Shown here: positions 1-64,000 of the stretch, piece after piece
How the letters are laid out: each line of letters starts with the position of its first letter
How positions within the stretch are numbered: the first letter of the stretch is position 1
Origin: Eledone cirrhosa
Lineage: Eukaryota
Reading direction: 5' to 3'
Assembly: GCA_964016885.1 (NCBI GenBank)
Contig: OZ024741.1
Span: 74,090,001-74,154,000, forward strand
DNA length: 64,000 bases
Position numbers and translations under genes: made by a program
Notes under the pieces: generated by a model
What the model saw: only the letters and a program-made list of their open reading frames with translations
Told to the model about the DNA's origin: nothing
The model's database searches: none

Positions 1-327
1 GTGTATTTATATGCATACTAGTACTTCCGTATACATATGTAGATGTACACTTTAACTTAATTGTCTAATATATATATATATTTCTGAAGACGGCATATAT
101 GTGTGTTTGGTATGTATATTCAATTTTGATAGTTTGTATAATTTTGTATAATTTTGTACATAGATCTGTTGAATATGCATGCCAATTCTAACACATATAT
201 ATCCTAGAAACAATCGTTAAATAATGAACTTTTTTTGTTTAATATAAGGAACTGTTTCATTGTTTTATTCATTATTTTTTTAATATTTTATATATATATA
301 TATATATCTTTATATATATATATATTA

Positions 328-640
328 TCATCATCACCGTTTTACGTCCGTTCTTCCACGCTAGCATGGGTTAGATGGGTTGTTCTGTTGTGAGCAGTGT
401 CCAGTCGGCTGACTTTGTCTTGCTCATACAGGAACTGATTTTGGCTTGATTTCTACAGCTGGATGCCCTTCCTAACACCAACCTCATTTACAGTGAGTGC
501 TGGGTGCTTTTTTTCCATGGTGCCTAAACGTCTACTTTACAGTGTGGGCTGGGTGCTTTTTTGCCGTGGTACCTCCACAATCACTTTGCAGTGGGAGGGG
601 TGGGGGCATATTGTCTATATGCTTCAGCTTCGGCTTGTTC
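328..640 (-). mobile_element. SINE family A copy
   Basis: Reverse complement of 40543-40978 body and tail. Confidence 0.75.
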
Positions 641-849
641 CTGTGTGTGTGTGGGGGTGGGTGGGTGGGTGCCGGTCGGGTCTTCTGTATTACTGCGTGA
701 CACCACCATCATCATCATCATTTTATGTTCGCTTTTCTCTGCTTGTAAGGGTGGGACAGGTCCTATTCAGCACAGCATCTCTAAACTTGTCACATATATG
801 TACGCAGGTTTTATATGTGGTCATTGCACATGTGCAGTAAGTAGCAACA

Positions 850-1480
850 GTCCACAAGATACAAACTCCTTTAAATGCTCAGAGGGGCCTATTAGAAGTA
901 GAAGTAGTTGATAGTTTCCGTTACCTGGGTGACCAAATGAACAGTGGAGGTGGCTGTTCCAAAAGTACAGTAGCTAGAGTGAGAACGGGATGGAGAAAAT
1001 TCAGGGAGCTACTACCACTGCTAACCAGAAAAGATTTTTTCCTCAAAATGAAGGGCAGATTGTATGATGCATATATCAAGCAACAATATTACATGGCAGT
1101 GAGATCTGGTTGCTGTGTGCAGAGGACCAACAAAGATTGGAAAGAAATGAAGCGTCCATGCTTCGATGGATGTGTAATAGTAATATACATGAACAACAAA
1201 GTATGAATGAACTGAGAGAGAAACTGGGCATAAGAGGGATCAGAAGTAGTATGCAGGAGAGGAGATTACATTGGTATGGACATGTGATGTATATGAAGGA
1301 TGACAGCTGTATAAAATGGTGCAGGTGGCTCAACGTTGATGGAAGCTATGGTGTAGGAAGAACTAGGAAAACTTGGGATGAGGTGATAAAAGCTGACCTT
1401 TCACAATTACACCTCTCGAAGGCGATGACACAGGATCGAGATCTTTGGCGTTAAGTAGTAATACAGAAGACCTGCCTTCC
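850..1480 (+). mobile_element. RTE-type LINE 3' fragment
   Basis: F.YLGD..GW.KFREL.P.L..KGRLY..RLERNEASMLRWMC..RRL.WYGHV..GR.RKTW motifs, frameshifted. Confidence 0.8.
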
Positions 1481-2959
1481 CTCTTCTCCTTCTATACACC
1501 TCAACATCCTAACACCACTTCCTTCGTCCATGTCCCTCCCCCTCCTGCACCTCCCATGCTCGAACACTCTACTCCCTCACACATGCCCCTAGATCTACCT
1601 CCCCAATCCACCCCCTAAATCCTCAGCCCACACTTTAAAGTGGTCATGTAGGTGTCACAAAAAAAAGTGCTATAGTGAACTATAGTGAATTTAATGTATG
1701 GAATGAATGGTTGTGTGGTTGTGGCATTGCTTTGGTTGTTGTGTGTATACTCACTTGTGGATTGCTTAGTTATGTGGTTACCATTATGTAGAGTGTAGGC
1801 GAAGAAAGATTGATGATGCCTGATAGAGTGTAACCAGAGATTGCGGGTGGGCAAGTGAGTGAGTGACAGTGTTCATTATTATGATGTTGATGATCTGATG
1901 ATTCCTTGGATAAGCGTTTTACCCTGATCACATACTTAATGAAATATATAAACTACAATTACAGAGAGCTGCTATGTTAATATTTTATTAGATATAACTT
2001 TTGTCGAAGTTTTAACAATACATGAAGAACAAATAACCACAGTTGAATTGTCTGATATTATGTATCAAGTATGATGTGTTTGCTTGCAAAGGTATTATTA
2101 AAAATATATTTACCAAGCATCTGTTGATGGAATGAATTTCGCTGGCCTGGCCGAGAGAGAGACCAAGAAAAAGAGAGAGACACAAAGGGGTTGGTGTGTT
2201 GGTTTGTTGGTATGAACTCTGCAACTGCTGGGATTGACCCTGGAGCAGGCTATTTATCAGTTTGCTTCCTTTGTCTCCTGGACTCGAGAATAAGTAGATA
2301 CCCATTTGATAAATTTCAGACTTTATGGTGACACCAGTCCTAAACAAAGGAACCAAATATCGATGAGGCCAAAAGGTCAGCTTCTTGATGACTGCTTGAT
2401 AGTGTGAAAGAGACACTATTGCGAAGTGTATCAGATTACTGCCACAGAACTCTACTCACATGTAGAGTGCACTGCAGAGGCTTCCTTGAAAGGATGAGTG
2501 TTTCAGTCTTTGCAGCAATGATTTTCATTCTTGCCATGCAGCATTTGGCTGCAAACAATCGAAGGCATGTCAGGGATCACTTTCCAACAAGTTAAATAGT
2601 ACCATCTCGCATGTCCCTGCAAATTAAAAAAAGTGATAAATATCTTTAATCAATTTTTTAACCTAATTGGGTCCTCATCAGAAGATATGTGAAAATCTAT
2701 ATACACATTTATGCATTCTTGGTCATCTCTGTACCGTATGTACACAGATATAAATTTTTCATGTAGTTCAGCTGCTTAGCACACAATTAATATATATCAA
2801 AATTAACTATCAACATAAGCACTAATAATACAAAAATTAGTACAGCCATTTCAGGTTACTAAGAGGTATATATTTCATTGTGGTTGTTTAGACAATATAT
2901 AGAAGAGGGAAAGAATGAACGAGAGGGAGTGGTTGGATCGCTATCATTACCAGTTCAAT

Positions 2960-3790
2960 CAACCAGCTACAATGGAATGAGTTGGGCTTGTCTTTTCCTG
3001 ACAAGGTGGAGGACAAACAGACTCAGAAAGTTTGGGACAGCACACATCCGAAAGCCACCTATGACTCTCTCTTTGACCAGTCAGATCAGTTCTCAAGGTG
3101 CCACTTACTGTCTGCAAGCGCCAAATACTCAGGCAACTGGGTTGATGCCCTACCCATGGCTAACATTGGTGGCTTACTCAGCTTGGACGAGCTTCATGTC
3201 TCCATTGCGCTCAGAGTGGGAGCCGACAACTGTTTGGGTCTGAAATGTCGCTGTGGGAAGATCCTCAACTCCACAGGCCTGCACAACCTATCTTTCCGCC
3301 TGAATGCCGGTTGTTTTGCACGCCACATGGAGCTAAACCTCATCATCAAGAGAGCTTTGGCCTGGGCAAACATCCCCTCAATTTTGGAACTGTCTGGGTT
3401 GTCCAGAATTGATGGGATAACACCTGACCGTCTTACCCTGTGCCCCTGGATAAGAGGCGGGTGTCTTATCTGGGACGTCACAGTTTAGTGACCCTTTTGC
3501 TTCTTCCCACATCCTGGATGCAGTGGTAAGGGTGAGAGTTACAGCTTCTGTAGCCAAACGGAACAAAATCCTGAAAAACCCTGATCTATCGGCTAACTTC
3601 ATTTTCCAGCCTGTAGCATTCGAGACGTTTGGGGGAGTCGGGCTACTGACAGCGTGGTTCTTACCTTCACTGGCGGCTTGCCTTACAGAGGTAACTGGTG
3701 ATGCTCGTGAGGGTGCTTGGTTGTTCCAGCGCATCTGCCTCGCCATCACCTGAGGCAACGTTGCGAGCATGCTGGCTTGCCTAAAAAAAT
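2960..3790 (+). mobile_element. CRE-like non-LTR retrotransposon C-terminal fragment (zinc knuckle + restriction-like endonuclease)
   Basis: CRCG..G.H.LS..RH..LN..IKRAL..GL.R.DG..PD.LTL.PW..G..L.WDVTV and F.PVAFETFG..FQRICLAI motifs, with stops; short copy of the end at about 5897-5947. Confidence 0.72.
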
Positions 3791-4021
3791 TATTAGAGAG
3801 GTTTCCCAGTGCTCCTTACAATATTGTTATCTTTTGCTTTGGCAACGGTTCGTTTGTTCACCCTTTTCACTTGCCTTTTGTTGTTTGTGGTCTTAGATGT
3901 ATGTATTACCTGCTTGTTTTTTTTTCTTTTACTCTTTCTTTTTTTTCTCTTTCTATTTGTAATATTATGTTGATGGTTACGCCCTAATAAAATAAAAATC
4001 AAAAACATAATATACATATTT

Positions 4022-4055
<34 letters not shown>

Positions 4056-4432
4056 GAGAGAGAGAGTGCGCGTGTGAGGAAAGAGACGAGAATAGTTTCA
4101 CCAACTTATCTAGGTTCAATATTTTTGTCAGTCACCAGACAACAGAAGAATTGAAGTAAGTAGATTGGATTTTTATTATTTTTCATTATTTCAAATATTT
4201 CAGAATTGCTTAGCACGGACTTTTATTCTTTTTTGTTCCGATCTGGTCGTATATTTTAGTGCGTTATATTTGTGAGGTTCCTAGCAATAGTTAATTGTAT
4301 TTCTTATGTGTTTATATTTTCATTCTGAAAGAATTAACTACGAGCAATTTCTAATGTTCATCTTACTGAGGTGCCAGGTGATGCCCGAGCACTACATTTT
4401 TTGGGACACTGTGTTTGTATATATATATATAT

Positions 4433-4906
4433 GGCACTGCAACGCTATTAGCTGTCAGTCGAAAGCAGCCGCTGAAAGCAAAACATCGTTTATTTCCGTA
4501 TTACTACCACGCGTAAGTGGAGTTACTTAAATGAAATTTTTTTTTAAAGCATATAGATGTAAGTGGAGTTACTTAAATGTCAGAAGTAACTCCACTGTTG
4601 GTGAAAATTCATTTAAGTTCATGGTATTAGCTGTCAGAAGTAATTCCACTGTTGGTGAAATGACTTGTTTTCTACATTGATAACCATGACTATGAAAATA
4701 TAAATGATTAAATCCAATTTATTTGATAACCATGACTTGTTTTCTAATTAACTTACATCGATATGCTTTAATAACAAAAAAAAATAAAATAAAAAACGTG
4801 TGAAAACTCCACTTACGCGTGGTGGTAGTAATACGGAAATAAACGATGACGAATGACGTCACTTTCGCCTGCTTTCACGACTGACAGCTAATAGCGTTGT
4901 AGTGCC
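4433..4906. mobile_element. Non-autonomous DNA transposon (MITE) with GGCACT(A/G)CAACGCTATTAGCTGTCAGTCG terminal inverted repeats, copy A
   Basis: Matching TIRs at 4433 and 4906, subterminal inverted blocks (TTTATTTCCGTATTACTACCACGCGTAAGTGGAG), internal short repeats. Confidence 0.7.
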
Positions 4907-5874
4907 CAGTAGTCGCCAACATGGGTTCCGAGGAACCTTGGGGTTCCGTAAAACAAACTCCGGGTTCCTTAAAAAAATAAATATTTACATTACCATTAAT
5001 ATTTTGGGTTTTCTGAAAAAGGTGCAAAGAAAATGACAAAGGTGCAATGTATAAATGAACGAGTACTATTGTAATGTACACAGGTTCTCCACTCCAATTC
5101 GTGGAAAACACTACCTTCAGTTTCTCACTTGAATTAGCAGAAAAACACTGTTCTGAGATTCGTGGAAATTGAATACTTTCAATTTCACATCAATTCACAT
5201 CAATTTTTTGATTTCCATGTGTCTAACACACGTGGGCATGCCCATAAAGTCAGAAAACAGCACAGTTCCCATGCTTTCGGAAACATTTTTTCACGCTCAG
5301 AGTTGCTGAAGCATGGAACAAACTGCCTGCATCGGTTGTTAGCTGTCGAGACACTGCATCCTTTAAGGCCTCCATGCTTCCCGAGATCCGCCAACACTAC
5401 ACCTAATGTTCCCCCTCCATACACATACACACATGTATACCATGACTCATACACTATTCACTTCCCTGACATTTGTGTATTATTTTATGTACTATACATA
5501 CACCTTTGACAAGTTGTAGTGCACCTGAGCACTTTACACAATAATTTCATTATTATTATTCTTGGAAAGACATAGTTTTCTGAATTCTGAGAATTTGACT
5601 ACTATTGATAATACACTAATTGAACTTAGAAATTGACCAATCACAAACAAGTAAATGTTGGTCGGTGACAGCATAACTTTAAACTGAAAACTTCAGTTCA
5701 GCGAAGTCTCTCAGCCGAGAGACTGGGTCAGTTCGCTATTCTCACAGCGTAAGTTCACTAAAATAAATAAATACTTTATTATTTTTTTTTGAAATGTTTT
5801 GTATTGTATAGGTTCCGTGAAGAATTCAAAATATTTAGAGGGTTCCTCGGTTTTAGAAAGGTTGGCGACCACTG
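4907..5874. mobile_element. Non-autonomous hAT (Charlie-like) element with 8-bp TSD
   Basis: TIRs CAGTAGTCGCCAAC / GTTGGCGACCACTG, subterminal GGTTCC repeats, TSD GTAGTGCC at 4899-4906 and 5875-5882. Confidence 0.8.
5190..5560 (+). mobile_element. CR1/L2-type LINE 3' end inserted in the hAT element
   Basis: TRGHAHKVRKQH...FF..RV.EAWNKLP.SVV-like RT C-terminus, 3'UTR and (ATT)n tail; similar copy at 26740-27092. Confidence 0.65.
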
Positions 5875-6830
5875 GTAGTGCCGATGCCCGTGATTAGCCT
5901 CGCCATCACCCGTGGCAATGTTGCGAGCGTGTTGGCTTGGCTCAAAGTGTGTAGTTAACTCCTATGGTATGAGTTTGGGCCGATTGTGTCACTTGATAGT
6001 GAATCCCCCCCCCCCCCCCCCCTCCCATTTTTTTGGTTCCTTTATCATTAAGTATCTATCAACGTTGTGAAAACAGGTTATGCTAGAAATGACAGCGAAA
6101 TTGATGGTCGTTTCCGTTTTTGTTTCCCTTTTTTGAGTATTATATTTGATATATTTTTGTGTATTATATTTGTGAGGTTCCCAGCAATAATTAATTGTAT
6201 TTTTTTAATAAAAGTGAAACTTGTAAAAAGTCTCAGTTTGAGTAATTAAGCTGTGAAAATATTGCAGCTTTTGTATAACTGCTTCTGAATTAGACAAAAG
6301 AATAAATACTAACAGAAGTAGATTTGGCACCTCTCTCTCTAACACATGGCAGCGTTACCGCGGGTGATAGTGAGGCTCAGGTGCTGGAACAACCAAGAAC
6401 CCTCATTCTCAACGGACCAGCTCCTCTAAACGTTTCGAACGCCACTTTCACGACTGACAGCGTTGTAGTGCCACGCTATTAGCTGTCAGTCGTGAAAGCA
6501 GGCGAAGGTGACGTCATTCGTCATCGTTTATTTCCGTATTACTACCACGCGTAAGTGGAGTTTTCACACGTTTTTTATTTTTTTTATTATTAAAGCATAT
6601 CGATGTAAGTGGAGTTACTTAAATGAAAATATAGGTGGCCTGTTATGAAATCCATCTATCCTCAATATAACTTTGTTTTATTGCATATCTTTCTTTTCTT
6701 ACAAATATTATTGTTATATTTCTTCAAGACTAATTACTGTTTTTATATTCTAGATATTGAATAAAAGCTTCGAATTGGAGCTTTAGTTTTGCAATATTAG
6801 AACGCACAACAATTTTATTCAATATGATAT

Positions 6831-7690
6831 TTGTTACAACTGTTTCGTTCTGAGACTAGACGTGTTGTGGTATTCGTTTCCACCCTTACTCTACCTTCAA
6901 AGCTTGCTACATTCTCAATATCAATTGCTCAATTAAAAATTCCACATCCAACATTCCCAAATGACCCCACATCCGAGCAATGGCGATGGTGGCGGAAGTG
7001 TTTTGTGGATTCCCTACTCATAAACGGCATAGTAGAGGACAGCCATAAATTGACCTACCTTCGTTCACAAGCTGGGGCCGACCTATTTAGTTTACTCGAA
7101 TCTGCAGAAAACTTCAACGAAGCACTAATCACCCTGGATACTCAATTCTTAGCCCCCAGTCGTATACTCTATGCCAGACATCAACTCCTAACATGCCGCC
7201 AAAAGCAAGAAGAAACCGTCCGAGAGTTTATTAAAAGACTCAACCTTTTAGTGGAAAAATGTAACTGTAAAGCCATCACAGCTAAAGACCACAGAGATAT
7301 GTTGATCCTGGATTCACTAGTAGCAGGAGTCCAATCAGACGCTATACGAGCACGTCTCCTAGAGCTGGACGATACTCAAGCAAACCTAAAAGACTGCATA
7401 GCAATGGCAAATGCAATAGAACTATCCAGTGATTTTACTAAATCATTCAACCTAGACGTCTCTCTGAATTCATCAACACTGTCAACTACATCCTCTCAAG
7501 AACCTACCGTAGCAGCTACAAAATCAAAACAACCTCTTCTGAAATACTTGCAAAATGCTAATTCCCAAAGTGAATTTAAATGCTTTTTTTTGTGGACTTT
7601 CTAGGCATTCTAGAAATAAATGCCCAGCTAGAAAAGACATATGCTATTCTTGTGGGAAGATCGGCCACTGACAATCAGTCTGTAAATCTG
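6831..7690 (+). pseudogene. gag with zinc knuckles, frameshifted
   Basis: 257-aa ORF resembling gypsy gag (RQKQEETVREFIKRL..CNC..RD.LV.G). An extra T in the run at 7584-7591 shifts frame before CFFCGLSRHSRNKCPARKDICYSCGKIGH*. Confidence 0.8.
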
Positions 7691-7779
7691 ACTGCCAAAG
7701 CAGTAAGCAAGCAGCCTCACTTATATGTTCATTAAATACCGGCAAACAGTTTAAAGCTATTCTCTGCCCGATAACTATA

Positions 7780-9136
7780 AAAGACACCACACTAAAGGCC
7801 TTAATCGATCCTGGTTGCACAGATTCGTTTATACGTCATAGCATAGCAACTGAATTAAACTTGAGCGTAAAACAAGAAAAACGGGCAATCACACTAGCCG
7901 ACAATAAAATATCTCGCTGGCGTTTAGAACAATCAGAGCATCAATTTGACATTGACTACAAACCCGGCTACCTCAACACCCAAGCCGATTGTCTTTCAAG
8001 AATCGCTGCAGCTATATCGCCACCCTGTGATTTAAAAGTACTCCACGACCAACTAGCACACCCAGGAGTAACTAGATTTTACGATTATATCCGACGCCAT
8101 AACCTGCCCTTTTCCGTAGACGAAATCCGCGACGTCATCAAAAACTGCGTATCATGTTTGGAGTGCAAGCCAAAATTCTTCAAGCCTCCATCTGCTAAAC
8201 TCATTAAGTCAACAAGGCCGTTCGAACGTCTGTCAATCGATATCGTTGGACCAAAACCAAAATCTTCAAAAGCAGGAAACATACTTATTGACTGCAGTAG
8301 ACGAATTCAGCAGATTCCCTTTTGCTTTCGGTATGCGTGACATCACCTCAAACACTGTCATTAACTGTCTCAAACAAATCTTCTCAATATTCGGAGCTCC
8401 CTCATTCATACACTCCGATCGAGGAACTCAGTTTCTCTCAAAAGAATTCGATCATTTCTGCTTGTCCAATGGTATATCCCACACGCGCACTTCGCCGTAC
8501 CATCCACAAGGAAATGGCCAAAACGAGCGCTACAACGGAGTCCTCTGGAAAGGAATTCAATGCATAATTAACTCGCGCAAACTTAAAGAAACTAAGTGGG
8601 AAGATATCATACCAGAAGTTCTTGCCTCGCAACGATCACTTCTCTGTACAGCGACTAATGAGACACCCCATAACCGCATATTTAGATTCGATCGAAAGGG
8701 TTCCTTAGGATTTTCCCTACCAGATTGGCTTAGAGTTGGAAACGACGCCTATATTAGAAACTTTATTCGTTCAAAGAACGACCCATTAGTGAATAAAGTT
8801 ATTAACGAACAGATGGTGAATGCTAATTTCGCGGTTGTCAGATATCAAAATGGAAGATCTAGTACAGTCTCAACAGCAGACCTCTCCCCTGGCCCAATTA
8901 ATTGTCAAAATAATGACAATCAATCCATCCAAGAAAACAGTTCGATTAGCAGTCCTGCTGATATGCCGAGACCACTTAACATCGACCACAGTAACGATCT
9001 ACTCTTAGATGAAACCGTGATTGATTTAAATCCCGTGGCAAATAGCACTAGCATCCTACCGCAAGTTCCTGTTGACCCCGTGAGACGAAGCAATCGTATA
9101 CGCGTAGCCCCCAAGCGCTATATTGAAGAACAATAA
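7780..9136 (+). pseudogene. pol remnant: protease fused to RNase H tail and integrase (frameshift near 8280)
   Basis: ALIDPGCTDSFI protease; RWRLE..FDIDYKPG..N..ADCLSR RNase H end; H..LAHPG..C..C zinc finger; SIDIVGP / VDEFSRF / HSDRGTQF / GQNERYN integrase core. Confidence 0.85.
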
Positions 9137-10276
9137 AATCGGCGAAGAATGTTATGAAGTTCATCTATCCTCAATATAACTTTGTTTTATTGCATATCTT
9201 TCTTTTCTTACAAATATTATTGTTATATTTCTTCAAGACTAATTACTGTTTTTATATTCTAGATATTGAATAAAAGCTTGGAATTGGAGCTTTAGTTTTG
9301 CAATATTAGAACGCACAACATGGCCCTTAAAAGGGCCAAATTAGAAAACAAATTTAAGTTAATTAGAAAACAAGTCATGGTTAGCAAATAAATTGGATTT
9401 AATCATTTATATTTTCATAGTCATGGTTATCAAATAAATTGGATTTAATCATTTATATTTTCATAGTCATGGTTATCAATGTAGAAAACAAGTCATTTTC
9501 ACCAATAGTGGAGTTACTTCTGACAGCTAATACCATGAACTATATTTTCATAGTCATGGTTATCAATGTAGAAAACAAGTCATTTTCACCAACAGTGGAG
9601 TTAACTTAAATGAAAATATAGGTGGCCCTTAAAAGGGCCAAATTGTTAATGGAATTAACCATCGCGATCTTTCCATCGCTACCGCTACTACAGCAGATAC
9701 CATCAAACTCCATGGGGACTGTCTCTTGTCTCTATGTGGACTGTATCCATGCTTTTGAATAAGGTTGGTGAAAAAAATTTGTTTTCTAAACATTTCTTCA
9801 TAAAGGGTTGGTGAAAAATATTTGATAACCATAAATTTGTTAACCATAAATTTGTAATTTAAAAAAACGCGTGATATTTTCATTTAAGTAACTCCACTTA
9901 CATCTATATGCTTTAATAAAAAACAAAACAAAAAAAAAACGCGTGAAAAAAAAAAAATTTCATTTAAGTAACTCCACTTACGCGTGGTAGTAATACGGAA
10001 ATAAACGATGTTTTGCTTTCATCGGCTGCTTTCGACTGACAGCTAATAGCGTTGTAGTGCCAATAGCGTTGTAGTGCCAAAAATAGTTTATCGATAATTC
10101 CCGGTATTTCAAATTTTTATTACTTAGGTATATAATTTTTGTTATTAACGCGTTCCATTATAGTTTTATGTAAGTTAATGTAAATAAATAATGAAACAAT
10201 GGAATGTAGTATATGTATCATTTAACTATTTCTATTTAGACCACAGAAATTGTTGGTTAAGTTAACTCCAGCAAAA

Positions 10277-10317
10277 ATGGCAGAAAAGGAAAAGATTAAT
10301 GTCGTCATTGACTACTG
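10277..10317 (+). CDS. MIEN1: MIEN1-like coding exon 1 (MAEKEKINVVIDY + TG of split codon)
   Basis: AAAAATGG start context; donor TG|gtaatt at 10318; beta-strand V-V-I-D-Y precedes the redox motif. Confidence 0.8.
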
Positions 10318-13300
10318 GTAATTATAAATAAATATTTTTCTTAAAAAAACAAAACAAAACAAAACAATTTTTCTGGCTAACTGTTAGCTAGATCATTTCT
10401 TTTATTTCAATATCTTTGCTTCGCTAAACACACTTACATTTGATTTACATGTTTATTTACATTTTGCCTATAAAAAGTTTTTGCGAACTAAGAAACAACT
10501 AGTTTTAACAAAAATTTACGTTTGCATTTGAATATCGGCAGATTTATTTCAAGACGAGTTGTTACCGTAGACTATTAACGTAATTGTAATACTAAAATGC
10601 AGCCCCATCACCAAGCTTTGGAATATTCTGAGTGGATACTCTAATTTTCAAGGGAAATCTTTGATCAGCTTGTTCGATAAATTTTTTCGTTTGTTATTTT
10701 GTAAAATTTACATTAGTTAACCTCTAAAAACCCAAACTGGGAGTACCATAAAAAAGTGCAGAAATGAGACAATACCCATTTTCACAAGAGAAGACATCTC
10801 TCACCCATCCCAAAGTAGGTGGGAGAACTCCCCCGTTGGACGATCTCCCCCGTTGGACGAGGAGAGTTGACAGATCTGTGAGAAGAAAAGTGATTGAAGT
10901 CTAGATATCAAGGAACATATTTCAATAGGTTTTTTTTTATAAGCTCTACTTTCTAAATCTGAAATTTCACAATTGAAAAGTAGGGGGAAGTGACAGTCAT
11001 CTAGTGGCCACTGAACTGACGAGGGGCCCACTGGGTTGTTGTTTAGTCTCAGGTCAGTCATGAGCAGATAGACTATGATTAAAGGAATTCAATCGATGAG
11101 CATCTCATCTTTTCCCTAGCATAGTGTTGCCATGGACTACATTATGTCAAACAGATCGTAATGAAACCACACCTTATGATGTAAAAAAAAAAGTGACACT
11201 ATTTGCATAAGGTGGTGCTCATTAGTAGACAACACACACACACACTTATATATATATATATATGATGCGAAGTTATTGTTTGTTTTTGAAGAACTATAAT
11301 GAACATGACAAATACAATAATTGTTTCTACTTTTGGCATAAAGCCAGCAATTATCCCAGTGCATTACTGGTGTGTTATTTTATCGACCCTGTAAGGACGA
11401 ACGACAAATACAATGATTTGGGTTAGATATAGAACTTTATACTTCACTTCAGTTAAAAAGGAAAAAGAATAGGTGTTTATTATGCTACGTTAGATTACAA
11501 AGTGAAAGTTGTTTCAAGATGTACACACCAGCATAGGGAGCAGTAAGCTCACAGTGAAGGGGCAGATGACTCTGTGTGGTTGAAGTGCCGTTGGAAGAAT
11601 TGCTGTTAGGCCCTTGTAGACAGGGCTGAAGTTTTTTCTTTGCTAAGTGCTATATCTCACCACTTGCTTGAGCAGGCTGAAGTGATACTTCTCTCTCGAG
11701 GAACCCGAGTCAAACTGACACAAAGAAAACTTATCTCCTTCTTCCTCCAGCTAACTAACCACTTAAGACACCAACTGACGCCAACTCAGATAAAGAGAAA
11801 TAGCAGCTAGATGTCATTTGGGGGTTGGTGTGTGCAAAGAGATTTCGCTACATTATATATCATCATCATCACCGTTATACCCGATTTGTTCATTTGAGTA
11901 GTAGTAGTGATGATGTGTGATGAATGAGTAACTTGTTGGTCGAGTAATAGAAGGTGAGTAAGTGAAGTTGGTCTCAGTGAGTCAAGTGAAGCTTTGCCAT
12001 ATTTAAGGAAACAAATAGTTGTACTTGCTTGTGATGTGAAGTGACATTACTATGGGGAAGATGGTTTTACCATATGACATAGATAAGAATTAAATGAACA
12101 AGACTGCTAATTTTAATGTTTTTATTTGTAACATGATTTACTTTGAAATTATGTGCAGCGATGAATAATAGAAAAAAAATGTACATAAAATGCAGTATGT
12201 TATGTGTTCAAATGTAATATTTACTAACCTGTGTTGATAAAACTCTCAGCTAGTGCCGGTCCCAACAAGGTTAGCTAGAGAGAGTGTGCGACTGTGTATG
12301 TCGTTATATTGCAAGGCTGAAGGAACAAGCTATCTCTCTCAGAGTTGGGAAGCAAACTGAATCTGGGGGTCGAAAATCTCCTGTAACAATTATCTTCTTT
12401 TCAGACACCCTGATACCATGAGCCTATTAGAAGAGAGTGATATCTAAATTTGTGGCTCGGAGGTCGTAGGTCAGTCTTAAGGTGGTCATTTGTGGTAGAC
12501 TAAGAAAACCATCGTGGGAAAATGTGCCGAAGTTTCACTACATTAGTTCCTCACCCAGCTCGATGTGGGAGCAGCAATCAATAATAGAGGAGGTAGTGAA
12601 ATGCGAGAATATGATATGAAAATTGTGGAATTGAGATCTATGTTGGTTTTAGTTATAAACGGGCTTTTTTTGAAACTATATATATATAGTAATAATAATA
12701 AATTTGAAGACTAAAATCCAAAGAGGGCTCGATAAGGATAAATATATATCAAATATATAAGAACCGTAGAGAAAATATTTATTAAAATAACAGATTAAAG
12801 TTTAAACAAAGAATCGCTGCTTTCACCCTTAACGGGATCTTCTGAAGATCCCGTTAAGTAACCATTCCTAAAAAACAAATAGAAAAATAAAAGACAGGAA
12901 ATGAAAATATCCCTACATATATTAATCTTCAATACATTTGGATCCTCAGAAACATCAAAATGTATAAAACCTTATCAAATTTAGGAGAGGGATGTCTCCT
13001 ATGTTGGAAATGTGTTGATATTATGGTGTCATACTTTTATCTGATAAGAATATGTATTTGTCCGTATTTTTGTTTCACAAACACAATTCTTCTAAATATA
13101 TTCTATCCGGCTGTATTTGCTTTACTGCTGTATGAAATATCAGCAACTATGCTTGTTTTAGGGAGACCAAGTGCAGACTCGATGAGGTACTGCTTTGTTT
13201 GATTAGCTTTGGTCATTGGTATTTTGATGGAATCTGAATTCAAAAGTGCAAGTAGTTAGAATGGAGACTGCAAGGTGTCTTGTCTGATACTCTAACAATT

Positions 13301-16300
13301 CTTCCAATCCATCACTCTGGGCTGGTGCGTTATTTATCAACCCTAAAGGATGAAAGGCAAAGTGGTCTTCAGCAGGAATTGAACTCAGAGTGCAGAGAGT
13401 CAGAATAAATACTGTAAGGCAATTTTTATACTCTAATAAATTTGCCAATTTACTGACTATATTAATTGAATGATATATTCCAAAAGGAAAGGATTGAATC
13501 ATCAGATAAAAAACCCCAAAGAAACTGTTTCCACCAGTCTTCCCATTGCTGATACTATCTGTTAGAAGGAGATTTGAACACAGAGCCAGATCAAATACTC
13601 ATCCAACTGTAACAATTACACTGATCCTAGACAAGTTCTTTAATTATTGATCCCAAAAAGATGAAAGGCAAAGTTGATATCAGTCAGATTTAAAATAAGA
13701 GTGCTGGAACAAATACCAAGGTATTTAATCTGATGTTCTAATGACTTTGTCAATTCATTATCTCTATTGTGGCATTATATGAAAGATATTTTATCTAATA
13801 CTATGTTATATTAATTGTTATTTCCCTAATTTTGCTAATATGATATCTCAGTTTATCCTTAACTATCTTCTCTTGCTATTTTTCTCATTGATTTTGATTT
13901 ATAGAAGTGCATGAGGTGGATGGAATAGGATGGATTCACTTCGTTCAGCCATCCAAAAAGATATTCCTGAAGCCCAAGTAACAGTTGTTGTTAGTAAAAG
14001 ACGAGGTAAGATATATTTTATTACATATGCATCATATTAGTATTGTTTTATTTTTTTACTGGTTTCAGGCATTAGCTGCAAATATGCTGGGGCACTGCCT
14101 TGATGAGAATAAATTAATTTATCAAGTCTGGTACTTATCTTATTGAACTGTTTTTGTAGAACTGCTAAGTTATGGGACATAAAATAAACACACATACAGA
14201 CACAAACATATGCAAACATTGTATATCCTTCTCCTTCTTCTTCTTCCTCCTCCTGAGTGGGTCATGGGGGCAGAGTCCACAAACAATCCTTTCAGTGGAT
14301 CCTGTCAGAAGCAACCGTCTTGCTCGGAGTTTACCCCTGGATCTCCTGCCGGTTGGTTTTGCCCGTAAAATCTGTCCAGCGATTCTTTCCTGAGATATTC
14401 TAACCATATGCCCATAATATTGGAGCTGTGATCTCTCAATTTGGAGAAGTAGCAGGTCTACCTGGAGTGACTCTCTGATCTCCGAGTTACACACTTTATC
14501 ATCATCATCATCATCACTGTTTTACGTCCGTTCTTCCACGCTAGCATGGGTTAGACGGGTTGTCCTGTTGTGGGCAGTGTCTGGTCGGCTGACCTTGTCT
14601 TGCTCATACAGGAACTGATTCTGGCTTGATTTCTACAGCTGGATGCCCTTCCTAACACCAACCTTTATTTACAGTGAGTGCTGGGTGCTTTTTTTCCGTG
14701 GCGCCTACACGTCCACTTTACAGTGAGTGCTGGGTGCTTTTTTTCCGTGGTGCCTACACGTCCACTTTACAGTGTGGGCTGGGTGCTTTTTTTGCCATGG
14801 CACCTCCACGACCACTTTGCAGTGGGAGGGTGTGGGAGCATATTGTCTATATGCTTCAGCTTTGGCTTGTACCCGTGGGAGGTCGGGTACTCTGTATTAC
14901 CGCGTGATGCCAGAGGTCACGGTCGTGTGTCATCGCCTTTGAGAGGTGTAATTGGGTAAAGTCGGCTTTTATCACCTCATCCCAGGTCTTCTTGGGTCTT
15001 CTCACTCCGCGGTTTCTATTGACTTCTAGTGCTCTGCACCTTTTTATGCAGCTGTCATCCTTCATACGCATCACATGTCCATACCAACGCAACCACCTCT
15101 CCTGCACACAGCATTTGATTCCTCTTATGCTCAGTCTCTCTCTCAATTCATTTATGCTTTGCCGTTCACGTATATTACTATTACACATCCATCGGAGCAT
15201 GCAGGCTTTGTTTCTTTCTAATCTACGTAAGACCCTTCAGAGGAATCCCATTTTGGCCGCTTGTATTCGCAATCATATTCTTTAGGTTATTACCCAAGAT
15301 TCATGATCATAGGTAAGGGTTGGCACAAATACTGAATTGAAGATAGCAAGTTATATATACATCTGATTTATATAATTATTTTGAATTTTTCTCTCTTTTT
15401 CATAATAGTAATTTGTTAACAACAGTTTATTAAATTCTTTCTGACATTCCCTTAATTCTTAACCAGATTGTAATATTTCATGTTTTGATTAACATAATTA
15501 AATTCTTTATAAATTAACTATACATAGACTGGTTAATAATATACTAGCACTTTAGCTAGTAATGGTTTTAAATAAAAATTAAAATATTTAACGTTTTATT
15601 TTTTTGTTTATTACTTTATAATAATAATTTTGATAGCTCTAAATGTTTGTTTTATAATTTTCTCTGATTTTCCTGTAATTTTTAATATTCCATGTTTTTT
15701 TTAAAAATGAATATAATGAAGTTATACTTTCAAAGCACTAACTAGGTTTAACTAATTTTTAACATCATATATAAATATTTCTGTATATTTATATTTAGTT
15801 TATTATATTTGGAAATATTATATGTTAACTCATGATTTTATCTTTTTTCTTTTTTACTTCCTCTCATGTTGATATTAAATTCTGTAGTCCTTTAAAATGC
15901 AATGTATTATATATGTTAATGCTATATTAATAATGGTGTGTTGTTTATTACATATCATATGATTGTTGTTATAATGATGTGTCAATATAAAAGCCTCACT
16001 CCCTAGAATTGAGGATTGTTTTCAGTTTCTCCAATGACGATAAAATGAACAAAAATAATCATTAATCCTTGACTCAAAGATCAGATTATAATATATAAAA
16101 ATATTAATTATATATATTATTAATGTAGCTTGAACAAGGATTTTTTCTTTTCTTCTCTTTTATTTAATTTTGCAGAAACACACATATCAGGAATAAAATG
16201 ATTTAAATTTCACCTTTCCTAGTTGTTGCATTAAAATCCTGATACATCTATGACTACTGCTACACTATTAGAAGTCACCCCATTCTTCCTACTCATTACT

Positions 16301-19300
16301 CTTTCAAATCCCACTACGCTTGCCTTTCATCCATAACATCACTTATATCCCACTCCAGAGCAGAAAAGGCTCTTAGTTGGGACAATAACAATCAACATTT
16401 CTAGTGTGTGTCATGAAAATGCACCCAGGACTGTAAGGTGGATGCCAAAAAACAAGATAGAAAAACAAGAAAAATAATGACTGCATTTAGAATACACCAT
16501 CCAAAATAAGATGTAGACAGGTTATACCTACCACGAACATTAGGAGAAAGGGGCTTAATACAACTAGAAAACTGTTATAAAATAACTACTGTAGGACTAC
16601 GAAAATATCTAATGAAGAACAAAAAGAAGTCAATAGAAATATCTATAAAACAAAAAAATTGTATTCAATCTTCAAGGAGGCCAATAAATTTAAAGCAGAA
16701 ACTGGATTAACAGATAGCTGTGAGGAAAATAAAAACACAAGAAACAACAGAAATAGTTGAAAACTTAAAATCTAAACTGAAAACGGACCTCTAGAATGCC
16801 ATGTTAAAACAATAGTAATAGAAACCATTATATGGCCAATACCTGAAAAAGCTGAATAGAGAGGAAGTAGACAAGCAAAATACACAAAACTGGCTATGAA
16901 ACACTGGATTAAATATCAAGATGGAAGGATTTTTAATTGCAGCACCAGACCAAAGCTTCGCCTCTAGAAACTACAAGAAGTACATAATGAAGCAGAACAT
17001 AATAATAATTGCAGAATATGTGGCGGTGAGGAAGAAACAATTAACCACATTATCTCTGGCTGCCCAGTCAAAGAAATACATCTACAGACATGATAGAGTA
17101 GGGACCTACATACACTGGAAATTATGCCAACATTATGAAATACCAGCAGACAAAAGATGGTTCAGACACATACTAGAAAAGCTATCAGAGATTGACAAAG
17201 CAACCATTCTCTGGGATATGCCAATACACACAGACCATGAGATCAAAGTCAACCAACCTAATATTATAGTCAAAGACTGCAAAAAAATGTTTTCTAATTG
17301 GTGTATCAATCCACACAAATAACAATATATTTTAGCAGAAATATATTTAGAAGTTGTAATGTTGCCACGAGGAACCACCAGTTGGTAGAAAGATATGATA
17401 GGAATATCGACAACGACTTTAGCTTGTTTTTACATTATTTATTAACAAAGGTTGAGCTGGCATGCCAAGAGAAATAAAACAAACGAATTAAGATTTCAGA
17501 AAGACACGGGCTACTGGCTGTTAGGTGTTGCCAGGCCGTGGTTAAATTGTTGTGTTACATATTGGCTAGTGATTTCACGGCGAAAGAAAAGTTGTTTACC
17601 TTAGCACGGTTCGAGCTGGAAGAGAGAGACTCCTCAAATCTTTGCGGGTAATTTCTCTCTCAGGACGCGTAGGGATACATCCTCTTCTACTGGCGCTGAT
17701 TGGCTGAGCTGAGCCAAATCACGCACAGAGAATGTATGTGAGCCTGCGGAATGTAGGTCACTACAATACCCCCCTTCTAGACGGTAGTCGATACAGATTA
17801 TTGAATCAGCAAGAACAAATGCTGAAAGAGCACATCAGTGAAAAAATAATTGAGCAGAAGGATGCATGCAAGAAAAAAAATGAGGCGCTACGGGCCGTGT
17901 TGAGCCGCTGTGTCAAATGACTAGCTGTTTTGTAGTTTATACGTGACCACCAAAGGTCTAACAGAAAACGGATAAAGTCTGACATGGGCGAAGTTGCTGT
18001 TCTTGCTTTAAATGTTAATGGTAAGTGTTGTACCAGTAGCTGTGGATGAAGCTATTATGGTAGTTTACCAGTGCTGGCAAGAAGATGATGGGTAGGCGAG
18101 AAAATGTTGGCCTCCCAGATGTATTGCTGAATGTGCTAGGGGGCCAGGACAAAATGGCTGGTTGCTTTGATAAGAAAATAAGCAAGCTGAATCTGTAGGT
18201 GGGTTGCAGTCCCACAATTCGGGCGAATCCACAGAAGTGGTGGAAATGCTGACAAGTCCAGTTCTATTTGTTGTTTTCCCGGTGAGTTGGGTAAGATAAC
18301 AAGATAGAGGTTGTTATGGACGATGAATGTGCAACGAGATGCGAAACTGTTTGAGTTCAGCTGCAATTAGCATTCTCGTGTTGCGGTGCAGGTGAATTAA
18401 GCTGCAAGTGTCGACAGCATGTTTTGGTACCTCCAGAAGGTGAAAAGGGATCTCGCAGAATATTACGACGCTCGAAGATCACACACCATAGACAACAACA
18501 TGTTGGTGTGTGTATATATGCAGGCATGTAATACAGCAAAGAAAATGTGTGTGTGCGGTCACATATACAATGATAGAGAGAAATGAATTTTCATATAACA
18601 CAGTTTAAAAAAAAAAAAAAAATGTCCAAAATAAATGCCTGAAAAAAAAAAGGAAGAAAGAAAGAATTGTTTCCTTTCTTTAAACAAAAAGTACGCTTCT
18701 TTTTTCTTTGGGATCGCTCTTACTAGGGAGCTAGTAGAGTTGTTGTTGTTAAAGCAAAGTCACAATGAATCTTCTGTAGAGTAGAAGTCACCAACATGGC
18801 AGCCACGTCTGACCCCATAATGGTGAGAAAACTACTGTCTTAATTTCTCGAGTCCCTGTGGTAACGAGACAGAAGGTATGGTGGTTGCGTCGGCAAAGTT
18901 ACAAGCCGTTCCCTGGTGTTGGTTAATAGTTAGCCATGTGTTGCTTGTTTGCATTGCAGGAAGCCGTATGGAAAGAAAAATGTCTCCAGGTTATAATTTT
19001 TAAAATACAGCCAATTTTTTTTTCCCTCCAAGATGTTGTCGTTGGCGAGTTTGCAAAAGTTAAACCACGTGTTGTTCTTTTTTAAAAAAAAAACTACTTC
19101 CATGTTTTATTTTTTTCTCTTTTTAACGGTAGAGACGATAGAACAGGTGAAAGCGTGGAAGTCAACAATATGATGTGTGGTGGTTGCGTCGGTAAGGTTA
19201 TGAAGCTGCTATCTCACCATTCCCTGTTGTTGGTTAGTGGCTAAACAATGTTGTCGCTGCTGCTGTCGTTGATTGTAGACAGGACTTGTCGGTAGCCATT

Positions 19301-20488
19301 TTGAAATTTCCTCGTGGCGAAAAGTTTTTGAAATACTGCTAATTTTCTTACAATTTTAAAAGGGATATTTTGTATTTTCATCAGTTGCATTGAACAAAAA
19401 GGCTGCGTAAAATTCTTACATCAGTCACCAGAGAAGTGTTTAGAAGTTGTAATGTTGCCACGAGGAACCACCAGTTGGTAGAAAGATATGATAGGAATAT
19501 CGACAACGACTTTAGCTTGTTTTTACATTATTTATTAATAAAGGTTGAGCTGGCATGCCAAGAGAAATAAAACAAACGAATTAAAATTTCAGAAAGACAC
19601 GGGCTACTGGCTGTTAGGTGTTGCCAGGCCGTGGTTAAATTGTTGTGTTACATATTGGCTAGTGATTTCACGGCGAAAGAAAAGTTGTTTACCTTAGCAC
19701 GGTCGAGCTGGAAGAGAGAGACTCCGCAAATCTTTGCGGGTAATTTCTCTCTCAGGACGCGTAGGGATACATCCTCTTCTACTGGCGCTGATTGGCTGAG
19801 CTGAGCCAAATCACGCACAGAGAATGTATGTGAGCCCGCGGAATGTAGGTTACTACAATATCTACAAAGGAAATGGAGAAACTATCTAAATATAAAAATC
19901 TAGAGATAGAAATAACCTGAATGTGGATGATGCATACAGAAACAATATCTATGATAATAGGTGCTCTGGAAATGATACAAAAATACAGATACATAACCAA
20001 AACCCCATGACTTACAAATATACACAGTATACAAAAAATAGTACTACTAGGCACCACACACATATTTCAAAGAGTATTCTCAATACAATAGAAACATCAC
20101 CACCAAAAACCATACTGCACATACCCAAGGTGTACAGAGCTGTGCTCGGTAATGCAGTAATAATGTGCAAAATAATGATAATAATAATAATGGATTCTCC
20201 TGTCAATTTTGACAAATGAGAAGTTATGTTGGTATCACAACATCCAGTCCGAAGTAAATGAGGTCGTGTAGGTGTCACGACAAAAAAACACAGTCCATGC
20301 TGTAATGTGGCCATGTAGGTAACACGGTAAAAACCTCCCACTCCACACTGTAAATGTGGTTGGTGTTAGGAAGGGCATCCAGCCGTAGAAAACCCGCCAG
20401 ACAGTCCTATACGAGCAAGACAACCAATCTTGCCTCAAGTGGGAAAATTCCCGTCCAAACCCATGCAAGCGTGGAAGATGGACGTTAA

Positions 20489-20519
<31 letters not shown>

Positions 20520-23500
20520 GGGTCCAACAGCTAGGTTTTTCTTTTTTGTCTTAGTTGTGATGTTTATGTCTATAATGATACTTTAATTCAGCAGACTAGA
20601 TGACAGATTGGATATAACAGAGGATTATTATACAAAGTGGTTGGAATGTTAGATTGAGTTTGTGTCTTTACTCTCAATGTTTTAAGATGATCCAGGCGGT
20701 ATATTTCATAGTTTTTTTAAGGCTTTATAGAAAGTTAACCGTCATTCATCATGACTCAATGCAGTTTTTCAAATGTTTCTGAAGGAATATTTGTCGCTTT
20801 CAGGTCAACTTTGAACTTGTCCTTCTACCTCAGCCATGGTTTTACGTTTTTCCTTCCACTATATAGCTGACTATTCAATTGGTTTCTATAGTGTCTATAT
20901 CTACTAAATTTCACTCACAAGTAACTGTATATGTAAACATGTTTAATTATATATCTCATTTTTAGGTGCTTTTGAAGTTATTGTCAATGGAAAGTTGATT
21001 TTCTCTCGTCTTCAGACTGGTGATTACCCCAATCATAACAAGGTCTGTATATTACATTTAATTTTACCTTTTATTATTTTTTGTTTTAAATGTGTATTCT
21101 CTGTATTTGTTATATAAACCAACAGTATCCTCATCATGATCAAGTTCCCCCAATTGCTGCAGTCAGACATTAGAGTGCCTCTCTAGACGTTTTTACAGTC
21201 AGCAGTCACAACTAGTTTCAATACTTCATCATGAATAGAAAGGTCATGGTGTTGTGATTTGTCCAGTCCTTGATGTCAAACCACGATTTTCTTTGCCTGC
21301 CTTTCCTCTAACTTCACCCTCCCTCAACTGTGCTCTGAAGGATGGTTTTAGACAGAGTTGTGACTAGATACATGATTGTACCAGGCAAGCTTTTGTTTTT
21401 TTTACCATCATAGAAAGTGGTTCCTGTCTATCAGCATATTTGTTGATTTGCTGCCTGACAAACTTGTTTCTCTTGTGTTCTGTGTACAGGATGTATAGCA
21501 GTCTTCTGAAGTACTTGTGTTCAAATGCTGGGATTCTTTTCTTTCATGTTGGCTGTAAGAGCCCATCTTTCACATTTATACAGAAGGATCAAATTCACCA
21601 GGATGCCTTTCTTAATAATTTGAAACTCATTGGAAAATTTATCGAGTTGCTTTTCCATATAATGTTCAGGAGAAGAGGCCAGGCCAAGTTTTGTCATAAT
21701 CTCTTTTAGTGGTCCTTGGTCAAAGTGGATCCTAAATACTTGAAGGTGTCCACCTCTTCAAGTTTTCTTCCATTCAGCATGATGTTGGTTGCTGTATTAT
21801 GGTTATGATTATTAACCATAATCTTGTTCTTTAAATTGGTTATGATCAAACAGAAACAAAGAATGAACTCTTCAGTCTGGTAGAGCACATGTCAACATTT
21901 CTAGTGCTAGTGCCAGAATAAAGTGCACCCAGTGCACTCTGTAAAGTGGTGGTGCATATACTGTGATAAAATATATCCAGTACACTATGTGAAGTAGTTA
22001 GAAGAAGGAAGGGCATCTAGCTGTAGTGACCATATGAAATATATAAGCAAGATTTTAGCATGTTTTTTACAATTGGATGCCCTTCCTAATACCAATCACT
22101 TTACAGGGTATACTATGTGAATTTTATCATGGTACCAGCACCAGAGATGTTGTCATGTCCTTGACACAATTGAAGAGTCCTCTCAACCTTTTGTTTGGCA
22201 TAGTTTCTATGGCTGGGTGCCATTACTAACACTAATCATTAAACCAAGTTTACTGGCTGCATTTTATCATAACACCAGCACTAGTGAGATTGTCAAGTCC
22301 TTTACCCAACTGAAAAATCTTCTCAACCTTTTATTAGGCAAGGTTCTTATTGCTAGTTACCCTTCCTAACACCAACCACTTAATAGAGCGTACTGGGTTT
22401 ATAAAATTTGCATATTTCAGTAAATCAAACTTACATGTGACTACTAGATATAGAAACATTTTCTTGTCATTGTAAAAACAGTTGAATTGTTAAGAACAAA
22501 TAAATTATGTTCCCAACTGTGAACAAGATGACCATTTAGAAAACTGAAGGTGTGTTATCACTTACTTTTGATTAAAAAAAATTCTTCCTGGTTTAAAATG
22601 AAAAATATCCAAATTTACAGATCTACAAAGCCCCTAATTAAAAATCTATATATTTTCTACTTATTTGTTATTTCAAAAGAATATATAAAGGAAATAGATA
22701 TTTCTATTTCTCTTGTTCAATAATATTAATGGTTATTTTCTTAAAGATACTGAAGATTTTATTCATGTAATTCAAAGGAAAAGATTACTCTGGATTACTC
22801 CATTAGAAAATTTAGTATCAACACTTAAAGCTGATATAGGAGTGGCTGATGCAGTGGGTATCACTGGCTGTTCTCCACAGCAATGCTTTTGCCATGTTTT
22901 AAACATTGGCAACACTAGGAAAATTATAGAATTCCCGTCAATAAAGATTCTTTTCGATGACATTCAATTTGGCCAGGAATGTTTTCACAGCATTCCTTGC
23001 TTTAAGCAAAGTGATCTTCTTTCCCTGCAAAGCCAAAATGATACTGTTGCATTTGGCGAAGATGTCGGTGGGGTAGGCTCTGTCTTGTCTCACATCGAGG
23101 GTTTTCTTGTACAGTTCTGTGTTGCGTCCTCGCAGAAACTCAATGATAGAATCGAAAAGTTCAAAGAAGTGAGTAAGGCACTTGCCCTTTGAAAGCCACC
23201 TCACTTCAGTATGAAGGAGCAACTTGACGAATTCTTCGTCATTATCTTGGCACAGTTGCTGGAAAATTCATTCATTGAGGGAATGCCGTTTTATAAAATT
23301 GATGACATCAATGGCCACCTGCAAGGACTTTCTCAGCAGCTCGGTGAGTTTCTTCGCAGCCAAATGACACAATGAAGAGCAAATACAGATAGATTTTCTC
23401 TCTTCAGAAGAGTGACGAAACCCTTATGTTGGCCGACCATTGCTCTTGCGTCGTCTGTAGCACATGATACAATGTGTGTTGTATGTGGTCCTAGTTGTAT

Positions 23501-25061
23501 GTATTACCTCCTTATGTGTTGTATGTAGTCCTAGATGTATGTATTACCTGATTATGTGTTGTATGTGGTCCTAGATGTTTGTATTACCTGATTATGTGTT
23601 GCACACCTGCTCACAGCTGCGGTCAGATCATAGTTATGCTGTCTGCATGTTCATTCAAATGCATTCACACTGGCTATCTCAAAGACATACAAAAATGGCT
23701 TATAAAACTTACCAAAGTAAAGAACCTTCCAGTGCACTCCAAAGCTTCAAACGCCCTGGATTTCCGAAACGCCCCTGGGGGTGCATATGCCCCCGTTGAG
23801 AACCTTTGTTCTAGATGATATGTAGCTGTAATATACTGTCTATACACGAGTGTAGAGTGTGCCCCTCCCACTCCCCTTCATTATGTAGTTCATAATGACT
23901 CAGGCGGCTGTAACATAATAATTGTATATATTTTAACTAAACATATTGCAAGTCAGTCATTATGGTACTGAGCACCACCTAACTACTATTATCTCTAATA
24001 ATATTTCATATCATGTGATGTTTTTCATTTTTTTTTATATTGTGTTTATTTGTATGCATTCTATTTGAAATAAAATTTTCCCCCTCAAAAGACCTTAGAT
24101 ATCCTCATCATTGCACCCTAGTAGCTACTCTCCTACTACCCTTTGTTCACCCCTTACTCCCTCACTACCCCATCTCCCACACCACTGCATCTCTTCTCAC
24201 CATACACTAACCAGCTACACTTATGTCTTACCTCATATCTATCTCTCCATCATGCCCCACCTCCACCATATTGACCATATCCCTCACACCACTACATCTC
24301 CATAGACTAATCAGCCACCCTACCCATCCTCACAAACACCTATAACTTAATATTTATATCCCACCCCTATTGTCCTCGTCCCAGAGCTGAGAGGGCTCTA
24401 GAGTTGGGTCTATAACCTCTCTAGAGATGGTGCCATGAAAATACACTCGGTACACTCTGTATGAGTGGCTGGCGACAGGAAGGACACCTCGCTGTAGAAA
24501 CCATGCCTAAAAGGGTTGGAAGGACCCTTCAGCTGTATCAAAGACACAACAAACTCTCCAGTCTGGGTGATCTACACAATAAACACACCCAGTACATGCT
24601 GTAGAAAGCTTGCCAATTAAATGCCATAGTATTTATTCCAGCTCACTATGCTTTGAGTTCAAATCCTGCTGAGATCAACTTTGCTTTTCATTCTCTCAGG
24701 GTTGATAAACAAAGTACTAGGCCAGAGGGAGTGGTGAACTGGGGTAATTGTTAATGAATCAATATTGGATCTGGCTCTGTGCATTCTAAGTTCAAATTCC
24801 ACTGCCTTCTGTCAGCAGTTGTGACTTGCAGATAATATCAACAATGGAAAGCTCAATGGAAACATTGTTTATTTGGTTTGATCTGCAAATTCACTGCTTT
24901 CCTTTCCATTTTTTTTAAATTATAAATTTCAATAGTAATATTTTCTTTTTTCTTTTAACTTTTAATAGGTTATAAACATGTTACATGATGTCCAGAAAGG
25001 AAAATCAATTTCTCAAATTAAACAATCTTCTTCAAAATCGGGGCGATGCTTAATTCTATAA
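10277..25061 (+). CDS. MIEN1: Rdx-family selenoprotein, MIEN1/SELENOW2-like; spliced CDS join(10277-10317,13905-14005,20966-21042,24969-25061), 103 aa with two predicted Sec (UxxU) and C-terminal CaaX
   Basis: Manual splice with GT-AG introns and compatible phases (2,1,0) gives MAEKEKINVVIDY-U-SA-U-GGWNRMDSLRSAIQKDIPEAQVTVVVSKRRGAFEVIVNGKLIFSRLQTGDYPNHNKVINMLHDVQKGKSISQIKQSSSKSGRCLIL*. It has the Rdx hallmarks V.I.Y(C/U)xxUG and GxFEVxVNGxLIFS+L, and a CaaX end like MIEN1 (CVIL). A SECIS lies downstream. Confidence 0.88.
13905..14005 (+). CDS. MIEN1: MIEN1-like coding exon 2 (redox motif, in-frame TGA at 13912-13914)
   Basis: Pyrimidine tract then atag| acceptor; donor GAG|gtaaga at 14006; translates (U)SAUGGWNRMDSLRSAIQKDIPEAQVTVVVSKRR. 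Confidence 0.85.
14230..14495 (-). mobile_element. RTE-like LINE 3' tail fragment
   Basis: IERSQLQYYGHMVR..PTGRRSRG C-terminal motif and (GAA)n-like tail. Confidence 0.6.
14498..14870 (-). mobile_element. SINE family A copy with an internal tandem duplication
   Basis: Same body; CAGTGAGTGCTGGGTGCTTTTTTTCCGTGG block repeated. Confidence 0.75.
14880..15230 (-). mobile_element. RTE-type LINE 3' fragment (intron 2)
   Basis: MLRWMCNSNIRERQS..LRWYGHVMRM..KTWDEVI, same family as 850-1480. Confidence 0.78.
16480..20090 (+). mobile_element. Degenerate R4/Dong- or NeSL-like (RLE) LINE C-terminal region, split by an LTR element
   Basis: EGFLIAA.DQ, Y.YRHD.V..IHWKLC, ILWDMPIHTD..I..NQPNIIV.D; after the insertion NISTKEMEKLSKYKNLEIEI. 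Confidence 0.72.
17347..19857 (-). mobile_element. Non-coding (non-autonomous) LTR retrotransposon with about 419-bp LTRs
   Basis: Direct repeats 17347-17765 and 19440-19857 (about 6 differences); ATAT TSD at 17343-46 and 19858-61; PPT (rc AGAAGGGGGGTAT) at 17766-17778; PBS-like TGGTGACTGATG (rc of 19419-19430); no gag/pol ORF inside. Confidence 0.85.
20235..20518 (+). mobile_element. SINE family A-related subfamily copy
   Basis: GGTTGGTGTTAGGAAGGGCATCCAGCC body and (GAT)n tail; related copies at 31980-32200 and 61305-61600 on the minus strand. Confidence 0.72.
20966..21042 (+). CDS. MIEN1: MIEN1-like coding exon 3 (GAFEVIVNGKLIFSRLQTGDYPNHNK)
   Basis: ctcatttttag| acceptor, AAG|gtctgt donor; encodes the Rdx-family GxFEV motif. 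Confidence 0.9.
21130..21800 (-). mobile_element. Degenerate RTE-like LINE fragment
   Basis: IMLNGRKLEEVDTFKYLGSTLTKD and downstream degraded RT C-terminus. Confidence 0.6.
22938..23810 (-). mobile_element. hAT (Charlie/Buster-like) transposase fragment with one terminal region
   Basis: LLHTEVRWLSKGKCL..FFELFDSI.EFL and upstream TDxARAMVG-like motif; hAT-like end GGGGGTGCATATGCCCCCGTTGAGAACCTTTG near 23778-23808. Confidence 0.75.
24969..25061 (+). CDS. MIEN1: MIEN1-like terminal coding exon ending in CaaX (CLIL*)
   Basis: Long T tract then tttaatag| acceptor; VINMLHDVQKGKSISQIKQSSSKSGRCLIL-TAA. Confidence 0.85.
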   Translation, partial: VINMLHDVQKGKSISQIKQSSSKSGRCLIL

Positions 25062-26490
25062 ATTTATTTTGTTTTCAAGAAACTGCTGCAATTATGTTAC
25101 ACCTTAAACTCTCTCAGATTAAATTTGCTTCTTCCTTTTTAAGTTATATATATATATATATATATATTAAAGGCCTTCACTATCGTACTTCTTTTCCAAA
25201 TCCTCATAGCATAGATAACCAAAGAGAAGCAGCTAGCAAAAAACTCTAGGTGTTAAGGGTTAAAACACTTGCATGAGAGGATTTTTTCTCAGATCTGCTG
25301 TCCAGTTCTCTCTAGAATTTCTTGCTACTTGCTTCTTTCTATCTAAGTTAATATAACATAATTCTTTTCTATTAGGTTTCTTTTTTAAATCCTCATGGCA
25401 GAATTACGTAAGCATATACTTTTTTTTCATTTTTTTGTATACCTTTTCTATTATCTCTTTCTCTTTTCTATCCCAGCTCACTTCACTTACCCACTTTCTA
25501 CCCTTCCTTTGCATCTCCCTCTCTCCTTACACACTTCTACTCTCTCCACTTAGCCAACTCTTGCCTAGTTTCTGCATCTCTGTATCATTTCCTCTTTATT
25601 ATCCCTGTTTATCTGTACTTACTTAACCCACCAACTTTCAGCACCTTTTTTCCCATTTCTCTCTTTGTTTGTCTTTCCCCTGTTTCCTTCTCTTTGCTCA
25701 CCCAATTTCTGTCTCTTCCTCTTTTCTCTCTTGCTCCCTGTTTTCTCCCCCTCACTTTCATTGACTTTCCATTCTCTCTTTATCTTTGACTTTCCATACT
25801 CCCTTTCTCTAGATATCCTACTTCTCTCTTTATCTTTGACTTTCCCTACTCCCTTTCTCTAGATATCCTTGTCTCTGCCTACTTCTCTCTTTATCTTTGA
25901 CTTTCCCTACTTTCTCTCTCATTCAATACACAATGTCTCCTTTACCCCCCTCTCTCTCTATATATATATATATATGTTTCTTCCTCATTCAATATATCCT
26001 CTCTCTTTGCTCACCCACTTACCATGATAATCCCACATCTATAATTTGCTCTCCATCTCTTTTCCCTCTCTACATCGGTAGATTCCAACTTAGGTACAAA
26101 AGTGTACACTAAAATATTTTGAAGATTTCTGAAAAAGGTTTTACAGGATTTGTCAGTAAAATTTGATAGTTCTTCAAACCATCTTTTATGAAATGGTAAA
26201 TAATTGTTTCTACTTTTGGCACAAGGCCAGCAATTATCTCAGTGTATTACTGAATGGTAAATAATAAGAGAAAAATGTGTACATGTATAGTCTGTCAAAT
26301 TTAAGGGTTCTTTATAAGTCTCCTAGTAATATTTGAGGTTCACATTATGATAAAAGTCTGAATAATTGTCACATAAAATTGATAGTGAAGGCTGAATTCT
26401 AATATTCTATTTCTTTCTCTATGTAACAATTGTTAAACAGAAAAAAATTATCTTTATTGTTTTGCTTTAAAACTTTTTACTTGGCTTTCT

Positions 26491-26571
26491 CACTGGTTAT
26501 CTTTTACTATGAAAACACTGGTCTAAACATGTATCGATCAGGGTTGGATAAATTTTGTGGAATAACCAGTG
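26491..26571 (+). promoter_or_regulatory. Eukaryotic SECIS element in MIEN1-like 3'UTR
   Basis: Helix I CACTGGTTAT (26491-26500) pairs with ATAACCAGTG (26562-26571); core ATGAA (26509-13) / GGAT (26546-49); helix II AACACTGGTC / GATCAGGGTT (9 of 10 paired); apical loop TAAACATGTATC with AAA. Confidence 0.85.
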
Positions 26572-26603
26572 AAAAACTTGACTGAAAATTGTTTAAAAAT
26601 GAC

Positions 26604-26650
26604 ATTAAAGAACAAAATACTATATTGTGTTTCAGTGTTTTCTTTTTTTG
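26604..26650 (+). terminator. Probable polyadenylation signal of MIEN1-like gene
   Basis: ATTAAA at 26604-26609 just after the SECIS, followed by a GT/T-rich downstream element (ttgtgtttcagtgttttctttttttg). Confidence 0.55.
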
Positions 26651-26739
26651 TTTTACTTGCAATTGCCATGTTATATATATATATATATATATATATCATT
26701 CATCATCATCATCATATATATATAATTATTAACCATCTA

Positions 26740-27092
26740 GCCAACAACAACCCTGAGCACCTTTTTGATTTCCATGTGTCAGAAAACAGCACAGCTCTCA
26801 TGACTTTCAGAAACATTTTTTCACGCTCAGAGTTGCTGAAGCATGGAACAAACTACCTGCATCAGTTGTTAGCTGCTGAGACACTGCATCCTTTAAAACC
26901 TCCATGCTTCCTGAAATTCATCAACACTATACCTGATATCCCCCCTCCATACACATGCACACATGTATATCATGACTTATACACTGGTCATTTTCCTGAC
27001 ATTTGTACATTATTCTATGTACTATAAATGCACCTTTGATGAGTTGTAGTGCACCTGGGCACTGTACACAATAATTTCATTATTATTATTAT
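26740..27092 (+). mobile_element. CR1/L2-type LINE 3' end (second copy)
   Basis: Near-identical to 5190-5560, with (ATT)n tail. Confidence 0.65.
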
Positions 27093-28599
27093 TTATATAT
27101 ATATTTTAATGTTGAAGGGGATAGAATTGGTTTGTAAATTTACATATTTCCATAGAAATCCATAGACATAGTATTGATAGATTTGTAAAGAACAGAGGTG
27201 ATGTTCCCAGTTTTTATTCATGTTGCAATAATTTTTACTACTGTATATCATCACCACCATCATCACTGTTTAGGCCTATTTCCCAGGCTTCCATAGGTCA
27301 GATAGGTCAGATAACTGAGTCTCACATATATCTTCCATTATGCCATTGTAAAGGCTGGAGTTAATGATCTCAGTTCTTATTCTCTTATTCATGTATAATA
27401 CAATCAAGATTTTGAGCAATACTGGTAGACCTTTCATAGTGGAACATTTCAGCAATGAGAAAAATTTTAGATTTGTATTCTAGAAAATATGTGTCAGTAA
27501 TTAACCAGATTATAATTATCTGTCTAAATGTTTTCATCAGTGCTACCATTAGATCTTCATTTATATATTTTAAGTAGCGTTCATTGTGAAAGATGTTCTA
27601 CTTTTCATGTAGAAACAGAAATAAAGAATCTAAACTCCAAGAAGTGGGCCATAGGAGCTTACCAGTGCTATTAAGGTTATCTTTCATAGTTTTAGAATGT
27701 GGCAAGTGGGAAATATTTGACTGGCATTTCTAGAAGGTTGAAAGACAACATCAAGGAAGATAACTACTATAGCAGTTTTTGTGTAAATATGTGTGACTAA
27801 TTTTCTTTTTGTATGAATATTATATTGGGGAATGATTTGAAGAGAATAATCATAGGATATAAGATGAAATCACATTTAAAATTTGAAGTCGATTTCATCC
27901 TACTTTCCAGTAATTTTAACACAATTTCAAGTTACTGGGAAGTAAATTAAAGCAGAGGTAATATGAAATCATTACACGGTTGACATAATTAGTTTTATAC
28001 AAGTGTAAATTTAAATAAGTTTAAAAGCCATACAATGTATTGAAAAATTAAAGGAGCCAAGATAGTGATAGAATTTTACCTTAGCAAATTTAATTAATGA
28101 AAATATTTTGGGGTTTAAAAACCCATTATCAAGAGAGGATCCATGTGAAGGTCTTAAAGGACCAGTTGGAGATGAGTTGTTTGGCTGGCAGATTTAATTT
28201 ATATGTGGTTACAAAACAAAATCTGCGGGAAATTTTGTTTATGGAAGTTTTATTTGTCCTTTATGTTACCTATATACAACTTTACTTTAGCTTGTTAAAT
28301 TCATAGAACACATTTGTTATACAAATTCTTAACATAGATAGGACTGTATCAATTATTGGCTCTTCTTTTTAGGGTTATAAAATACTTCAAATTGACAATT
28401 ACTGGACTCAAAGTCATATTAGCACTATCAACATCTTTGTTAGTCATGGTTAGGCTGCGGATGACCTGAATAGACTGGGGGTTAAACAGCCCTCAAACAA
28501 TGATGATAATTCCACTAAGACAGATTCCCTCGGCAGAGTTGTTCTGCTAGAAAATGGGTTGCATGTAGCAGATAGTGGTACATCCACAAGGTATGATGG

Positions 28600-31500
28600 T
28601 TAGTTGCGATATGAGCAGGCTTCTGCAGGATGAATAAGCAGCCTCAGATCAACAGTAAACTACTAGGGGAGATGGTGCAATGAATGATGCTGTTAACTCC
28701 CAAGAAAACTCTTGCAACCCAGTGATGTAGCTACAACAAGGTGAGTAAAGGCTGCCTCTAAAAAAGTCTGGTCTCCATGAGTCTGATAAAAGTACTAAAT
28801 TGGGTACTGGCGGAATGAGACCACCAAAACACTGTAATATGGCTGGAAACAGCCATTCTTAACATACCATCCCCCATGCAGGATAACAAGGGATGTATTC
28901 AAGCCTTAGGTAGAGGGGCCTGTTCAAAAGATATATTGTAGTCTGCACCCAATGCTGCAAGAACTGGCAAAGCACCTGCAACCTGACCAGGGAGGTGTGG
29001 GATGGAAGCACAAATGTTACATATCTTGAGACCCATGAGAGGGTCCAAAAGGGAGCAAACTGTGACAATTAGTAACGAATCTGACAACTTTTACAGGCAA
29101 GGCACAGGAATTAGTGGCAGTGGCCACTTCTACAGACTTGATATAGTCAGTGCTTCCTCAACAAAGTTCTGTGGCTCTGGTACTGTAGATTGGATGGAGG
29201 ATGGAAACTATACTATTCAGGTGTGGTGCCAGAAAATACTGCCCAGGCAGGAGTCGGGGATACTCATAACCCCACCCATCACCTATAAGAATATGTTATG
29301 AACTGGATCCCATTGGGAGGGAGGATTTGCTTTTTGAAGCTTATGTTGAAAGGTCTCAGTGAAGTGGTGCCAAAAAAGAGAGCCCAAATACAGATCATAC
29401 CTTGATGAAGTCACTGCAGTGTTAGATGTAGTTAAAACTGGATCATATATTCTAATAGAGACATCAATGCACATGGCACTGACCACCTGACATGGAAAGA
29501 GTGATTGGAAGGAACAGAAATCCTGATCTAAATATGAATAGAGAGGCTTTATTACACTTCTGTTCTAGTAATGGGCTCTCTATTACGAACACCTTCTTCC
29601 AGCAGAGCACAGAGACATATATTAATATAGATGGTATGTGTTGCATGTTTGTGTTAAGAGAGGGGGTGAGTTGTCAACTGATCACCATATAGTTATCTGC
29701 GATGTGGGACTACCTAAAGCCAAGAGAGCCAAAAAAACTTGCATGTCCAGGTGACCGACAGGATGAAGTGGAAAGCACTGGCAGAAAAGGAAGTCTGGAA
29801 CAGCTTTTCAGATACTATTGCATTGAAATTAGAACTTTCTGAGAACATTGAAACTGAGTGGAGACTTCAACTCAGCAGTTTTTGCTTCAGTAAACTGGAG
29901 CAATGTGAAATAGAGTGTCTTGTGTTGTTTCTTTGAGCAAGACACTTTATTTCACATTGCTCCAGTTTACTCAGCTGTAGAAATGAGATGATAGGGACTG
30001 GGGTCCCTATCATTCCACTGCAAAGTGGTTGTGGAGGTACCACGACAAAAAAGCACCCAGCCCACACTGTAAAGTGGTCGTGTAGGCGCCACGGAAAAAA
30101 AGCACCCAGCACTCACTGTAAATGAGGTTGGTGTTAGGAAGGGCATCCAGCTGTAGAAATCAAGCCAGAATCAGTTCCCGTCCCACCCTTGCAAGCAGGG
30201 AAAAGCGGACATAAAATGATGATGGTGATGATGATAAATGTTGCAGGCTAAAGTAGCTTGGTGTGGCATGAGGACCCCTTGGTCAATCAAATGGACAAAG
30301 ATCCCATCTGAGCGAAGAAAGAGGCTTATAAATAAGTCTTCCTACTTGTACTTGCGGTACAAGCAGGCATGAAAAGTTGCAGCCGAGTCTGTAAAAGCAT
30401 CTGAAATTAAGACATGGGAGGACTTTGAGGTTAAGCTGGAATCTGTCTTCAGATCGGCAAATAAAGTATTTTGGCTGACCATCCATTGAGTTCGTAATAA
30501 GAAGTCCTTCTCCACGTCTGCTATGGGGGTTCTCCTCTCTTCAGAGAGGTGAGAAAATACTTTTCTGATCTTCTAAACCCAGTCACAACAGCTTCTGATG
30601 TATAGAAGGTACAGCTTCTGATGTACACGAGGTGCATCTGGGAGAGATGACTAACCTCTCATAGGCTGAAGTCACAAGAGCAGTTAAAGAGCTGAAATGT
30701 GGTAAGGCTGCTGGGGAGAATTTGGCCTGAGATGTTAAAAGCCTTAAATAGAGAAGGTATTTTTTATCTGGTTCATGTGCACTGGGTGGCCTGAATCTCT
30801 GGAAAGGCACCTAAGTAATGGCAAACGGGAGTTTTAATCTCAATTTCCAAAAAAAGAGCTGAGAGATTGCTCCAGTTATAGAGAGGTCTCCTTGTTAAGC
30901 CTCCCCAGAAAAGTGACTGGCAAAAAGATGTAGGGATATTGTCGGGTTCATGGTAGCTGTTGAACAGTGTTGTTTCCATCCCTGATGCATCACAGCTAAC
31001 CAAATATTCACACTGCACGGTGTATTGCCAAGCAGTGTGTAAACTTCAAAAAGGCATGTGACAGCATTCCTTGGGACCTGTTGTGGAAGGTTTTGCAGGA
31101 GTATGGGATTGATGGACAGCTTCTTGTTGCCTTGATGTCTCTATATAAATGTTCTATTATTTGTGTTTGGATAAATGGTGCTAAGTCAAAACCATTCAAT
31201 GTGGGTGTTGGATTCAGCCAAGGATGCGTACTGTCACCTCTTCTGTTCATAATCTTTATGGACAGGATTGATATGTGAAGTCAGTTTGGGTATTGAGACT
31301 GGCAGATGGAAGATCAATTGGCTAGAATTTGCGGATAACATGAAATTACTTAACTTCAAAAGGTGATCTCTGACATGAACTCAATAGGTTTGCTGCTGAG
31401 TGCTGCAAATACTGAAACACTCGTACTCTCAAGGAAGCCTGTGTAGTGCACTCTGCATGTGAGTGGAGTTCCACTGAAGCAGGTGGAGAAGTTCAAGTAT

Positions 31501-31800
31501 TTCAAGGTCATGTTTATGAATGATGGAAGGCAGCAGGCTGAATTAAGTGCAAGAATTGCAGGAGTTAGTGCAGTAATGTGCCAGCTTCAGCATTCGGTAA
31601 TCAGAAGAAGGATGGGGAGGTAGGTGTAAAAGCCAAACTTGTTTTCAATTTGGTATTCATGCCAACCATTACCTATGTCATGAATCTTGAGTAATGACTG
31701 GAAGGATATATTTGCAGTTACAAGCAGTTGAAATGGGGTTCCTCTGAAGGGTTTTTGAAATATTGTTACTCAATAGAGTGCATAGTTTGGAGATCAGAAA
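28600..31800 (+). mobile_element. Old, heavily degraded RTE-like LINE (APE endonuclease to RT), interrupted by a SINE
   Basis: LLHFCSSNGLSITNTFFQ; LWKVLQEYGIDGQLL..GFSQGCVLSPLLFIIFMDRI; VEKFKY motifs with many stops. Confidence 0.7.
29920..30235 (+). mobile_element. SINE family A copy inside the old LINE
   Basis: Core and body match 40610-40860; (GAT)n tail. Confidence 0.72.
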
Positions 31801-32204
31801 GTCACTCCAAGTACTTACAGAATATACATATTTTCATGATTCACAACACACAGTTATGCATACATAATTCAGTGCAGAGGAATAAAAGGTTACTTCCTTC
31901 TCTATTGAAAGAAACGATCATAAATCTATTAAATAATTTAATGTAATTTAATCCTGGTTATATATATATATATATATATCGTCGTTTAACGTCTATCTTC
32001 CACGCTAGCATGGGTTAGATGTGAATTGTCCCACTTGAGGCAAGATTGGTTGGGTGACCGTGTCTTGCTCGTATAGGACTATCTGGCAGGCTTTCTATGG
32101 CTGGATGCCCTTCCTAACACCAACCACATTTACAGTGTGGACTGGGAGCTTTTTACTGTTACCTCCACGGCCACATTACAGCTTGGACTGTGTGCTTTTT
32201 GTTG

Positions 32205-32238
<34 letters not shown>

Positions 32239-32503
32239 AGGGCAGAGTTGTCAACTACTAGGTAATATTTAATATTACTCACTATATATATATATAATGT
32301 ATAAATATAGCCAGGATTAAATTATATTAAATTATTTAATAGATTTATGATCGTTTCTGTCAATAGAGAAGGAAGTAACCTTTTATTCCTCTGCACTGAA
32401 TTATGTATGCATAACTGTGTGTATGTTGGCATGTATATTCTGTAAGTATATGGATGAATATATACACATATATATGTGTGTGTGGAGGTATAAGTGTATA
32501 ATT

Positions 32504-32785
32504 GTATATATATGTAAATCTATATGTATCTATGTGGGTGTATATGTATTTATATATGAGTGTACGTATTTGCATGTATATATATGTAAATCTATATGTA
32601 TCTATGTGGGTGTATATGTATTTATATATGAGTGTACGTATTTGTATGTATATATATGTAAATCTATGTGGGTGTATATGTATATATATGAGTGGACGTA
32701 TTTGCATGTATATATATGTAAATCTATATGTATCTATGTGGGTGTATATGTATTTATATATGAGTGGACGTATTTGCATGTATAT
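32504..32785. repeat. Minisatellite, about 72-bp unit, 4 copies
   Basis: GTATATATATGTAAATCTATATGTATCTATGTGGGTG..GTACGTATTTGCAT repeated; third copy shortened. Confidence 0.8.
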
Positions 32786-35700
32786 ATTTACGTTCTGAGT
32801 TCAAACCCCGCCGACCTCAACCTTGCCTTTCATCCTTATGGGCTCGATAAAATAAAGTACCAGTAATGCACTGGGATCGATTTAATCGACTTCCCCTCCC
32901 CCAAAATATTGATGGCCTTGTGCCTAAAGTAGAAACAATTATTTCTTAATAACTAGAAATCATTCTACTGATTGATACATTATTACAGAATTAAGCCTCC
33001 ATAATCTTTCTACTGTTTTTCTTAATATACTTTATTAATGTTATTAAAATTGGTTGTTACTTCAATAATAAGTATTATTAAATTTATATGCTCTAATTTT
33101 GTTCCTATAATGTTTATTTGAGTATAATATACGTACATTAGTTTTTAAGTCAAACTAATTACTGCATGGTATATTTATTACAAATAAAATTTAATTTGTG
33201 TGTTTAGTCTTCCATAAGTTTTAACGTTTTTCCGACTATATTTTAAACTTTTTTACATTTTCGAAATGGAGATGTTCGGACATGCGGTTGGTAAATAATT
33301 AGGTTTATAATATTGTTTAATGCTTCTGGGGAATTCAGTGCAGAGGAATAAAATGGTAATTCCTACTGTAAGAAACGTTAGTAAATTTATTAAATAATTG
33401 AATGTAATTTGGTCCTGGTTATTTTCATTCATTTTATATGCTCTGTGATGTAAACTACAGCGACTGGAAATTTACTAATTGGATTAAATTCTGAACTGTC
33501 TTTTACTTATCTTACTATTAAAGTTAAAAAGTTAAAGGCTGTTTCAAGCCAGAAGGCTTGTTATGCCGGTACTTATCCCGGTTTAATGACATGAAGCGAT
33601 AGAGAGTACAAGACTCATCACTGGATAGGACACCAGTCCATCGCAGAGTTATTGTTGGTACTCATTTTCAGCTGAGTATACTCGAACAACGTGAAATGAA
33701 ATGTTTTGCTCAAGAACACAACACGCAACCCAGCACAAGAATCGGACCCATGACATTATGATCGCAAGTCCAATACCTTTACCACTAGACCACGCGTCTC
33801 TGCTGTGGACTATAAAATCCCATTTGAATTATTCTTTGCTTTATCAACTCATCTAAACTTCTTTATATGTATAGAATATACTTTCTATAAAAGCAAAAGG
33901 AAAATCAATCGTAGAAAATCACACAGAAGTGATATTAGAGTTATTTCCCTTGCAATCGTCTTTCAATCTGCTAGAAATTACAGCAGTCTCTCCACATTTA
34001 AAAATTTACGCACAAGTCCAACAATGTTTTTTTTTAGGGTGTGGTGGTGGTGCGGGCAATTAAATCGATCCACAGTGTATTAGTGGTACTTTATTTTATT
34101 TGGACGAAAGACAAAGCTAACTCCGGTGGGATTTGATCTGAGAACGTACTAGGGCGTAACTCTATGCCACAAAGCATGTCGGACTCTCTACCGATACTGC
34201 CCCCTCCCACATTTTAAAATAATGAATGATAGGTTCGACGAATTAGTTTTAGATACTTATATAAATAAAGATACAGCTGGAATGTAGCATTCCACTAAGC
34301 CGAAACAAAGAGCACCATAGGTACGTGACGGTTAACTCCTGCAGCAGTTTGGTGTCCAGCCCATGTTAGCAGGAGGTTCTTTTCATGATAGGACTGGAGC
34401 TCCTTTTATTAAAACATCAGAGAAATCTCCTAAGACATACAACATGTTGAAAGACAACAAGTTGTACATAAATATATTTCATTTAATTTTAAATAGAGTG
34501 AATAAGTCACAGTAAGCTCTCAGTTTAACCGATTCCAATGTATTGGATTTCAGATTAATGGACAAATTAATAATAATTTTTACTTTAGGCACAAAACCAG
34601 TAATTCTGGGGAGGGCTTGTTTTATCGATCCCAAAAGGATGAAGGGTAAAGCTGATATCGGTGGGATATGAAGTGAAGATGTAATGAGCTGGAAAATTAC
34701 TGCTATGCATTTGTCCGACGCTCTAACCACTCTGCCAATCCACTGCACGAACGGATGTAATAGTGGTTTCTGATTTAGGTGCAAGGCCAACAATTTTAGG
34801 GGAGGGTAAGTCGATTAAATTGACTTCAGTGTGGCACTGGTACTTTGCGACCTCGTAAGGATGAAAGACAAAACTCCTGAGCGGGATTTGAACTCAGAAT
34901 GTAAAAAAGCATAACTATAAGCTGCTAAGCATGTCTGACACTCTACTAATATTGCCAATCTACCAGCTTACTAACAAATGAAATACTAGTAAGTAAATCA
35001 GAATCGATGAACAAGCAATCTGTGCAGACACACCTATATAACTCAGGCTTTGGGTTATGTTTTGGAGCTTCTTTCTTGTCAAGCCACTGGAAAGATCTCT
35101 TTGTGTTGTTATAGGACAGGGGCATACAACAGGTGGCCCATGGGCCACAATCTGGCCCACCAGACCAGTGTGGCCCACAATGACTGTTTTTAAATTTTAC
35201 CTTGTAGGCTTATTTATAATTTTTTTCGTAATCATAATACAATTTTCTGTTAGTTGACCTATACTAAAGGGCTTCACTGATAGGGTTATGTGTGTTATAA
35301 TTTCCCAATTCCATATTATGGAAAGAAGTTGTGGTGAATCTTTGGAATAGTGCTTAATAAATATTAATGGCCCTAATAGTTGTTCCAATGTTCAAAAGTG
35401 GCCTGCCAATGGAATATGTTGCACACCCTGGTGTAGAGTATTCGTTTTTCATGACATTACAATTCATTTAAGGAATGAGTCAGAGTGGTCCATGAGTGAC
35501 TGTAAGTTAATCAGCCAAGTGGCTGTTGTCTGTGTGCAGTCTAGGATGTTTATGTGAGTAAAAGTAGCAATGTTCACGTGTTGTTGAGTAATGTTCCACT
35601 GTGGGTCACACTTGAGCCTTGGGGTTCAATCTTAGCAAAGGACTTACCAATTAATTTGACAAATTGTTAAGTTCTTTGCTGAGATTGAACCTTTTATAAA

Positions 35701-38700
35701 TTTGTATTCCTGTGGATGTTGTATGTTACTCAATGGGTAAAGATCCCCTTCAGTCACGAATGACCATGGATTTACATCTAGAAAGTTCCCCTCCAAAGCA
35801 CAAGTCCGGACAAGGTTGTTTGTGGAAGACCACACCATCGATGTTGTGCAAGGGAAAGGCAATGGCTAATACAGCTTGGCACCAGTGATGTCAAAACTCA
35901 TTTCTACAGCTCGGCAAACTGGAGCAATGGGAAATAAAGTGTCTTGATCAAGGACACAACCTTATGATTGTAAGCCTGACGCTATAACCACTAAGCTATG
36001 TGCCTTCACAGTTACTCAATAGAAAATACAATTAAATGGATCATTTTTGACTGAAGTGAAAAACATTTTAAATTTTACAATTTGCCAAGTTTTAGTGGAG
36101 ACTCTAATTTTGATTTAGGTCATCACCATCATCGACGTTTTTACGTTCTTTTCCATGATAGCATGGGTTGGATAGGGTGTTTTGAATCAATGTTTTACAG
36201 TCAGACACCCTCATGATGTCAAGCCTTTTAGTAACCTAATTAGTTTCACTGGCATTTACAAAACAAAAGCTGACATATTTATGATCAGTAAAGCTTTATT
36301 TGTCTCTTCTAATAACTATGTATAACTGTATTTTCACTTGTTAAATTCATAGAACCCTTCAAAAATGTGTTATATATATTCTTAAAATAGTTAGGATCAC
36401 ATCCCTGCTTTAGAAAATATTTCAAGAACCAACAATTACTGACCCTATACAAGGCATAAGTGAGACCAACAATGGAGTACTGTCATATGCTAGGAATATT
36501 TCCTCCATTTTGCCTCTGTGTATGGAGTTGAAAGCCTTTCAGAAATCGACAAGTTGAACTGCTTTGAGATTTTTTGCTTGAACTCCCTCTAGGATTCACT
36601 GAACAGTAAAAATGAGTGAGGACGTAAATTTATTCTTGTGGAAACCATTTTGGTTCTTCCTCAACAACTTTTGAATGACAGGGTGCATGCAATTGAGAAG
36701 CATTGCATTATAAATCTTGGTGCTGTAGCCATCGGGGTAATTCCACCCAGGTCATCTTTCTTTCAATATGGCTTTGATAGTAAACAGCATGGCAGAATTG
36801 CAGAAGAATATCATCAAATTTTCTTGTCTTCCATACCTTGGGAGGAATTCATCCAGTCTAGCTGCCTTTCTGCTTTTTACTGACTCCATAACTGTTTCTA
36901 GTTCATCTTTAGAGGATGCTCCCAGCCGAATGTGTAGTTGACAGTGAATAATATTTTTGATTGGATTAATTGTGATCTCAGGTGGCTTTCCAAGAAGATG
37001 TTTGAAGTGAACTCTCCTCAATTTTGCAGCAAATATAAAAATATTGTTGGTGCACACAAGAAAGCTGCTGCTGAGTGCATTATGATAAAGCCAAATGTCA
37101 AACACAGAGTCACCATGGGAATCAAAAGGAGTTATGAGAATGGAGAAGCTCTTAAAAGGGCATCGAAAATGATCAGGAGCATTCCACTAAAGCTAATATC
37201 AGAAAGTGCACCAAAACACAGAAATAAGTTGTTTCTATTTACCAAAAGGAGCACGAGGACTATATACAAAGGTAAATAGAAAATATCAAGATTTCTGTTG
37301 AGAGCAAACAATCCTTGATGGCATGGAAGGCAGTAAACAAAGTTACAGGCAGAAAAGGCTCTTCAATATCCAAGCTAAAAGCCATAAGTGAGATAATAAT
37401 AATAAAAATAATGGTTTCTTATATAGGCACAAAACCAACAATTTTAGGGGAGGGGAAAGTCGATAATAAATTAACCCCAGTGTGTGACTGGTACTTTATT
37501 TTATCGACCCTGTAAGGATGAAAGGTAAAGTTAAACTCGGCAGGATTTGAACTCAGATCATAAAGGGTCGTAACTCTATGTTGCAAAGCATCGTGTCCGA
37601 CCCTCTACCGATATTGCCAATCCACTGCCCTCTAATAATAAAAATAATGCAATTGAAATGTAAGACATTTTAAGTGAATCAAAATAAATAATAATAATAT
37701 CATCATTTTAAAATGAGTTGTCTCTGCCTGAATCAGTTCTTACTTGGAGCTACAAGTACAAGAAGAAGAAGAACAACAACAAAATGAAAACAAAATAATA
37801 ACTTAGAAAAAAGAATTCTTGCAATCTAGCTTGTTGTGTAAATTTATTGGGTGAAAATAATTACATTCATCAATGATCAATCAATCAATACAAGTTATAA
37901 ATATTCAAAGAAAAAGAAAATAATAACAACAACAACAAACCCACAAAGGCAGGTGTTTCTGGTGGAATGTTGTAACAGTAACTCTGACATGGTCAGTACA
38001 GTGCTGGTCAGTGCTTTTTTTGTTTTGCTTTTGTCTTTTTTTTATATAATTTTTATTTATTTATTTTTAGGGGAAATTTCACAGGAAGAATATATTTACT
38101 CCAGTAGGACATAAGTGTGCGCTAGCAGAAGGCTAGGAGTGTTTGTTGGTTTAAAGAGAAAAAAAATAACAACATAATAAAAAAACAAACAAAAAAACAT
38201 CAGATTAGAAATCAAAAAGAAAGAAGCTGATCATCAGATCAGACCAAGGAAACAATGTTTCCATTGATCTTTTCATTGCTGATACTGTCTGCCAGGTTGC
38301 AACATCTGGCAGGAGGTGGGATTTGAACTCAGAATGCACAGATCTAGAACAGATACAGCTAAGCAGCAGCTTGCCCTACTCATGAAGCAATTCTGCCAAT
38401 CCACCACCCCTTGGATTGGTACTTTATTTATCAACACCACAATGAAAGGATGACAGGCAAAGTTAACCATGTTGGTATTTGAACTCAGAAAAAGTGAGCC
38501 AGTGCAAATACCAAGGTATTTAATCTAAAGACTCTGTCAATTTGACGTCTATGTAGAAATCAGCCAGAAAAAGAGAAAATTCTACTGTTCAATCTAGAGC
38601 AGTACAAACGACAGAGTCATACATTGAGTTCCTCACCATCCCTTGATCTACTTCATTGTCAATATTAACTTAAAAAAATATATATATCATTATGATAACA

Positions 38701-39038
38701 CATACATAAAAAAAAGAGAAAAAATAGCCAGTGGATTCTTCATATTCTTTTCATTGCAATAATAATTTCTAATTTAAGCACAAGGCCAGCAATTTGGGCT
38801 GAGGGCAAATTCGATAATATTGACCCCCAGTACTTGACAGGTACTTTATTTTATCAACCCTAGAAGGATGAAAGGTGAAGATAACATTGGCAAGATTTGA
38901 AATCAGAATATAAAGAACCAGAACAATTACCACAAAATATTTTGTTAAAAAATTCAATGATTCTGCCAATTCACCATTTTTTTTATATACATGTATGTGT
39001 GTATATACACACACACACACATATATATATATATACAC

Positions 39039-39575
39039 ATATTGTTATGCTTTGGGAGGGTCATGTTGCCAATAAGAAACACACGCACCAGTTGCTTTCA
39101 CTCCAATTTATTATAGATTTCCGGTTGGTTGGTTGGTTCCATAACCAGACGGTTGTTCATATATTGTCAAAGTTCTTTCGTCACACATTCTGTGACCTCT
39201 TCAGTTACTGGGGATTCTTTTCTTTGTTTTTGTGCCTCTACTTTGTTCTGTCCTACGCCATCTTGTTTTGTGTATGTTCAACACACACAAAAACAAGATG
39301 CCGTAGGACAGAACAAAGGAGAGGCACAAAAACAAAGAAAAGAATCCCCAGTAACTGAAGAGGTCACAGAATGTGTGACGAAAGAACTTTGACAATATAT
39401 GAACAACCGTCTGATTATGGAACCAACCAACCAACCGGAAATTTATAATAAATTGGAGTGAAAGCAACTGGTGCGTGTGTTTCTTATTGGCAACATGACC
39501 CTCCCAAAGCATAACAATATCGGTTTCAACACACGTTTTCAAATAAAGAATCTTGCTAAACAAATTCAGAAACGA
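39039..39575. mobile_element. About 480-bp near-perfect palindrome plus unpaired tail; probable Penelope-like element remnant
   Basis: Arms about 39039-39273 and 39284-39520; tail CGGTTTCAACACACGTTTTC shared with about 51660 and 52272; hammerhead motif in each arm; flanked by (TA/CA)n. Confidence 0.65.
39351..39393 (+). ncRNA. Candidate minimal type I hammerhead ribozyme (mirror copy on minus strand at 39166-39208)
   Basis: CTGAAGA-G-GTCACA-gaatg-TGTGAC-GAAA-GAAC-TT-TGAC: core boxes flank a 6-bp stem II; stem III is very short. Confidence 0.55.
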
Positions 39576-39904
39576 AATATATACACATATATATATATAC
39601 ATATCCGTCTAATCCATGCTAGTGTAGAAGAGAGACATTAAATGATGATAATATATATATATACATATCATACTTAAAGGTATAAATTTAATTATTACCC
39701 AAACTAGCTATGCGTGGTTACACGCTTGTAAAAATTATCTCCTGTGATTATTCATGTATATTTATATGTTAATCAATTTCTAGTTATTATAAAATGCTCG
39801 GATATATCTTTGAGCTTATTTCCAGGCGATATGGCACATGCCGTTATGACATGACACCCACAATTTCGATTTGGATTAAATTCATTTAATTTATCTTAAT
39901 TTTG

Positions 39905-40019
39905 GATATAGATATATATATATACACACATATATATATATATACACACATATACATATATATATACACACATATATATATATATGTATATACACACACA
40001 CATATATATATACACACAC

Positions 40020-40052
<33 letters not shown>

Positions 40053-40086
40053 CATATATATACACATATATATATGTGTATATATA

Positions 40087-40129
<43 letters not shown>

Positions 40130-40255
40130 TTATATATACATATGTATATATATACACATATGTATATATATATATATATATACATACATATGTGTATATA
40201 TATATATATATATACATACATATGTGTGTGTATATATATATATATATATATAAAT
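39905..40255. repeat. Compound (TA)n/(CA)n microsatellite; similar tracts throughout 42300-54620
   Basis: Dinucleotide tracts that generate the spurious YI/IY ORFs. Confidence 0.95.
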
Positions 40256-40542
40256 ATAAGCAAAGGGATATTTAATTTGTTGGTAATTCAACAAATATAT
40301 ATATTTATAACTGATTCGAAGCACTCGGCAGGTTTTCTGGAGTATAATATCAATGATATTCATAAATGGAAACTGTATTTATAAAACCATATTTATTCTA
40401 TTATATATATTTCAAGGGTACCAAAACTTTGGTATCCTCTCATCAGATAAAATACGAAGTTTGTTTTATAAATATTGGCATATCCAGGAACGAGATCTTA
40501 ACGGTTCAAGTTTTACCTGGACAGGACAGGTAAAACTTGAAC

Positions 40543-40978
40543 ATGGCTTAGAGGTTAGAGCATTGGCCTTGCAATCGAAAGGTTGTGAGTTCAATTCTCA
40601 GACCGGGTGATGTGTTGTTTCCTTGAGCAAGACACGTTATTTCACATTGCTCCAGTTTACTCAGCTGTAGAAATGAGATGATAGGGACTGGGGTCCCTAT
40701 CATTCCATGCAAAGTGGTCGTGGAGGTGCCACAGCAAAAAGTACCCAGCCCACACTGTAAAGTGGACGTGTAGGCACCACGGAAAAAAAGCACCCAGCAC
40801 TCACTGTAAATGAGGTTGGTGTTAGGAAGGGCATCCAGCTGTAGAAATCAAGCCAAAATCAGTTCCTGTATGAGCAAGGCATGGTCAGCCGACCAGACAC
40901 TGCCCACAACAGGACAACCCGTCTAACCCATGCTAGCATGGAAGAACGGACGTAAAACGGTGATGATGATGATGATGA
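40543..40978 (+). mobile_element. Near full-length tRNA-derived SINE (family A), (GAT)n tail
   Basis: tRNA-like head with A/B boxes (TGGCTTAGAGG..GAGTTCAATTC), CCTTGAGCAAGACAC core, GGTTGGTGTTAGGAAGGGCATCCAGC body, (GAT)n tail. Confidence 0.8.
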
Positions 40979-41034
40979 TATATATATATATATACATATG
41001 TATGTGTATATATGTATGTGTATATATATATATA

Positions 41035-42303
41035 TATGTTAATATATTTCTCTGGGACACCGTAGAGTCTTACAATCTTCCACAATGACTCCTGATAAAC
41101 ACTGTTGAAAGCTTTCCTGAAGTCAATGTAGTTGACAACAAGGGAATTGTGGAACTCCTGACATTGTTCAATGATATTTCGGAGAGTGAAGATCTCCTCT
41201 GAACAAGACCTTCCACTGCGGAAGCCAGCCTGGTCGTCTCGAAGATGACGATCTACTTCTGCTCTCAGCCGGTTCAGGATGACTGTGCAGAATACCTTCC
41301 CTGGCACTGTTAGCAACATGATACCTCTTCAGGTCGCTGTACCGACATTCCAGGTGCTGCATTAGGACAAGGGACGGAAACACGGAAATGTTCGACAAGG
41401 CTGCATCCTTTCGCCTCTCCTTTTCCTCATTGTCATCGATTTCATCATGAAGAAGATAATGAGTGACCCTCGTTTTGGCATCAGTTGGGATGGAAGGAGA
41501 TTAAGCGACCTGGACTTTGCCGATGACATCGCAGTGATATGCCATTCCCGAGAAGACCTGCAAGAGATGACAAACGTTCTAAATGACAATGCAGAGAAAG
41601 TTGGACTGCTCATCAGTTGTGAAAAAACCTAGACCATGTCGACAGGTGACCCTCGAAATCCTCACATCATGGTTGGTCAGCGTAACATTGAATGTGTAAA
41701 CCACTTCCAATACCTTGGCAGCAACATCTCTGACGATGGAGATGCTGAGGTGGATGTGCGCACAAGGTTGGGAAAAGCAACGGCAGTCTTCCAGCGACTC
41801 CGTCCGGTATGGTCCAGGTGTTCCATCGGCAACGCCGTCAAACTCCGTGTTTACATGTCCATTGTAGTACCAACAGCGATATATGCCTGTGAGACATGGA
41901 AGAGTACGGAAAGTGTATGTAACAAGCTTGATGTATTCCACCGTCGTTGCATTTGGACCATATTGAAAATTTCATGGAGAGACCAAGTTAGCAATGAGGA
42001 AGTGATGAGGAGGTCAGGATTGGAGAGGTTAAGGGACATTGTCCGAAAAAGGAGACGGCGGTTCGCGGGCCACATCCTTCATTTGCCGGCAGATCGACCT
42101 GCTCATATTGCCATGGATTGGGTACCAGAAGGTGGCAGAAGAGAACGGGGAAGACCACAAAAAACATGGTGGAGCACATTGAGGGAGGACCTGCGGGAGA
42201 TGGGAATTACCTGGAGAGGTGCTAGAAGGGCCGCCAGTGACAGGATAAAGTGGAGGAAACTCGTCGCCCAAGGGACTGGAGGAACTAAGAACTAAGACTA
42301 AGA
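41035..42303 (+). mobile_element. RTE (BovB-like) LINE 3' part with an inverted 5' segment, inserted in (TA)n
   Basis: Minus strand 41035-41328 encodes RGIMLLTVPGKVF..QAGFRSGRSC..IDFRKAF..KYINI; plus strand 41328-42295 encodes FRSLY..RQGCILSP..LDFADD..FQYLGS..AGHILH..GRPQKTW; (ACTAAG)n tail. Confidence 0.88.
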
Positions 42304-42312
42304 TATATATAT

Positions 42313-42378
<66 letters not shown>

Positions 42379-42553
42379 ATATATATATATATAATATATG
42401 TATATATGTGTATGTAAAAGGTAAACAGAAATAACAACACAATCGGTACAGTATATGGAAGGTTAATGCTTGATATAGCAGGAAGTATGTATATGTGTAT
42501 GTATATGTATATATATATATATATATACATACATACATACATACATACATATG

Positions 42554-42584
<31 letters not shown>

Positions 42585-42622
42585 TGATGATGATGATGAC
42601 ATACATATGTATATATATATAT

Positions 42623-42706
42623 ATAGGAAAAAGTATGACCCCGACGGCAGAGCTCAAGCCGTTTCGACGGCTTGAGCTCTGCCGTCGGGGTCATACTTTT
42701 TCCTAT
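42623..42706. repeat. Perfect 40-bp inverted repeat with TTCG loop
   Basis: ATAGGAAAAAGTATGACCCCGACGGCAGAGCTCAAGCCGT-TTCG-reverse complement. Confidence 0.9.
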
Positions 42707-42826
42707 TTACCACTCTACTACCCTAAGTATTGAGTACTCTGGGGCGTTATGGTCCATCTGGTTTTTTACCACAGTTTCTTTGTTATATATATATATATAC
42801 ATACATACATATGTATATATATATAC

Positions 42827-42927
<101 letters not shown>

Positions 42928-43233
42928 TATATATATATACGTAATCCTGGTATGCGTATATGCATTTTTTCTTCTAACTTTAATTTTATACCTAATTGTG
43001 TATGGTTGACGGTATATTTAATCGATTTCCCCGTGCTATTGAAATGTTGGGTAAATATTCTATAGCAGTTGGTTGTGAAGAGATTGCTGTCATTTATTTA
43101 TCTACTATTTCTTCCTAGGTGCCTTTTAATCTCATAGCCTGGTCTATTTGATTTTTGTGTGGTTAATTATGCTAATTGGGAGAGGAAATGGTGTATATAT
43201 ATTATCAAATGATTCTATGGACATACTTTATAG

Positions 43234-43267
<34 letters not shown>

Positions 43268-44189
43268 TATATATACATACTCCAGAAATAGCTGTCGAAA
43301 CAGCTTGAGCTCTGCCATTGGGGTCTTGAACATTTTCCTATATATATATATATATATATATAAATATATATATTATGCAATAAAAAATAAATCATTCTTC
43401 TTATCATTAATAATAATAATTTTAATAAGAGGGATTTCTAACATAGGCACAAAACCTCAAATTCAATGGGAAAATGAAGGTGTATAGTGGATTATTTTGT
43501 TGATTAACATTTAGTAGCTTGTCTAGACGAGTAATTTATTTTATTGAGCAACCTTCAGCCTATTTTGCAAAAGAATGAAAGGCAAGGTCAACCTTGGCTA
43601 AATGTGATTCGAACTCAGAATTTTAACGAGACAACAAAATATCGCTGGGATATTTTGTTCAATGCTCTTGTGATTCTGCCAATCCACTGCTTAATTCAAT
43701 AGTAATAATAAGTGTGCATTATAGTATCAGAATTCAATCAGCATATGTAACATGGTGGCAAATTTCACTGGCATATTAGTATACAGAACAAACCAATCAT
43801 TTGACCACTTAGGCTTTGCAGTTTTTGTCAACGAATCATTCTTCCGCCTATAACACGCAATTGACATTAGAGCAGCATTGCAAAATTGCCAACTAGCAAA
43901 AAGCTTTTCAGTCCCCAACTGCAGTTTAGCTCGAGTTTGAGAAGCTTTATTGCTGTCACACTGCTCCAACACATAGCACAATTTATGCTATCCATGACAA
44001 GTTTATCAAAACAGGATCTACTCTTGACAAACCATGTAGCAGAAGATCAGCTACTGCTACCATTGATGGAAACACTGAACTCCTGGTGTAGACATTTGCA
44101 TAAAGCAAGTAAAAGTCCATCCAGAGTGCTGCATTTGAACTCAGAACCAACAAAAGCTCAATTCGGCAGATGTTTTGGAGAGTGATAAA

Positions 44190-44577
44190 GCTCTACATGT
44201 ACTGAGTTCAGGTTGCTCAAATGCTTCAAGTGGAAGATTATGATGTTGAAATGTGTGAATCACTCCTCCACCATTATCAAAACAACCCTCAACTTTTCGA
44301 AAACTTGTGGTTCAGTGATGAGTTGATCTTTCATCTTTCTGGTCAGGTAAACCAACATAAATGTTGAACTTGGGGTGGCTGAAGGTTGTCGAAAATGGAG
44401 GCGCACATGTGGAGGTACACAGCTAGTTGTCAAGGCATTGAAACATGATAGCAAGTTTAGCGAGAAAAAAACTGCAATGACTCCTTTGTTGATGCCCAAA
44501 ATATGAATAAACTCAATTTCTTGTGTAATTTTTAAGAGTTAAAAAAAAGTGTATAGTGACCTTTGGGACATCCTGTA
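44190..44577 (+). mobile_element. Tc1/mariner remnant
   Basis: LWFSDE..FHLSGQVN..WG transposase motif and TIR-like end GACCTTTGGGACATCCTGTA. Confidence 0.6.
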
Positions 44578-45188
44578 TATATAATCATGTATGTGTACAT
44601 ATATATATATATGTGTGAGTGTGTGTGTATAAATATATACACATGTGCAAGTATATATATATATATTTTTCTTTATAAACTCTGATGTTCCAACCTCTTT
44701 TTTGCTTTCTCTCTCCAAACTCTCCATTTCCTGAAAAAGGACTTATGTCCAAAATATCAAACCCTTTTCTACTTCCTCCGAAACATCATACTAATAAGAC
44801 TTTGTGTTTTTGCATCTCTTTGTCTTGTCATTTCTAGAACGACACATACACAAATATATATATATACCACTGAATATTCAGTTATGCTACAATGTTGGTG
44901 TAACAGACAAATACAAATAAGAAGAGGTTGTTGTCGTATTAATCAGTTAGTAAGTGAGTTAGTTGGTTTGTTGTGGAAAAAAGCAGTGCGATAGGAGACA
45001 ATATAAAAAAAAAATTATAATAAAAGCATTGGTTGTTTTGCCAAAATGTGCTTTTAGATTAAAAAAAAAAAAAATACAGATATGCGTACTGGCAGTAAAA
45101 AAAATTATTTCTTGTTAATATAACATTTTATTTTCATCTTTTGATAAAAAAAAATGTGAGAGGGGGCAAACATTTAATAAAAAAAATT

Positions 45189-45234
<46 letters not shown>

Positions 45235-46163
45235 GAGAATTTAAATCGATTTGTTGACATAGAGGCCAACGTGAATTATTTGATTTCACTACCTATGGAA
45301 TTGCTCGACAACAGGTAAGATCATGAGCAGAAATTAGCCTTGGAGCATATCATATTGATTCGTTCATAGGACAGCAGTACCCATGTGGAACGAACAGGTA
45401 GATACCGATCAAAGAAAACATAAGAATTCCAACAGTTTAACAAAGAAAGTGTTGAGATACTTACAGATTCCTCTTCACCTATATATATAGAGAGAGGTAA
45501 CAAAAGTTTTCACAAAGGAAAAAAAAAACATAAAAATATTTTGTTAGACCAAATTTAATTTTTGTTTATAGATGAAATATTTTTTTTAATTTGTAAAAAT
45601 AAAAATACCAAAGAAAATTGTTAGGAAAAAAAAGCCAAACCCCACCAAAAGGAAAACGAAGATTGTATTTCTTCAATTCTTTTTTTGTTTTATATTTACT
45701 TATATATATATATTATTTTTGCAAGATATGTAAATTGGTGACTTGGAGACAAGAATCATGAGCTTATATCTACAGTGTAGGACTGGGGTGGTTAGGGGAA
45801 GGAAAAGGGGGTAAATGGGTGAAAGGGAAATCACAATGTTTCATGGGGAAATCATTTACAAAGTTATAAAATACACAGGGACCGCATAGGCCGATATTAT
45901 GGGAGGAGGAGGTTTTATAGCTAAACATAATAATCAACGTTTATGTGAATATATGTCTATGTATAAATGCATTCATACACACATATATATTTATAGATCT
46001 CTTTCTCTCTCTCTATATATATAATTCATCATATATATATATATATACATATATACATGATAAATTATGCTATACGCTACTGTACTAAGTCCTTTATTTG
46101 AGTGAAAATCTTCCTAAAAAATATATATATATAATTTTCGTCGTGGATCACAAATAATAATAG

Positions 46164-46234
<71 letters not shown>

Positions 46235-46335
46235 ATATATATATATATATACCTCTGATTTTTGGATGGATTGCAATATTTAAAAAAAAAAAATAATTCA
46301 TTTAGTTTCAACAGAAATTAAATGAATTACTGTTA

Positions 46336-46370
<35 letters not shown>

Positions 46371-46649
46371 CATTTGTGTAATATTCAGCAAATTGTTTTC
46401 AAAATAAGAAGCTATAGATATAAAGACAGAGTTACAGCAGAAGAAGTTTTGTTTGAAGAAATGTTTTAAAAAAATCACTCAATCTTGATTCTTTAAAAAA
46501 TCAATATTCCATTGAACAATCAATATATATGATACTTTTGGTGAAAATAAAAATGACAACATTGGATAGGTCTTTTTGTTTTGTTTTTCTTTTTTCAAAA
46601 AATATTTTCAAATAGAATATTTTTTAACCAGTAGGCGTGATTATGCACA

Positions 46650-46718
<69 letters not shown>

Positions 46719-46891
46719 TAAATATGTGTGTGTGTCAAAATGTAAAAGTTTATACAATGATTGTGCAGAGTCAGAGTTTATACCAAAAACAGTAACACAT
46801 TAAGACAATTCAAAAAAATTTAGTTCTTACGACATAGATACATACATCTATGTATATACATCATCTCCATCATGAACACATATACACACAC

Positions 46892-47056
<165 letters not shown>

Positions 47057-47523
47057 GTATATATATGTATGTATGTAAGCGTGTATCTATCCATCTGTAT
47101 ATATATATATATATATACTCACACATGTACACAAACACACACTCAAATATATATACCTAGACGTCTACAGTTAAATCAGTAGTGATTGAATGATTTTGCT
47201 TTTTTCATAGATGACATTTTAATTGACTGAATTAACACCTTTAAATATTTTTTAACCCATTCAAACCATATAACTCATAAGAAGGAGCAGAGGGCGTTTT
47301 GTTATAAATATACTATATATTATAAATACTTTTACCACCACTGACCATCACAGACGAATATTATTTAAGAAAATTGAGTAAATTCAGCAATTGATACAGA
47401 AAGGATATATTTTTTCTCAAGAATTAAAATATTTTATGTAAAGAAAACCTTTGTTCGGAGAATCTGAGTGAATTTTATTGAGCCACAATGGAAGACGAAA
47501 TAAATAAGTAGATAACAATGAAG

Positions 47524-47557
<34 letters not shown>

Positions 47558-47720
47558 TAAAGAAATATAAAGTAAAATTTTGTAAAAAAAAAGGAACAAA
47601 TGTGTGTATATTTATATATATATATGTATGTGTGTAGATATATGTATATACAAGTGCAAATATATTCATATATAAATGCATATATATATATATTTATATA
47701 TGGATGTACGCATGTGTTTG

Positions 47721-47752
<32 letters not shown>

Positions 47753-48084
47753 CACACACATATATATAAACTAAATATATGTGTTAATATGTGTGCATGC
47801 ATGTATTATAAACTCACAGATATGTATACATGGCATGTATATAGAAAGGGATTGTCAATGAATATCAATCACAATAAAGAAGAAAAATACTTGCAGCTTA
47901 TTTACCAAATAGATAGATATCCATTCGTAAAGGTTTAATAAGGATTGCTTACTGTTTTGTTATTTACAACAAGGTACAAATGGTGCATTAATGTCATATC
48001 CCGTGTAGTCAATATAGAGGATATTCAGCTAAATCGCAGTTGGAGAAAAATAAAATCATGATGGCTCAAATATGACATTCTAAA

Positions 48085-48154
<70 letters not shown>

Positions 48155-48332
48155 ATATGGAGATATAGCATGGATAAAGAGAGTAAATGATGATCAGGAC
48201 ATATATGGACATAAATATGTGTTTTATATATATATAAAACGTAAACCTATGTATGAATATATATATATAAAGATAGCAGTAATAATAAATACAGAGACCA
48301 AAATCCAGTGAGGATTGAATAAGGGTTGTGTG

Positions 48333-48366
<34 letters not shown>

Positions 48367-48480
48367 TATATATATATGTATAAACCCGTAGGGCAAATAT
48401 TTATTATTAGCATCGATTAAAATTTCTGCTTTCACCCTATTGAGATATAGCATGAATAAGGATGTTAAATGATGATGATG

Positions 48481-48511
<31 letters not shown>

Positions 48512-48779
48512 CACATATATACACATATAACACAAACCTAAAAATATATATACATACATGTATATATATATATGTAAATATATATATATACACATATATA
48601 TATATATATACTTATACGTATATATACATACATATATATATATATGTATAGATACATATATATATAGATACATATATATATATATATATACATATATACA
48701 TACATATATATACACACACACACAACCATATATATAGATACATACATACATATATATAAATATACACACATATATATAG

Positions 48780-48971
48780 TAATAACTGTTTCTACTTTTG
48801 GCACAAGGCCAGCAATTACCCAGTGCATTACTGGTACTTTATTTTATCGACCCCGTAAGGATCAAAGGCAAAGTTAACCTCGGCGGGATTTGAACTCAGA
48901 ATGGCAAAGGCCGTAACTCTATGTGTCAAAGCATGGCATCCGACTCTCTACCGATACTGCCAATCCATCGC

Positions 48972-48975
<4 letters not shown>
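48780..48975 (-). mobile_element. tRNA-derived SINE family B (many copies, e.g. 32790-32945 +, 34560-34960, 37405-37630, 38760-38975, 62590-62990)
   Basis: Recurrent GAGTTCAAATCCCGCCGAGGTTAACTTTGCCTTT(C/G)ATCC..GTCGATAAAATAAAGTACCAG..TTGTGCC..AGAAACA motif with a B box. Confidence 0.72.
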
Positions 48976-49019
<44 letters not shown>

Positions 49020-49487
49020 ATATTTGTTTCGACTATTGGCACAAGGCCAGCAATTACCCAGTACATTACTATATATATATATATAGTAATAATAATAATA
49101 AATTTGAAGACTAAAATCCAAAGAGGGCTTGAAATATTTACTTCTGCTTCACAGATTGATTTTTTTAGATTCAGAAGATCCCGTTAAGGGTGAAAGCAGT
49201 GATTCTTTGCTTAAACTTTAATCTGTTATTTTAATAAATATATATATATATATATATATATGTACATATATATAAAAAAGGATGAAGTTTTGTTTACATG
49301 CATATATATATATATATATTTATTTTATTAAGGCTAAATAGTGACTCATATTACTCTGGAGTTTTCCAAAGCATTGTGATAATATATTGATTGATTTCAA
49401 ATGATTAAAATTCTCAAACATGGCGTATAAAAGAATTAAAACGGTGTTTTATTTATAAGATATACACACACACATATATATATACAC

Positions 49488-49532
<45 letters not shown>

Positions 49533-49616
49533 AAAGATATATATTTATTTTATATATATATATGTATAAAAGATATATATATTTATTTTTTATATATATA
49601 TATGTAAAAGATATAT

Positions 49617-49651
<35 letters not shown>

Positions 49652-49687
49652 CCATTTTATATATATATATATATGTAATAGATATAT

Positions 49688-49750
<63 letters not shown>

Positions 49751-50260
49751 GAAATATATATATATTACATATAAAAAATATATGTATATATACTACACCC
49801 GGATATGTCTCTGTAAACAATAACTCTCTACGCCAGTGAGCCATGGTGTCAAAATCCTGGTTTGAAAGACTTCGCCAGGTGGTGCTATTAGGTTAAAGAT
49901 GGCCTGGGCCAATACTGGCCGAAACCTATCAAAGTTATCTGCCAGATGGCTGGAACAGGTAAAAGAGTAAAAGAGTGTATATATAACAACAAAAAAAAAA
50001 AAAATATATATATATATAATATATATAATATATATATAATATATAAAATATATACATATATATAATATATAAAATATATATATATAATATAATCTATATA
50101 TAATATATAATATATATCATCATCTTTTATATATATATATATAGAAAAAAGATAGAGAAAGAAATAAAAAAGGAAAAAAATATATTTTTCTTTCTAATAA
50201 TCATCTCTTTCTCTGTTTTCATACATATATATATGTATATTTTATATATATATCTTTTAT

Positions 50261-50291
<31 letters not shown>

Positions 50292-50341
50292 CATCAAATA
50301 TATATATATATAAAATATATATATATATACATATAATATAT

Positions 50342-50412
<71 letters not shown>

Positions 50413-50438
50413 CATATAAATATATACATATAATATAT

Positions 50439-50497
<59 letters not shown>

Positions 50498-51244
50498 TAT
50501 ATATACATATAAATATATATATATATATATATACATACACATATATATATACATATAAATATATATATATATAAAATATTATTATGACTATATATATATG
50601 TATATATATATATAAAATATTTATATGTATACATATATAATATACATATATAGATTAGGGGTTACCAGTTTAGTCTAGTAAGACTAATGTTCAGCTAATA
50701 CTCAATACTTGGTAGAAGACGGTAAGTATGGTGATATATATATTTAAAGTGCTAGAAAATTTAACAATTCATGAACATTTGGTAATTGCATTCACTTTGA
50801 GAGGCTGCTGTTGGGTTCAGATTGACGGCGAAAAAAATCAGAAACACATAAATATTTATACATACACACATGTATATATATATACACATATATATATTTA
50901 TATACAAATATATACATATATACACATATTCATATATAAGTTTATATACATATATATATATGTACATATATTTATATATATTTATATACAAATATATACA
51001 CATATTGATATATAAGTATATATACACATATACATATATACACACATAAACGTGGTTGGTGTTAGGAAGGGCATCCAGCTGTAGACAACCCGCTAGACAG
51101 TACTATATATATATGTATATATATATACATATATATACTTATACATATATATATATATATATAGTTAATTTATTTGGCAAACAATGTTTATCATGGACTG
51201 ACCCACGGTTAAAATACAGATATAAATATATATATATAGTCTAA

Positions 51245-51284
51245 CAAAGTTCTTTCGTTGCACATCTGCAACATCATCAGTGGT
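51245..51284 (-). ncRNA. Candidate minimal hammerhead ribozyme inside palindrome 51162-51547
   Basis: rc reads ACCA-CTGATGA-T-GTTGCA-gatg-TGCAAC-GAAA-GAAC-TT-TG; covariant stem II relative to the 39351 copy. Confidence 0.6.
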
Positions 51285-51399
51285 ACTATTATCACCTTTC
51301 CTCCTATTGTCTTGTATTGTAATGTTCTCATCTACAATACAACACAATAGGAGGAAGCATGATAATAGTACCACTGATGTGCAACGAAAGAACTTTGTT

Positions 51400-51493
<94 letters not shown>

Positions 51494-51701
51494 ACTGTAT
51501 TTTTAGTCAGTCAAGGATAAACATTGATTGCCAAATAAATTAACTATGGAGATATAAAAGATACAGAAACAAAAACCAACCAAACTGTGAGTGTGTTCTG
51601 TTATTATTTCTGGTAATATTATTACAACAATATGACCCTCCCCGAGTATAACAATATTTGTTTCGACACACGATTTCATATAAAAAACCTTACAAAACAA
51701 A

Positions 51702-51732
<31 letters not shown>

Positions 51733-51907
51733 ATATGTATATATACATATATATATATACATATATTTATACATACATATATTTATACATATACATATAA
51801 ACACACACATATATATACACATATAAACACACACACATAATATATATATGTATACACACTCACACATATATATACATATACATATATATATACACCCATA
51901 CATATAT

Positions 51908-52320
51908 ATATTGTTATTCTTTGAGAGGGTCATGTGTTAATAAAAACACACAGCAGTTGGTTTTCACTTCAATTTACCATCAATTTCCGACTGGTTAGTT
52001 GGTTGGTTGGTTTGATAACCGGATGGTTGTTTATATACTATGAAAGCTTTTTCGTCACACATTCTGTGACCTCTTCAGTGACTGGGTTTTTATTTTGTGT
52101 CTCTCCTTTGTTGTGTCCTACACCATCTTGTAACGAAAGAGTTTTGGCAATATATAAACAACCATCCGGTTATTAAACCAACCAATCGGAAATTTCTAAT
52201 AAATTCAAATGGAAACCAACAGGTGCGTGTGTTTTTATTAGCAGCATGACCTTCCGAAAGTATAACAATATCTGTTTCAACACACGTTTTCAGATAAGAA
52301 ATCTTGCAAAACAAATTAAA
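51908..52320. mobile_element. Older palindromic copy of the 39039 family
   Basis: Same arms and tail, more diverged; hammerhead motif on minus strand at about 52040-52085. Confidence 0.6.
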
Positions 52321-52637
52321 AAATAATATATATATATATATACACATATATAAAAGACCATATATATATACATACACACACACATATATATATAGATATA
52401 CACACACATATATATATATACATATACACACATATATATATATATATACATACATATACACACATATATATATATATACATATACACACACACACATATA
52501 TATACATACACACACATATATATATCATCATCATCTTGGTTTAACGTCCATTTTCCACGCTAGCATGGGTTAGACATACACACAGACATATATATACATA
52601 CACACACATATATATATACATACATATATATACACAC

Positions 52638-52668
<31 letters not shown>

Positions 52669-52669
52669 T

Positions 52670-52756
<87 letters not shown>

Positions 52757-54527
52757 GGCCCTTCTTCCAAGGTGATGATGGTTGCAAAGCCTGAACAAAT
52801 ATTGAACTAAATAGCTTGCTGCAGTAAAGTATATTTCCTAACATAGAAGATTTTGCCATAAACAGTGTTCACTTTAAGTAAAATATGATTGAAGGCATTG
52901 AATTGGTAGAGTCGTTAGAATGACAGATAGAATGCTTTGCAGTTTTCATTTTGGCTCTCTGTGCTCTGGGTTGAAATCACATCGAGGTTAACTTTGCCTT
53001 TTATCCTCTGGAAGAAAGCTATGTTTTGACCTTGAGAGGGATGGGCTCTGTTAGGCTTAAATGTCACAATGATGCCCCTATGACTCCCCTAGAAGTTAAA
53101 AAATGGAAAAAGAAGATGGTTTTTTTGGAAATTGTTTTCAAGTTCTTTTAAATTGTCTTTAACACTTGCTGGCACTGTTTTTCTGTTGGGTGTTTTAATA
53201 CTTTTGATACTAAACCATCCAAAATTATAAAGCTTTCATATTTATCTGTAATCCTTCCATCATAATTTAATGTGAAGAACCTTTATTAAGTAATGTTCCA
53301 AATGCTAGCATAATAATGAGAAAGTTATATTCTAAATCTCTCCAAATTCTTGATTATTCTTAAAATGATTTTGAAACATGTTAATGATTGGGTTAAAGAT
53401 AATTTATATCTATACAGTTAAAGTTTAAATTAAAGTTGGCTCCAAGTTCTGAGGCTCATCAGGCCAGAGTTTATCCTAGTTTCCTTGGCATTACATGTCT
53501 GTGAGTACAGAAATCCCCTTTAGATGGGAATGCACGTTTATAACAGGGTTAATCTTTAGCTGCTGCTTGTACTCCTTTCTTTTCAGCTGAGTGGACTGGT
53601 GCAATGATAAGTGAAGTGTTTTGTTCAAGGATACAATGCACCACCCAGGCCAAAAATCAAGCCATGATCTCAGGAGTCAAACATCCTAACCATCTACACA
53701 TAAAAGAATCAAGGTAAATTGACAAGGGAAACAACAAGAGCAACAACCTCTTTGTAGTTACTTGGCAAATTTCTTTCAAATTGTAGTCACTGTTTTCAAT
53801 AAGAAATAGATAGACATTAGACAAAATATTTCTACATAATCTGAAAATGATAGGATGGCCATGTCTGGTATGCCTTTGATCATAGGTTTGCTTGACCAGG
53901 GTTGTTATGGAGCTAAAGAACAAAAATATCTCAGAGAAAGTGTCTGGAATTAAGCCGTTCATGACTGTATTTATAATGAAATACATTCTATTTTCATTAA
54001 TTATTTCCTTAAGATATCAATTTAAAATATGGCTTTTATATAACATTATGTTGGAAGATTTTAATTTCAATAGGAACTTTTTAAAATTGGGGACTTTGTA
54101 TCATAGAACCAAAGGCAGGTTTGACCAGATTGGTATCAAAAGGGTTAACCAAGGGGTCCTCTGTAATGGACTGTTTAGTAGACAATTAGGTTTTGTGACA
54201 AGATACTATTGGAGAAAATTCAAAGAATATTATTTTGTGAAAAATAAATTTCCAGCATCAAAAAAAAACTATTTACTTTGGTTGAATTTTAAAAAATGTT
54301 AGAATAAAAATATATTCTTTAATGACATTTATACCACCTTATACATAGATAATATACATGTATTTGTGAGTATAAGTGTGTGTGTGTATATACATATATA
54401 TATATTTAATGGATATATATGTAGTGGCTGCTGGCCACATTTTTCATCTATAGAGGTACTGTGCCCAATTTTATAAGCTGTGTTCACAGCTATCTTCCTG
54501 CATTCAATATTTTCTAACTACGCACAA

Positions 54528-54621
<94 letters not shown>

Positions 54622-57600
54622 ATGTAGTTTTAAAAGACAGTCTGGAGAAAACTATGAGTAAATGTCACTTTTTTTTATATAAAATATATTTATTTGACTT
54701 TACATCTTGTTTTTCATTCTATATAAGATACAGTAAACAATATTTAACATACACTTGTATGTTAAGCACCTACACAATATGATACACATACACATATATA
54801 TATATTGTATGTGTGTGTGTATATGTATTTTTATGAGAAAGTCTTTGATAGGGCATCATGGTCAGTTGCTTGTGATCAGTAAGAAAACTAGGTATAGATG
54901 AATGGCTGGCAAAACCTATATGCAAGATGTCTTAATGGAAATCTAAACCTAATAAATATGAAAATTCTTATGAGGAAGAAGGAAAACAAAATTCTACTGC
55001 CATCTGGAAGTGGCCACAAAAATGTGCAGAAAATAATTACATAAGAATACTATATGGTGTACCAAGTATAAACTATAGGTGCATAATAGATGCATTGGAA
55101 TCATAGGCAAGCTGACAAAGAACAACTTCCACAGATACTAAATGAACATGGGTAATTTAATTAGAAAGAAGAACACCCATTAAATAAATTCTTTCAAATG
55201 CCTGCATGGCTCTATAGAAGTTATTTTATAGTTTACGTTACCTTGATGAACAAAATTAGCAGTGGACAAGGGTGTTATGAAAGCATAGCAGCCAAAGAAA
55301 AAAATGGGGTAGAAAAAGTTCAAGGTGCTGTTACCTCTGCTGGCAACAAAGGCATTTTCTCTCTCTGATCAAAAGGTTGATTGCAAGATGCATGTGTATG
55401 AAGTTTGACATTGCATAGTAACAAAACATGGGTATTTAATGTGGCAGATATATGCAGGTTGGAAACAAATGAAACAGTTTTAGGAAAAAACATGTCCTCT
55501 CTCTGAGTAAAGAACATATTTTACAATGAATTTTTAGGAAGTGTGATGTTGTATGGTGGCAAAACATGGGCATTGAATGGAGAGGATGTGTGATGGATAG
55601 AAAGAAATGGGACAGGCAAGCTCCATTAGATGTGTAATGCATGATAGTAGTGCATGATAGAAGGAGTAATAATGAACTGAGAGAAAAACTGGATATAAGA
55701 AAAATCTTCTGCAGTGCGCAAGATAGAAGACTGAGCTGGTACAGATATGTGATGCATATGGAGGGTGAAAGTTAAGTAAAGAAGTGCTATGTGATCCAAG
55801 TAGATGGGTCATGTGATAGATAGAGACATTGGACTTCAACAAGTGATGAGACACTGTGCTGGAGAAGAACCATTTAACCCATGCAAGTATGGAGAAATAA
55901 ATATAGAATCCAATGTTAAAATCTTTCTCCCTCACACTCTCTCTCTATATATATATATCATCATCATTTTTTATGGTGGCATAGGATTTTGAGACAACGT
56001 TCTATGGTTGAATGCCCTTTCTAAAATCAACACTTTTAGCTACCTCTTATGACATGTAAAGAAATGGTATATCACGAAGAATACATATGTAGCCTTAGAT
56101 ATACAAATTTTGAAGAACAACAAAACAATTAAATGGTCATGACTGGGATACCTTTGATAAAAGGTCTGGTTGGTCAAGACGTCCCCGGTCTATATTTTGT
56201 GGCACAAAAACAGAAAGGTGCTCAATACTTGTTGCGTAAGAAGTATGTAGAGTTTACAACAACGAGAATCATTTCAAGGCAATTTTCACAGCTAAAGTAA
56301 GGGTTAGACAGGTTTCTTACACATCATACACAGCATGAAACACCTGGCATTGATTCATAGCTATAACAAAATTTACATCACCTACCCATTTATTGATTTC
56401 TGTTTCTCCTATTTGAACAGCTAAACTTGTGTGTGTGTGTGTGTATGTGTAATGTATATATATATATATATATATATGAAACCAGGGTTATATATTGAAT
56501 TATATACAAAATGTTCATGTAAAGTAAACGTCCTTGCAGCCTAGCTGTGAATTTTAAAAGCTGTGATCATGTCACTACTATTTTTAGAAACAAAGAGAGA
56601 CCACTCTGAAGGTACCGATTCTGGTTCCGATATATATATATATTTATTAGTGTTAGGAAGGGCATCCAGCTGTAAAATACTCAGCCAAATTTACTGTCCT
56701 TGCCGGAGCAAGGTGTGACATAGCCAACCATGGCCAGACTTACCTCCTGGCATGGACGACCCGTCTAACCCATGCAAGCATGAACGAATTGACGCTAAAT
56801 GGAAATGATGATATATATATACATATATAAATTTCTTTGGTAGTGTACAGAATAATATATTCATAAAGTATAATTGTCAAAAGTAATAAAACATTGTTTA
56901 TTACTTGAATCAAGAAATACAATAATAAAATGTATAATTTGAATCTAGTGATTTCACCTTTCATGAGACTTATCAAGATATAAATCTAGTTGTTATTAAA
57001 ATGATATGTGTTTCATAATTTCTGACAATTATTCTTTATAAATAAAGTCATTAATTCTGTTTTTTTCTGAAAATGTTTACATTTAAAAAAAAAAAAGATA
57101 GAAAGAAAAAAATGTTAGTGGGTTTATGTGCCAGTGGGTGCATATGTAGGGTAGGGTGGGGTGGGGGGTAACATGAGTTTCCTGGTTTCAAAAAAGAGGG
57201 AGTAAATTTAAATTTTTTCTTTTAAAGAATATCATTGAATTAGTTAATCAAACATAGTTTACAAGAATGTAAGTGATCGCTCAAAGAAGAAAAAAATCAT
57301 TTTATTTTGCTTATATATATATAGTAATAATAATAAATTTGAAGACTAAAATCCAGAGGGCTCGATAAGGATAAATATATATCAAATATATAAGAACCGT
57401 AGAGCAAATATTTATTAAAATAACAGATTCCGTTAAAGAAGATCAGAAGATCCCGTTAAGGGTGAAAGCAGAAATTCTTTGCTTAAACTTTAATCTGTTA
57501 TTTTAATAAATATATATATATATATAGAGAGAGAGAGGTATGGTCCCAATGAAGGGCCCACTCAGTTTCACCTCATTATCAAGCCTAATAAGCAAACATA

Positions 57601-58274
57601 AAATATAGATGATGAAGTATATATATATTATATATATATAGTTAATTGTAGGGACCTTTTTAAAACATTACTTCGAAAAGGATCCTATGATGAGTAAGAT
57701 GCCTACCACAAGGTCTGCAATACTGACTCCTGCTTTATCAGAGAAATGCTTGTTTCATTCTGTTTAGGTATAGTGAACTGAATAAAAAGTGCTGAAAAGC
57801 ATTTACAACATTAACTAGATTTTGAATTCATAAACTTAGAGAAATTATCAAAGTTTAACTTTGTAGTCTGCTCTTTATATGGTTTCACTGTGATTGTTCT
57901 ACATAAAGGTTATTTGTTGTTAGTTACATATTTGAAACATCAATTGAGATATAAGGTCTTTAAAAGTCAGGAGGTTGATGCCATGCCATGACAGGGGCCC
58001 TTTACTCCTGATTGACACCATTGTAAAATATGGCATGTCTTCAACATTTTAAACCTGAGAGAGCCCATCGCTCTCAACGTCAGAACACAACCAATTTTCC
58101 CAGTGAAAGAAAGAGAGGTTTTCTGAAAAGGAATTAAGAAAGAGAGATATATGAAGTATCTGTCCCAGTACTGGTTCTTTATATATATATCGACTTTGAC
58201 AGGACTTAATCTCAATACCCTGATAGAATAAATATTGCAAAGCATTCTATTCAACATTCTATGCCCCCACACCC

Positions 58275-58553
58275 CCCACTGCAATGTGGTTGTGGAGGTG
58301 CCACGGCAAAAAAGCACCCAGCCCACACTGTAAAGTGGACGTGTAGGCGCCATGAAAAAGCACCCAGCACTCACTGTAAATGAGGTTGGTGTTAGGAAGG
58401 GCATCCAGCTGTAGAAATCAAGCCAGATCAGTTCCTGTATGAGCAAGGCATGGTCAGCCGACCAGACACTGCCCACAACAAGACAACCTGTCTAACCCAT
58501 GCTAGCGTGGAAGAACGGACGTAAAACGATGATGATGATGATGATGATGATGA
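58275..58553 (+). mobile_element. SINE family A copy
   Basis: Body and (GAT)n tail match 40720-40978. Confidence 0.75.
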
Positions 58554-61500
58554 TTCTAACACCTCTGCCAAGTGGCTGCCTATTCTATCAGATGGAAGTC
58601 TGATAGAATATGGCAAAGAATATACTACTAAGAGAAATGGTGATATGGTTATTATGAAAGAACAAAGAACTATGGCAAAGAAGAAAAAAAGAAAAAAAGG
58701 CACAGGGATTAGAGGAGTTCTTTGAAATTAAGCGATTAGGAAGGATATATCAAGAAGGCCATGGGTGTTTTTTTTTAGCTTTGTTATGTTATTCTTTGAG
58801 AATTAAAGAAGCTAGTCCAAAGCCTACATGTGTATATGTGTTTGTGTGCATGGATGTGTATCTATATGTACACACACACATATATCATGCTCCCATAACT
58901 GTTGCAGCCAAGTGATGGGTGTCACTCTAGACATTTTGGTAGTCAGTATGCAGGATGATGACAGTCATGTAACACTGTGTGTGTGTGTGTGTGTGTGTAC
59001 ATTTGGATTTGGGGAGGTTAAATCTCAACTGCATCCTGATGACAAGATGGTGAAATCATTGCTGCAGAGAATAGCCAGAGATACTTGGTGCATCAGCCAT
59101 TCCACCTCACAGGGTTCTTTCCCTGTGTGAGATGCCCTCCTCCTGATTTGATGAAGGAAAACAGTAGTCCAAGGACAAAAGATACTGGGGCCCTTGATGG
59201 CAACTGGCACAAAAAGGAAATGGCCAGTCAATAATTGAAGGGGAATTGTTTACAATACAGAATATAAAAAGAAAAAAAACAAACAAAAAAACCCCTGACC
59301 AAAACAGAATCAATGAAATTTTGATGAACAATAACAATGAATATCAACGTGGACCCTCCACAAAATGTCAAACTTAGAAAAATAAAATAAAAAACAAGAA
59401 TAAAACAAAAGTAAATGAAAATTGATAAATGGAGTAAAACAAATAATTTGTTAGAATTAAATTTCAGTAATCGGGTATATAGTTATGAATATGAGTAATA
59501 TATATATATGTATATCACATATATGTAGACCACCACCTATTAAAAAAATGAACAAAACATGATAATATAAATGGAGAAACTTTTTAAAAGAACACCCACA
59601 CCAAAAAAATATATATATAATAATAAAAAATAAGTAAAGGAACCCCAACTATCTCCCATCACCACAATAAATAAATAAAATAAAATAAAATAAAATAAAA
59701 CGTAATAATGGAAAATGAAAAATATAATATTAAAAAAAATATTTCAGCAGATTTTTTCAATGGCAATTTTCATTTCAAAATCAGTTTCATCTGAAAGATT
59801 TTAAGTCTGTAATGGCACTAAAGAAAAAAAAAAGAAGAAAAAATACAAATACAGTGAGCTTGCATCTTAGGCAGTCTATTGGTTTCTAAATTCACCTCCA
59901 TGTTATTCAAAACCCACATATGTTTAAAACCTTTACATAAAAGTGTCTATGTATGTTGATTTTTTTGAAAGAGAGGCATAATGTCAGTTTTCTTTAGGAA
60001 TTGAGAAAACTCAGGAAAAGACTAACAGTAGTGGGTTAGACTTTTCTTTCTTATATTAAGTGATAGTTTGTTACATGAAACTGGATATTTAGATTGATTT
60101 TTAGATTTTTCCCTTATATTAGGTGAGATGGCTTCATGTGGAACAGGATGTGAATAATTTTACAGAATTTTTTGAAGTTTTAAAAAAATATTTTCTGACC
60201 ACATATGATGCAGGTTTCACTCTTCAGTATATAGCTGTTTGATTGTGTAGCAAATTATCACCGCAACTGAATCGATTTTGGGGACGTTTTGATATATCTC
60301 AAACTTTTAACATCTAAATTTCCAACACCTAAATTTCTATACAGCATAGAAAAAAGTTGTCTCTTTTCAGTATATACACACACACACACACACATACTGT
60401 ATGCATAGGAAGAAGCAGGGTGGGTATAGTAGAAGGTCAAAACGGTTGGGTTTTCACCTCTCTCTCGCTTGCTCTTTCTTTCTCTCTCAATATATATATA
60501 TGTATGTACACATATATATACATACACATAATATACTATAAATATATGCATATATATATTCATATAGTTACACATAGTATATAAATTATATATATACATA
60601 TATATTATTCAAATGCAAATAATATTCTGCAACAAATCATTTTTATTGCTTGAATGCAAAAATTGTTGTACAAATGTAAAACTGTAAAGAATTGCTAGAG
60701 CTTGCCCAAGCTTTCAATTTTGTCATTCGTTTCCTTATAAGAAGGTAGTAGTCGTTGTTGTGGTGACCATTCCTTGCTGTTGACAATGATCATCACTCTT
60801 TTGCCCTGTTGTGGATTCACTGATGGTTGAATATCCAAGTCTTCTTTATTCATTTGTCATAAGAGTATAAGGACTTGAAGTATGAAGAATTGATTAATAA
60901 TGGGTGGTTATAAGGTTAAAATTATAATCAGAATATTATTTAGTTCTTAAAATGTTACTTAAAACAACCACAAGTAAATTAACTCTTCTGAAAAAGAAAC
61001 AGAAGAATATATATGAATATCTCTTATTATTAAGGATCTGTCAATAATTATTAAGTTTACTTAGAAAGAAATTATTTAGGAGCTGATAAAAGCAGGAAGA
61101 TTGGGAACATATTTAGGCACATTTGTTTTATTAGCAGGTTTAGCAAAACAGTTAATGGAGGCAGACAGAGACATTCATGGGTTGTTTACTGATATAACAC
61201 TTGTTAACAATTATATATATATACATACACACACATATATGTGAATAGTGGCTGGAGTTCGCTGAAGCAAATTCAATGACCTTCGTAAACTATGTATGTA
61301 CATATCATCATCATCATCATCATCAACGTTTAACGTCCGTGTTCCACGCTTGCATGGGTTTGGACGGGGGTTTTCCCACTTGAGTCAAGAGTGATTATCT
61401 TGCTCGCATAGGACTGTCTGGCAGGTTTTCTACAGCTGGATGCCCTTCCTAACACCAACCACATTTACAGTGTGGGTCTGGGAGGTTTTTACCGTGTTGC

Positions 61501-61697
61501 CTACACGGCCACATTACAGCGTGGACTGTGTGTTTTTTTGTCGTGACACCTACACGATCTCATTTGTTTCGGCCTGGATGGTGTGGCACCAACATAACTT
61601 TACATAGAAGGGGGCGGTGTGGATGGGGTGGGGGTGGTGGGACGAGGGTGTATTTTGTTAGAGATGCCTACTGACTGTAGTAGGTTTTACTTTGTAT

Positions 61698-62135
61698 TTA
61701 GGTAAGGCGGGTCTTCTCTATTACTGAGTACCGCCAAAGGTCTCGGTCCAGTGACATTGTCTTGGTGAGGTGTAAGTGTGTGAGGTCAGAGTTTATCAAC
61801 TCGTCCCAGGTTTTTCTGGGTCTGCCTATTCCGTGGCTACCGTCTATCTTTATTGCCCTGCACTTTGTTATACAGCTATCGTCCTTCATGCGCATCACGT
61901 GACCATACCAACGTAGCCTTCTCTCTAGTAAACAACATCTGATCCCTCTTATTTCTAATTTTTTCCTTAGTTCGTTTATGCTTTGTCGTTCACGTATATT
62001 ACTATTACACATCCAGCGGAGCATGCAAGCTTCGTTTCTCTCTAGTCTGCGTATATCCTCTGCACACAATGCCCAGGTCTCACTGCCATGCAACATTGCT
62101 GTTCGTATGCAGGCATCGTACAGCCTGCCTTTCAT
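61698..62135 (-). mobile_element. RTE-type LINE 3' fragment
   Basis: 145-aa ORF MKGRLYDACIRTAMLHGSETW..RRLRWYGHVMRM..GRPRKTW. Confidence 0.82.
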
Positions 62136-64000
62136 ATATATATTTATATGTGTGTGTGTGTGTTAGCATTATGAAGGGCACCCAGCTGTAGAAACCAAGC
62201 CAGAAACAGTTCTGTATGAGCAAGACATGGTCATCTGACCTGACTTGTCTCACAATGGGATAACTCATCTAACCCATGCTAGTGTGGAAAAATGGATGTT
62301 AAATGATGATGATATATATGTATATATACATATACTTACACAGATATATGATGGCAAATATTAGTAATAACTTCGTAGAAAAAAACAAACGTGCAAACGA
62401 CAGAAATAACCAAATAACAGAAATAACATATTTAAAAAGATTAGACTTTTACACTATTTCCTACTGATTACAATGAAACCCTAAACATTTCCTTACGTTC
62501 CCTCCTCCTCCCACATACACTCTCTCACAAGAATCTTTATAATTCAAATATTTATCATAAATGATGCAAAAATGGAGAAAATGGTTTTATTTTTGTTAAT
62601 GTTTGTCTATGGAAATAATAGTTTCTAATTTAGGCAGAAGATCAGCAATTTCAGGGTGGTGGTAGTGGTGGTGCAGAAAGTGAATTACATCATCAATTCC
62701 TAGTACTTGATGGATACGTAATTTTATCAAGCCTGCAAATTTGACCTCGGCAGGATGTAAAGAGCCATAACAACAACAGTAATAATAATGGTTTCTGATG
62801 TAGGTAGAAGGCCAACAATTTGGGGGTGGGGAAAGTTGATTATACTGACCCCAGTACTTTACTGATACTTTATTTTAAGGAGCCTGAGTGGATGAAAAGT
62901 AAAGTTGACCGTGTCAGGGTTTGAACTAAAAATGTCAAGAGCCGGAACAAATATGGCAAAGTATTTGTTCAATTCTACCAATTATAACACATTTTACAAT
63001 TGGAGAAAAAACATGACATATCTCAATCGAATAATCTAAAATAATACTATATCAAGTGTTTTTAAGTCCACTTTCCTGCTAATTTAGGGGTTAACATTGT
63101 GGGCCCCATAATAGGCTTTATATTCACCAAGGGGTCCTTTTGGAGACATTGTTTTATGGCCAGATACCCTCTCTGGAGGTAAACCTTTTTGTTATCTCTT
63201 ACAATTTAAAGGGTTGACACCAGAAAGGGCACTTGTCTCCAATATTTTACAGCCACTGTTTCAAATATATTAAACTAATAGTATTTTTCATTCCAAATTT
63301 GAAAGAAGGAAAACAAAACAATCCATTATATCGATTAACCCTTTTGATAACAAACCTTTAAAACTATCACTGGTTCTGTGATACAAAACTATTTGTTTGA
63401 AAGTATTTATATTTATCTAAAAACCTTCTTAATTTTATGTAAGAACCTTTAAGTTATGTTCCAAGCATCAGTTTGATAATGAGAAAATTATTTGACTAAA
63501 TCCTTTCAAATTCTTTATTATTTTCATACTTATTTGAAAATTATTGCCAGAGTCTTTCATTAAAAATATGGTAATGAAATGGTTAAACAATATTACTAAA
63601 ACAGTGAATATAAACAACAAACTTAGAAAACATGAATCATATTAAACACGACCAAATATATTTCAAACAGGTTCTATAGCTATCCATGGTTAGTATTAAT
63701 GCATAACATATATATATATATTGTGTTAGTAGTAATACTACATCAAATTGTAGTCTTCAAAACTACTACTATTACTACTACTACAGCTAATATATCACAC
63801 TGGGGGAAAACATACTAGATTATCCAATGATAATGCTTGCTTGCCAGTGAAATATCTACATAAAATTGTGCGTACTGCGCGAGACAAGGTTACCCACATA
63901 GTGGTTGCTATATCTACTAGTTAGAATATGTTATTTATAAAAAAATATGTATGTATATACAAACAAACACATAACATGGATTTTCTGGCAACACAACCTT

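Follow-up and report, generated by a model that had tools for sequence, protein, structure and literature searches.

The window, a stretch of 64,000 nucleotides of Eledone cirrhosa (contig OZ024741.1, positions 74,090,001 to 74,154,000), harbors an Rdx selenoprotein gene of the SELENOW2 type, termed here gene A. All its features lie on the + strand. Four coding exons form a spliced frame of 103 codons with UGA at codons 14 and 17, and the mRNA reads U-S-A-U at the redox site. The coding part of exon 1 (10277..10317) starts with the ATG and ends in TAC TG|gt, where TG are the first two bases of codon 14, the first UGA. Its donor has the same position in three paralogues, and its last 31 bases lie within a spliced contig of the sequencing run X4. 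Intron 1 (10318..13904; GT..AG, phase 2) divides the first UGA. Exon 2 (13905..14005), with 101 nt as in four of four paralogues, begins ag|A AGT GCA TGA GGT; base 13905 completes the first UGA, and the second occupies 13912-13914. Exon 3 (20966..21042, 77 nt) encodes the conserved Rdx core. The coding part of exon 4 (24969..25061) contains a CaaX box, CLIL, at 25047-25058 and the stop codon TAA. A tandem acceptor, TAG-AAG, is located at 13902..13907. Its proximal AG, at 13903 the first AG in 53 bases, yields U-S-A-U; the distal AG (acceptor 13908) would yield C-A-U in frame. The three paralogues do not have this tandem. The 3′ UTR spans 25062..26594, as far as the listed X4 contig pieces reach (24967-25135, 25175-25801, 25821-25906, 25988-26225 and 26223-26594, with no joint between pieces), and depth continues to about 27200 over repeats. 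An upstream non-coding exon was looked for and not located.

The type of run X4 is not on record. It covers the exons, leaves the intron bins empty and joins at GT..AG, and thus behaves as RNA. One contig of 407 nt (depth 644) contains the joint 10317>13905 and has no other letter over 13904-14007. It extends into exon 3, which is joined on both sides, and joins 21042>24969, so that all three introns of gene A are joined. The joint 10317>13905 is absent from three DNA-like runs. The distal joint, shifted by 3 nt and giving the C-A-U form, was not seen in X4 among the joints listed. The four runs belong to a single study, and the RNA support amounts to one contig from one run, perhaps of the same animal as the assembly. 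The original prediction had read Y-UGA-S-A-UGA-G across TAC TG|gt / ag|A AGT GCA TGA GGT and had proposed looking for reads across 10317/13905; the X4 joint bears this reading out. It had also stated that sole use of the distal acceptor at 13908, or a faulty base 13905, would speak against it. Both fell: X4 uses the proximal acceptor, and its spliced contig has A at 13905.

A type 1 SECIS element (26490..26572) is found 1448 bases after the stop codon, inside the 3′ region covered by X4 contig. It comprises helix I, a core AUGA at 26509, AAA at 26525 and GA at 26547. A SECIS downstream of the frame had been predicted, and its location lies beyond the range 10277..25061 given at that time. The folding z is -2.64, with 1 of 200 shuffles equally stable. 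The element is kept in four paralogues, where 79 of 80 cells are paired and both partners have changed in 2 pairs; 51 of 500 shuffles do as well, and covariation alone is not significant. Identity among the paralogues amounts to 81-86% in the SECIS versus 60-71% in exons 2 and 3. In a narrow rescan the Rfam model SECIS_1 gave 17.1 bits, under the gathering score of 35, and a wide Rfam scan of 24900-45000 had listed 150 of its 164 matches, none of them a SECIS. A SECIS-like hairpin at 28777 was rejected, having 6 nt from core to AA, a weak lower helix and no X4 cover.

The intact Rdx frame of 103 amino acids proposed for gene A is confirmed by the spliced frame and by two profiles. Exon 3 matches Pfam PF10262 (Rdx) with 23.4 bits (cut-off 22.6); exons 2 and 4, searched singly, have no Pfam match. 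Against a profile built from 18 homologues outside the cephalopods, the spliced protein reaches 82 bits and 200 shuffles stay at 2.8 or below; full-length proteins resembling paralogue D score 45-55 bits on PF10262. Place and spacing of the Rdx motif are kept, but the residues are UxxU, not CxxU or CxxC. The top PDB match is 2LJK (MIEN1/Rdx12/C17orf37) with an E value of 6e-11, versus 2.5e-3 for SELENOW 2NPB. Another PDB comparison (3.5e-6 versus 0.4) likewise places the protein nearer to MIEN1/SELENOW2 than to SELENOW1, and named homologue matches are MIEN1 or MIEN1-like. A C-terminal CaaX box is present as CLIL in A, CTIL in D and CIAL in B. The earlier label, MIEN1/SELENOW2-like, thus stands for the SELENOW2/MIEN1 group, given the 2LJK match and the CaaX box, and not for MIEN1 proper, the gnathostome duplicate of SELENOW2: the tree, in which deep forks are weak, does not join A with the fish-like rows. 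MIEN1 proper has been placed in jawed vertebrates and the invertebrate genes within SELENOW2 (PMC13134290), hence the name SELENOW2-type. Nor is gene A a SELENOL, a protein with a peroxiredoxin-like domain and UxxU: it matches Rdx only, and SELENOL is a separate locus.

The genome contains three further copies, B, C and D, which share the introns and the SECIS of gene A and were missed by the original prediction. All are CxxU (CDTU, CQGU and CNSU, respectively), the split codon and the UGA being separated by two codons. This common spacing identifies the proximal acceptor as ancestral. A and C are sisters in the DNA tree (bootstrap 100) and in the protein tree (91/84). Three D-like proteins likewise have Cys at the first motif position. 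Together with the sister position of A and C, this makes one Sec gain on the A branch the simplest history, and most likely the first Sec of gene A arose through a single substitution in the opening base of exon 2. An orthologue of gene A appeared neither in three protein searches nor in a representative search, where a blank is weak. The query with exon 3 confirmed 0 of 1 candidate, a D-like protein query 3 of 3, and a mixed alignment 4 of 26, all D-like. We infer that W in the D-like record P0150 stands for UGA; among 179 pattern matches to its DNA in metagenome contigs, none was confirmed. Octopus vulgaris CAI9736225 as query retrieved four matches in the Eledone genome, all known copies, with no fifth. 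The genome searches, the copy counts of which are lower bounds, revealed neither a retrocopy nor a second haplotype of A. Two other PF10262 matches concern different sequences: L027 looks like chance, and L026 is presumably the last exon of a SELENOT-like gene.

Elsewhere in the genome are two tRNA-Sec genes with the anticodon UCA (77.7 bits) and an exon of SELENOL that reads U-L-P-U. The SECIS of SELENOL was missed by a strict scan. The two-Sec Rdx protein of the original prediction is the best reading of gene A. A SECIS-bearing SELENOW2-type mRNA with UGA-Ser-Ala-UGA probably encodes a two-Sec thioredoxin-like protein, for which a diselenide and lipid anchoring via the CaaX box are predicted. 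In the proposed mechanism, the ancestral gene was of the CxxU kind, already had a functional SECIS and would have been duplicated. In copy A, the opening base of exon 2 would then have mutated so that TGY became TGA, and a second Sec would have replaced the N-terminal Cys; such a Cys-to-Sec conversion in a gene that already has a SECIS downstream has been set out for SELENOW (PMC7539508). The single SECIS may recode both UGAs, as one SECIS serves both Sec residues of SELENOL (PMC3316567). A diselenide is suggested by analogy with SELENOL and with the disulfide that CxxC forms in MIEN1. Oxidised A would then carry Se-Se instead of Se-S, at a lower potential. Anchored by its CaaX box (predicted prenylation), the protein may act at membranes as a stronger reductant or as a slowly reset redox switch.

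It is possible, though rather unlikely, that both UGAs are read as Sec and the change is a tolerated accident, near-neutral in a redundant paralogue, without selected chemistry and perhaps with a lower yield. Four copies provide the redundancy, their joint dN/dS of 0.74 is not different from 1 (p = 0.13), and the estimate of 2.9 for the A branch does not differ from 1 either (p = 0.30). Sister C has already lost its CaaX box owing to an early stop, and a SECIS allows recoding of any UGA that precedes it (PMC7539508). However, A is the most family-typical copy, with the highest score on the outside-homologue profile (82 bits, followed by D with 73, B with 64 and C with 50) and a short end branch in the protein tree (0.13 versus 0.93 for C). 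In addition, UxxU recurs in Rdx proteins of amphioxus, an alga, one metagenome contig and eight bacterial genomes; such recurrence suggests that a lineage can retain the motif. None of 61 metagenome matches to the UxxU pattern passed the homologue profile; one (L127), the sole one sent to Pfam, was confirmed there.

A more far-reaching form of the two-Sec reading is doubtful. It regards A as a membrane-anchored diselenide protein arising from a selected Cys-to-Sec change after duplication, with a splice-switched site (U-S-A-U versus C-A-U), and as an instance of a UxxU Rdx branch that recurs from bacteria to animals and is counted too low. The base making the new UGA also sits in the tandem acceptor, so that moving the splice site by 3 nt would replace U-S-A-U with C-A-U.

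A nonsense allele, a transcribed pseudogene in early decay on which ribosomes mostly stop at the first UGA, is very improbable. Two recoding events would be required within four codons, three introns lie downstream, and the dN/dS values leave purifying selection unproven; yet the 103-codon frame is intact, SECIS and CaaX box are kept, fully spliced RNA is present, and the same genome has a UxxU SELENOL exon. A proximal TAG is usually preferred over a distal AAG. It is equally hard to credit that the A at 13905 is an uncommon or private variant or that many transcripts use the distal AG, even with runs from a single study, contigs that drop rare variants, X4 joints seen only as listed and a frame preserved by the shift, since the X4 sample is labelled apart from the DNA runs and differs from the assembly at 26448 yet has A at 13905, no second allele is listed there, and C-A-U departs from the spacing of two residues that all paralogues share.

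Gene A, preferably read as a two-Sec gene, is real and rare. Its putative first Sec codon exists only after splicing and is invisible to genomic TGA scans. Natural diselenide proteins are few, and the three CxxU paralogues of the same genome make the effect of a second Se on redox potential, partners and reduction pathway testable against natural controls. Cys-to-Sec gains are rare, with none across 44 vertebrates (PMC3316567). The original prediction had considered UxxU the hallmark of SELENOL and CxxU or CxxC the normal motif of Rdx proteins. UxxU is not restricted to SELENOL, as two-Sec UxxU SELENOW has been published for amphioxus and Ostreococcus lucimarinus (PMC7539508, PMC3473315, PMC2375036). 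The UxxU Rdx class itself is known and the mollusc member is new; no report of a cephalopod UxxU SELENOW or MIEN1 was found in the literature searched, to which subscription papers mostly do not belong.

SELENOL and A share UxxU, two Sec two residues apart, and one SECIS (PMC2397514, PMC13134290, PMC3316567). SELENOL forms a peroxiredoxin-like family with a demonstrated diselenide, whereas A belongs to Rdx and its diselenide is predicted. SELENOW2 of fish, frog and invertebrates has the motif in the same place as A, but as CxxU, and amniote MIEN1 has CxxC. The CaaX box of MIEN1, CVIL, resembles CLIL of A, but A is basic with a net charge of +7 and MIEN1 strongly acidic with -19 (PMC3527542). 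The SELENOW of amphioxus and Ostreococcus lucimarinus is closest in kind, both being Rdx proteins with UxxU replacing CxxU, explained like A as a Cys-to-Sec gain upstream of a SECIS. Gene A may differ from these proteins in its SELENOW2 type with a CaaX box and in the UGA split by an intron, and it does differ in coming from a mollusc and in the three CxxU paralogues that accompany it in the genome.

Gene A (10277-25061), a SELENOW2-type Rdx gene of Eledone cirrhosa, has a real spliced UxxU motif and is probably a two-selenocysteine (Sec) member of the SELENOW family; UxxU SELENOW itself is already known. The bases originally predicted at both exon ends were confirmed. Exon 1 begins with ATG at 10277 and ends in TAC TG before the gt at 10318, and exon 2 follows tatag at 13905 with A AGT GCA TGA GGT. 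Exon 3 (20966-21042) and the last exon (24969-25061) were placed by a motif scan. The spliced frame comprises 103 codons, with UGA as codons 14 and 17 (U-S-A-U) and a C-terminal CLIL before the stop. Exon 2 is present in four public sequencing runs, none labelled as RNA in its record. Three of them behave like DNA, with even intron coverage; in the fourth, X4, which behaves as RNA, the intron bins are empty. In a 407-nt contig of X4 (depth 644), position 10317 is spliced directly to 13905; the contig agrees with the assembly at every letter of 13904-14007, continues into exon 3 and also joins 21042 to 24969. Thus, spliced RNA contains the first UGA, the proximal acceptor is used with A at 13905, and the assembly error at 13905 that the original prediction had considered is refuted. 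The X4 joints examined are those reported here, with 113 more existing, and contig assembly loses rare forms; a small share of transcripts may use the distal AG (13906-13907), yielding an in-frame C-A-U. Acceptor-like AG sites at 10229-10246, just 5' of the ATG and also present in the paralogues, point by sequence to a candidate non-coding exon upstream.

The SECIS expected downstream was located at 26490-26572. The hairpin has the AUGA/GA type core, 11 nt followed by AAA, an upper helix of 9 pairs and a lower helix of 11 pairs. Its fold is more stable than 199 of 200 shuffles, and the whole Rfam SECIS_1 model aligned with 17.1 bits, under the cut-off of 35. The stop codon and most of the interval up to 26594 lie within X4 contig pieces, which are interrupted at simple repeats. 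They contain no splice joint in this interval, which suggests a single continuous 3' UTR from stop to SECIS. Position 26448, in the 3' UTR shortly before the SECIS, is C in the spliced run and T in the assembly, representing either an allele or a different individual.

Exon 3 passed the Pfam Rdx cut-off. Profile matches to human C17orf37/MIEN1 (2LJK) were far stronger than those to mouse SELENOW, and named matches were MIEN1-like. According to the available text of PMC13134290, all invertebrate members of the group belong to SELENOW2, and MIEN1 proper is a gene of jawed vertebrates. Hence, SELENOW2-type is the correct name. SELENOW1 was not found among the matches listed in a Pfam search of the genome.

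Exon 3 and the SECIS region, searched against the same genome, each identified the same four loci, all on contig C2; the exon 2 search found three, and the fourth was added by alignment. These are A (~74.1 Mb, USAU), B (166730783-166745830, near 166.73 Mb, CDTU), C (160905872-160922060, near 160.91 Mb, CQGU) and D (near 205.09 Mb, CNSU). All four lie on the + strand of this one chromosome-size contig. They share an exon 2 of 101 nt, an exon 3 of 77 nt, the intron phases and a SECIS. Exon 1 ends in TG in every copy. The first base of exon 2 is T in B, C in C and D, and A solely in gene A; a tandem acceptor is likewise confined to gene A. In trees, A and C group as sisters. In the protein tree, an Octopus vulgaris protein falls in the same clade, which also includes a Thrips protein; together with octopus-type repeats, this fits an octopod genome. 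Three database proteins, 70-78% identical to D and apparently cephalopod, read C-N-S-W, the W presumably being UGA as translated by the gene caller. The simplest history is a single Cys-to-Sec change on the A branch. Identity among the copies amounts to 81-86% in the SECIS versus 60-71% in exons 2 and 3. In the SECIS alignment 79 of 80 cells are paired and two changes occur on both sides, which is not significant with four rows. Paralogue C has an intact SECIS, a long branch and an early stop in exon 4, yielding 86 aa without the CaaX box. Paralogue B carries an N-terminal extension of 47 residues and S-S-W in place of G-Y, the residues after Sec in most family members.

Two tRNA-Sec genes with equal scores are located 58 kb apart on opposite strands of contig C23 (15059770-15059855 and 15118228-15118313). 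A SELENOL-type exon (C2:194601752-194601820; RHFG-U-LP-U at 194601764) has both UGAs of its U-L-P-U within a single exon. About 1.1 kb upstream of A, three overlapping open frames of 258, 222 and 338 codons (6828-9133, +) resemble gag, protease and integrase regions, presumably from an LTR retrotransposon remnant. Many LINE-like fragments occur elsewhere in the window.

UxxU had been regarded as the hallmark of SELENOL. This view does not hold, as UxxU SELENOW is described for amphioxus and Ostreococcus lucimarinus in the accessible parts of PMC7539508, PMC3473315 and PMC2375036, the first explaining it by a Cys-to-Sec change upstream of the SECIS. A SELENOW2-type case may already be in print. 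No report of a cephalopod UxxU SELENOW/MIEN1-type protein was found in the literature searched, and the accessible parts of PMC2874816, PMC3828610 and the TOGA2 preprint hold nothing on UxxU. In a pattern scan of bacterial and archaeal genomes, 8 of 28 matches were Rdx proteins with Y-U-x-x-U, one confirmed by Pfam (contigs L041, L047, L049, L052, L053, L055 and L060 at 401-438; L059 at 185-222). Their hosts are labelled Bacillota, Desulfobulbaceae, Desulfocapsaceae, Planctomycetota, Chloroflexota and Verrucomicrobiales, and SelA is present in all five UxxU genomes tested. Since the pattern was narrow, further bacterial members are likely. The bacterial SELENOW-like family is given as CxxU with one Sec in the available text of two reviews (PMC9312934, PMC13188914) and the GOS paper (PMC2398784). 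One of 61 metagenome matches (L127, 363-668, - strand) was a eukaryote-like, SELENOW-like protein of 101 aa with U-G-G-U (Pfam 39.9 bits). Judged by these sequences, the UxxU motif is recurrent in Rdx proteins.

Eukaryotic SECIS elements recode in-frame UGAs upstream. A combines UGA 14, created by splicing, with UGA 17 and a SECIS. Decoding of both would yield a protein with two Sec, forming Se-Se when oxidised and located on membranes; this is probably what A makes. Evidence for selection is mixed, and a tolerated accident, with both UGAs decoded alike, is an unlikely alternative. For this alternative speak a dN/dS of 0.74 across the four copies, not different from 1 (p = 0.13), an A branch indistinguishable from 1, and pairwise values of 0.64-0.88. 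Against it, A reached 82 bits with a profile built from 18 homologues outside this genome, ahead of D (73), B (64) and C (50), has a short end branch and kept the CaaX box. Database protein and representative-genome searches yielded no orthologue of A. Coding exons of A and C are more diverged (69% identity) than their intron flanks (83%), which may hint at diversifying selection, the codon model not being significant. Termination at the first UGA is very improbable. Equally improbable is a rare allele at 13905 or mainly distal splicing. Coverage of exon 2 in the DNA-like runs is thin, so a second allele could escape.

Its setting makes the gene distinctive: an intron splits one Sec codon, the protein ends in a CaaX box, the tandem acceptor may act as a splice switch, and the three paralogues with CxxU provide the direction of change and controls. 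According to the accessible parts of the respective papers, one SECIS serves both Sec in SELENOL (PMC3316567), diselenides have very low potentials (PMC2397514), and MIEN1 is geranylgeranylated at CVIL (PMC3527542). MIEN1 closes a disulfide (-225 mV) at the same motif position (PMC3527542) where A would carry Se-Se.
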